A DNA stretch of 62,829 bases, counting the filler, from Rhabdomonas costata (Eukaryota), in NCBI GenBank assembly GCA_019059605.1. It is 22 parts of 22 records of this genome, joined end to end, with 100 filler letters (N's around TTAATTAATTAA, not from the genome) between each part and the next. Parts side by side here need not be neighbours in the genome. Positions count along the whole stretch, not along the records: positions 37,226 to 39,982 come from JAHMHO010002138.1; positions 40,083 to 42,839 come from JAHMHO010002139.1; 20 more parts are not named here. One strand, written 5' to 3'. The position numbers and the translations under genes were made by a program. A model generated the notes under the pieces. It made no database searches. It had not been told where the DNA came from and saw only the letters and a list, made by a program, of their open reading frames with translations. The stretch's first letter is position 1, and the number at the start of each line of letters is the position of its first letter. Shown piece by piece: positions 1 through 62,829 of this stretch.

Positions 1-2759
1 GGGTGGGTGTAGCTGGGCGTTTCTCTGCTTTTGGCGGACACCTAGCAAATGGAGAAAGATAAAGTGAATCCAGCTCCCCTCTCTCCCTTTGAGAAGTGAC
101 GGGTTTCTGTTCTGTTGTGTGTGCACCGGACTTTGTTGGCAAGCCAGAGTGTTCTTTTGAGCATGCATTTGGTCATTTTGGTCATTTGGTCAGCAGCCCG
201 AAAATTGAAAGACATACGTTGCGGAATGCCGGACCTCCAAAATACTCTTCAGTCCCACGATCTGGGGGAGCCTCTGTATATAAAGCTGTGATTGCAGTGG
301 AAATAACAAACCCAAAAGGCTCAGCGATACAAAGACTGGGCGTGTAATGTTTTCTACAATGGCTGCTGTCTGCCTCTTTGGAATCTTCTGCCTTTGCAAG
401 CTTTCGATTGATGCACGGAGGATATGTGGTGGTGATGCCTCCGGTTGCGCAAAACCAGGGTGCCGCCTGTCCTTCAAAATAGAATTTTAATATATTTGGA
501 ATTTTAATATATTTGTTAAAAGGTGGTTATGTAAATCTTTGATGGGCTTGCGTTTCAGGATGGCGACAGGTCCTATGGTCCCATTTCCAACCTCTGGTTG
601 CTCCTTACTCCCGCGATTTAGGAAACCTTTGCACATAAACCTTTCGGTGCAGTGGAAAAAACGCGAACGAATGGGCACAACTGTCCCTAAGTCAAAGAAA
701 AGCTGCACGAGAGAAATGGAAAGTTTGAGTGTGTGGCTTCATGAGGTGACAGTGTTTTCCCCAATTGCTGCTGCCTTCTTCCCTACCATCGGTGAGGTTC
801 TGCCCATGGGAAGGCCGTGCCTCAAGCGCGATCAAGAACGTCACATGCAACGAGATGCAAGACGATTGCTTCCACCCTCCTCTCGCAGCTCTTGGTCGCT
901 CACTTGGAGGGGTCGGAATTATGTATTTATTTTCTCTGGGCAAGAGTGCCTTTCGCAGAACCCGCCAGCCCGAAAATTCACGCCGCTAATCATGGACAAA
1001 ACGGAACTCCCATAAAAAGGCGGGGCTTAAACTGCTTGAGTGCAGTCAAGGTCACAACCAGCCCCATGGAACCAACCATCACCATTTTGCATTGCCGAGT
1101 TTTCCGCGTGTCTTTCTCCGTGTGCTGGCAGTTCCTTTCCTCTCTTTCTCCATTCTCTGCAATTAAGGGCCTTGCCCAGAACCTCACACGAACGATGCCC
1201 TCCCAACGCAAACTTAAGGCCAACACGAGGAAGGTTCGCTGCAGCCTTCTGGTCCCACCCCAGCCTTGCCCCATGTGCGGGACCACACATGCCACGGTTG
1301 GTGGCCAGCACTGGTGTGAGGGTAGAGGAAGGGATGGAATGGGATTGGATTGGCAGGGGTTAGATTGGGAGCATGGAGGAGGCGGATGCGAGACAACGCA
1401 CACGGGCGCTAATTCCCCCTTCCCATGTGCCACAACGGTTTGCAGCCACCGCCACAACATATGTCGATTGTGATCATCGGCTCCTTTCTACTGGACTTCC
1501 CCCCCCCCTTAATTTTCCGAAAAATGAGGTTCTTGATCGAAGCTCAGGAGCGATCGTGGGTAGGATCAACGACGACCAAGCAACAAGGTGTTACATGTGG
1601 GTGCGATGGGTGGTAAGGCGGTTGAGTGTTCAACTGCAAATCAACACTCCTCCGAATGTGGGTTGCAGAGCCTACTGCAAACCTTTGTTACCTCAGGGAG
1701 TAGTGGTCCGAAGCAGAAGATTCAGAGTGATGAGCTGAGGAGCTGAATTGTAATTCTCTCTAACTATCTTCTTCTGGCTTGGGGGCACCTCTTCTGCGGA
1801 TCCCCCTCTCCCTCTCCCTCTCCTTACGACACAGCCCGCTCCGAGTGGAGGAGCCGGCCGCCCCAAGCACCCCTTCGGCATGTTCCTCCTCCTCATGCTC
1901 AGCGAGCGTGGGGTGGTCCCTGTACCACTCCTCCTCCGCCTCAGAGGCGGCGGTGTCCCTTGTGCGTCAGAGCCTTCTGGTAAGTAGCATCGCCTTCCCC
2001 CTCTGAAAGGGTCGAAATCCTTTCGAAATATACCTCAGTGGGTTGGAACGCGGGAACGCCCAGCGCAATGGTGACTTCATCTTGAGTTGTATTGCGCCCT
2101 CTCCCTTGGTTTTCGGCTTCAGAAAGACCGAGCGAAACCCTTCGGAAAGTCCACGGATTCCGGAGCCCCCTCCCTCCGTGCACCCGTCGTGATGCACATG
2201 GGAATGTTTTCAGACCAGAATGCCAGCCCACAGCGGTGCTAACGTGAATGGTGACTGCCCTCCCTGAGTTCCCATGTGGGTGGGTGGCTCCAGGACAACC
2301 TTGCCCAGTTCGGGCAGCTGGAGCAGGTGTTCGACCCGACCGAGAGAGACACACAGTATGGGCCCCACGCTCGCACGTACACACACACCAATACAAACAC
2401 ACACTCTCCCACAGGCACGCACAGAGAACGGAAATAAATGAAGTACGCCAGAAGGAGTACACTGGATGTCATGGATAGGCAGATAAGCCTCCCAATCCCG
2501 CTCAGTTCGACCCCACCCTCATCCAGGCATACACTCCAGCCTCAATCATTCACAAACAAACGCCAGCCCAAGTCCGACAAAATACGACGCGTGGGCATCT
2601 GTTGGCACAAACGGAGCGGCGCCACAACTCCCTTTTTTGGCACACCAACAAGAACCAGAAAAGGCCTCCACAAGGCGAGAAACGGCCCTAAATTGGTCAC
2701 AACAGCAGGTCTAAACAACAGCCTTCTGGACCACTCCGGTATACCCCTAGGCTCTACCC

Positions 2760-2859
2760 NNNNNNNNNNNNNNNNNNNNNNNNNNNNNNNNNNNNNNNNN
2801 NNNTTAATTAATTAANNNNNNNNNNNNNNNNNNNNNNNNNNNNNNNNNNNNNNNNNNNN
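2760..2859. other. Artificial contig linker N44-TTAATTAATTAA-N44 (first of 21 copies)
   Basis: The same 100-nt spacer with stops in all frames recurs at 5620, 8480, 11367, 14226, 17086, 19986, 22843, 25702, 28561, 31411, 34269, 37126, 39983, 42840, 45697, 48554, 51411, 54268, 57123 and 59974. Adjacent contigs are unrelated. Confidence 0.99.
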
Positions 2860-3347
2860 TTGTGTTGTGGGGGCCTTTTGTCCGAGTCGTTGGTGCGAAA
2901 CTCTGGCACAATCTGCGAGCTCTTTGTGGGGATCTACCAGGCTTGGGCCTTTCCCTTTCGTCCGACAGAGTTCTCATTTCCAAGCCTCGGAGGCCGGCTC
3001 AGCTGCCCCAGAGGGCCTTGCTCCTGTTTTCATCTGCTTTGCCCTAAGTTGTTGAGTTGTGCTCGTGTTTGCGTTGGATGGAGTACTTTATTGTTCGTTA
3101 CAGTTGCGCTTGGTGCCGTCAGTGATGCCTGCTTTCCCCTTCGTTTCAGCTCTCGCGCTCGTGCCTTAGGTTAAGGCGGTGGTTTGCGCTGGGCTCTATC
3201 CGAACCTGATGAAAGCAGTGCCCATTGCCGGCAGCACGGTGCCCCCCGCCCCTTGCTTCCTCATTCGATGAGTTGACTGGTTTTGCATGGAATGTCTGAA
3301 GGGAAGGAGGATGTTGTTCAGATAATGGGGGCCAGGGAGGCTATAGT

Positions 3348-3386
3348 TAGGTAGGTAGGTAGGTAGGTAGGTAGGTAGGTAGGTAG
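3348..3386 (+). repeat. (AGGT)n microsatellite
   Basis: About 9 tandem AGGT units seen directly. Confidence 0.9.
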
Positions 3387-3560
3387 TTAACTAGATAGTT
3401 AGGTAGAATATTTTGCTCGTTAGGGGCACTTTGAAAATGGCATAAATGTTTGATGGGGCGTTTTGCCGAAGTGAACTAAATTAGCTCGGCTTGCGGTGAA
3501 CTTTGCGCTTAGGTGGTGCTGTTCAAGTTTGTCTCATTTTTTCGTTTTTGGTTTGATCAG

Positions 3561-4539
3561 AGGTACAGGTTCACCGTGGCAGGCAACGAGGAGGTCAGCA
3601 TTCACCCCAGCTCCGTGAACGTGACCCCTGGCATTGTGTTTGACTCCCCGTGGTTCACGTACTTTGAGAAAGTCCGGAGCCACCAGGTGAGCCAATGCGG
3701 AGGATGGAGAATGGATCTTGAGACAGTGTCTGGGGGAGGATGTGACCTTTTGCAAGTAAACTTGGAGGTTTTCTACTTCTTAATTTGCTGCAGCATGCTG
3801 TCAAAGAATGCTCCAAGCATTGTGTCAGGGGTTCTGTCTTTCGATCTCCGATGGACGATGAAGCATTACTAACCTCCACAAAAAGGTCTTTGTCCGCGAC
3901 TGCAGCACCGTCAGTCCCGTTGCAGTGGTTCTGTTCGGGAACACCGCGGAGGTGCTCCCCAAAGAGAGCGTCGTGTGCGTCAACGGGCAGGTGGTTGCTC
4001 TTCCCCTCCCCCTTGTGTATTCAATCTCCTTTATCGCGGTAGGTGTGTGATGCTCTCTGGGCCTGATGCGTTGGGGCATGAACTGACATCCGGCGGAGTG
4101 AGCGCGGTGTCCCTCAAGCACAGAGCCAGCCCGAATGGTCGAAATCGAAAACCACCAGTATAGCCACTGGAAGAAACTTAACCCTCGGACGTTCCTTGCT
4201 CAGAATCAAACGGCAGCCACGGAACCAAAAAAGTACTGTCTTCAGGCAACCCTCGTTTGGGTGATTGTAGCGGGTTTTCAGCAATGCCTTTTGTTTCTTT
4301 TCGCGATTGGTTGTGTGCGTGTGTTTCCTCAGTTTAAGGTGACAACCCCTCCGCGGTGTGGGTATGCCCTGTGCTGCTTCCGGATGCTGCTGGAGGTAGC
4401 ACTATGTCAGCGCGTTGAGGACTGCGCCCCGGGGCCCAGCGGGGCACTGGCGACAGCCTCTGCCCCACTTGAACGGATTCCTGAGCCCGAAGTTGACCGT
4501 ATTATTGCGATGGCAACTGCGCTCGTCATCTCTCACTAG
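3561..4539 (+). CDS. DEAH-box RNA helicase (DHX36/DHX57/DHX29-like), C-terminal OB-fold region, last three exons
   Basis: GT-AG exons 3561-3686, 3886-3990 and 4333-4539 splice in frame to EVSIHPSSVN..FDSPWFTYFEKVRSHQ|VFVRDCSTVSPVAVVLFG..|FKVTTPPRCGYALCCFRMLLEVAL..*, matching the OB_NTP_bind consensus. Confidence 0.85.
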
Positions 4540-5719
4540 CGCTGGTGGCGGTGAATCTTTTTCTTGCACGGTCCGATTTCCTTTTCCAAACAGGTGGCGA
4601 ACTCTAATGACGAACTCTAATCCTTTTTATGCGATATTCACCCTTCCGTTGCCGCCCACCGAAGAATTTCTGGTTGGCTTCTAGTAGTTGTTCCTAAGAC
4701 CCCAGGATGGAGGTTAACGGTATGTTTTTTGTGCGGTTTGAGATTTTCGTGATTGCAGCTGTGGGTTCACACGGAGGATCATTTCCTTTTCAACAGAAAG
4801 GAGGTTAAAATCTATGCAGTGCTCCACCATGGGATTTCTGAGCGTGTCGAGGTTCGAGCGTTGGGCGTCCGGGAAGATGCTATAAATTTCGCCTCATTGA
4901 CTTTGGATGCGAGACCGCACGGGGGCGTTCCCTTTGCAGCAAAGCCTCAAAAAAGTCATTACATCCCTGTGGTTTTTTGCTTGTTTTGATTTTACTGTTC
5001 GTTGCCCGACAATAAAGATGCTGCCGTTGAAGCCTTTCATATCGCGGCAGACAGTTTTTCCCTTTTTCCGCGCTTGTTCAATGCAGCAACGGATTGATTC
5101 ATCATGGACCTTTGAACTGCTTTTAATGCTTTGAATCTCTGCGAAGGAGCCATGGCTGCGCACCACGAGAGCAGCGCTGACTTTTTTGAGGTCGCCTCTG
5201 GGAGGTCGTCGTCCGTTTCGACAGAAATTTGTTGCGAGCTGGACGCTTTTACCGGAATTCCCACAGGTTCGCTGTATTCTTTTGAATGGTCGGACGGCAC
5301 GTGTGCTCCATCAAAGTCCCGGGTCCTGCCCAGCATGACAGCTTGAGCTGCTACTTTTGTGCCATCGAAGCGTAGTGTGCACAACCTAGGAGGTCCAATT
5401 TAACGGAACAGGCGTTATCCGAGGAGATCTGCTCTGCCTTCGTTTTTTTCGAAATGAATATGTCCGGTTCCAAGTCAACGCATTCTGAGGAATGACCAAC
5501 GACACTGTAGCACATCCAGCATTTTCCTGTGTGTAAGCCCGTGATCAGTTCCATCGTAAATTCCCCTGTATTGGATTTGGGGGACAAAGAGGGCTGTGGT
5601 GGTTGTGAGAGACCGCAACNNNNNNNNNNNNNNNNNNNNNNNNNNNNNNNNNNNNNNNNNNNNTTAATTAATTAANNNNNNNNNNNNNNNNNNNNNNNNN
5701 NNNNNNNNNNNNNNNNNNN

Positions 5720-8479
5720 GGGTTTTGGTGCAAAGCATGGACAATCTCCGCTCTTCCGCCTGATGGTTTGCAAGTGCCACCGCATCGAACCCTCTTCAAG
5801 GGCGGCCCGGCACAAAAAATAGAACGAAGAAGCCCTCATACAGTGATTGCGCGGGAATTCGCAGTTCACCGCGCGACAATCGCCGCGAATCACCGTTTAG
5901 GACCCACGAGCACGAGCGTGATCGAGACCGTAAAAGGAGCGGCCGGAGCAGCAACTGGGAACGCGACCGAAACTGAGCATGATAGAGTCAGAGACGGAAG
6001 CCACAACGCGGAGACGCCACAGACGCACCCCACCACGTGAAGAGTCGTACTACCGTACTACACGAGGCCCTCGTCTCCTAACCGGGACCGCCAGGAAGGT
6101 AGGCCTAACGATACTCCAAGAGAACCACAAGCAAGGCGAGGTAGGCCATTTTATCAAGGAATGTTCAGATAGTAGGAGGGTTTCGCCCAGAGGAACGTGA
6201 GTGGTGGGGATGGTAAGAGGCCGAGTTTTGAGAGGTTAAACTGGGGCGGTAGGTGGGCGCCTGTCTCCCGAGGAGTGTGCGAGCCCCACGCCACCTATGA
6301 GGTCAGAGCGTGTAGTTGTATGAACATGGAAGAGTCACACACAAAGTACCATACCAGTACCAGCACCAGTACCGGTGCCAGAGATGATTCAGTGTTGAAC
6401 TAGTCGTCAGAAGCTGTTATCGTCGTGGATGAGTCACCTCCAACAAGCTGCCTGCTTCCTTGCGTGTGTTGCGCATTGTACAGTAGTCCAATTAGTGGGT
6501 GGAGTCGTTATAGGAATCACCAGGTGTGATCCGGACGGAGTGCCCACCTAAAACAGATGGAAATGAGATGGGAACCGCCCAGTACTGTCATCAACGTGCG
6601 GTACGCCAGTGTTATGGAAGTCGGAAGTTTCAACTCAGACATCATTTCACCTTCCAAATACCGACGTTTGCGAGGAGCGACGTTCGTACCTTCATCGTCC
6701 CCGACTAACGTGCGTTGCGTAGCTTGCACCACCTCCGGAATGCCAGCCGGAGTCTCTGCCGCGTGAACTGCAGGCAGAGCCCCCGTTGGGCAACCCAATC
6801 TCGCTGTTTCGTGATTTTCAACCAGCGAAAGTGGGCAGTGTTTTGCGGGCTTTTGAGTCATCGGCTGAAATATAAACCGGAGCCAGCGGCTCACTGCCTA
6901 GTAGCCTCCCCGAGTTGCGAGATGCATTCTGTCCGTCTTGTCTTCGTCTCCTGTACCCAAGAGTGAGAATGGGGAGTGGGGAAAATGGCACTTTGACCCA
7001 AGACCCGAACAATTGTTTCTTCCTGACTATTCCTCAATCTTCCTCCCAATCTGCTTCCCGAATCTGGCAGACGTTTGCAGTGACAAAATCGATCCACAAG
7101 CGCCAAAACCTTGCTTTTCCTACCACTTACCTGTGGAAATCATACCTTCCATTCCCTTCTGGATTTGTGCGCCACGGACTGTTTCGGAGCATCACATTCC
7201 GCGAGGACTATTAGAGCCTTTAAAAATTCCCAAACAAAAATGGGAATCGGTCTCTATGGACTGGACGGTTGTGGATGAGTGCTCAACGCCGGTCACCTGC
7301 GGACCCATCGTATTCAATCAGATACTCACAGTGACAGAAAGGGGAACTAAAATGGTTCACCATATTGCTAACAACAAGCACCATATCGCTCGAATGACAG
7401 CCACGAAGTTTCTAAATGCAGTGGTTTGCTACCACGAGTTTCCACGAAGTATAGTCTCTGACCGTGACACCATGTTTACTAGTGATTTGTGGAAAACTCT
7501 TTGCGTGGCCATCGACATCAAAATACTAACTTCTATCCCCTACCACCCACAAACTAATGGGCAAGTAGAACGGACCAACCAAACCTTGAAGCAATAATTT
7601 CGTATATAACACCTCCAACAACCTACCATCCCATGGGTCCACCACCTGCCACTCGCCGAAATGGCCATCAACAACGCCCCAATTGCTGACACCGAATTCA
7701 GTCCCTTCTACCTTAACTATGGCTTCCATCACGTCATTTTGACAATGTACCCGACGGAGTCGATCACGAGGATTCAGAACAAGAAACTGTCAAGCAGTTT
7801 GTCAAGCGGCCCCACAAGTGATGGAGAGACGGCCTTTGATGAGAACCAGCAGCGTATGGTCCGACAAAGCAAAGTGACTACCAGTTTAAAGTCGGAAAAA
7901 TGCTTTCGGTCAATCAAAGCAAGCACCAGCGAAGCTTTGGACCTCTGACTCCCCTGTTGCAGAAAGCAGGAGGACCATTTTTCATCAAAAAGTTGTTAAT
8001 ATGACTTCTATGGAGCTGGACATCACACCAGAACTCCTCGGAGCGTGTAGTAGTGTGTAGTGTGTAGTGTGTAGGGCTAGCTGATCACTTACCAAGTTTG
8101 CATCAACAATCACACTGCCTTCGTGCCGGAAGGCGAGGACGACATCGACGATACGGGACCGTGACCACCAGGTCACAAAACCCCACAACCACCCAACTCG
8201 ATTCGACCTCAGTGTCATTCTCCCTCAACACTCACATCCTCACCCTGTTTCTCCACATCCACCACAACCCTCCGCTTCTCCTCCACCTCCTTCCCGCACC
8301 TCGTCGTTTGACTCCCGTTTGATGGTCCCTTTCGACGTCATTTTGCACTCCCTACAGCTCGCACCACAGCCCACTCTTCCACAGCCGGACCGCTTTTTTC
8401 TGCTTCATTCACTACACTTACGTGGCTATGCCGTACACATCTGTGGAACACTGAAGTGTACCACATGGCGATCAACAAC
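5720..8479 (+). mobile_element. Decayed Ty3/gypsy LTR retrotransposon fragment (gag remnant plus integrase)
   Basis: R/E/D-rich gag-like segment with a GHFIKEC zinc-knuckle remnant near 6140, an integrase core, and a GPF-type motif near 7970. Multiple stops and frameshifts. Confidence 0.85.
7198..7735 (+). pseudogene. Gypsy integrase core, interrupted
   Basis: GLLEPLKIPKQKWESVSMDW, PRSIVSDRDTMFTS, YHPQTNGQVERTNQTLKQ*, then WVHHLPLAEMAINNA..FSPFYLNYG after the stop at 7595-7597. Confidence 0.92.
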
Positions 8480-8670
8480 NNNNNNNNNNNNNNNNNNNNN
8501 NNNNNNNNNNNNNNNNNNNNNNNTTAATTAATTAANNNNNNNNNNNNNNNNNNNNNNNNNNNNNNNNNNNNNNNNNNNNGGGGTTTTGGAAAGGGCATGC
8601 GGATGCATACCTACGTCCTTCGCCAGGATGCTGCAGACGCCCTGGATGTGTGGAGGGTCAAGGAAGAGAC

Positions 8671-9243
8671 CTCGCTAAGCTGCTTGGCCAGCCTGCGGTT
8701 CAGCTCCACCACGGCCTCCTCGTGCTCCTTTCCCTTGGCCTCCCGCTCGGCCTCCATCTGCTTCAGCTGCGGATAAAGAGGCAGCAAATGCTTCCATATG
8801 CTTTTGTTTGTACTGACACACGACGATGAAGGAAGATAAGAAATAGAGATTCTCACACCCAAAAGCTGAAAAGAGAGAAGCCACAGAACGGAAGCCCAGG
8901 AGTTACCCGAGAAGTGAGCTGTGCGATCATCTGCCGTCCAGCGTCGTCAGCCTTCAGCTCAGAGGCCTGTGCAAAGCAGCAAGGCGCACCCACAAAGAGA
9001 ATGTCCAGCAAGGTGCGAAGACTTCTGAGCAATAGCCTTCTCCAGATTTTGGTATAGATCCTGTGTGTACAACAGGAGAGAGATACAAGAATCTTGCCCT
9101 CCACGATCTCCACGGGTCTTGTCGGCAGCAAAACCTCAAAGCTGTACTACCATCAGCAGTTGCCCCCTCATACAGATACACATGCAAGAGGAACAAGAAT
9201 TGCAAGAATCGCGCTGGTGGAGGATGGGGGGCGCGGGAGTGAA

Positions 9244-9277
<34 letters not shown>

Positions 9278-11048
9278 GGGGGTCCTGCACACGCGTACCT
9301 CTTTTTTGAGCAGGATGTTCTCCTGCACGATCACCTCCTTGGACATCGCCAGCCGGGAGAGCTCATCTTCGAGCTTGACGACCTGCAGGCCCGTGGTCTT
9401 TGTGACCTCCGCAACCTACGGCAAAAGGAGGGAGGGAGTAACCACTCCACCGGGATATAAGGCAAACACGAAAAGACAGAAAAGAAGAAGAGATGACGTC
9501 ACATGGACCACATCGCAAAAAAAGTTCACTTGTGAGCGAGAGAGAGAAAGAGACAAGAAGAAGGGCAGAGAGAAGGGCGTCAGCACTGAGTACCGCAAAA
9601 GGGGTGCACACGGAGGCAGAAAAAGAGCGCTGCGGCGGTGCATGCGTTGTTTGTGAGGGTGCGGATGGTGGTGTCCAGGTGTAGCAGAAACCGTGCCGTC
9701 TCTCCCTTCCAGTGCGCCTTGAGCTGTGTGCATACAATCCGCATCTAAATTTGGAAAGCCAGGTATCATTTGAACCAAGTGCCACAAATCCTCCCCCCCC
9801 CCAAAAAAATATCATGGTTGGGCTTCAGCTTTCAACTGTGCTTCCTGTACGATCGGGACCCGGGCAGTTGAGTGGTGAGGGTTTTTAGTACAACGGCCCG
9901 AGGGGGGGGGGCGTGGGCGCATCACTCTTGAGGACTGGGAGAGCGTGCGTTATTATATGGAACCACTTTTTCTGTAGCAAGTTTTGGCTTTGTCACTATC
10001 ACGCGGATCAGGTTATGTGCGAAGGTGCGCACATTTTGATTCAGAAATATGACATTCTTCTGTCATTTGTTCTGTTGTTGTGTTTTTGTACGCTTTGCCC
10101 CATCGGCACAAGTGCTGCCAGAACGGTGACAAGATTGTGTTCGTGGGAGGCTTAACCACGGTTTCAGTCGCTGAATGTGCACAGAGGCAGATTCATTAGC
10201 TTGCCAAAACCCGAGAAAGATGGGACTGGACCGCAGCAACGGATACGTCGACATTTTTGCATGGAAATGATGCGCCTTGCTTATGGGCAAGAGGATGAGA
10301 AACCTAGAAAGGTCTACTTGCAAGAGATGTACCGCTTGCATGTCAAGAAAACATAATTTTAATTCTGTTCGAAAAGTGCACCCGAATACATGCGGAAATT
10401 AGGAACACGAATCTCCCACAGAAAAAAGTCGTCTTGGTGAAGTGCACGAATTTGTGGTTGTGGGTGTGTGCATTTGTTAATTTTTGAGCCAGACAAAAGT
10501 ATGCATGCCCTGCCAATGATAAAAGTCTGGTGACGCTCGGTCGTCGAAGTAAGATACCGTCCTGATTTCAACTCATCTCTTGCATACCTGACACATTCAC
10601 ATTACACACCTGCCAAGATCGGAGACGAGAAGGGTAGTGAACACCATTACATTGCAGAAGCACACTGGATCTCTTCGGGTGACGCCCCCCCCCCAAATAC
10701 CACCTCAGAATCAACCCAGCTCTGATGAGGGAAGCATGCGTTTGTTCACGTTTCAAAAAAAAAAGAGGTGCCTCTTCTCAAACTTGAAATGAGATAAAAC
10801 TTCTCAAATTTCAGAGTAGTTTTGTCGCTCCCCTTCCGCGTCGATATCCGCCAGAAACGGTGCACACAGCAATACAAGAGGAAATGGGAAAGGGGAGGAA
10901 AGAGACATGAAACGTGAATGGGGGGCACCTCTTTCCGGGAGATCTGCTCTGCGGAGAGGATCTCTGCACGGGCCCGTTCCTCGTCGCTGCCAACCTCCAC
11001 CCGTTGCTCCTCGTGCTGCTCCTTCAGCGCGGCCTGCTCTGCGGCCTT
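8671..11048 (-). CDS. Coiled-coil protein of unknown function (partial, multi-exon)
   Basis: GT-AG bounded E/K/Q-rich exons near 10930-11048, 9298-9415, 8906-8966 and 8671-8766 (e.g. LKQMEAEREAKGKEHEEAVVELNRRLAKQLSE). Confidence 0.6.
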
Positions 11049-12307
11049 CTGGGAAAAAACACGAGGGGGGGGGGCACGCACATGAGAGACGATGACAAAA
11101 AAGATAATAAATAACTCAGCTGGGAAAGGCAAAAGAGATATACAGGCGCGTGAAATCCTAATCTGGTGGAAAAAGCGTTCTTGCAAAGGGGAGAAGCAAG
11201 TCAATCCGATGCATGTCAGGTGCAGCTGGCTCCGACCGGTCTGCTGCTGCGCTATATCCACTTTGATTTTCGGACCGTAGCATAGCGATGCACACTGAGC
11301 GTGAAGGAAAGACGGATGCCCCTCCAAGCATCCCCTCTCATCCCCCCAACGCCCTTCCAACCACAANNNNNNNNNNNNNNNNNNNNNNNNNNNNNNNNNN
11401 NNNNNNNNNNTTAATTAATTAANNNNNNNNNNNNNNNNNNNNNNNNNNNNNNNNNNNNNNNNNNNNGGGGACTGGAACCTTCATTTGTGCCCTGCTTTGT
11501 GGGACCCTCATTCTCAGGCTGCTGCAAAAACTTTTATGATGGGTTTCAGTGCGCTGGGGCGTAAAAATTGCCTGTGTCTTTTGAAAAGCTTGCATTGGAG
11601 TGGTGATAGGTGATGTGGCTGAATATACGATTCAAACGAGAATGCTTGGTCGTGTCGGTTATTTTCCTATATTGATATTTACCAGGACTCGGGTGCCATT
11701 TTGAGCCTTTTCGGTTTCACTTTCCCTGTCTGTTGGGAGACTCAGACGAAAGCTTTGTGGTTGTGTGTTCTCCTTCTGTTTGTCGTCATGGACAAGTCGA
11801 TGGCCTGTTGACAATGTCCGCCGCTGTGCTGTCCTTCGGACTGGAAAGCGGGGCTAACGTGGCGAGCCAGGAGCTTCTTCTGGGTTCAGGTTGACTTCCA
11901 CATCCTCCAACTCCCTCAGCGTGTGTGCAGGTCGCTTCATTCTATTTCAAATGAAAGCAGAAAGGGAATTTGTGAAGGGGGCACCCCTCTGCAGAAGTGC
12001 ACTGTTGTCATCATTCGTGCCCTTTTCCACGCTGGCTGTGTCTATGTGCTCCCTAGATCACGGACACCTGAACAATTGTGGGTCTGTGTGTTGACCCTAC
12101 ATTTTGACCGTTGGCACTCATGTTCCAGCGATAACGAAAAGAGAACTGCAGTAACCATCACCTTAACCTTATGTTACGGTCCTCGGCTCTTCGGCAGCCA
12201 CAGCAGGCCGTTCCATTTTCTGGCGGGTTGTGTGGCTGTGGCGTATCTGGCGATGACCGATCACGCTTCTGGGTTCTTTCTCAGTTTTTTTCGCTTCTGT
12301 CGTTCAG

Positions 12308-13945
12308 GAAGTGCAGGAACGTCGGAGGCCCTTGCACTGAAGTACTCTGAGCTTGGCAGCGCTCTCATTCATGAAGGTTTCGGTGCCCCATTGTCCCATT
12401 GTGTATGTGTGGATATGGTGCAGATGCCTGAGGACGCGTGGGCCGAGACGCAGATGTGGACTTGAAGTGAAATGCGCTATCCGTCGAGGGTGGGGATCCC
12501 AGCGGGGAGCATCCAGAAAACGTTACCCGTGTGCGAAGTTATGTATGTGTTAGTAATGGATAAATATGAGGCACAGAGCTGTGTCCCTTATTCTGGTTCA
12601 CTGAGCAACGCGATCTCGAAGCGCTCAATATCCAGTTCTGTATGCCTTTAAATGTGTTTTCTGTTGCTCACCGTTATGTCCAGTTTTGCGTTGCGCCTCT
12701 CTGGGCACCTTTTGATCTTTGTGCTCATCTATGGAAAAAGACACTATCCCCAATTCAACTCGCAATTCGCTCCCGTATGATGATGCAAATCTTGCCCAGC
12801 TCCATCACAACTGAACCAGATCTTCGATTGCTTGATTTCCTGCCACTTGCAGAAAGAACTGCTGGTGGGAGGAGTGCGGGGAGGGGGATCCGCCGGTGCC
12901 TCAGGTCAGTTGGCCAGTGCAGAGGATGTTCTTCGCCGCGGGCTGGAGATCACGGAGCAGGCCGGCAGCGGGGGCTACTTTCCTGCCGCAGAATCATTGC
13001 GGTGTTCCCTGCGGGGGAAGACCTTGCGGTGCTTTGCCACCTTGGAGAGACGGTTTCCGCCCCGTCGTTCACTCACCTCCCCCGCGACGTTTTCGTTTTC
13101 GGCTTTCTTCAACTGCGAAATGATGTCGTACCCTTTTCCGATCAGAAGGTCTTTTTCTTGCCTTCGTTTTTCCTCTGTGGTGTGATGCTGCGCAGGCGCG
13201 GTAACCCTGAAGGGGCGGTTGCGTACCTGTTGGAGGCCAGCCGCTGCGAGCAGGCTTCGCCGCAGCCTATAACTCACCTTAACCTCAGCGCCTTGCTGTC
13301 TGAGCTGGGCAGGTGCAACCTTCTCTCCGACCCCGATAGCACCAGCAATGAGTGTGTCGAACAAGAGGACTTTTTTCTCCTATTTCTGTTTCTATAGCCG
13401 TGTGCCAACTCGGACAGCTGAAGCTTTGTGCTGGGCCAGACAGACACCAGGATCCCAGATCACCTTAGATGACATGCGGGGTGATTTCAAGGCGCCTTAG
13501 AGGGACGCTGAGAATTCTCGAGCGTCTTGCTTCGCGTGCCGAGATTTGAGGTGAAGTGACGGGAACAGCTTAACGGGTCTTTTTTACAGAGCAAAGCCTA
13601 TGTCAGCTCGTTTCAATTTGTGGCTTCGCACAGTGTTAAAAGTAAAATGAGAAGAAAATAATTGTAGCCAGTAGCGTTTGGGAAGTGCGGAATTACTCGC
13701 GGGTGGAAACACAATGGTAGTGCGTCATTTCTGGAGGATGGATTTCGCTTGTGGGGGCGATCTGGTCACCTGTTGCTGGTGCAGGCATGATGAAGCCACG
13801 GAGTTTGCGAAGCGAGCCGTGAATTTGCTGCCTGCCGATGGTGAGCTGCTGCCCCGCGACGCCCAGATGAAGGCCACGGCGTTGTACAACTTGGGCTCTG
13901 CCCAGCTGCACTCCACCCGAGAGGCAGAGCGCACAAATGCGGGCG
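12308..13945 (+). CDS. Tetratricopeptide-repeat protein (partial, multi-exon)
   Basis: Exons give GNPEGAVAYLLEASRCE..THLNLSALLSELGR|HDEATEFAKRAVNLL..ATALYNLGSAQ, a TPR helix-pair pattern, with GT-AG boundaries. Confidence 0.75.
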
Positions 13946-14325
13946 GTGCGTGTTTGTGCATTGAGAGACAGGTTTCCTTTTCTTATACGGCTACGTGCCC
14001 CCAAGGCGGCCCTTCTTTTTAAACCAAGTAAGCCAAACATAAAGAGAATAGTGCGCAAACGAGCTCCGACATGTTTTTCATGGTTTTTTTCATTTCAACG
14101 GCCGACTTTTTTCGGAGTTAGAAGCTCCTCTTTTTACCTTCAAAACATAAGATGTTGTTTAACGGTGTAACTGGATTCACATTTTTTCGACCCCTGGCGC
14201 GCTTGAATGCGGCGTACCCACACCCNNNNNNNNNNNNNNNNNNNNNNNNNNNNNNNNNNNNNNNNNNNNTTAATTAATTAANNNNNNNNNNNNNNNNNNN
14301 NNNNNNNNNNNNNNNNNNNNNNNNN

Positions 14326-14452
14326 CACTGGGGCAAAGAAAAGTGTAGCGGGCCAAAAACATCCCTAAAACGGCCTTTACAAAACAAATATTTGGCATTT
14401 TGTGGGTGTAAAGTGTCGTTGTCGAGGATTTCCAGGTGCCTCCTCCAGAATG
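14326..14452 (+). repeat. 127-bp terminal direct repeat, left copy
   Basis: Matches 16959-17085 with 3 substitutions. Confidence 0.95.
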
Positions 14453-14723
14453 CAGATGAGTATCGTGGTCGGGAGGTAACCTCTTACCTATCTAATTGAC
14501 TAATTAAACTTTATCCACAGGCATGATTTTAACACTTGGCACTTTTGGCACTTTTGGCACTTTTTACGCTTTCAAAGATCTTCTGGAGAGGAAGTGTGAT
14601 CACCGGTCTTTTACTTGGATGGTATAATTGGATGCTCTGGAAAAGCTGCAAAAATGGCAAAACGCATCTTGGATGGGACAAACCACTTGTTTTGGATTTG
14701 CGGAGAGAAACAAATCAAATACA

Positions 14724-14795
14724 AAGTTTGACCCAGGACTCGAACCAGAACTTCCCAACTATGAGATGGCTATTTCCTATTTGAGCCTGAAACTT
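14724..14795 (-). other. Degenerate tRNA-like / Pol III A-box and B-box element
   Basis: Minus strand: aagttt..aaactt acceptor-like stem, aggctcaaatagg A-box-like motif, ctCATag loop, perfect GGTTCGAGTCC B-box. Stems are imperfect. Confidence 0.4.
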
Positions 14796-15314
14796 CCAGT
14801 ATTGAATTGCGGTCGGCGGACTTCAACTCTAGCAGCATACAAGAAAAGACATGCAATTTGTAATATTTGGTTTTGTGACCCAGACAGAGCACTATGTGTG
14901 TTGGGGGGGCGAATTCTTAACTCAGAAATCGACGTTTTTGGCTCCACTGAACAATGCACGCGGGGAAGGCAAAAACAGCCTTTGTAAACTCCTTTTTTTG
15001 CCTTTTCTGGTGTATAAAGATAGTAAAAGGCTGGGGCTGCGGCTGGAGTGTTGGCCACTATATACTTCCTGTAGTCAAACTCCAGGATTTTGTTGTCGCT
15101 TCCTTGTTTTCACCTGTACTTAAAGATGTTTGTACTTTGTCCCAGCAAATTCTAAAATTGCATTTTCGTTGTGTAAACGCACCCCCGACCAATAAAAATA
15201 GGGTATCCAAAACAGCGATACCAGAAGCAGTGATTCTCTTTGGTTTTAAATCATGCCTGATGAGTTCCAAGCGTTTCCGTTTCATTTCTAAGGCTAAACG
15301 TTCGTGCATTTTCT

Positions 15315-15388
15315 GCCCAGAGCATGGTTTGAAACCCCGTGAACTATGCAACAATAAGCGATTTTAATAACCACTGCGCCACGCTAGA
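15315..15388 (-). other. Second degenerate tRNA-like element (initiator-Met-like ends)
   Basis: Minus strand AGCGTGGCGCAGTGG (A-box) ... GGTTTCAAACCATGCTCTG (B-box-like). The central arm does not fold. Confidence 0.3.
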
Positions 15389-16958
15389 GCCTTAGTAAAG
15401 AAAACGGGGGCTCCCAACATAACCATTACATCAATATCACCACATTTTTCTTAAGATTTCTGAACTATTTTAGATGCTCATTCAAACTTCCTCATCTTTT
15501 TGAAATTTAACTAAATGTGTCTGTGTTATTACAAAGCCTGATTGGCAATAACTGGTAGAATTGGCAAATGTGTCGTAAGTGTTTTTAAAATATTGCGGTG
15601 GACACTTTTATTTGGCGAACTCAAAAAGTAGGAAACCAGTTTCTCCCCTGTAAAACTCCTGAAAACACAAACTCAGACCAAAAAGTGCTATAACTGGTTT
15701 TGAAAAGAGACTCAAATTAAGACAAGGATAAAATTCAGGTACTTATGGATACCAACGAGCTCGGCTGACAATGTTTTTGGTGGTATGCTTTTCAGAACAA
15801 AGAGGGGTCACAGCATCTTTGTATCTAAATGTAGATTTTTCTCCACCTAAAAACATTCAATCAGAAAGTGTCTCATTTTTACAAGAAGGCACACAAAACG
15901 AGAGTCTCATAAGTTCGCCAAATAAAAGTGTCCACCGCAAAGTAATGAGGTTTTTGTTGTATTTGGATAACTTTAGTCAATGTGCTAAATGTATGAAAGT
16001 AAAAGTTTTGGTTTTTGAGCAAATTTGTGTTTTGGTCCGAGATTTTAAGCTCTCAGCAAATTAGTATTGTATCTCTTTTTATGTTATCAGCGGAATCTAA
16101 ACTCTATGATTGACTTTGCTTAAACTTAGACTCATAAACATAAAGTTTCATTGCAATGTTGTTCTTGCCCACTTTTCGCTAATCTACGACATCAGGAGGA
16201 ATTAACACCATTTGATGAATGCATTACCAACGCATGAGGCATCATCACACATTCCTACTGCTGTTAGATTTTGTCACAATACACAAAAACAACAGAACCA
16301 GATCAAAATATCCTACACAACAACACATCACAAGACGCCATTAAAACAAGACACAGCAATGCCCACATAACAAAAAGTATCGCACAAATTTACCACAATA
16401 CCACATACACATAAAAAACATAGAACAAAGAATAGGACACCCTACAGCGCTGGATACGAACGACAATACGACTAAGAAGAGCAACAACTAAAGCTAATAC
16501 ATTTCCTAAATAAACACCCATAAACCAACTCCAAAATGTCCAGAAAAAACACCCCGTGGAATCTCGTAACCGTAACGATTGCAGGTAAGAACAAGATATC
16601 GGAAACAATAACTCAACTAATAAACAAAAAGCAAAAAAGAACGCTTACCCTAAGAGAAGCAGTCACAAACACACACACCACGCAACAAACTGGAGCATTC
16701 CACCCCACAGAATGCCAAGAAACCGCACAAGAGGTTACGAGCAAAGAGCTCGCACACACGCGCGTGAACCCTTGCAACCGACTGTGTAGCTCTTATCCAC
16801 GTAACAAAAGGTCTTCAATGTTTGTGTGTGCTTGGGTGTTTTTTTGTGTTGTTAGTGCTATGAACATGGTTGCAGTGTATGCTGTGAGCTGTGTTTGGTG
16901 GTCTTTAGTTGTGAACATTTCCTGTTGGTGGAAGGTAGAATTTTTGGATCAAAACTCA

Positions 16959-17085
16959 CACTGGGGCAAAGAAAAGTGTAGCGGGCCAAAAACATCCCTA
17001 AAACGGCCTTTACAAAACAAATATTCGGCATTTTGTGGGTGTAAAGTGTCGTTGTCGACGATTCCCAGGTGCCTCCTCCAGAATG
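16959..17085 (+). repeat. 127-bp terminal direct repeat, right copy
   Basis: Matches the contig start 14326-14452, giving a unit length of 2633 bp. Confidence 0.95.
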
Positions 17086-17433
17086 NNNNNNNNNNNNNNN
17101 NNNNNNNNNNNNNNNNNNNNNNNNNNNNNTTAATTAATTAANNNNNNNNNNNNNNNNNNNNNNNNNNNNNNNNNNNNNNNNNNNNGGGGAGGGTGCGAGC
17201 AGACGGACTATTGCGGCTCGAAACTCGGCTGGGGCCGGCAGTAATGCTAGCGAGTGCGGAATGTCTTGAGTAACGCGTCTCATGCCTCGTGTGCCCCCGT
17301 GAAGGCAATGTGTGTGTATGCATGTTCGCGGGCGCGGATGTGACGTATACTCATACGCCTATGCGTAATGAATTTAAACAACACCGTGGATTTCTTTTCA
17401 ACCCCGCGCCGTATCATCCTTCTCCTCTCTCTT

Positions 17434-17469
<36 letters not shown>

Positions 17470-17480
17470 GTGGTTCTGAC

Positions 17481-19878
17481 CTGTGCCATTGCCACGCTGG
17501 GCAGCGCCATTGCAATGGACGAGAAGAACAGCGTCATTCCCACCTTGGAGATGAAGCACATCGCCAGAAAGTAGATGAACCGGCCCGCATTCGAAGCCAG
17601 GCCACTCAGCCAGTACACCAGCGAGCCGTACACCAGCACCTCGGCTAGAACGAAGGGCACCTGCGGGAATCGGCGTCAGGTCATCCACAGCCCGAAAGGG
17701 TCCCACACAGAAGCGATGCATTTTTCTTTTCTGCTGCATGGTGAGTTGCAATAGGGCGCCGGCCTTGCTCTGCCCTTTGGAGGTATTTCTGGATACCTTT
17801 TTTTTTTGGCGAACTGGAATTAATCTCGACTTGGGCTTTGGTGGACGAGTTGGAGCACGTTTAATTTCGGGGGCAGAGGTCCAGTCTGTGGCGCGGCTGG
17901 AGCGAGCGGCTGAGGTGGGTACATTGGAGTATTTGTGCGCTTTCGTGGCATGAACTTCAACAGCAACAACAACAACGTTAACAGATATACCTGCACATTT
18001 TCGCAGCGCGTTTGCAAACTGCAAACCTTTTTCTTTTGGGTGCAAAGACCCAATTCGAAGCTAGCTTTCCGTATGCAAAGCAGGTATGGCACATGCCTGC
18101 ACAGGTCAAATATGTCCTTTAGAGCAGGAAAACTCCAAAAGGCCCTTAATTAACAAAGCCCCCAAAATGACTCCTAAGATGCTGCATAGCTAGAAACCGA
18201 AGCGTTCCGGTCCACTCCGTGCCAGCATGAAGTAATCCATAATTATGCGAAGCAGCCGGGCCGAAAGCTTAGGCTCATTATGCAGGTAAACGAAGGTACT
18301 AAGACAGCGACCTTGCATCATATTTCCGACCCCTGACGTATGGTGCGCAGGTCCGGAGGCCCGCACTGAAGGATAAATCGGTGCTGCTGCAAAACTCAAC
18401 AGAAAAACAAAAAGAACGAACAAAAAATTCGGGTAGCACATACGCACCTCCACCAAGGTTTCCGCGACGACGTACGCCGACGGTGGGAAGAACGCCGCCT
18501 CGAGCTGCTTGTACAGAACACAGCGGTCCTCTAGGATGGCGGGGATCACGGACATTCCTCCAAGGGCCAGGAAGAGCAGCGCGTTGAACATCAGCGCGTA
18601 CCGCACCTGAGGTGTGCGCAAACTCCTGTCAGTGCTGGGTCGCTTCTTCGCGAAAGGGAAAGGCCTGCGAGTGCCTGCTCCAAAGGAGCGTGTGCGGGAC
18701 AGTGAGACTGCACGGACGTCAGGTGTGGTTTTGAGCGGGGCATCACCGAATCGATCTATAACAGGCTGCACCGTAAACCGAGAGACAGCTTATGCTACTC
18801 AAACCCAGCGGCATAAAAACACGACAAAAAGACTTCAGTTCTAAACGTTACGGCCGGACTACGTTCTCGATTTCGGGGAGTAATCGGGCTTGTATATAGC
18901 CCGCACAACCTTAAAAGTGAGAGTATTTGAGATGTAATCTAAAGGAAGCGATATTTCCATAGAAAAAAGTCTGCTGTGGAATTTCTGTTCAAATTTTGCA
19001 TTTGAATAGCTTGGTTGTTGGGAAATCTCCGCAAATGGCCCACTGAATGGCGCTACCTGGTGGCTTTCACTTGGCACACGACTTAAGGTGTGGTGTTTCA
19101 GAAAATTTTCACACCTTTTCGGACATTACACGATACATGACAGACATGATACACGATGTGTGTGATTGCATCTTGCCTGTGAGATTCCGTGGTCAGTATT
19201 TGCCGGATTATTGTCTCAGCTGTTATTCTCACCTTTGGCATCACCCGCACCATCCGTGTGAGCTTTTCACCACCGAAAACGCGCGCAACTGTGTGTGACT
19301 AACACGCATGTGCTTTCTTGCTTTATCTGCCCATATTTTTGAACTTTGTACCGAGCCACAACTACGAATTCGATAGTGGACCGCGCAAAAACGCACGAGG
19401 ACTGAAAATCGGAATACCCCAACACACACATACACTGAAACGTCCGATTCTCAGTTTTTAAGGTGAAGGGCCAGAACGATTATGGCCAGAATGGCAGATA
19501 CAAAGCGCAAAACTGAGGAGCAATACACTCACGCTAAAATCGTTAATGGGTTGGTCATCCGGGGCTCAAACAAAAGCAAAAAGCCACAAAAATCCGTGAA
19601 ACGTTCAACCCAAAGGGACATCTTCACTGATTTTACTCCTTTTCTTTTTCATCCATCCACAGGGTCAATGGCTTCAGCCAAAACCATGGGATCCACTGTT
19701 ACGCCCATAAGCATAACCACAGACCAAACACGCATTCACCTGGTACTGCTCAGAGTCGACCTGGAAGAACATCGTCCCAGACAGGATCCCCATGAACACC
19801 ACCTGAATAACCCGGGCAATCAGGAAGGGCTTGTTGCGGATCCGCAGCTTCATCTGCCGCGCCAGAAGCAGCCCCAAG
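17481..19878 (-). CDS. ABCG/PDR-type ABC transporter, transmembrane (ABC2) domain, three exons
   Basis: Exons 19740-19878, 18448-18606 and 17481-17660: LLLARQMKLRIRNKPFLIARVIQVVFMGILSGTMFFQ|..LMFNALLF..DRCVLYKQLEAAFFPPSAYVVAETLVE|VPFVLAEVLVYGSLVYWLSGL. Confidence 0.93.
18908..19464. mobile_element. Putative MITE-like element in the ABCG intron
   Basis: Imperfect terminal inverted repeats (accttaaaagtgagagt / attctcagtttttaaggt). Internal blocks are shared with 50616-50850. Confidence 0.55.
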
Positions 19879-21010
19879 CTGTGGACTGGAAACCCCAGCC
19901 CCAGCCCCGAAAGGGATAAAGAACGTGGGTAACTTGATCACATCAGTTCACGGAAAGATCGATGTTAACGTATGGAACACAAACCNNNNNNNNNNNNNNN
20001 NNNNNNNNNNNNNNNNNNNNNNNNNNNNNTTAATTAATTAANNNNNNNNNNNNNNNNNNNNNNNNNNNNNNNNNNNNNNNNNNNNTGTTTTTTGTTAGCA
20101 TTTGCCCCAAACCGAAGATTTTTTCTTTCGTTTTTTTCTCCTCTGGCTTCACCAGCAGGAGTCGAACCCGAAGCAGGCCCCAATAGTCGACGCCGAAGAT
20201 CATTTTTTGTTTAGTCTCAATCACCATTTTTTCACCATAAACTACGTCACTGGCGCAGACCTCCCCCATTTTAGTGAGAACGCGAGCGCAATCTTCATAA
20301 GTCGACTGAGCAGTGGGCAATTGAAGTATGCACGTATGCACCAGTAAACTCCTCCCTGAAGAACTGATGAATCACCCCGGCGGGATTGTCATGTTTTCTG
20401 TTAATAGTGTGCAGCCGAATGTAAAATTAAAAAGGAAAGTCAGCATGACTTGAGCATCACACCTCAGTATGCACAATTATGATTGGGCTCCAATGAATCC
20501 TGATACCCAGAAATGAGAGAAGGTTTCTTCCCATGAAGTTCGGTTACTATTGGTGAACAAATGCTATGTTGTATTGTACTACATCGCTGACAAGGAATTG
20601 ATAAAAGAGGGGAGAAATCGCTGGGAAAGCGCAGAATGCAAACTAACGAGAAGAATGGCTTGCGGTGTTTGATCTCTGGATACAAGCATCACCTCAAGGG
20701 AGTTTTGGGGGATTTCAGGCGACGAAGAGAAGGCGCTGGCGCGTGCTGCCTTTGAGCAGTGCGATGGGATTTGCGGCTACGATGCCATCGTCAATCTCCT
20801 TCGTTGTATGCCAACCCGTTGCCAGTGCTCGCCAGATTGGAAGCGGACACATTTGAATTTCTCAAGATCCTCTTAGAGGTTTCGAGGATAGCTTTCATTT
20901 TCTTGGAAGGATTCCTGTGAGTTATTCCAGTGTCTACTTCTCACGTTTGGGCACTGTGGGCGAATGCAGACTTTCACGACCCTTTCACTGGTCCTTTGGC
21001 TCAAAAACAG

Positions 21011-22792
21011 CGCTTGGCGTGATGGACTCTGTGGACGAGGTTCGCCGTGCATGCCAAAGCCTTCAATACGACAGCGCCTCTTACATGGGTACCCTTGTTT
21101 TGGCCTTCTTTCTTCTTCTGCGCGGGTTTTCTTGTATTGATGCGTGGATGAAGCGGAAACCGCTGAAGTGGGTTTTTCCAAGAGCCTGCGGACATGTGTT
21201 CGGCAGCCGCCATGGTTGGGCAAGTGTTTTCCACATATTTTCTCGCCCCTGTGTTGGGCACCGGTTGGGGAGGACACGGAGTTTCTTTCGCGCGTTTTTG
21301 TACATAAGCATGGGACACGTGAGGCAGGCGGAGGGTCTTGGCCTGTTGTCTGGTGAGCCGGCACCCCATATCTGACAACAGAGCTACAGGTGCGAGCACC
21401 TGTGCGGGTCTTAGGTTCCATCATCGCTCTCCTTCACCTGTGTGTGTGTGTGTGTGTGTGTTTCTTTTCTATCTTTACATCCCACAAACGTACAAAAACA
21501 CGAACAAACAGACTCAACTGTCCCTAATCAAAGAAGAAAATCTGTTGGGTCCGACGCATCGGGCGGTAATTTTTGTCAGTCCATCACCTTCATGCCGTCA
21601 TAGTAAACATCCATTTTTATGTTATTTAGGGACCGCATTTGAGCAGATTGCCAATTGGGTTCATTGTGTGGGTGGCTGAGCACCAAAGGAGACTGACTCA
21701 ACCCACTGCAGCTTTGGGTTGCCTTCTTGCTGTTAGGGATGGACAAGTTTATGGAGCTTCTGGATTGCCTGAAGCGGGCCCACAACCACGCGACGAAGCA
21801 GGCCGACGTGGAGGGGGACGCAATGGAGGCCTTTCTTGCCGTCCGCGACACCCAGCTGTTTCACTCCAGCGGATGCAACTCCCCAGTTACTGGCGGTGTG
21901 TGCTGCACGCGGCTGCTGTTTATCGGGCAGGGCGGAGTGGGGCCGTCGAACTGTTGTTTGACACCACCTTGCACATACATTTCTGTTTTTTATTCGCTGC
22001 TTCTGGGAAGCAACACTACCCACCTTTTATATTCGCCTGCCGACGTCCAGACGCATGAAAATGAGGGGTCCATTTTAATGTTTTTCTGCTCAAACATTCG
22101 CCTCCTCGCCAGGTGACTTTCCGCATAGATTACCCGCATCGGACGGTAGCGGGAGCCTTTCAGTGAGCCAGACTGACACGTTGGGCTCGTATTTAATGCG
22201 CAACGTTTCGTGGCAGCTTTCCAGACTGGCTGCCTGTTTTCCACTTTGCCGAATTTGCAATGGCATGGATGGGAACCTTTGTAGGCATGTATACATGGAG
22301 TGCTTACCACAGTTTTAGGTAGAACCGCATGCTGGCATCGGAGTGGAGCAGGAATTCTTGTATTGCTGCCCGGAAAGATTTCTTTGCCCTCTTGACCTCT
22401 TTTTCAATTGCACACGTGAGTAACAGAGGAATTAATGCTTGTCAGTGGCTCCCCTAGTGTGCCAGTGAGAGTGTGAGTGTGTGCATGCGAAGGCACACGC
22501 ACATTCCAAGGTAACAGCAACCGCTGGCATCTTTTCTGTCTTTCAGGGAGTCTAAGTCCTGCGGAAGCCTCCCCGGTGTGTGACTCGCACTCGCGCCATA
22601 TTTCCCTTGGCCACGTGCTTCTTTGCACTTCGCTCGGAATAGGTTCATCATATCCCTGTGATGCGATGGCAGTTCATGCAAAATTTCCTGCGTTGTTCCA
22701 CTGCCCTCCTTTACTCGCAGAACGGCTCGACACTCCCACCTGAAACGCTGCAGCAGATTTGTGAAGAGTACGAGCTCACCGTTGACCTTCAG
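21011..22792 (+). CDS. EF-hand protein resembling outer-dynein-arm docking complex subunit DC3 (partial)
   Basis: Exons ALGVMDSVDEVRRACQSL..|MDKFMELLDCLKR..EGDAMEAFLA|..PETLQQICEEYELTVDLQ resemble recalled DC3 motifs DTIDAFVA and CxEFELTVN. Confidence 0.5.
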
Positions 22793-23012
22793 GTGTACCC
22801 ACTCTTCTCGGGTGCCCTGCATTTCGATGTTGCCACCAACACNNNNNNNNNNNNNNNNNNNNNNNNNNNNNNNNNNNNNNNNNNNNTTAATTAATTAANN
22901 NNNNNNNNNNNNNNNNNNNNNNNNNNNNNNNNNNNNNNNNNNTTTTTTTCGAGCTTCTGCGTTGTGCACTGGCGCACACTGTGTGATTGCGTGAAGTGTG
23001 GAGGTAATTCAC

Positions 23013-25620
23013 ACGTCGTCGCAGACGCCGTCCGGGCCGCTGCCGCCCACCACCACCATCAGGTCCCCAGCCAATGTGGCGCTGTGTCCACACCGCGCGG
23101 TCGGGGAGAGATCCACGTAGGTGCCTGGCCCACACACCGCTCGCCAGCGGCCACTGGGAAGGTCATAGGCCTGCAGATTCACCAGACAGAGACTACACGA
23201 AGGGGAGTGCAAGCCACATGGAACTATTTCTTAGAATGACAGTGGAAGGGGGTGAGAGCCGTCCACCTACCTCTTCGATCAATTTAGAAAATGCACTAAA
23301 ACCAAAATAAAAAAGAAACGAAAAGATAACATGAATTCGATACAGCCTTGTGCTCCAAAATAGCTCCAGACGGGTTTGCACTTTGCTGCTGTGGTGTTCT
23401 CGACAACGGGGAAAGAAAGGGGGGGGGCGCACACCCACAGGTCATTGTAGTGGCTCAACCGCCGCCGATCAGCGCCGCTCTGCTCTACCCCACAGCCTAC
23501 GAGGGGCAGCCACAACGGGCCGAAGCAGCAAAGCCTGCTCAGGAAAAAACTAGTGTCCCTTGTTCAAATGGTCACATGGGTGCATAAAATTGTGGTTGGG
23601 AGGGACACTCGCAATCATGACGCCTTCGATAGTAGCCAGAGGCCAGGCCGAAGCCTCTACTATCTACTACCAGTGCATCTTCCACTCCAACAATACGGGG
23701 GAGCTTCATACCAAAAACTTCCTTTCGGCGTTTCTCTCCGTCAGTCTTTCAACGCTCTCCCATTTCACCAGGCAAGGTTCACCTTTAAGCCCCCACCCAC
23801 CCCTTAACCAAAAACATTCGGCGTTACTTTAGAATTGTACCCACCTCTGTCTTCAGGTTCTTTTTTGAGATGAGGAGCAACATCGGCTCCTTGGACCCTT
23901 TTATTGCCCTATGTGAGCACATCCGAGACGGCTACTTTTCAGTGACATGTGTTTATTGGCTTCTTTGACGTTACCTTTGGGGGTTAGGGTTAGGGTTAGG
24001 GTTAGGGTTAGGGATAGGATTAGCGTTAGGGTTAGGGATACGGTTAGGGTTAGGGTTAGGGTTCCTGGCCGTGGGTACAATTCTAAAGTAATGCCAAACA
24101 TTCATAGGAATTCCACATGCTCCTTTAGCAAGTATTTCCTGTTTTTTTTTACAGGAGAGGGAACAAACTTTTTCCAGCAGCGCGCGAGAAGGAAACATGC
24201 AGAACTGAAACACACACCCAAACCCGACCCTCACTCACCTCCGTAAACCAGCATGCACTGCTGCCTAAGCACGGCGCTGTGCTGGAACCGCGGCAGGGGG
24301 CGGTCGCACTCGCCACCTGAGTCCGCACGAGACTGCCGCAGCCAAGTCTGGGCCTCTGCGGGAAACAAGGACAACAACAAACACAGGAAATAAAAACGGC
24401 AGACTCTGTTCGACTCAGTCTTTGAAAATCTGAAGTGAGTTCAGGCGCCATCTGAGCGCCGGAACGAGTTCACGAGTTGTCCGCTACTCCTGAAAACCGG
24501 GGCAGCCTGTTTGAGCTCCACCCATTCTGATCGCCAGTGCTCCTGGCTGGCTGGATGTGGGCTGTGCACAGCTGGGCTTTCCCTTTAGCGAACCCGGGAC
24601 CCCAACCCCCAAGTGAGTGTCAGAGCTTCTACGGGCTTCTAGGCCATGTGTTGGCAGCAGAAAACATTGCTCAGGATTAATCAAGGCCCACTCCTGTGCT
24701 CCCCATATGCACTGTGGTAAAGTTTGGCAAAGGAGGAGGGCTTGTAAAAGTCATCCCAATGATCCGCAACTGCTTTGTTTCAAGCGCACCACAGAAAGGA
24801 GGATGCCAAAGGCTTCAAGTTTTTGTGGTAATCTTCCTGGGCGCGGAGATTATAAGAATGATGTCGCGTTGAATTTGAATTGCCAGATTCCCGCCGCCCA
24901 TCTTGCTTTCTCGTGCGACGCGTAAGTCGCCGTCCCCTCTCCTGGCCGGTGATCGCCTGGCCGGTGAGTTGCGCGCATTCAAATGCAAACTACCGCAGTG
25001 GAGGAGGTGCATGGAGTCGAAGCACCGGCCGCCCTTGCTGAGCCCCCCGTACACCACCACGAGCCCGTCCTCGGTGCACACCGCGCTGTGCCAGCCCCGA
25101 CCCTCAGGGGTGTTCTCCGGAATCAGAGGGTACAGGGGCCGCCACGCGAAACTGGAGCAGTCCAGCTCCCAGCAATCTGGGCGCGTGCGGCACGAGAGAA
25201 TACGGTCGTTTATGATTTGCAAGAAAACGGATAGTGGTGTGTGCGGAGGCGGGGTTTTGGGGCCGAAGCGCTCTTTGCTGTCTGGAAAAAACGACGGCTG
25301 GGAGCGGTTCACCACATGTGCGGAGGTGCTGGCACATGGGATGAGAACAGACGCTTCCCTAACCCCGGCATTGAGGCCACACAGAAACTAAGGGGGCCTT
25401 GGGTCGTGAGAGGGATGTTGCGGATGACCCAGTTTGTTGCTGACCAAAGACTTTCTTTATCTTGATGATTCAGAGCAATACTATACATCGTCGTCGTCGT
25501 CTTCGATTAAACACACCCGCTCCTCCCATTAACGGGGCGTCACACACCAGAGCACTCTGCGCCGTTCTTAGCGAAGCCCCCGTACAGTACAGCCTTCTCC
25601 ACGCCGCCCACCACAGTCCC
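23013..25620 (-). CDS. Kelch-repeat beta-propeller protein (partial, at least 5 exons)
   Basis: Repeated PxxRxxHSA..VYGG motifs: PEGRGWHSAVCTEDGLVVVYGG, PLPRFQHSAVLRQQCMLVYGG, PTARCGHSATLAGDLMVVVGG. GT-AG introns. Confidence 0.9.
23981..24063 (+). repeat. Interstitial telomeric (TTAGGG)n tract
   Basis: About 13 TTAGGG units with a few variants, inside a Kelch-gene intron. Confidence 0.92.
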
Positions 25621-26288
25621 CGTAAAGCTGTGCACAAACCGCGGGGAGGGGCCAGAACAAACACCCGGGGTCCCGGGGGCACAGCCACCTCCCACAACAC
25701 CNNNNNNNNNNNNNNNNNNNNNNNNNNNNNNNNNNNNNNNNNNNNTTAATTAATTAANNNNNNNNNNNNNNNNNNNNNNNNNNNNNNNNNNNNNNNNNNN
25801 NAGTGTGGCTGTCAGGGTTCGTGGTGGTATGGTGCGTTGGTTTGATGCGTTGGGTTGATGTTGGAGTGGATGTGAGGTTTGGTGCGTGTCAGTGGGTCGT
25901 TAGTGTTTTTTGTGTCTCTGCTTCTAGGGTAGTTGTGTGTCTTCCTGTATTATGCTGTTCGTGTTTCTAGGGTTGTAGGGTGATTTCTCGTATAGGTTGA
26001 CATGTCCTGGTGTTGGGGATGATGTTGGGGTCGAAGGGTGGTGTGGATGTTGTTGCTGATTCTGCTTTTTGTGCCATAGTGTCAAATATTGTCTTAGCGT
26101 ATGATGTAGTGAGGGTGTCATGCTGTTACTGAGGGTCTGGTGGTGTTGGCGTCTCAGTGTTGGTGTCTCTGTCTACGTCTCTTTGTGTCTCTAGCGCTTC
26201 CTGTGTGCTTCTGTAACAATGCTCTCTGTGTCATCCAGCTGTAGTGCTCTGTGTGTACTTCTGTTTCTGTTACGGTGTAGTGTTGTAG

Positions 26289-26575
26289 TGCTTACCCTGT
26301 GCTTGTTGCTGCTGCTGTTGTGTCATCGTGTCCTGTGCTTCGTTAGTGTTATGCGTTACTACCATGATCCCTCTTGTCAGTGCTTGTGAAGTGGTGGTGT
26401 TACGGTGTCACGATGTTAGTGCTATGTTAATGCTTTATGTTGTTGTTGTGTACTGCTTTATTGCTATGTGTGTGTGTGGATATCTTGATGTGTCTGTTGG
26501 TTCTAGTGCTTTGTTAGTGCATGATGTTGTTGTTGGCGTTACGGTGTTGTTGTGTACTGCTTTAAGCGTCCATTA
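26289..26575 (+). CDS. Candidate mitochondrial nad5 N-terminal gene module
   Basis: VVLRCHDVSAMLMLYVVVVYCFIAMCVCGYLD aligns without gaps to the recalled trypanosomatid ND5 segment LTYVCSGFYMFIMLLINMVFCFIVFYAFYYMY. A LLCTA helix follows. The rest of nad5 is absent. Confidence 0.5.
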
Positions 26576-27430
26576 TATGATCGACAGAAAGCATACAGTA
26601 GGATGGAAGGAGATCCGTAGCATCGGATGACCTGCGGTAAAGTAGTAGCATGTAGCGAACATGCGACATTCATCTTCCTTCTCTTGTCTGGATGCATCGC
26701 TTCTCTAGACATCCCTCCACATTCATTTATTATTCACTCTTCCTCTCTTTCTATCTTTGCCCCCATTCGCCTCATATCTCAGTATGTACCATCATCATCA
26801 CCACTACTTGCATCACGCTTTCAACAACCTCACAATCTATCTTCTTACACTTACGCTGGAATACCCAATGTGATGAGGTGAAGATGAGAAGGGTTGGATG
26901 ATGAGGGTAGATTCGACGCAGCGGTCATCCTGACAACATCCATTCCATGAGTGTGCAGTGGTCAGTGTCACTCGTACTACATTGGACATTTGCAGAGTGG
27001 TTCGTGGTGGGTTGATTTTGCCTCCGACACTTTCTACCTTTCACCTTCACCTCCTACACGCAGAGAGCGAAATCACTCTAGGTGGTGGGTAGGGAAATGG
27101 TAGTGGTCATATTAATGTGTAGTCATAACACTGTCAGCACCGTAGTAGCATCGTACCCTCTACCTTACCTCTTGTGAATATGGTGTTCAAGAGTGTACCC
27201 TGTGGTGAGCAGGGTCAACGTCCATCGTAAGGAGAGTGTTCGGGTCATTGTGGGTGAGTCAACACAACTTGATTGCAGGTGTGTCAACCGGTTGCACCTG
27301 AAATCAACAGCTCGTCCTACGGTATGGTGTTATGGTAGTATGAGTGAGTGTAAGCATTGCACCCTCACCGTTCTACTGCTTCCTCAACACCGTACGTGCG
27401 AGGTTGGGCCTCACCGCAACGTCACTGTAG

Positions 27431-27619
27431 AGTACCTGAGTCACTGCTCGGTTCACACACGCTATAGCGGTTGTGTCATGGTACATTTTTTGTGTAGGTT
27501 GGGTAGTACAATGGTGGTCATGGCGCACGACTTCCACTTCCACGACACCACGAATAATGCTACTTGTGATGCCGGCTGTGTTAGTTGTCGACATAGCTGG
27601 TGTTGCGTGCATACGTGGT
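27431..27619 (+). CDS. Candidate mitochondrial cox2 N-terminal (two-TM) gene module
   Basis: This frame is missing from the ORF track: AIAVVSWYIFCVGW..STTPRIMLLVMPAVLVVDIAG versus recalled Cox2 [31 protein letters not shown]. It ends exactly where the AC-rich arm starts and has no CuA domain. An in-frame TGA at 27437 would need the TGA=Trp code if it lies inside the module. Confidence 0.45.
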
Positions 27620-28689
27620 AATCAGCCACACTGACCATATGAACCACCTGACCCCTACCCTGACCATATGAACCATGACGCTGACACACCTACCCATCCT
27701 CGCTGCAAGCACACTTTGACACATTCAGCACAGACGCAGAACCCCACATGGACCACACCAACGTACCAACGAAACTTGCAACAAGGACCCACTACACAGA
27801 CTCGGCATGGTTTAAATTCATATACGTGACGACAAGCACCACATGTCTAACACACAAAGCCACACCGAAGTATGACACACATCACCCAAAGACACCGACT
27901 ACGCACCAAAAGAACCACCTAGAGCCACAGCATCACAAAAACTAGCCACCCTACGCACCATAGCACCACAATGATCCACAGTAACCAGACACACAGTACG
28001 ACCCACAGCCACACATCCGACACAAAGGCCTACAATACAGACTCCAAATCCAACAGCAGACCAAACACCTTCACCTTTACATAACCATACACCTACGCTA
28101 AACACAGAACCATAACCCATACTAATAGAAGAAGAACACACGCGCGATGAACACACAGCACACGACCCACCCATCGTACCACCCACACCCTCACCAGGAG
28201 CCACCGTAAACCAACCAACCACACCAAACAAGCGCACAATTTTCAGGGTCGCTGCGAGAAGGCAGTTGTCACCACACAAAAGAAAGATCACAAAAAGAAC
28301 AACGTCAACAGGTCGCTACAACCTGTGAGACAGATATAGAAAGGGTTTGGTTGCTGTTGTGCATACAACCGTACAAAAGAAGCAAAAATTACAATGGGAA
28401 ACGGCTCACTGTATTCACCGCGCATCGGCCGCGGGAAAAATGTTCTTGCTCTTCACTACTCGCCAAAACCGCAGCCACCATCAGCACCACGCCCGCGACA
28501 CCCGTCAACACAGCCATCACCGCAATACCTAAAGCCTTGTGAGGAATCGCACGAAGCACANNNNNNNNNNNNNNNNNNNNNNNNNNNNNNNNNNNNNNNN
28601 NNNNTTAATTAATTAANNNNNNNNNNNNNNNNNNNNNNNNNNNNNNNNNNNNNNNNNNNNTTTTTTTGGGGCAGACCCTTATGATCTAA

Positions 28690-30215
28690 ATGCCATCGCT
28701 TTGCTGCAATTCCCTTGGTCCGCGTGGACGTTTGCGAGAGAAGGCTGGCCGCCCCCTCCAGATCGTCCTCGGCAAGCCGAATCTCTAAAGCCTTCTCATA
28801 GAGCGACTGTGCCGCGGCCCTGATCACTGTGGAAACTCGCAATGCCGTTCAAGCAGGCCGCCACTTTGACATGGTGCTCACCAAAACGCTGTATATAGAT
28901 CATAAGGGTCTGCCCCAAAAGAAGACCACCAGGAAACCACTGGTTTCCGCTCCACGGATCCTGAAGGGTGGGATCCCAAAACTGCTGAACGGCCTGGGCA
29001 CGGAGGACTGGAATGTTGTCGTGTTCCTTGGCTGCCGACAGAGGAACCTGGTGGGCATCTATACGAACGCGTTCTCGAGAAAAAGCCAAAATCAATGTGA
29101 ACCCGTGTGTACGACAGTGAAAACCAACCAAATAGCCACAACTGCAAATACCAAAAGCTGGCTAAATGCACACCGAAGCCAGACAAAAAAGGCCGAAGGC
29201 AGCAAAAAGCTAAAAAAAAAAGAGCCAACAAAATTGCAAGAAATACCATGCTCCAAAAGCGGAGGTCTGCATTAGTTGGATCAAGGGCTATTGCTTGTAA
29301 ACATCGCTTCACCAGCTCCGTAAGATCTGTGCCAAGAGCCACCTTTGCGTCCTCCTTCAGCACTTTTTCTGCAGTTACTGGACAAACCCGAGGCCACTCT
29401 TCATCACAGCGGACGAGGTGGCGGAAATACTTTGGAAGCTTGCCAGTCCCCAGAACAACAACCACACCCACAAAGCTCCCGCGTCGTATGCGTGGGTAAT
29501 TCCCGAGGACTCGTCGAAGTCAGGTGGTATAAAGGGAGGGGAGCCCTAGCAGGGGTTTAGCCCAGACAAGTTCTCACAGGAAGAAAATGAAATCCCGACG
29601 TCAGTCAGCTTCAGAGTGCCGGAAGGAGAGACCAGGATGTTTCCTGGCTTGAGGTAACAGTGAACGATGTCTGGCAAACAGACAGGAAAACACCACTAAG
29701 ATCGGAAAACGAGAAACACGACAACCAGACGCTCCAAGTGGCGCAGAATGTTTCAGAACACAAGTGACAAACAGCCTCATAATCACCTTCACCGCTCCTT
29801 CAAGCTTGAGTTTGGAGCTGAAGGCGGGGAACAGCTTGCCCGCGCCCCCCTTGCCCACCTTATGCGCAATGACCCTCCACTCGCTTTCTTCGCCTTGAAG
29901 GATGGCCACAGCGGGCAACCCCGGGACGGGATCCAGCAAGCACCGGACGTCGTCTGGGTTTGCCGTGGAAAAAACATGGTAGAAGCTTCAGTGGATGGTT
30001 CGCTCTCCATTCTTAGATAGAAAGAAAGATAATAAGGCGCTGTCTTGGTGCCGAGTTCCTGCGGTAAACGAAGGACACTGAGGAAAGGTCCTGTACAGAA
30101 CCTCAACATTTGCCACATGATCTGTAAAAAAACTACCAAGGCGAAGTTTCATAGGGTACCTCCGGTTGACCTCGTAGATGCGCAAGCAGACACGTTGCTC
30201 TTGCTGGTCCTTGCT
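28690..30215 (-). pseudogene. Degenerate gene with kinesin-light-chain-type TPR repeats and upstream exon-like segments
   Basis: FGEHHVKVAACLNGIASFHSDQG / AQSLYEKALEIRL / LANVHADQGNCSKAM are split across three frames by two frameshifts. Confidence 0.5.
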
Positions 30216-33129
30216 GGGCAATATGGGTGCGTGTATGCGCGCGCAAGCGTGGGCTGCTGCCGTTTGAATCACATACGACAGCCTTCCTGTTTGTCCCTCG
30301 GGCACCGGAAATTTGTACCTCTCGCCGGTCCATGACGGCTCAGGTTAATGCGCAGAGAAAAGAAGAATTTTGAACGGGCGTTAAAGGCAGTTCGTATGGT
30401 AATCGCCTCAATTACAAAGCTAGAGGTGCCGTAAGGCTTCATAACCCTTCAGCAAAAACAGCAAAAGCAAACCGAAGACCTGCACACACTCGCAACTTCC
30501 CATCCAATCAAATTCTTTCACTTCCGATCACTTACCTTCCGCTCCCTTCGCAAACAGGGATACCCTCTCTTCAATACAAAAAAACCTAAGTGATCACGGG
30601 GTAGTGTTTTCAGCCTCTAAGCATACGTGAAATCGCACATCCTACCTGAACACCTGGCTTCTTTCTTAATTTTTCCTTGTGTTCCCCTCTTGAAGGTTTT
30701 CCTAACCACCTCTCTCAAGGGAGAAGAATCGGATGAAACCGGAGATGCATGGATCACTGCATTGGTTTTTCTCAGCCACAACAACAACAACAACCCCATA
30801 CACCCCCCCCCGCCTTATACAAGAAGGGAAAAGGAGGTACAAACACTGCCCCACTATACGGGAAGGATGAAAGCGGCGCGGGGAAGGGGGGCGGAAGAGA
30901 ACGACGACGTTTTTGGCGCCGCCGTGAGCCTCTCGGAATTCGATCACGGGTGACCACGTCGAGGGAAGGTGACCGTGTGGGTGCACATTGCATGTTTGAA
31001 GTTACGACCGGGTGTCGGTTATGGCGATGCTCCAAGTGTAGGAACAACCCCGGAGACAAGCTCGGAAGCTTCAACACAAAGCAAAAAGAAAATGAAGACA
31101 CACCATACCGGAGGGGTGCACGCGGGAAATAGGGTGAAACGAGGTGGCCGGGAAGGGGGGAGATGAGGGCACAACCTAAAAGTGTGTACATGTGTTCTAA
31201 AAATACAGTACGGGACGACTGGGCAAGAAGAAAGGGAGAAGATCAGCCGCTATGATCATTCCTCAACGGGTCGAGAAAACGAGAGAGGCACGGCACGGAC
31301 GTAAAAGGCAGGCATGGTGGTGCCTGCTCTGTGCACACAAGCAGAGAAAACATCCCAAACCATACCCGATGTTTGAGAGAGGAAAAAAGGGGGAAGAGGG
31401 AAAACAAACANNNNNNNNNNNNNNNNNNNNNNNNNNNNNNNNNNNNNNNNNNNNTTAATTAATTAANNNNNNNNNNNNNNNNNNNNNNNNNNNNNNNNNN
31501 NNNNNNNNNNGGGGTTACGTTGAGGGTTCTCGGTATGGGTTTCTTGCACTTCAGACAAGGGTGGTGACGTTACGTTGGGATTTGCTCGAAAGGTCCGCGA
31601 GTACGCTATCTGCATTTCCTGAGAGATGGATGTGGGTTACGTGTATGTGGAACGGGATAGCCATGTGGGAGGCATGGGTGGCACTATCTGTCAGTAGCGG
31701 AGAAGGCGTTTGGAAGGTGAGGGTGACTATAGGATGACTCATGGTTGTTCGTATCCTCTGTGATCTTGACGTTGCTTGTGCTGGATGAACCGGGGGCCTG
31801 CGGTGAAGACGCAGTTAAGTAATGGCAATGGAACGTCGGTGGTGGGGTAGTATCCGATCCACATGACCAACGAGGCACTGCACTGAGGTGCGTGAAAGGA
31901 AAGGAAAGGTTACCTGTTGAGGCAATCATGTCGTCCAGCTTGTAACCTCTCAGCTCCTTGCCGTGATTTCTGCTGTCACGTCTATGTTGGTTCTTTGCAC
32001 GTACTTTTCCTCCTCTTCCTCATTACGACTGGTCCCGGACAGTTGAGTGAAAGCCACTACGCTGGAAGCGATGGCAAGGTTCTCTTGGTGAGGATTGTTG
32101 TCCGTTCAGCTTGGGAGCGTTGGTGTCATGACTTCCATTCAACGTCCTGGGACCGCGGCAGTTTCCATTCGGATCCTGGGGCCGTATGTTCCCACCATGC
32201 CGTTTTTCTATACCTTCTACCCCCGTTCAACGCCATGCTCGCGCAAAAAGCGCGCACAGCCCTATCTCGAGGACAGATATGGTAGCCCGGTTTTGCGCCT
32301 ATGAGCCTATCTGTGCAATAGTGGATTTGTTTTTGGTTAAAAAGGTCGAACCGTAAAGTCTAGGTCCCCGTGGGCGGATTTTTGGATTCCAAACTTTCAC
32401 TGCTTTAAGGGTGGCGGTCGATCAACCCGTGTCCGAGGGCTTTTGCAGAAACCGGGGTATAGGAAAGGCAAGGTGTTTCGAGCAGAACGTTCGCTGTAAC
32501 GTCGGCTTTTCTCGGAAACGCCGCGAGCGGCCCGCGGAGAGAGAAGCAAGCAACCCCAGAGGATCCTTACTCGAAAATTCTTGAAAGTTGTGGTGAACCG
32601 GGCGATGGGCCGGTAGCCGATAGCGCCACTATTTCACGCTTGTTGACGAGGTGATCGTGATATCCGCGTGTCCGTGTCCGTGTTGATCCGAGGTGTCAAT
32701 TACCCGCTCCAACAGAGATGGGTGCTTTCAGGTGAAGCCCCGTCGCAGTGCAACGCGGCCATACATGCTGGTGGAGCGACTTCTACTTGGTACACTGATT
32801 GAAAAAGCTCTCCGTGACCCCAACCAAAATCAGTATTCAACACATTTCTTCAAACACATGATGACGTACCTTTCAACCTGCAACAAAATGCACAGCCATG
32901 TCCAGTGCACCCGTGTGAGTCCGAAAAGTGAGGTGAGGCAGGCCGAGATTCAGTGGTAACCCAAGCAGCAGATTCCGCTACCCAGACCTAGACCTCAGGG
33001 CTCTCCGATACCGTGGGTGACTGCCGTCTGCACAGCGCTCCGTCGCGGGGAGCAATTTGCGGCGATCTAAGCTCTGCATGACAATGTACTCATATTTTGT
33101 GGCGGAAGACGGGAAAGGGCAAGCTGCGC

Positions 33130-33985
33130 TCATCTTGGGGGCTGGTCCCCCTGCGCCCGCGCCTCCAGAGCCTTCACCGCGCGAAGGGCAGCAAGAGCCT
33201 CCACCTTCTTTCCCTCGCGCTGCAGCTGCAGCACCTGCCGCTTGCTCTCCAGAATCTCGGCCTGGAGCTGCTGGGCTGCCCTGGAAGCGGTAGCCTCTGC
33301 GGGGTGGGCGGGGAAGCAATTTAGACTAAGGATGGAACCCATATTCAAACCCGCGCTCAAACCAAGAAAGGACTCGACGCACCTGCCCTCTTGCGCACTG
33401 TCCATTTGGGTCCATATAACCCATAACCCACAACCCATAACCCATAACCCACAACCCACAACTCGTTAAAAGGACACTCATCTACAGCCAAGACGTGCGT
33501 GCATTTGGATGTACACTGGTGGAGGTGAAGACGATGACTACGATGATGAGGAATCAAGGTCCTATAAACCTGATTTAATATGTTATTAATCCTTTTGCAT
33601 CAAGGTGACGGAAGGGAGTGATAACCGAAGAGAAACGATTAAGGTGTCAAGGACAGTACGGAATTGAGGCTGAACTCGAGACTAGTCTACGTTGATGAAA
33701 CCGCTGAGAAGGAGGCGAGTGGAGGGGTGTTGCGGTTGCAGGATTGCATGATTGCACGGTTGAGCACACGTGTATGTATCGAAGGGATGTGTGGAAACCC
33801 ACCGCTGGAGTGGGAGTCCTCAATCGGGGGCGCAGATTTCGGCCCCGGTTTGTGCTGCTGCTGCTGGACCTCCTCGCCCTCGTCCTCCCATCCCAAGCCC
33901 TTCAGCTCTGCCAGGAGCCCAGGGTCTCTCAAGTCGGCCTCGCTGAGAGGCCCCTTCCCCTTGGAAGATGCCCGGGAGGCTGCCT
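33130..33985 (-). CDS. DM14-repeat protein C-terminus (CC2D1/Lgd-like or plant FYVE-DM14-like)
   Basis: LSEADLRDPGLLAELKGLGWEDE and LQAEILESKRQVLQLQREGKKVEALAALRAVKALE, then a stop at 33130-33132. GT-AG intron between the exons. Confidence 0.65.
33420..33462 (+). repeat. (CCCAYAA)n 7-bp minisatellite
   Basis: About 6 tandem units inside an intron. Confidence 0.8.
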
Positions 33986-34379
33986 CATGTGGGAATGTGT
34001 GTGTGCAGGTAGAAGCGGCAGAAGAATGTCCGGGCAAAGTAAGTAGTAGGGGGGAATTCCTTATAATGCGTATACACGTATAACCCCGTTATGCGTGTGT
34101 AATGGTGGTTTGCATATAACGCCGTGATACGCATATCGGCGTTATACGACACTAAGCTCTGAAAAATCCCAGGTGACACGTGAATTGCAAACCTAACCCC
34201 CTGCGAGACGAAATAACCTGGACAGAGTTGCCTTCATCCTAACGAGACCAGCGTGTTAGACCATGATANNNNNNNNNNNNNNNNNNNNNNNNNNNNNNNN
34301 NNNNNNNNNNNNTTAATTAATTAANNNNNNNNNNNNNNNNNNNNNNNNNNNNNNNNNNNNNNNNNNNNGTTTGTGGTGT

Positions 34380-35604
34380 TGTTGCACAAAGGTGTTGGCC
34401 CGGCGCTGCTTCAGGTGGATTTCGGCCTTCCTGAGCTGCTCCAGAATCTTCGCCAACCCAACACCTTTGTGCAACAACACCATAAGCTCATGGGACAAGT
34501 TAGTCCTCTAAATAAGCGGGAGACCCGCTGACGGAAGGGAAGGCGGGGAGGGGGGGGGCAACTCTTTCCTTTGCGGGCTACTTCGATTCTGTCAGTTTCG
34601 TGCTTTATTCATTTTTTCAATGGCTCTTGATCAACGTTCACAAATATGTGCTTATCGGGAAAAGGTCCCTTCAAATTCGCTCCTCCCCGACAGCGGCGGA
34701 GCGCTTGCTTCTGTTCTTATCGTCTCTGTGAAACAGCTGAGCCTCGTGAATTCCAGGAAGCCTTCGCAATGCAGGGAGTTCGTCGCAGCGGGCGGAGGTG
34801 ACGGCAGGGAGGAAGAATAACAGGTTCAATTTCCCACAATCACAGGTTGGCACGATTGTTGTAGCGACAGTGGCACCAAGGCACAATGGAATTCGGCAGA
34901 AAGAGGGGAGCGGCAACTGGGAGATGGAAGAGGGAAAGGGTGAGGCCCAAGGAAGAAATAATGTGTGTGTTAAGAGGGCTAAGAGGCCGAAGGACCGATA
35001 TGAATGATGAGTGAGCACAAATAGTTTTGTCCAAAGTAGAAACAAAAGGTGACTGTCCCTTTGCAAGTGAACGTATGCCATGGTCGGAGTCGACAGCAGG
35101 ATTTTAAGGAGCAGTGAATGCGACCTATACTAAACCTACCACCGACCCACTCACCCCACACGACCCTGCCATCCCATGTCCGATGCCACCCATGCCTCAT
35201 CCATCATAACCACACCCAGGAATGGCAGGAGACATGCAAGCATCAATGACACAGAACAACCAACCCGATATAAGGCGGGGGCGGAACGGCATTACCAAAC
35301 CAACCGCACGACAGCTGCCTCCGCAAGGGGCGTGGTTCGGTATATGCGACCTTCGTTCCCTCCTTCGTCATAGGATAATTATTCAGAAGATTTTTTTTGA
35401 TCTGCCGGTCTGTTAAGAAGGAGGTTTCTTTCCAGAGCTTAAAGATACACGGGGCAATTGACCTCGGGAAAGGTCCACGTTCACCTTCGCTACACCCTCC
35501 GCAGAGAGCGCGCTGAGTAGCCGAGCCTCATCCTCATTAAGGGGATAACCCAGCTGCTCCGACAGGACTTGCGCGGGGGACGACGACGAGGAGTCAGAAG
35601 CCAT
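34380..35604 (-). CDS. Hypothetical protein, 5' exons
   Basis: ATG at 35604 after a pyrimidine tract, exon MASDSSSS..LSALSAEGVAK|gtgaac, and a further coding-like segment near 34380-34498. Confidence 0.35.
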
Positions 35605-37225
35605 CCAAGAAAGGGTACAAGGGAAAGTTCACAAAAAAGACAAAAGTAATGAGAAGTCCACCTCTGAGCGTACCACGCGAGTCATCAGGACAGACCTGGC
35701 GTCTGCTTTTTCCGGTTGGGAGGTCTTCTGTTTGGTAATGTGAGCAGCAAAGGTGGTGGGCGCGGGGCACTTCTTTTCGCTTCTACACGATTGTATCCTA
35801 CTCAAACAGCAGAGGGAAGCCCGCAGCGCAATTCCGAAGGCGTGGTGTCAGCAAATACACGGCAACCCGTTTGCATGCTCGGTGGAGACGGGAGCGTCCA
35901 TTTGCCGTGAAAAAGAGCCCTCTGTCACCATTGAACTTGAGTGCTGAACCCCTACTGAACATGTACTGTGATGTGCCATTCCCATTCACCTCATTCATCC
36001 TTCCCCACCCAACAAAAAGGGCCACAGTTCAAAGCTTGGCCATTTTGGAAGCTTTTTGTGAGGGCAAAGCCGAAGCAGGCCCGGGGTCTTTTGTGCATAC
36101 AGTTCATGGCTTCAAATGCACAATGCGAATTTTCCCCCAGCCCCCAACCCCAACGCAAAAGGGTCCTTGAAGCGTTCTGCACTCCTTAAACAACTTGCCA
36201 ACTGCGGGAACCGTATTGCATACCAACGATCCAAAGACGAGACATCGGGTCCACTTGTGATGAGACGAAGTGTCCAACCGTTCCCACCATCAAGAAAGAA
36301 TACGATTCAATTCAGCTCAGCGTTTCTTCATTGCATGCAATTCTGAGGCGGGCTTGAATGAGATATTCCAAGAGGTGGTACCACAACACCAATGCGCACG
36401 CCAGTGCTGAGGAAAGGGTACCTTCACAGGTGATCTCGCAGCAAACAAGAGCGACTTGCAAAAAAAAGAGGTGAGAGGTGAGAGGGAGGCAGCAAAGCAA
36501 AAGAGACCACGGACTATATACCGATGCAGGAAACACGACATAGTCAGCGCTTAAGCACACAGTTGCATCCTTTTCTGATTCTCCCAAGGTGACCATGGTG
36601 TTCACCTTTTCTATCCCACTTTTCCCCTCGCAATGTATCGCAACTCCACCCCACCCCATCCTTCCCATAATATGTATTGAGCACCACGGCTCTTGCCACA
36701 CCACACACAGCGAAAAGGTACACGGAGGGCACCATGCGATATCTCGTGGTCATCTAAGACAGGCACACAAGGAAGTCCTGGCAAAAGCGGCACGGCACTT
36801 TTTTTATCAGCAACACAACACAAACCGGTAGCCCCGTTACGTGCAGCAGAGGAAAGAGGAACCACAAACCAACGGTGCATGGAACTAGGACCACGAAGAG
36901 AGGGAGACAGGGAGGGCAGGGCGTACCACACCTGGGAATGTACAGAAAGTCACAAGAACAGAAAAGTTCTGCCAGAGAGTGTGGGTGGGTGTGGGTGTGG
37001 GTGTGGGTGTCTGTTGGTGTGGCCCCGTGCGGGCCACGCACGCCGCCAGCTGCGAGGCGGTCGAGCACGCGGGACCATCTGATAAAGACATCCCCACGTT
37101 CAATTCCGCAAAAAAACCACCACCCNNNNNNNNNNNNNNNNNNNNNNNNNNNNNNNNNNNNNNNNNNNNTTAATTAATTAANNNNNNNNNNNNNNNNNNN
37201 NNNNNNNNNNNNNNNNNNNNNNNNN

Positions 37226-37725
37226 GGTTTGGGGTGTTCTCCAATAAATAATAATATTCCAAGCATATTCATTGTGTTATCACTATTTAATAAATTATTT
37301 AATATTTTTGAAGTTTTTGTCAGTACCATTTTCCTAAAATCTATCGACTTATTTACAAAATGATCAGTTAGTTTTTTGCATAACACCACATACAAATTAC
37401 AATATACTTTCTCTTGTAATGCTTTTTGTAATATTATATCTATCATTTCATCAACTAAACTAACTTCTGATATGTTCAAATTTATCAATTGATCACATAT
37501 TATATTGAAATTTGCATTACTTATCTTATTTATCATCGATCTCATATTCATCAATATTTGTTCATTTTTTGGTTTTGTTATTTTTAATCCTATATGCGAT
37601 GATACAGGTACTACAGATCTCCATGAATCCGTTTTATTAGCATTAAGATATGTTTTTAATTCTTCTGGACATTCAATATTAATATCTTTATAGTTGTTTA
37701 TCAATGTAAGTGCGAATGATGCCAT
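37226..37725 (-). CDS. Viral eIF4G-like protein (MIF4G domain), 3'-truncated by the contig end
   Basis: MRSMINKISNANFNIICDQLINLNI..MIDIILQKALQEKVYCNLYVVLCKKL..FRKMVLTK..MLGILLFIGE follows the MIF4G HEAT consensus. Intronless and AT-rich. Confidence 0.88.
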
Positions 37726-37804
37726 TATATTATAAATAACTATTGTTTTTTAAATATTTTTAATTATGTTATGATTTTATAACATATATATTTTTATATA
37801 GTTT

Positions 37805-38140
37805 TTACTTTATTTTTTGTTTAAATTTTTCTTCTAATATCGAATTACTCTTTTCTAACGTTTTCAATCTTGCATCGATTTCATTTATCATATTGTCTAA
37901 ATTTATAATATATTTCATCATACATGACATTGTCATATCTAAGTCATCTGGTAATTTGTTATGTACTATATAATATGTTTTAGGTGTTAAAAGATTTAAA
38001 TTATGTGGAATTCCTACAGTCGTAGAACAATCGTTATAATTTTTGTTGAAACTAACATGTTTAGATTTTTGATTTGATTTTGTAGAATTGTTGCCCATTC
38101 TAGTATCTATATTTCCATCGTATAAATTAAAATTAAACAT
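37805..38140 (-). CDS. Viral hypothetical protein, 111 aa, C-terminal coiled coil
   Basis: Complete ORF with the same AT-rich codon usage and a heptad pattern LDNMINEIDARLKTLEKSNSILEEKF. Confidence 0.75.
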   Translation of the reverse strand: MFNFNLYDGNIDTRMGNNSTKSNQKSKHVSFNKNYNDCSTTVGIPHNLNLLTPKTYYIVHNKLPDDLDMTMSCMMKYIINLDNMINEIDARLKTLEKSNSILEEKFKQKIK

Positions 38141-38162
38141 GGCTATTTATAATCTTTCTTTC

Positions 38163-38193
38163 AAAATATCAAATAGTATATATTTGATATTTT
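38163..38193 (-). terminator. Mimiviridae-type 3'-end hairpin
   Basis: Perfect 13-bp stem AAAATATCAAATA / TATTTGATATTTT with a 5-nt loop, starting 7 nt after the corrected stop (38203-38201) of the capping gene. Confidence 0.8.
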
Positions 38194-38200
38194 TTCATAA

Positions 38201-39900
38201 TTATAAATTTTTTTGAAATACATAATATCTGTTTAACTTTGAAAATTTAAGTGATGCTGCATTAATTTCATCGTTTGTATAAAATTGTGCGATTAAATCT
38301 AAATATTTATTTGAATGTTCTTGTACATAGTTTGTGAAAAAAAATTTTATGTATATCATATGTTCTCTCAAATAAGTCTGTCTCTACTAATCTCATGTTA
38401 CATTTTGTCTTGAATTCATTTATTATAAATTGTGAATCTACTAAATATTCACTTACATGATTTGTTTCTGATATTGTCGCATTAAATACATCAATTTGAT
38501 ATCCTGTTCCTATTATATCATTATTTGAAAATTTATTGCTGTATTTTTTTATTATTTCAAATAATATTTTTTTATTTCCATTTTTCGTATAATATAACGT
38601 ATATCTATCACTATTTTGAAATAATTTGTTTATCTTATGTGCATCAAATGTTGTTATAAACATATATCCTCCTTGTTTCAAATATGTTTTTATATTACTA
38701 CATAAATTATTCCATTTCTCTTCTGATTCAAGAAAATAATGTATCGCAAATTGACAATTTATCCTATCATATGTTAACGAATTATTTAAATAACTTTTTA
38801 TATTTTCTTTATTCGTTGCCATTATTTTATCACTTTCATATTTCAATATTTTATCCTGTTCATTATTTGTTAATAGTTTACCTACATCCGCTAATATAAA
38901 TATTGTTTGTACTTTGTCACCTTTCATTTTTGAATATCGTGTTGTTGCACTATCATTTTCTGAAAATAAATTGTTATAATCTATATCTATTCCAACATAT
39001 AAATAAATGTTTGACTCACGCACTTTATGTATATCACCTCCTCTACCACATCCTAAATCTAACATAGATAATTTATTACCAAAATTTTCAGATGAACAAT
39101 ACTCCTGTATCAAATTATTCTTTATAAAGTTATGAAATTTCCTCATTGGATCAGCTAACGTTGTAACAACTTGATAATATGGTTTACTTTCTATAAGTTT
39201 TGTTTTACTTTTACTACATACACCATGTTGACATATCAGTTTTGTATCTGTTAATTTATCACTTACTTTTGTATCCATTTTCATATTTTTATCAGCAAGT
39301 ATTTTTATATCTGATATTTTTACTGGTTTCATTATACTTCTCCATACAAGATGTGCTACATTTATATAATTGCCATATTTCCTTTTATATTTTAACACCG
39401 ATATTGTCTTATCATAACGTGTTTTTAATGGTATCCATTTAAATTTTTCATAATATTTTGAATCCATATCATACACAAACTCAACAACTGACTTATCTGT
39501 TATTATACTATTTGTACTATCTCTTACTTCACCATTTTTTAAAAATATATATGCTATATGTCTATTTTCTTCTTTCAAAAATAATACTGGTTCTTCTATC
39601 GCATGATTATTCTGACCAACATATAAATAACAAATTTTATATGGTCTATCTTTTAGTTCTTCACTTGAATTGTCATAAGCTATTATATCTTTCCCTGTTT
39701 CTTTATCTTTTAGAAATTCAATATAAAAATCAATTGAATTTTTATCAGGAGGTTTCCATTTGTAGTCCAATTCTTTTTCTGCATTTGTTAGTGGTTGATA
39801 TATTAATCCATCCAATAAATAAGGACTATCTTTATATTTTTCCCACATTAACACAGAATATCTAAATATTTCATTATCTTCTTTCCCTAATACTAGAATA
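38201..39900 (-). CDS. NCLDV mRNA capping enzyme (guanylyltransferase C-terminal half plus guanine-N7 methyltransferase), 5'-truncated, one frameshift
   Basis: GTase motifs DGLIY, YKWKP, RYDK. MTase motifs MRKFHNFIK, LDLGCGRGGD, GIDID, CQFAIHYF, LKQGGYMFITT. The true C-terminus LNRYYVFQKNL* lies in a shifted frame after the A8 run at 38337-38344. Confidence 0.95.
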
Positions 39901-40275
39901 AAATATTTAGATATTCTGTGTTAATGTGGGAAAAATATAAAGATAGTCCTTATTTATTGGATGGATTAATATAACAACCACCNNNNNNNNNNNNNNNNNN
40001 NNNNNNNNNNNNNNNNNNNNNNNNNNTTAATTAATTAANNNNNNNNNNNNNNNNNNNNNNNNNNNNNNNNNNNNNNNNNNNNGGTGGTGTTCATAGCTTT
40101 GGGGCTTTTGTGGACGCTGCTATCCCTGGAGGCACTGAACGTAGAATTAGCACCGCAGAGAGGACCACCAGATGTGGACACAGGAATTCGGGCCGTGTTT
40201 TTCGTGCGCATTTTTGCCTGGTTCTCTCTTTTCTCCCGCGGCTTGTTCAGGTTGAATTTTCATTTTATTCACAAT

Positions 40276-42309
40276 ATGGGAGAGGAAGAAACAAGCATGT
40301 TGGAAGACATCTTGCGAGACGACTTCGAAGCGTCCGACAAGGTGCGGTGAACTGGGCTCGCTGAATTACATGATTAAATTTTAACTTTAAATTGAGGTTG
40401 GTCTCCAATAAATTGGAGCCTTCTAGGTTCCTAAGTCAAAGGAATCCTGAGTTTTGCGTGATTTTGATTTGGTGGTTCTCTGTTTTGCATCTGCGTGTGT
40501 GACGTTGCGTTCCCTCCAGCATGACCCGGTGTACGGCTTGATACACAAGGAATTTGATGATTTTGATGGACCTGCACTCTCCTCCTCAGCAGATTCCCAC
40601 ATTCCCGCTTCTGCTCCAGCCTCAGACGTTTCCTCTAGAGCAGCTGCGGCTGTTTCCTCCTCCTCCAATCTTCCTGCGGACCCTGGCTCTGGTGCCAACG
40701 CTGGCCTTTGGGAGCAGCCAAAAGCCGAAACAGTTCTTCCAGCCCCTCCTCCGTCCCAGCCGCAGCCCGGCTCAGGTCCCGGTCATTCTGGTGTGGAAGG
40801 GCCTCATTCTCTGGGCTACTACCCACCCGCGGAAGGTTTGGCCACTACCATTCCCGCACCGCAGTCAAAGCAGCGCACGCGGTACTTCGTCATCAAGAGC
40901 TATTCCGCGGAGGTTACCCCCGTGTCTCACTACACGGTTATATCAGGGGTTTGTAGTTTGCAAGGTTTTGCACGTCTTTTTTTTTCTGTTTTCAGAACGT
41001 CACGACGTCCATCAGGCGGTCAATTTGGGCGACTCAGCGGACCAACGAACAGATTTTCAACGACGCTTTCCTGGTATTTCGCACTCAGGGTTTTTCATAA
41101 ATTGGTTTCTGAAGTCTTATATTTTGTGATTTTTTCCGACTCGAGGATTGTGCAGCCCCGTAAATTCTCCGTTTTTTGTCGATTGGTTGGTTTCATTTTC
41201 GCAATGATGGGAATGCTTGCTTTGACTGTGCCCAATGCTGGGCCTTGTTGCGTGTGTGGGCGATTAGTGTTGGTCCTTGGTTTCGTGTGTTGTGTTAGAG
41301 TTCAGGCGTGGTCTTGGGGTCTTTTGCATGTACAGTGCTTCCTCTTTGTTCCACGTCGAATGCCTTTGTGCTGTCACAGAACACTCCCCGGGTGATCATG
41401 ATCTACAGCATCAATGGCAGCCGTCATTTTCAGGGTTACGCTCGAATGACCTCCTTGATTCAAGGGGCCCGTGGCGGGGATCGAAACTCTGACTTTGGCG
41501 GAGACGCAAAGTGGGGCAGCTCGTTCACTCTCAGCTGGGAAAGAGTGTATGTGCAACCCTTTCTTTGTGGCTATCCCTGCAACCATCGTATGTAACGCAT
41601 ACACTGGTATCAAGCAGGCCCCACTCGCAGTGTAGGTGTGTAATTCGTAGTAGGGGTTCCGCGTTTGTTGCGATGAACCTAACTTTGGCGTTTTCCGGAC
41701 CGGGTGGTGTGTGTCGGACTGATAGCGCGGTGACTGTTGTCTGACGGGACCGGTGGTGTACAAGCGCGGAGGGTTGGGCTCCCATAAGGGCACTATGGAC
41801 GCTGCACAACACCAATTAACACCAAAGCGCGTGTTCAATTGGCAGTAACCGATAGTTCAATTTTTTTTCGTACCAAGGCTTGCGGGGTGCACCGTGCCTA
41901 TGCTACTATTCGCACCCCGTTTGCGCGGGCATGCATGTTGTGTTTGCATTGTTGTAACGTTCTTTACTGGATTGCTAATACTTTGGACACGTCAATGGGG
42001 GGACTGAGAATGACATGCGCTGAGAACGGTGAGCAGGCCGTGAGTTTTGCAGTTCAAGATTCACCAACTGCTTTAAATTATTGTTGCTTTAATTGTTGCT
42101 GCTTTACTTTAATTTTGCCACCTTGGAAATCCTTGAAATCCTGCTCTAGGGGCTCTGTGCCTTTTCGAGATGCGGACCATCTCAGAAATGCCTTTGCGGA
42201 GGACCTCCCCGTGACTCGCTCCCGTGATGGCCAGGAAGTCCCGGAGAGGGTCGGCGAGGAGCTGTGCCGCCTGATCGACCGCGTGTCAGTACCCATCACC
42301 CCCGACTTG
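40276..42309 (+). CDS. YTH-domain m6A-reader protein (YTHDC/CPSF30L-type), 5' part
   Basis: Exons 40276-40341, 40520-40912, 40996-41073, 41380-41546 and 42150-42309: RYFVIKSYSAE|NVTTSIRRSIWATQRTNEQIFNDAFL|..VIMIYSINGSRHFQGYARMTS..WGSSFTLSW..HLRNAF..PVTRSRDGQEV. Confidence 0.95.
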
Positions 42310-43218
42310 TATGGGAGTGAGGAAAGAACCTGGGTAGGAGGTGGGGGTATGTTCCGATAATTTTGGTTGAAGTGTGTGTCAAGGCAGGAGAGTGTTCTTC
42401 CTGTATGGCGATCCTCCTGCATCGCTTTTTCGGGGTTCTCGACCCATTATTTTTATTGACGCGTAACTTGGGTTGGATTGGAACAATATTTGAATTGAAA
42501 GGAATTGAACGATGGAACTGGTTCGTCTCCGATTGAACTGTTGAACTTGTCCGATTGAACTATTTGTCCGATTTAACTATCATGAACGTGAAGTTCCGGC
42601 TGTAAGACAGACAGAATAACCAAGGCCAAACGCGGCATTTCGCCCTCCGTTTGAACTTCGATTGAACTTCCAGTTGAGGATCCTTTCACATCCCCACCAC
42701 ATCTCGCATTGAAGAGAGTTAGCTTCAACATACTGTTCTCTGCGTGCTGGGTGAGTGGCTAGTGGCCTGCTCCGCGTTTCCTGTGGATGCCGTGCAATTT
42801 CTCTTGGCAGCTCTGTGAACCCCCCTCTCTCTCTCTTTTNNNNNNNNNNNNNNNNNNNNNNNNNNNNNNNNNNNNNNNNNNNNTTAATTAATTAANNNNN
42901 NNNNNNNNNNNNNNNNNNNNNNNNNNNNNNNNNNNNNNNTGTTTGTTTTTATACGTTTTTCACATAAAATTTAGCACCCACACACAAAGCAGGGCACAGC
43001 TTACACGGAGATTTCAAGTGAAAACACAAAATCAGGTACTCTGAATCTCTAAACAAGTGAAATCCAAAGCTGGTTTATTTCGCAAAAGTTTTCAATCCCT
43101 CAGTATGGAGTTAAAAGGAGGAATATACTATGAACAGGAAAAGGAACCCTAGAGATTCTGCGCAAGAAAAAGAGCGCCAAAAAGAATGAGGGAGAGAATG
43201 GTATTAATGGTACAGACC

Positions 43219-45640
43219 CTCTTGGTTGAGCTTCAGGGCTTCCCCAATCTTCTCCGCATGCAAGGGGTCAATGTCGTCGTTGCAGTACAGACTAATCCGG
43301 GTCAGCCGGGGGTTGCTCTGCACCGCCTCCAGGAGCACATCCGCACACTCGTTGTCCAACTGAGCACCCACCGTTCAATCATACAAGGCCGAGGCATCCG
43401 CAACGCATTACCTTCCCGTGGTTCTGGGCTTCTGTATCGAGGGCTCTGCACCCACAGGAGGGTAACCCCTTCGAGCGGCTATGTGAATTTCTTGACTGCG
43501 CACAGCCTGAGTTTATGACAAACCATCTTAGTGCAGAGCAGGGCCGTCGCAATCGCACCGGATGGACCAGTGCGCGAACCCTTTCCTACCAGTACACAGT
43601 GCACGTAAATAATAGAACTAATCTTCCTGCATACAAGTACACGTATTTACATATGGTAAGTACATGGTATGGCCCGCGTCATCTCAATAGCAAGAGGTAG
43701 GAGTAGATACAGAAAGAACAGGCCGAAACGAGGCAAAAGCACCTCCATGTCAAAACCAGTTTTTTCACCAGCTTCTTTTTTAGCTTCTAATTCCGAAAAT
43801 GCCACGTTTAGAGTGCACTTTTTTTCGATTGCACCTTTTTGAGATGACGCGGACAATATTACATAGCATGATATTCTAATTCAGATGGAACTATGCAAAG
43901 CTCACACCAGAGGGGGAAACCTCAGAGAGAGCGGGAGGGGGGTGACATGAAACTCCAATAAACACCTTTTGATGCATCAACCGCACCCCAAGTTAGCAAA
44001 CCACGGGGTGCAGGGAAGCAGGAAATGGGAAATTCGCAAGGGTACACGAGTCAGCAAGAGGGAGGGAAGCAAATGGGGAAAGCAAACCCCGCACGTGCAG
44101 AGGTCGACGTCGCGAAGCGCGGGGCTTACTCGGAGGGCACGGATGATGCTCAGTGCTCCTTCCAGGGTCACTGGGTTGCACCCCAGGTCCAGGGTGGCGA
44201 GCCGAGGGCTCACTTGGAGAGCCCTGGCCAAGCACTGCGCTCCTTCAAGGCCTGTGGAAAGATGAAACCTCGAAAGATGAAACCCATCCAGAACGATGCA
44301 CGCAACTACAACACCCCAGGCTTCGCAGTTCTATTTGAAAATGATGAGAGTACTTCGACCCAGAAAATTCGCCGGTCTCGGTGGTTGAAAGGTGCTTTTA
44401 CATGAAGAACTATTTTCATATGGTCATGCAAACTATATGATGTGACTCATTCACCGCTCCCTCTCCATTCGGTTCCGGGAATTATTGAAATTTCTCATTC
44501 ACTTCATGATGCACATGCAAATACACGCACAGAATTGAAACTGAAATCCTCTCTACGTCGTTCCCTGGCAACTGGCCAAATAAAAACTCTAAGGTAAAAT
44601 TAGAACCTGGATGCACGAACGCAAGAAAAATAAGCGATCCAAGCCAATTCTCACTCTCTTTTCTGACCTATGTTGTTCACGGAGACATTGAGGAAGGTCA
44701 GCTGGCACTGCGGGTGCGAGAGGTAGCCCGCCACTGCTTCACAGCCCTCGTTGCCAAGGCTGTTGTCACTAATATCCAAGTCGGTCAACGTTCTGCACGG
44801 GTGGGTGGGTGGAGACTTTTCATACCTTGAGTAGAGTAGAGATTTGACATCATCACGGACAGTCGATGCAAGGACACGGGAAAAAAGGAAAGGGGCAAGA
44901 TTGAAAACGTCAACGGAGGTTTTGAGTGTTGCGCAAATCGATAGGTGCAGGTCTGCATTTATAGTAGACGCGCCACAACCACATAGATCGAAAAAACAAG
45001 GGCACCTTCACTTGCGCTCATCATCATAAGTGTGCGGCGTGTGCGCATCGGGACTAAGGCGCGGTGGACAGCGGAAAGTGGGAGGAGGGACCCAGCCACG
45101 CCTGTTTGAGGCCTTCAGCGCGTTGGCCAAGTCGGCAATGCCCCGGTCACGCAACGAGCCGAAGCCCAGTTTCAGCACCCTCAGGCTGCGGTTAGTGCGC
45201 AGGGCAGCGGCTAGGGCGTACCCCGCATGCGGGGTGAGGCCACTGTCGGTCAGCTCAAGTTCCTCGCTGTGTCGCCGTATAGCACAATACATACCCACCA
45301 ATGCACACGAGCTCACACACCCTTTCACGCATATACTTCCTAAACCGGGATACGAGACAGTTTTTCATGGTGAACCTTCGCTGCATGTTGCCTAGGCACT
45401 CGTCAACTCAGACAAATTAGGATATAGGGTAAGACGAAGTTCCTTAAAAAAATCACTATAACCTTACTATCCATAAATTGTTCCCCTATTTCGGTGCTTC
45501 GCGAGAGATAAATGGACTGTGGGGAAACCAGGAAAAAAGATGATGTTCTGCCGTTTGTGTCCATTCATCCTTTTCGGGTGTCAGCCCCAAAACAGCGCGA
45601 TCATTCCGCAACAATTCTTTAATGTGCTCAAAGCAGGCAC
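43219..45640 (-). CDS. RNI-like leucine-rich-repeat protein (partial, multi-exon)
   Basis: ALAAALRTNRSLRVLKLG, TLTDLDISDNSLGNEGCEAVA, LARALQVSPRLATLDLGCNPV, LLEAVQSNPRLTRISL. Confidence 0.9.
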
Positions 45641-45796
45641 GACGAAAGCAGGAAGGGGCAGGATAACGGAACCAGCACGCAGCAGGCAAAAACACCNNNN
45701 NNNNNNNNNNNNNNNNNNNNNNNNNNNNNNNNNNNNNNNNTTAATTAATTAANNNNNNNNNNNNNNNNNNNNNNNNNNNNNNNNNNNNNNNNNNNN

Positions 45797-47352
45797 ATTG
45801 AGGGCGTTGTGCACGCTGTACTTCTGCTCCAGAAGTTTCAGCCGAGTGTAGCTGCGAGACGTCCCATGGAAAATGCACAGGTAAGCGAAAACGACAGCAA
45901 CATAGCCCAGTCATTCTGGACTGAGCATCGCGGAAAAGAGCGAAGATTGTTGTGTGGCAATTTCTGATGCGGAGCATGGTGACACTCGCAAGTTGGATTT
46001 TCCCGATCTCCACCCATACCAATGACCTTCAAAATTGCCTTGTGCAGCCGAGTGCACACACGTGGCGTACGCCGAGGGAAGCGGTGCATGAGATTTTTCA
46101 CAAAGCACACTCAGATCGCTCGCTGAGAGAGGTAATGCAAGACACCTTAACGACTTCACAGAGACCTCCTCGACAATGTCCGAAAGAACACCGAAGTCAC
46201 TGGTAAATTCCTGCAATCCCGCCCAGGGCGAACGTGGGGAGTATTACTTGACAGAAAACTTGGCTGAAACAAAACTGTGCGAAAACCAGCGCGTTTCACA
46301 GCGGTGGAAAGCGTTCCTACGATGCGGAAAAGGGACTTGTCTGCGATGTGAGGAAGCGATTCCCAGCAGCGCTCCACAGAAACTGCGTGCCTCGTACCTG
46401 AACTCCAGGCAGAGAGGTCAGAGACACCCCAGTGTCCTTGTGGTAAAGGGAGATCTGTCCAAGTACAGTTTTGATCTGCAAACGTGAAACAAACTCACTC
46501 AAAGTCGCCCAAATGCCCAAATGCGCACGGCATCTGGTGCCCCAACTTCCCTTCCATAGATTCTTCATAGGGCCACTTGCGTTGAAAAAAGGTGCCCATC
46601 TGTAAGCTGCGAAATCTCTCCTATGTGTGTTGCCTGAGTTGAGAAAAGACAAGGATTCCCCACACGATTGACGAACACCCAATCGTAGATGTATAACGAC
46701 TCGACAAGAACAAGACCCATCTGTGTAATTCTTGCATCGCAAGGGAGGCGGCTTGTACGGACCTCGTACAAGTGCAAGTCCGTGGGAAGCGATGGGGCCG
46801 TAGTCGGCGCTGCGTATGGCGGCGTGCGGTGCTGCCAAACATACTTCCACCGCAGAGACAGCGCCTGCACAGGAAATGGGGTGCACAGGCGCGAGAAGGT
46901 TGATTCAGGGTGTTAAAAACAACTTGGGGGGTGCTAGATGGGTGAAAGATGTGGCGATAACTTTGGCCGCGGCTCACTCTCCCCCTCCGTCCTTGCTCAG
47001 GGTCAAATGCGTCGCAATTTAACTCCGCTACCCTACATGGCAGTGATAATCATGACTGCCAATGGTGATCAACTAGTACCTCCTCCCTTCCTTGTGATTC
47101 GGCCCCAAGGCGCAGCTGCACTAGGCGTCACTCCCAACCAAGCAAAGCGCAGGCCCCCCACCCTCGGGATACCTTGTCGATTTGGGAGGCGGCGTTGCGC
47201 TTGTCGTCGCTCTCCACGGGGTTGCGGATCTCCAGGCGGTGAAACCGTACGGAGTCCTCGCGGTTCGCCAACTCGTCCTCAGGCACAGGAGAGGCAGACC
47301 CACCACCGCCGGGAACCGCCGGTCCAGCCGCCGCTGTGGAATCGAGCTGCAG
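45797..47352 (-). CDS. AMP deaminase family protein, N-terminal region
   Basis: Spliced exons QIDK|ALSLRWKYVW..|..LPGVQ|EFTSDFGVLSDIVEEVSVKSL|SYTRLKLLEQKYSVHNALN match the recalled AMPD motifs ALxLRxKY and RLKLLEQKFxLHxxLN. Confidence 0.82.
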
Positions 47353-48902
47353 CTGTGAACGGGTACGCACGCTCAAAAGAATCGGTGCTGTCCTTGTCGT
47401 TGGATTCGTTCGTGATGGAGGGGTAGTTAGAAGCTTTAATCACATTGGCAACAAAACGTCTTCAAAAATCACCGCCTAAGGCTCACTAATATAAGTACGT
47501 TGTCCTTATACTCATAGTAATGCATACTAATACATACTCAACAATAATCAACACCTTCCAAATGGATGATAGTAAGCCACCAAGAAAAAACATCACCAAT
47601 ATTGTACAACGCTATGGTCCAAAGCAGGAAGTCTTAAATGACGGACACGCGCAGACACTTGCTTCGCAAAACTGGAAGGGAATTCACAAACCGCGCTTGG
47701 AGAGCGCCGTACAAGAATGACTGAGTTCCGCCTCTTCAGGATGCGCACCTCAGCTCGCAAAACCTGAAAACACCCACAACACAAGGCGCAAACAAGAGGG
47801 ACCACAAGGAAACAAACAATGCCAACAGAAGCGCTGAATGAGATATTCCATTCGCTACGCGTTGCATTCCTTCATTACTGAATATCCAAAACCATGCAAC
47901 ACGATCGTTTTGGTCTGGGTCTCGCTCTCCAAGGATCAACGTACATTGCAAAGCAGCCTCCGAAGGTGTGTGCGCCAACCTCCTAATTTCTGAGTGTACG
48001 AGTGCATGTGTCTTGGGGGAGCTCAAAATGGGCTCCACGTCCAGTTCGTCCAATTCCAGGACTTCTCCAACATAAGTACCGCGAGTCTCAATGTCTAAGA
48101 TAATACCGTATCACGGCCCAGATCTTGAACAGGGCGACGGAAAGGCTCCGCCCCGTTTCGCCCAAAAACGATCGCTCACAGCACCCAACGCTCACCTCAC
48201 GATCACCCCATGAACAGCATCCTGGCCGTTTACGCATGTCCGCACAGCAGCAAACTCTTGAGACGACACAATGGCGTGCTTTTGTTCAGAGATACACATC
48301 TGATGGGCGCGTCTTGCAAATATTTCAGATTTATAGATTATAGATGTGAAAACGACCTTACGAAATCTCAAAATCCGGTCTCTCCGGTGCAACTGATAAC
48401 TGACAATCATAGGATCCAAAAGCACGCACTGGTACCGGCCCACAGAGAGGAAAAGAGAGAGGGAGGAACCTCCTCGCGGAACAGCAGGCGGATTGTGGGC
48501 ACGTGACTCAGAGCAAAGTTGTTGCCCGCAGAGCCCTCCGCGAACCCCACCACNNNNNNNNNNNNNNNNNNNNNNNNNNNNNNNNNNNNNNNNNNNNTTA
48601 ATTAATTAANNNNNNNNNNNNNNNNNNNNNNNNNNNNNNNNNNNNNNNNNNNNCTACCTTCTTCCTCATTGCCTTTGCCGGGTAGACGCTGTCTTCACTT
48701 CTGGTGGGTGCTATCACGTCTTTAGGCAATAGTAGAAACCTGTGCGTGAGACAGAGAGAGACAGAGAAATGTGGCCGCCTTCCACTTCCCTCCAGAATTT
48801 GTTCCGGGATGTGTTTCTGGTGACTTTTTTGTGCCCAGGGAGTCTCCACCATTCCTTTTTCGTTTTCCCCTACCTGTTTTGGTTGTTCTCTCTTACCCTC
48901 AG

Positions 48903-51214
48903 GCCCGGAAGGACGTGAGTGTGATTTTCTGTAGGGCTGCCCGGCACCGCACGTCAGCCCATGGGTGTGCTATCCCCTTGGGAACACATCGGGCGACATC
49001 TGGTCAACCACAGTTCGATTGTACAAGAATCAACTGCAGCGAATCCAAGCGGCTGCGATCCCGACGACGTGTAAAAACGTTTCCTTCGCAGTCGCTGCAA
49101 GAAAGATTCCCTTCGTCCCTCAGTGTACACATCATCATCAAAGGAGTTCTTTTGTTTTATCGCCGTGCATTCATCATACAAATCTGCAAACTGCAAAGTT
49201 CGCGCGCAATAATTTTGTTAGGATGCGATCGTCGTGATTCATTCAGAACGCTCCACAACCACAATCATTCCTGGAGCGGGGGTGCGGTTGAAATCGCCTG
49301 CCTGAAATCACCACCGCCGTCAGACAACCATGGTCTTCTCCATCACCTTCTTCGAAATGCCTTCACTACTCCGACTCTCTTTCTCACAGAAACCCCCTGG
49401 TGGAGTGCCTGTTGAGGCATCCCGAGCTGCTTCCCAAGATCACCTCAGGGTCGGTTTTTCTTGTCTTCTCACAAGTTTTTCCTGTGCTTTTTGTGCTCTA
49501 ATTTTATATTGATAAGCAAAAGAATTTTAGTTGTCTCGGCTACACAAGACATCCATAACAACGCACCTGTCCCTCCCCACCACCGCGATGGGCTCACAGG
49601 TACGAGAACCCCGATCTTGCGCTGGTGTGCGGTCAAATGCTGCGTGAGGTGATCCGCCACGAAGAGGGCGCGCGCCTGGTGTTCTCAGTGACAGTGCGCA
49701 ATCCCACAACCGATGGTAGCAGCAGCACCAGCACCAGCACCAGCACCAGCAGCCCTGATGACGATGAGGTGACTGAGGCGCCTGTGCTGCAGGAACTGTT
49801 TCGATTACTGGCGTGCCCGGCGTTCGACGTCGCGTCGGACGCTTTCCGGACGCTCAAGGTATGTTTCCTTTGGTGAGGGAACTGGGTGAGAAAGAGAAAT
49901 GGGGCCCGGACAGGTCGGGGCGAGTAGGGGGGGTTTCCAGAAGTCCGAGCTGGTGTGTCACCGCGCTATTTGTTTTAGCTTTTTTCTGTATTTTGTGTAT
50001 CACAGCAGGCCTTGATGTGTGCCCACGAAAGACCAGCTGATGGATATGCTGATAATGAGGTGAGGTGAGGCGATGCAATCTATCGATTTGCAACAAAAAT
50101 GGCCATACATCTCTTCCCCTTTCAGGATTTGCACACCAGGCACAAGAGCCTCTGCGCACAGTTCATGGAGCAGCACTACGACCTGGTAGGTCCCTCTCTC
50201 CCTCGCTTCCCTTCTCATCATCGCTCCATCCCTCTCTGTTCGCGCATTCACTCGCCTTGATTGGAACCTTCTAACCTTTTAACTGGCAGCAGAGCATCCC
50301 TTGGACCCTGGAAATATGAGGCGGGCGCAGCAGCATGTGCAGCTCTCCGGGCGCTGCAGAGGAGGCAAAGAAACCCACTGCGAAACTTCGGTAGTGGCAT
50401 TCCCTTGCTGCGATCCAAGAACGGGCTGGCCATCTGTTTTGGTACTTTTTCCTAGGTGCATGTTGCCTACCACGTGGCCGTGTGTTTGTGTATGTGTAAT
50501 TGGGCTTGCATTTTGGGGGCAGTTTTTCAAGTTGTTCAACGCCCTCATTGCCAACGAGAACTGCTTCACGAAGCGGGAAGCTCTTAAGGTGCCGGATCCT
50601 TAATATTGCCCGCGCCACCTGAAAAGTGAGAGTTGTTGAGATGTAATCTGAAGGAGGCTCTTTTACCCAGGCGATATTTACTCAGAAAAAAGTCTGCTGT
50701 GGAATTTCTGTTGAAATGCTGCATTTGGTGGGAATAGGTATTATCGCAAATGGCGCACTTAAAATTGCATCTCGTCTTTGAGGTTCCGTTGTCAGCTTTT
50801 GCCAAATTATTGTCTCAGCTGTTACTCTCACTTTTGACATGACCCGCGCCACATTTTCTGAACGCAGACTATGATGTTCCTAAGATGGGAGGAAGTCAAA
50901 CTTGATGGGGTTTGACCCCTGCATCACTGCTGAACCTGCCCCGCCCAAACTGAGCTGAATGAAAACCGGGCTGAATGAAGTGTAGTTAGTGTCTTCTTGG
51001 TGATTCACGCCCTCTGCGGTTGGTCAACACCAGTGCTTTCGTACCTGAACTGGCGTCGACTTCCCAGATTCTAAGCGACCTCCTGCTGGACCGCACCAAC
51101 TACACCGTGATGGTGCGGTACATCAGCTGCCCTCGGCACCTCGCCGCAGTAATGCGAGCCCTCGCCTGCCCCGCCAGCAAGGACGTTCAGTTGCAGGCTT
51201 TCCATGTGTTCAAG
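48903..51214 (+). CDS. MO25: MO25/CAB39 kinase scaffold protein (partial, multi-exon)
   Basis: ARKDVSVIF, YENPDLALVCGQMLREVIRHE, FDVASDAFRTLK|DLHTRHK, ENCFTKREALK|ILSDLLLDRTNYTVMVRYIS, VQLQAFHVFK. Confidence 0.95.
50616..50850 (+). repeat. Partial copy of the dispersed repeat at 18908-19464, in an MO25 intron
   Basis: Shared blocks aaaagtgagag, ttgagatgtaatct, agaaaaaagtctgctgtggaatttctgtt and attattgtctcagctgtta. Confidence 0.8.
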
Positions 51215-52600
51215 GTTTGCGCCCCAACGTTAAATCGGTAGTGGGGGGGATAGTTCCCCAACGTTTTGGATTTTTCCATGGGGGTGTACCCACAATAATT
51301 TACGTTCGGCGAATCCCTTGAAATGGTCAAAATTGTCACTTTTGACCATTTCAAGGGATTCGCCGAACGTAAATTATTGTGGGTACACCCCCATGGAAAA
51401 AACCAAACCCNNNNNNNNNNNNNNNNNNNNNNNNNNNNNNNNNNNNNNNNNNNNTTAATTAATTAANNNNNNNNNNNNNNNNNNNNNNNNNNNNNNNNNN
51501 NNNNNNNNNNTTGTGTGGGTAGACACCTACACTACATTGTCGAAAGAGGCGCACCACGACATTATCCGAAGTGAAGGGAAACCGGGGCATCAGCCCTGTT
51601 TCAGCCCTTCCCGCATGGAAAGAATTTTCGGATACAGAGGAGCAAAGTGCAACCCCTCCCTTTAGAAACCAAAGTGAAGAGGCGTGTTTCAGAGTGCCCG
51701 GAATACAGGCTGCCTTTCTTTCTGCAGCCCTTTGCGTGATTGGTAGTGGTCCGCAGGCCTTCGCTCAATTCATCTTCGGTCCTTCGCTGGGCGTCCTTCG
51801 TCACAGCCTTTTTATTGGACTGCGTCCACGTATCTGAAGGTCTGCGCTTGTACATTTTTCGCAGAGAACAGTCGGCAACAAGTCACCAGGCTGCGGGTTC
51901 TTAATTTTGACCCGCACAGTTCTGAAGCTCAATGGTAACTTCCTTTTGTTTTGCCCTCCGGTATTTGCTCTGAGCGGTTGTTCTCCTCTTTCTCGCGCTT
52001 TCTGTTTCACGTAATACAGGAAGATCGACTGCCTTGGGGATTTAGCGTATGCCAATCGAAGCATCTCTCGTGTGAGGAATCTCTACTGCTCCTTCGTCAG
52101 CGGGGATGTGGAGCGGTTTCTTCGCGCTCTAAACTGCCGGTATTTGTCATTGTCGCCCTCGTTTCCCCTCCCAAAATCGCGCAGGTCGTGCTTTTTCAAC
52201 CTCATTCTGTGGACACCAGTCCTTGCTTGCTTCGATTGATGATGAGGTTGAGCTTTGTCGCCTTCTTTTCTCATGATGTCCCTTCAGGCTGACCTACGAA
52301 ATGTTCAAAGAGGGATGGTGCTTTGCCAAAGACAACGTCCTTTGCAAAGTCTATCGGCTGTTTAAGGTGCTGGATTTGTGTCTTTGATGTATTGCATTGC
52401 TTAGATACACAGCTAGCAAGGGCTCTCTCCGGCAGTGATTTGCGCACTGTCATGTACTTTCCCGCCCCTCCCCCCGTCCTTTCGCCTTTGCTGGTGGCCT
52501 TTCCGCTTTTCCATGTGTGGTACTTTGCTGCTTCACGGTATTTTTCTTCACGTGCTTCATTTTTCAGCTGGCGTCTTCTGGGCAGCTCTCGGGTATGCAG

Positions 52601-54196
52601 CTAGTCAGCGAGGACTACGTCGTGGAGGTCACCTTGGTGGGTCCTGCGGAGGCCACTCTTGACGCCGAGTCTGAGCTCGTCAGCTTTGTCGGCCTTCTGC
52701 ATCCGTACGCAGCGTCTGCCAACTTTGCTGTGCTTTTTGCTCACCACACGCACACTCTTTCTGTCATGGGCCAGTATCTTATTCACCCGTCTCCTGCTGA
52801 ATGCCCGCTTCCGTGGCAATGGGCAGTGCAAGGGTGTGCCGACCTTTTTTTGACCGAAACCGTTGGCTTTGGCATAGCTATTAAGTTCGTTCATTGTGGG
52901 TCCCTTTTTCTTGGTTGGGTCTTACTCCGGTCCTCTCAGACACGTTACCTGCTCGAAGGATGGCATTGTCTGACAAGCTCCTCCTCCTTGATCTTGTTGC
53001 CGCTGCTCTCCTGGTTCCCATGGACCGGGAGGCGCCTAAGGGGGCACACACCCCTGCCTCGAGCGAGCGCTCGACGGATTTCCACGGGAATCAGGGCGGC
53101 CCGAGATGATACCTCCTGGTGACAGCTGCTGGTGCAGATCTTCGTCGTGGACTTGCACATTGTTGGGATGTGATTTCCTGCACTTAGTATCAAACAAGAA
53201 TCGGAACCGTCTTGTCGCAGCACACACTAAGTGCGGACGGCTGTGTGTGCCCACTCCTCCGTACCTTTTCAAAGTTCGGACCTCTGCTATTTTTTCCTCA
53301 TCTAAATCGTACAGCTGCTGTTCATTTTTTGGTAACGACTCTTTCGGGGGGTATGCGACACCAACGTACCCCTTTGCATTTTGCCATTGAGGCAGGCAAT
53401 GGTCGTGCCACTCTTGATCCTGGCACAATTGAGAAAGATAGAGGTCACCGCAATGTTTTCTTTTGGCTTACTTCTTGCTCTGTTTGTTTTTCATGGATGC
53501 GCATGCTGTTGCAGCTGCTCCTCTTCTCTCTTGGGGCTGTCTCTGAGATGCTGGCCAGCTTTGCATGGCATGACGCCTTTGCCGCGGCCGTTAGGAGTGT
53601 GGCTGCAAGCGTGGCTGCTGTTAATGGTGGGCTTGCAAATTTTTCTTGGCGGGGGGGAGGCCAGGCAGGGGCCCAGCATGGCGGCACCCCAGTGCAATCG
53701 TGAACTGCGTTTTCACTTCAACTGGAGCTGCGGGTTGTGCTGCGAGCAAATCTGGTTTCCTCCAGGTGCGGCCGCAAAGATGTTAACCTGCTGGGGGGAT
53801 TTTAAGCCCTCTCCGGGGTGATTTTGGAGCTGCACTCTGCTTCGGGTGTCTGTGATCTGACGCAAGTGCGATAGGGATGATCGCATTGTTGTGCTCGTTA
53901 ATGACCCCCCCCCTCCGATCGAAAGATTGTCAGCGGCACCCTGCATTGGTCGATAGTTAGTCCCCTGTCTTCTGTACGCGGCGAGATCTGCGCGTGCCTT
54001 TTACTTCCCCCATGTTTGCAGAATACCGTTGCACATGATTTCATGGTGTCGTTCTTTGCCTCCGGTCTCCCTGTGTTGTTGTTGTTGCCGTCGTTGTTGA
54101 TCAGGAAATCCCACCCTGAAGCTTCAGGTGTTGCCATATTGCTGGGCATCCCATAAGTTTGCGGACGAGGAGCTCACCAGTTCCTTTTGGAAAAAT
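52601..54196 (+). CDS. Hypothetical protein exons (product unrecognised)
   Basis: AG/GT-bounded coding-like segments LVSEDYVVEVTLVGPAEATLDAESELVSFVGLLH and GNPTLKLQVLPYCWASHKFADEELTSSFWKN. Confidence 0.35.
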
Positions 54197-54662
54197 GTGC
54201 GTCACAACACACCCACACGCACGCAAACACACACACACCCCCACAACCCCCAAACACACCCCAACACNNNNNNNNNNNNNNNNNNNNNNNNNNNNNNNNN
54301 NNNNNNNNNNNTTAATTAATTAANNNNNNNNNNNNNNNNNNNNNNNNNNNNNNNNNNNNNNNNNNNNTGTGTTTTTGATGAGTGTCGCTAAACACTTTCT
54401 CGACCCTGTTTCTCGCACTGTAGAATCCTGTAGAATCCTAGAAATACTGGATCTTCCACCCGGCCTCGTCTCCGCCACCCATCGTGCACGAAAGAACGCG
54501 ATCACGGGGCACGGGGACCAGCACCTTTGCAGCGAGCAATTGTTACACACAACACACAGTGACGGGAACTACTGTACACATCAAAACAAACCCATGCCAA
54601 CACTCCCAGCCATGCGCACAGCGGGTCGACCCCAGTGATGTGGCCCTACGGGACACGACTCC

Positions 54663-56570
54663 TCAAGCGCTGGAGGAAACGGCCGCCTCGGCCCCGGCAC
54701 GCCGGGAGAGTTTCAGGAAGCCCTCCCGGCAGCGCTGCTTGAGATTCCCCACATAGTCCACCCAGGCCTCCTGGAACTCCGCCCCGGTCACCGCGCCGGG
54801 CTTCACGTACACAGTCCGAACAAACTTCTGCCCTGTAGGGTTGGTGATACACCGCTGAACACTTACACCCATTGAATGTCCTTAAATTACTCGCTCTCAG
54901 GTCGGCATTCCGAGAAGGTTAACTCTTGGGTACTTTGTTTAAATGTGCGTTGTGCTGGAGGAGGGGAAGCATGGAATCTTTACAGAACTCCCAAAAGTCA
55001 GGAGACTCGAAACAGTCCTCGCACAGTTCACTGGAAGACTCCAAGTATACATCTTGGGAGAACAATGGAAGGCGGGCGTTTTTCCTCAAATGATCACCAC
55101 TGAACAAAAGAAAAGTGAGTCCCCATCCACAACTCCCGTTTCCCTCAGCAAACCTTCCATCAGCACGGAGTAGACAACCGTGCCGTCGCTCCACCGATCC
55201 TCAAATTGCACGTCAGCATAAACTGCGCAACCAAAGAGATATGCAGCAGGCCGGTGACCGGTACATTGTGCTGAAAATCACCGCTCTATCTAACCAGCGG
55301 CGACATGGTGGTGTTTGTGGCGGCAGTTGTAGCGATGGTAAGTTTATCTTTTCACCCCCTCTTGAGCCAAGTTTCCTGTGCGGAAATTGCCACATATTTG
55401 GAATGGTGAAGAAGCTCGGATAGCAGCTCATCCCACCTCTTTACATTCTTGCAAACACTGACGCCACAGGCGACACACCCGTCACCGCTGGGATGGGGCT
55501 CTGGTTTGTCGGCTTGGAGAACAGGAACCTCATCGTAGGGTACGGGTTGTGGGGCGCCACACTGGAGGCGGGCAGCAGGCTGCACGTGAATTGGTAGCTC
55601 AGGGAAAACTTGCGAAAGATCTCGCATGCCTCCTGCGAGTGAAAGAGAAAAGTCACCCCCCTCCCCCTCCCAAAAACAAAGAAAGCTGCTTTGCCGTGCA
55701 CTTGGTCAGCCAGACACCATGTGCAAGTACATAAACGTCAGCAGTGACCAGGGAAGTGGCAAGGGAAAGGGGGCATCAAGCTGGTCACGTCACAGGGTTC
55801 GCAGCGAAAAGTTCCGGGTAGTGGGGCCAATAAAAACCAGAGAAGCATGGGATGGTGCACGCTGGGTCCCACCTTCTGAATATCAAGGGGGGACATCGGC
55901 GCCTCTGCCATTTTCGGAACGGCTCCGGACAAGAAATACAACAGTGAGTCAACAAGCAGAGAGATACCTGGAGAGAGTGTGAGGTGAAAGGGGTGAACTG
56001 AGTTGAGCAGCTGAATGATCTGATGTGTTATTGGAGTGACTCGCGTTTCGACCCTGGCGGAGTGGTTGGGTCATCATCATCTCTTCGTTGGGTTCTTTGC
56101 GACTGTGGGGTGGAGATCGACTTTTTAGGGGATGCTTCGCATCTCAAATCGCAGGATGGGTCGGGTTCTGGGGGTGACGTGATGTGCACTGGGGCTAGAG
56201 ATACCTGGAGAGAGAGAGAGAGAACGCCACGCTCAACAGGGGCAGTCTGGAACCCAAAGGAGTCAAAGGAACCTTGCACACCGCGGGTTATCTCATTTTA
56301 CATTTCGCATTTCTTTCTCCTGTAGAAAAACAGCCCCTGGTTTCGACACCGGAAGTTCAGGAAGCTCCCCAACACTTGCGAGTGCAAATAATCCAAAAGC
56401 CAAACAAACATTTCGGAAAATTCGGAAAATGAATGGAATTTCTATATAAAAAGCGAGAAACTGAGACAGACCCAATGGTGCGACTGGTAGACCCCGGCGA
56501 CTGGAACACGGATGCGGCGCGGGCGCGTGTACGGATGCAACTCATTGCAGATATTGATGTTGCACGAGCA
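54663..56570 (-). CDS. Hypothetical protein, 3' exons
   Basis: Exon-like segments CNELHPYTRPRRIRVPVAGVYQSHHW|, EACEIFRKFSLSYQF..| and GQKFVRTVYVKPG..AWVDYVGNLKQR..* with GT-AG boundaries. Confidence 0.55.
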
Positions 56571-57719
56571 GTAATTTCGTAATTTCCGTTGTATTCTCCG
56601 CGGCAGGATAGAGTGCCTCCGAGCGCACAACAACCACCTTCAGTATGGGTGCTTACGCCCAGTTCACTTCCCGTTTATTTCGGGAGGGAGCTCAACAACG
56701 GTGGACGGCCGCGCAGAGGAAAACTGAGGCCAGCACCAGCGGCTGGCGGTATGTGCATTGTTTTACATGTCACAAGCGAACCCACGCGGCGGCGAGTTCA
56801 ATTACACAGAAGAAAACGCGCGCGGCGAAGCGAGTAAGATACCAGTCGACGTCTTCTGCAAGGGAGCATGCGTTTACACCAACGTCGAACCCTTATAACC
56901 TGACAAACACGTAACGTACATGCCAAGCAAAACAAAGCACAGGCCCCCCGATGGGGGAGGGGGGGTATGCCCAAACCATCCCTTGGGCTATTGAAGGTCT
57001 CAAGCTGCTTGTCACAGTGGATTGCCACACCCTCAGAACCTCAGACTGCGGGTGTGGCAATCCACTGTGACAAGCAGCTTGAGACCTTCAATAGCCCAAG
57101 GGATGGTTTGGGCACACCCCCCNNNNNNNNNNNNNNNNNNNNNNNNNNNNNNNNNNNNNNNNNNNNTTAATTAATTAANNNNNNNNNNNNNNNNNNNNNN
57201 NNNNNNNNNNNNNNNNNNNNNNCCCCCCGCATATCAGGAACGAAAGCGGTGTGTGAGAGGCTCGGGTTCGGATTAGGTTCCATAGAAACGAAGCACACAG
57301 AGCGTAAGTTCCCCCCCTGACAGTAAACCACTGCCGTGAGGGGGGGGGGAGAAAACGAAAAGGGTTCGGGGTTGTTGTATGGCACCCCAACAAATATCGC
57401 GGAATCCATTACAGGCACTCCCCTTCCCTATGGAAGCTCAGCTTTAGTACCCCGCGGAAACCTCAGAGCAACGTATCGCGCTGTTTCGCTGCCCAATTCG
57501 AGCCGCCTGGGCGGCAGTTAGTTAGTCCCTGCATGCGATCTTGGGTAATGCGTAATGACCTTGTCCCCCTCCTGTACGGCTATGTGGGGGCCAGTAAGTA
57601 TTGCGGAGGGTACCCCACAAAAGCAAGCAAATCAAAACAAGCCAGCTTGACAGCAAGTTTGAGGGCAAATGGGGAGAGGGATGGGGTGGGATGGGGTAGG
57701 GGTCGAACCCGAGGCCCGT

Positions 57720-59580
57720 TTGTTCTGGCAGTTGTGGACGGCCTGCCGGGCCGCCGCAATGATGTACTGAACCGCCTTTGGAATGTTCCCTCCAGCACTG
57801 TAGTGCGAGACCAGGATCTCAGGCTCCGTGTCCGGCTCCTTCTCCAGCAGCTCTGCCACCTTCAGGTGGATCTGATGTGCCCACCGTCGACGCATGCTAA
57901 CCCAGTCACCTGTCCTACTGGTACAAGGCATTGGGAAAGCTACCCCATAGTGATACCTTTGTCGGGACCCGCAATATGCTGCGCTCAGAATTCTAATATA
58001 CTTCGCTTCAGTGCCCACTCCCCGCAGCCCGCTAACGCAACACGCTCATACGGCAGATGCAACGAAGTCGCTTTCTTCCAGCAACAGCAAAGAGACTCAC
58101 CAGAACAAATCATTTTTGTGGGCCCCGAACATCGTGAATCGAAGGAGCTGCGACGGACTTGCTTTGTGGTCTTGCTTGGCTTTGTTGAGGAGTAAAAAAA
58201 GCCAGCACAAAACACGCACAGAATGCATTTCATGACAAGGCAGTCACGGGCACATAGTGACACCTCCTTGCGGCGTTGGAAGAGCAGAGAGTTGTACAGC
58301 ACAGAGACCATGATATTAAGCTTGAAGCTGCAGTGCTCCTCTGCCTTCATCGAAACTCGCGAGGACCTTCGGCCGGGCCTTGGGAAAAGCCAGTATAATC
58401 ATCACACATCCATCCAAATGCACACAGGAGGTAACAAGAGACAGCGTCCCCTCGGGAAACATACATTAAAAATTTGAGAAACACAAATACCGCTTTCCAT
58501 TCCCTGCGCAATTAACCTAACCCATACCTTTAAATTAGAATCCTTCAAGGGCACGCCCACACAGACGGGGGTTCCAGAAGTACAAACGACGGATCAGCAA
58601 ACAAAGACATATAGGATGAACAATACCTCGTGTTCTCGTGAACTGGCAAAAAGGTTGGAGATAAGTGGTAGATAAAGGTAATACGATGGAATATACTCAA
58701 GATATGATGACCAAAATGTTTGCGGAAGTTTTCGCAGCCACTCTTTCTGAGCCCAAATGAGCACTCGCAGAAATAATCCCCCACCACGCCAAAATGGAAC
58801 TCGCGGAAAGGCACGCACACCTTCCCACACTGTGGCGAAAGCTTGTGGTGATGAATCCCTTAGCCTCGAGCTCGATCAGAGCCTGGAAGACCTCGCCTTG
58901 GGGCTGCACATGCGCAGAACGACATTTGACACACAGCGCACAGCCTGCCCGACGGGAACAATTTGGGGAACGGTCACTGGTGAAGTGGAATTAGAAAACT
59001 TCCTGAAACCGCCATTTTTCCCCAAAATTGGGTCAGTGCTCTCAGCACGTCAGCACTCTCGGAACACTGCTCGGTTAAAAACTGGACTGTACAATTGCGA
59101 TCGTGGACGAAAGGGATAACATCGCTGGGTGGATTTTGTCATTGGTTTGGTATTTGTGCAGGTCGTGTTCTGAAATCCTGCCCGCTTCCTCCCCTCCCCT
59201 CACACCCCAGGCATAGCTGTTACGGCAATCTTTCTGCCACCAGCCACCGGTGGGCTCTCAAATTTTCTCCCACTTCCTGGTCATGTCTCGGATGCGAGCA
59301 AACACTCGGTTTCTGGGTTTATCAAGAAAATCCGCCCAGCAGCAGAAACCCCCTCAACTCGTACCCACACAGACCTGCTCCACCAAGTTTGCCAGCAGGC
59401 TGACCGTGAAGGTCTTGCCCACCACGCTGGCCATCTTCAGCAGGAAGGCCTGCGCGGGGTCTAAGCGGTCGCACCGGCTCAGGATGCTCCCCTCGATGCT
59501 GCTAGGGATGGCCAGGCGGTCGGCGTCAGTGAGCTCTGGGCTCAGCCGCGCTATCCCATCGGCGATCGAGATGTGCTGCC
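57720..59580 (-). CDS. ADCY10-like STAND NTPase, winged-helix/TPR region (partial)
   Basis: IPSSIEGSILSRCDRLDPAQAFLLKMASVVGKTFTVSLL, QALIELEAKGFI, SFKLNIMVSVLYNSLLFQRRKE, IHLKVAELLE..LVSHYSAGGNIPKAVQY. Confidence 0.8.
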
Positions 59581-60892
59581 CGTCCCTGCCACCCACCCAT
59601 CCGGCAAACCCAACCACACATACTCCACGCCACTTCCTCTAAAGAAGGTCTTCAGAGCATCACCACAGCACCCAGCGACCGCCACAACCATGGATTGCTG
59701 TGCGGGAACTTGGGAACTGCAGCCAGCAGAGGCGCGCCGCCAACCAGGACGTAGCTAACTCTCCATTCACCTCTTATGATGAACCTTTTGGGCTTTCTCT
59801 CTCTCTCTCTTTTAGCTTGCAACCTGCCCATGGTTATTGTCATTATTTTGAGAAGCCAGCTGCTTTTATCACCTTCTGACGTCGCCGTGGGGAAAACTGT
59901 GCCTATTCAGTTTTCCCCACGGCGACGTCAGAAGGTGATAAAAGCAGCTGGCTTCTCAAAATAATGACAACAANNNNNNNNNNNNNNNNNNNNNNNNNNN
60001 NNNNNNNNNNNNNNNNNTTAATTAATTAANNNNNNNNNNNNNNNNNNNNNNNNNNNNNNNNNNNNNNNNNNNNGTTTGTGGGTGGAGGTTGATGTAGGTG
60101 GGGGGTGGGTTCGTGTTTAGCTGTGGTCTGTCGTCTGCGGATGAGTTTTCTCTCTGGTCGCCTTCCTTGGAGCTTCACCCCCACTCCCGCCCTGCGGGGA
60201 AAACTGGTTCTAAAAATCTCAACCCCCTCCATCCGTACAACAATACGCACCTTACGAAGTGCTTTAGCGATTGCCGCATAGTGGGAAGATATCGGCTAGC
60301 AAAGAAGACGTTATAAGCAGAATCCTCACCAGGCTTGTCAAAAAGATGTTTTAAAAAGAAAAAGAGGCCGGTTACAAACGGTTACAAAGAGGGATACCTT
60401 TCTCATTGTGCTCCTTCTTTCGAAAACTGCAAGAAAGGCGTGGCCGTCAGCGAACGCGATGTGGCATCAGCCTTTTTCGCAATAATGGAAAAGTCCAGGC
60501 ACCCTTTAGTAAGTCCCGGTTATCCTCGTTTTTAATATTGTTTCAATATGGTTCAAAATGTAAAAACCTCCGTTTTAAAACGACGCCGCGAAATCGCTTC
60601 TTTTTCTCGAAACTTTTGCAAACGTGGGACCTGGTTCCCGAGGCGTTGCGCACACGCACTTGAACACCGCCCGAACATAGGTGGTGCTCTTAGGAGACCC
60701 TGCTCAGCAGTAACCGTCGTGTTAAGCGTCAGAAAACACTTAGCAACATAAGTTTGGAGTCCTACGGTTGTGCATATATATTCACTGGGCAACCTTCATC
60801 TCACCTGAACCAGTGGATCCAGGGGATCCCCATATTTTCGCACACGAAAAAATACGAAAACACACTTTCTTGCCTTATGCTCACGTGCATAG

Positions 60893-62196
60893 GGCGCGAT
60901 CACCTTTGAGCCCTCCAGTGTGATGGCCTACGTGATCCATCTGCTGGACCCCAACGCGGACCCCACGCTGAGCGCCCTGGAGCGCTTGGAGAGCTGGATG
61001 AGCTACAACCAGACTGCCAATCTCTCGCATGTCCCCATGGCGAGGTACTTCGAGATCTTCACCACGAAGCTGGACCTTTTGGAGAAGGTTCTTGACCTCC
61101 TTCGTTCCGTCGGTCTTGTTGGTTATGCGCGCAGCATTGCTGCGATGTACACTGAAAATGGTGCATATCGCCGCCATACGGAGACCGTTTGCGGCTTTTG
61201 AGGCCAGCTTGACCAGTGTTCAGCAACAGTGCAATGGTGAGAAAGTAAGGTGAGGGGGTCGGGTCCTGATTTTTACAAGCGATACCGTGCCTTCCCACCT
61301 GCAACCTGTGTCCTTCATGGAGTTATTGTGGGCAGGCAAACTATTACAGCGTTTATGCTCGCAGAATCTGCTTAAAACCCGCAAATTTGACTGCTAAGCG
61401 AAAATGGCAAAAGAACGTGACTTTTCTAGCAGCCTATCGGCCCAACAGGATTCTTTCGTGTTGTGGTTTGATTGAATTCTCACTTTCTGCAATTCCCGGA
61501 GAATGAAAACCTGTCAGTTTCTTCGGCTCTTTCGGCCCCAGGGTCAGCTGTACATCGCCGATGATGCCATCACCGCGGTGAAGCCCATTCGCGACAAAGC
61601 CATACTTGTATCGCCATCCTTTTCCCATACCACCCAAACCACTCCCCTTCCAGACCAAAGCAGCAAGCCAGCACATTTTCCCTTGACTTCAAAAATTGCA
61701 CCCACCCAATCGCCGAATCTCCACATTGATAACTATTCCTCCACAAAAGAACACCCCAATTCGACGATTGTTGGATGCTGCCTTCAGTGCTCCCGAGCTC
61801 TCAGAATACTCTGAGCGAAATTTTGTGCCATCTGACTCAGTGTTTTGGTGGTGGTCGGGTTGTCCGAATACCATGTCAGCATTGATAATAGCATCTTTTC
61901 CCCATATTTTGCCCGTGCCACCTCAAAAGTGTTAGGTGCTACCAATTTGTTACCTTTTGGGGCTATTGTAAAGAAGAAGAAAAAACTGTGTAAACGATGC
62001 CAGCACAGTTGCTTAATGTGCATTGGAAGCTCCTACGTTCAGGTTGCGTCCTTTTGGGATACACCGACCCTTCTTCTGTGTTTTTGCGGGCGTTGGACAG
62101 ATGATGGCGGTTTACAGCGTGATCCTCGCGGTCGTGGCGTTTTGCAGCGTCCTGGTGGTGGCTCAGCTGCGGGCGGAAATTGTAGAGATGGATGAG
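60893..62196 (+). CDS. Membrane receptor-like protein: NIT-like sensor region followed by a transmembrane helix (partial)
   Basis: ARYFEIFTTKLDLLEKV resembles the NIT-domain WFxxxTxRIDLLxxV motif. TM exon MMAVYSVILAVVAFCSVLVVA. GT-AG boundaries. Confidence 0.45.
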
Positions 62197-62829
62197 GTTT
62201 GCCTATCCCCCGTGAGGTCCTTCTTCCACTTTGTGAGCGATATGAGAAAAGGTGACTGTGACAAGGTGGGGCCGCGAGGCACTTTCAGACGAGCTGGAGT
62301 GTGGCAGTTGTACTGTTCTTTGAGCGGGGGTCGTTCCAGGTGGGCCTGCGTGTCCTTTTCAGACGAGCCTTTCGCCTTTTCTTGCGAAGGCACTCTCTGG
62401 ATGATTTTATGCCTGTGAACTGAGCTTAAGGTTCAGCATTTGTCTGAAGTGTCTGGCAGTGCCTCCGCCGTACGCACATATATCTGCCGTTTTTTTTAAG
62501 TTTCCTCCTTACAGCGATCATGCTCTACCTTCCACCGCGATTAAGAACTAATGCATACAATTTGCTTGGTCTTTGATGTCTCATTCCCATGATCTCCGGC
62601 TCTCTTCGGCTGGGTCACCGCAATCCCATCTTTCACACCAACGTTCCCTTTGCTCTGTAGCGCACACCTACATTACTTTAGCTTGAAGGCTGCTGATTGG
62701 TCTGCAAGTGATGCTCCTGTAGGCTCAGTGGCTTATTTGTTCTTTCACCATCTTTTTCTGTGTACGGTAACTTTGAAGTTGCAAAGACACATGAAAAATA
62801 GGAATCAGGGACCAAGTAATAGCTTCGCT

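Follow-up and report, generated by a model that had tools for sequence, protein, structure and literature searches.

The contig at positions 37226-39982 is very probably a genome fragment of an unsequenced virus of the Imitervirales (Mimiviridae in the wide sense) that lies beside the named Klosneuvirinae, co-amplified and co-assembled with unrelated, eukaryote-like DNA of about 50% GC. It carries the C-terminal part of an mRNA capping enzyme, an ORFan, and the N-terminal part of a MIF4G protein. The window, by which we mean the whole stretch of 62,829 nucleotides analysed, consists of 22 unlinked contigs of 2750-2800 bp each, separated by spacers of the form N44-TTAATTAATTAA-N44. Comparison of base composition across all 22 contigs shows a GC content of 0.235 in this contig, whereas 20 of the other 21 range from 0.48 to 0.55 and one (14326-17085, with no informative ORF) is at 0.40. 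The contig's 23.5% matches the median of 24.7% across 64 related giant-virus loci. A preliminary description of this DNA had reported an AT-rich contig unlike the rest with three co-oriented, intronless genes, and this is borne out (23.5% versus 40-55% GC).

Gene content and ends of the contig

Three ORFs without internal stops are present, all on the minus strand. The genes lack introns and are compact, spacers of 79 and 166 nt separating them, and their GC3 is 13-21%. The features of the contig are as follows.

37226..37238, no strand assigned: G/T-only run of 13 nt at the contig start, a primer-like remnant and not viral sequence
37228..37725, minus strand: MIF4G protein, N-terminal fragment (Pfam, PDB sequence search, AF2/Foldseek)
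37765..37786, minus strand: weak hairpin with an 8-bp stem (z -1.48; equalled by 21 of 200 shuffles)
37805..38140, minus strand: ORFan of 111 aa between the capping and MIF4G genes
38163..38193, minus strand: hairpin with a perfect 13-bp stem (z -2.36; equalled by 4 of 200 shuffles)
38307..39908, minus strand: mRNA capping enzyme, C-terminal 533 residues and stop codon (Pfam, homology, frame register)
39791..39981, no strand assigned: fold-back palindrome, 85-nt arms, 98% complementary, with a 21-nt loop
39973..39982, no strand assigned: A/C-only run of 10 nt at the contig end, a primer-like remnant

The capping ORF is intact from 38307 to 39854 and its frame stays in the family register up to about 39908. 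It contains the last guanylyltransferase (GTase) motifs and the OB domain, fused to a cap guanine-N7 methyltransferase; Pfam mRNA_cap_C (PF03919) matches residues 39-182 with 28.4 bits (cut-off 26.5) and mRNA_G-N7_MeTrfase (PF03291) matches the same ORF with 92.3 bits (cut-off 26.6). The glycine-rich SAM-binding motif D..G.G.D is kept, with D266, G270, G272 and D274 invariant in all 20 aligned sequences, and the family-invariant columns DGL and KWKP..NS.DF of the same alignment are also retained. The triphosphatase (TPase) domain and the GTase catalytic core with its lysine motif lie off the contig, and the N-terminal 500-700 or so residues of the relatives have no counterpart here. The gene identities proposed earlier (capping enzyme, orphan, MIF4G protein) agree with Pfam matches for the first and third genes and none for the orphan, but neither named gene is complete: only the C-terminal part of the capping enzyme is on the contig, and the MIF4G gene leaves it at the left end.

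The MIF4G fragment comprises about 163 genuine residues, arranged as an N-terminal extension of about 50 residues with a conserved Tyr motif followed by the first HEAT helices. Pfam MIF4G (PF02854) scores 49.5 bits (cut-off 30.8, E 5.5e-13), and PDB sequence matches are to eIF4G2/DAP5 (1.8e-7), eIF4GII (4.4e-5) and also eIF4G1, the MIF4G domain of which is matched at 6.5e-43 by a family profile. An AF2 model (pLDDT 84.3) finds the DAP5 MIF4G domain first in Foldseek and mimivirus vIF4G (9e5a_A) 15th, with TMq 0.53 and probability 1.00. An exhaustive HMMER search yields 269 matches at E <=0.001, and a search confined to proteins of near length yields none; from about residue 5 the fragment is collinear with proteins of 240-330 aa, its own C-terminal end being beyond the contig. 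The top two matches are proteins of 952 and 941 aa (about 5e-13), long and probably cellular eIF4G-like, and such long proteins score as well as small ones, so it is collinearity, context and composition that carry the viral assignment. The N-terminal Tyr occupies the aligned position in about 17 of 26 aligned proteins, as read from the alignment, with the consensus F..YK..N...P. The fragment is best described as the start of a putative small eIF4G-like protein of the viral IF4G (vIF4G) type.

The ORFan is longer than expected by chance, as 0 of 2000 shuffles of 37726-38306 give 111 codons. No homologue is found with Pfam, with PHROGs (best E 0.059), at near lengths in a search of 5.8 billion proteins, with tblastn in 71 giant-virus loci (nothing below E 0.1) or in an Atlas search (no score above 0.81). 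A single-sequence AF2 model has a pLDDT of 57, with the N-terminal 62 residues modelled without confidence and one long helix at 65-110.

In Mimiviridae-type genomes the 'hairpin rule' places a hairpin in the 3' intergenic region, and the preliminary description named 3' hairpins as typical of Mimiviridae. The 13-bp hairpin (z -2.36), which lies 113 nt past the capping stop codon and 22 nt ahead of the ORFan ATG, is a candidate 3'-end signal. The 8-bp hairpin, which lies 19 nt past the ORFan stop codon, is not significant against shuffles (z -1.48), and an 85-nt inverted repeat at the right end is an artefact, as described below. The octamer AAAATTGA upstream of genes is the mimivirus early-promoter motif; it has no match in 37226-39982, where only two upstream regions lie, and 2 matches elsewhere in the window compared with 4.55 expected. 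Its absence from the contig is a point against a Mimiviridae-type origin.

Both contig ends are artefactual. G/T-only runs of at least 9 nt open 13 of the 22 contigs and A/C-only runs of at least 10 nt close 13 of the 22; within the run at 37226..37238 the MIF4G frame departs from the family motif FIGELY after FIGE. At the right end, the far arm of the palindrome at 39791..39981 is an inverted copy of coding sequence that interrupts the capping gene, and the fold-back switch point coincides with a palindromic octamer, AAATATTT, that is present twice (39864-39871 and 39901-39908). Terminal palindromes of like kind end two of the 21 other contigs (51265-51407 and 56960-57122). The 85-nt inverted repeat was considered as a viral terminal hairpin and rejected, because it falls inside coding sequence and repeats of like kind end two non-viral contigs; it derives from amplification or assembly. 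Primer-like remnants and fold-backs are typical of amplified low-input DNA, and such methods amplify any DNA present.

Viral kinship and conserved linkage

The best 120 of 1185 matches to the capping fragment are proteins of 957-1347 aa that score 401-455 bits over 96-100% of the query. Identity to giant-virus enzymes in this set is 42-48%, the N7-methyltransferase domain is present in all 120 and guanylyltransferase domains in most, and the seven with a named source are from Edafosvirus, LCMiAC01, Catovirus, Hyperionvirus and Fadolivirus, from an 'uncultured virus' and from a MAG that bears the label Magnetococcales. Solved cellular cap methyltransferases, by comparison, reach at most 54 bits. 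No relative closer than 52% identity is found among 5.8 billion clustered proteins, 52% also being the best identity in the tree set, and collections of viral and metagenome contigs contain no exact copy of a 30-mer taken from the capping gene. A scan of viral contigs with either the capping or the MIF4G fragment alone returned no relative, whereas an alignment query did.

In a tree of 75 capping enzymes (SH-aLRT supports) the contig enzyme joins four metagenomic enzymes (97) and next those of loci L024 and L057 (95), and Catovirus, Hyperionvirus, Edafosvirus, Fadolivirus and LCMiAC01 fall in a separate clade of 41 rows (95) that excludes the contig enzyme. A mixture-model tree of 47 of the 75 rows, leaving out 28 rows of more than 700 aa after trimming, keeps the enzyme with its partners (support 90) and places it with the named Klosneuvirinae in an unresolved clade of 33 rows (97). 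In the 75-row tree the enzyme is placed beside the named Klosneuvirinae and not inside them. The suggested Mimiviridae-type origin agrees with the giant-virus-type enzymes of 957-1347 aa among the best 120 of 1185 matches and with the relatives' median GC of 24.7%. The contig under study represents only 2.7 kb of the viral genome.

We surveyed the 6-kb flanks of related capping-enzyme genes at 71 giant-virus loci, 64 of which form an ingroup with 56 distinct capping proteins. A MIF4G gene is present within the flanks at 41 of the 71 loci. It neighbours 34 of the 56 distinct ingroup proteins, lying downstream on the same strand in 30 of these 34 and within 150 bp in 13. Where at least 4.5 kb of downstream sequence is available the gene is found at 30 of 39 loci, and on contigs of at least 100 kb at 14 of 17, compared with 1.12 expected for one randomly placed gene. 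Loci L018, L024 and L057, which are near the contig enzyme in the tree, have it directly adjacent to the capping gene, 51-70 bp downstream. It is absent from the flanks of 22 of the 56 distinct relatives, including the whole 11-row clade around L063. The capping enzyme-MIF4G arrangement is thus conserved and is not a peculiarity of contig 37226-39982. Physical adjacency of capping and translation-initiation genes had been noted at the outset, with the recommendation that synteny be examined in Klosneuvirinae and related genomes; here one ORFan separates the two genes, and the pairing is common to relatives.

The contig carries part of a conserved 'cap module', in which a trifunctional capping enzyme is followed downstream by a small stand-alone MIF4G protein of vIF4G type, with one lineage-specific ORFan between them in this virus. 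In a plausible scenario the capping enzyme would provide viral mRNAs with their m7G cap in the cytoplasmic factory where they are made, and the MIF4G protein would be the scaffold of a virus-encoded IF4F complex, its N-terminal extension predicted to bind a viral cap-binding IF4E and its HEAT repeats a viral IF4A helicase. Such a scaffold would deliver the capped viral transcripts to 40S subunits of the host, as has been demonstrated for R255 of mimivirus. The tight, co-oriented linkage of the capping and MIF4G genes suggests shared expression timing.

Origin of the contig

Fused guanylyltransferase-methyltransferase enzymes are not exclusive to viruses, kinetoplastids having one in Cgm1, and MIF4G is a eukaryotic domain for which the two best matches to our fragment are the proteins of 952 and 941 aa. 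A cellular source, in the form of an AT-rich eukaryote present as prey, symbiont or contaminant and having such a fused enzyme, is nonetheless exceedingly improbable, given the gap between the giant-virus enzymes (401-455 bits and 42-48% identity in the best 120 of 1185 matches) and the solved cellular cap methyltransferases (<=54 bits), the recurrence of this gene order, with a small MIF4G gene after the capping enzyme, on giant-virus contigs in IMG/VR that measure up to 527 kb, and the compact, intron-free genes with spacers of 79 and 166 nt. Nor do we give much credence to integration, with the contig as part of an endogenous giant-virus element in the eukaryote of about 50% GC. The contig is short, and with both ends artefactual the true flanks are not on it; among ten long ORFs of other contigs, Pfam also gives one weak match, to the retroelement-like rve integrase core (E 5e-6, 27.2 bits, below the cut-off of 32.6). 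However, the three frames are intact over 533, 111 and about 163 codons, and at 13-21% their GC3 has not shifted towards the composition of the other contigs. Integration was one of the options raised in the preliminary description, but there is no junction with DNA of about 50% GC anywhere on the contig, and therefore nothing points to it.

A fragment of a giant-virus genome remains the preferred reading, and how the DNA came to be associated with the other contigs is a separate matter. The chances are about even that it was foreign to the cell, having been co-amplified from a free virion, ingested prey material or cross-sample carry-over; its ends bear the primer-like remnants and fold-backs of amplified low-input DNA and no tie to a host is visible on it. 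This possibility touches the host link alone and is compatible with the preferred reading, and nothing in the window speaks against it. Contig 37226-39982 shows neither integration, nor infection, nor host identity, and an Rfam search of the whole window gives 0 matches. A broader reading, which we consider rather unlikely in its entirety, would combine a deep, unsequenced Imitervirales lineage physically carried in or on one protist cell, which the preliminary description calls diplonemid-like, with a rule that giant viruses outside the mimivirus genus proper keep a cap 2'-O-methyltransferase, the capping enzyme and the IF4F scaffold as one linked module. If the former were true, genomic data would here show a giant virus of a diplonemid-like group for the first time; if the latter, cap writers and a cap-reading factor would be inherited, and probably expressed, together.

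Comparison with known viral systems

The contig adds a viral lineage for which 5.8 billion clustered proteins hold no capping-enzyme relative closer than 52%. The mimivirus R382-type capping enzyme is trifunctional (triphosphatase, guanylyltransferase and N7 methyltransferase). The contig enzyme resembles it in having the GTase OB domain and the N7-methyltransferase in one polypeptide, with the invariant columns kept, but is represented by its C-terminal 533 residues only, and its closest sequence is 52% identical. In mimivirus, R382 and R383 form a pair of capping enzyme and 2'-O-methyltransferase, and relatives of the contig enzyme similarly carry an FtsJ-like methyltransferase gene in the flanks of 43 of the 64 ingroup loci, in most cases upstream by 100-500 bp and divergently oriented. 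Unlike R382/R383, these relatives have a third member, the MIF4G gene, on the opposite side; the contig itself lacks the upstream side. Mimivirus R255 does not lie beside R382, as judged by gene numbers, and so differs from the pairing seen here. The conserved capping enzyme-vIF4G linkage, often with the 2'-O-methyltransferase opposite, ties the recently described viral IF4F complex to cap synthesis in genome organisation; no mention of it is found in the available text of bioRxiv 10.1101/2025.09.30.678621 or bioRxiv 10.1101/679175, the supplements of which may bear on it.

According to the available text of bioRxiv 10.1101/2025.09.30.678621, R255 has a crystal structure and assembles vIF4F with vIF4E and vIF4A, vIF4G binds 4E through a Tyr motif in its N-terminal part, homologues of it occur in Klosneuvirinae, and the mimivirus vIF4G clade is highly divergent. 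Like vIF4G of the mimivirus (R255, PDB 9E5A) and Klosneuvirus types, the contig protein, though a fragment, has an N-terminal extension of about 50 residues, with a candidate Tyr motif, and a MIF4G/HEAT domain, and homologues of it are present in the Catovirus (L004) and Fadolivirus (L011) loci. Unlike R255, it is nearer to cellular eIF4G/DAP5 by sequence, and a family-profile search at E 0.01 does not recover any 9E5A chain, which agrees with the divergence of the mimivirus clade described in that source. Its motif, Y-K-D-I-N-I, differs from the Y-X3-I-I given there and fits neither this nor Y-X4-L-hydrophobic exactly.

Bodo saltans virus, as far as the available text of a 2021 review goes (PMC8061765), is the only documented DNA virus of Euglenozoa. 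It is a giant virus of the Mimiviridae family, and since its host is euglenozoan a diplonemid-associated relative would be plausible.

The viral contig and its capping enzyme

The window is composed of 22 contigs of 2750-2800 bp joined by N44-TTAATTAATTAA-N44 spacers, and positions 37226-39982, which a preliminary description assigned to a Mimiviridae-type virus, correspond exactly to one of them. The contigs are strung together and do not form a continuous genome, and those adjoining this one are therefore uninformative on linkage. The viral contig has a GC content of 23.5%, compared to 48-55% for 20 of the others and 40% for one. It contains three ORFs, all transcribed from the minus strand and without internal stops, with GC3 values of 13-21% and spacers of 166 and 79 nt between them (19% and 8% GC).

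Features of the viral contig (window coordinates)
37226-37238: G/T-only run of 13 nt at the contig start
37228-37725, minus strand: MIF4G ORF, extending past the contig end; Pfam MIF4G, 49.5 bits (cut-off 30.8)
37805-38140, minus strand: ORFan of 111 aa; no Pfam match
After the ORFan: 8-bp hairpin; z -1.48, 21 of 200 shuffles fold equally well
38163-38193: perfect 13-bp hairpin in the spacer that separates the capping gene from the ORFan; z -2.36, 4 of 200 shuffles fold equally well
38307-39854, minus strand: capping-enzyme ORF; Pfam mRNA_cap_C, 28.4 bits (cut-off 26.5), and mRNA_G-N7_MeTrfase, 92.3 bits (cut-off 26.6)
39791-39875 and 39897-39981: arms of a fold-back at the right end, 98% complementary
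39973-39982: A/C-only run of 10 nt at the contig end

The ORFs, their Pfam matches and the low GC content bear out the earlier account of three co-oriented AT-rich genes (capping enzyme, orphan and MIF4G) unlike the other contigs. The ORFan is longer than expected by chance, with none of 2000 shuffles of 37726-38306 reaching 111 codons; no homologue was found by any search route, Pfam included, and in a single-sequence model, a long C-terminal helix is the only part predicted with confidence. The mimivirus early-promoter octamer is absent from the viral contig. Mimiviridae have hairpin-type 3' ends, with which the two intergenic hairpins are compatible, although as evidence they are weak. Rfam gave no match over the window contigs, and Pfam searches of ten ORFs on the other contigs gave one weak match, that of a plus-strand ORF at 6905-7594 to the integrase core rve (E 5e-6; 27.2 bits, below the 32.6 cut-off), which suggests retroelement-like sequence among the contigs of about 50% GC.

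A search with the capping-enzyme fragment among the longer members of a collection of 5.8 billion proteins gave 1185 matches. The best 120 of these are 957-1347 aa long and 42-48% identical over 96-100% of the fragment (401-455 bits); all 120 contain the N7-methyltransferase domain, and most also have guanylyltransferase domains. Solved cellular cap methyltransferases reach at most 54 bits with the fragment. Seven of the best 120 are organism-labelled (Edafosvirus, Mimivirus LCMiAC01, Catovirus, Hyperionvirus, Fadolivirus, 'uncultured virus' and a Magnetococcales metagenome bin), and the Magnetococcales protein has the same sequence as the capping enzyme encoded on an IMG/VR viral contig (L007), such that this record is likely a mis-binned giant-virus contig. 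Across 64 related IMG/VR loci, the median GC content is 24.7% (range 16.8-31.6%), and a 30-mer from the capping gene had no exact match in viral or metagenome contig collections.

In a 75-row tree (LG+G4, quick search) the window enzyme groups with four metagenomic enzymes (SH-aLRT 97; best identity 52%), joined next by those of IMG/VR loci L024 and L057 (95) and then L018/L064 (88); the five named viruses are placed apart, in a clade of 41 rows (95), and L063 falls in an 11-row clade. A mixture-model tree of 47 of the 75 rows (28 were left out) recovers the same four partners at 90 but does not resolve the deeper branching order. The virus is a member of Imitervirales beside, and not demonstrably within, Klosneuvirinae. 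The gene-level giant-virus reading is correct, and the contig is a real giant-virus fragment. Alone, it cannot discriminate among infection, ingestion, attachment, integration and carry-over. A 2021 review (PMC8061765) lists Bodo saltans virus as the sole documented DNA virus of a kinetoplastid and reports no experimentally verified diplonemid viruses, and a virus-host link here, if proven for a diplonemid, would therefore be notable.

The MIF4G protein

Compared by sequence with PDB entries, the 166-residue MIF4G fragment matches the MIF4G domains of eIF4G2/DAP5 (1.8e-7), eIF4GII and eIF4G1. An exhaustive HMMER search gave 269 matches at E <=0.001, a mixture of long proteins, which are probably cellular, and numerous proteins of 240-320 aa whose alignment starts at their own N-terminus. 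An iterated profile over 71 loci around capping-enzyme relatives identified 42 MIF4G ORFs in 41 loci, mostly of 240-330 aa, and 25 of these were aligned with the window fragment (alignment A2). They have in common an N-terminal extension (consensus F..YK..N...P), the domain start LNK[LI]S..N and a FIGELY motif. The A2 profile matches the eIF4G1 MIF4G domain at 6.5e-43 and, more weakly, DAP5, yeast eIF4G, trypanosomatid EIF4G5, PAIP1 and CWC22. AlphaFold2 predicts the fragment to be all-helical from residue 53 onwards (pLDDT 84.3), and in a Foldseek search with the predicted structure the DAP5 MIF4G domain ranks first and the crystal structure of the mimivirus viral IF4G (vIF4G; 9e5a_A) ranks 15th (TMq 0.53, probability 1.00). 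The MIF4G gene of L007 (137,643 bp) is split at about 10567-11406 into ORFs of 74 and 111 aa.

Mimivirus R255, a minimal MIF4G protein, binds IF4E through an N-terminal Tyr motif and, together with viral IF4E and IF4A, builds a viral IF4F complex that displaces host IF4F on ribosomes; the Klosneuvirinae homologues form a separate clade (bioRxiv 10.1101/2025.09.30.678621), and eIF4G is listed among the Fadolivirus factors in its genome paper (PMC8490762). The window protein fits the Klosneuvirus-type branch of the vIF4G family. Its Tyr motif, Y-K-D-I-N-I, exactly fits neither published 4E-binding pattern, and for this reason we only infer that it binds IF4E.

Contig ends

Thirteen of the 22 contigs start with 9 nt or more of G and T only, and 13 end with 10 nt or more of A and C only; examples of such runs are at 34369-34384, 37109-37125 and 54224-54267, and the A/C-only stretch reaches 44 nt in one contig. 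These are presumably remnants of G/T-only degenerate primers used in PCR-based whole-genome or whole-transcriptome amplification, left untrimmed, and if so, 10-17 nt at either end of contigs in this assembly would not be genomic. The sole other contig of deviant composition (14326-17085, 40% GC) is without such runs, and its ORFs are uninformative. At the left end of the viral contig, the MIF4G frame departs from the family FIGELY motif directly after FIGE (alignment A2).

At the right end, the capping frame is in the family register (…KYFILVLGKEDNEIFRYSVLMWEKY…) until about 39908, after which it continues as an inverted copy of itself, and the switch occurs where the palindromic octamer AAATATTT is present in two copies. 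Similar terminal fold-backs are present on two of the 21 other contigs, at 51265-51407 and 56960-57122 (143 and 165 aligned nt), both of about 50% GC, and these are inverted chimeras of amplification or assembly. The fold-back of the viral contig lies within a coding frame and has counterparts on two other contigs, and it therefore stems from the library or assembly; it represents neither a terminal hairpin of the virus nor one formed in a transcript.

Linkage of capping-enzyme and MIF4G genes

The 64 ingroup loci represent 56 distinct capping proteins, and a MIF4G gene is present in the fetched flanks of 34 of these. It lies downstream on the same strand in 30, downstream on the opposite strand in one and upstream in three, and in 13 it is no more than 150 bp from the capping gene. 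Where 4.5 kb or more of sequence is available downstream (39 loci), MIF4G is found in 30, and it is found in none of the seven distant loci (L065-L071). Among loci on contigs of 100 kb or more, 14 of 17 have it, versus 1.12 expected for one randomly placed gene, the loci being related and the events not independent. The proximity of the two genes noted in the preliminary description is therefore conserved, including in Catovirus (L004) and Fadolivirus (L011), where MIF4G is 2.8 kb and 2.4 kb downstream, respectively.

In L018, L024 and L057, whose capping enzymes branch near that of the viral contig, 51-70 bp separate the capping gene from the MIF4G gene downstream; on the viral contig the gap measures 581 bp and the ORFan lies inside it. 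The ORFan thus appears to be a lineage-specific insertion that interrupted an ancestral capping/MIF4G adjacency. In L018 (3294-8445) and L043 (3120-8548) a divergent FtsJ-like methyltransferase gene is followed by the capping enzyme and, 40-51 bp downstream, MIF4G; the next gene encodes an XPG/FEN-type nuclease in L018 and an EF-Tu type GTPase in L043.

No statement of linkage between capping enzyme and vIF4G was found in bioRxiv 10.1101/2025.09.30.678621 or bioRxiv 10.1101/679175. What the analysis adds is the conserved synteny of the cap module. An FtsJ-like methyltransferase gene is present in the flanks of 43 of the 64 ingroup loci, mostly divergent and directly upstream, and mimivirus R382/R383 have the same pairing of capping enzyme and 2'-O-methyltransferase (bioRxiv 10.1101/2025.09.30.678621).
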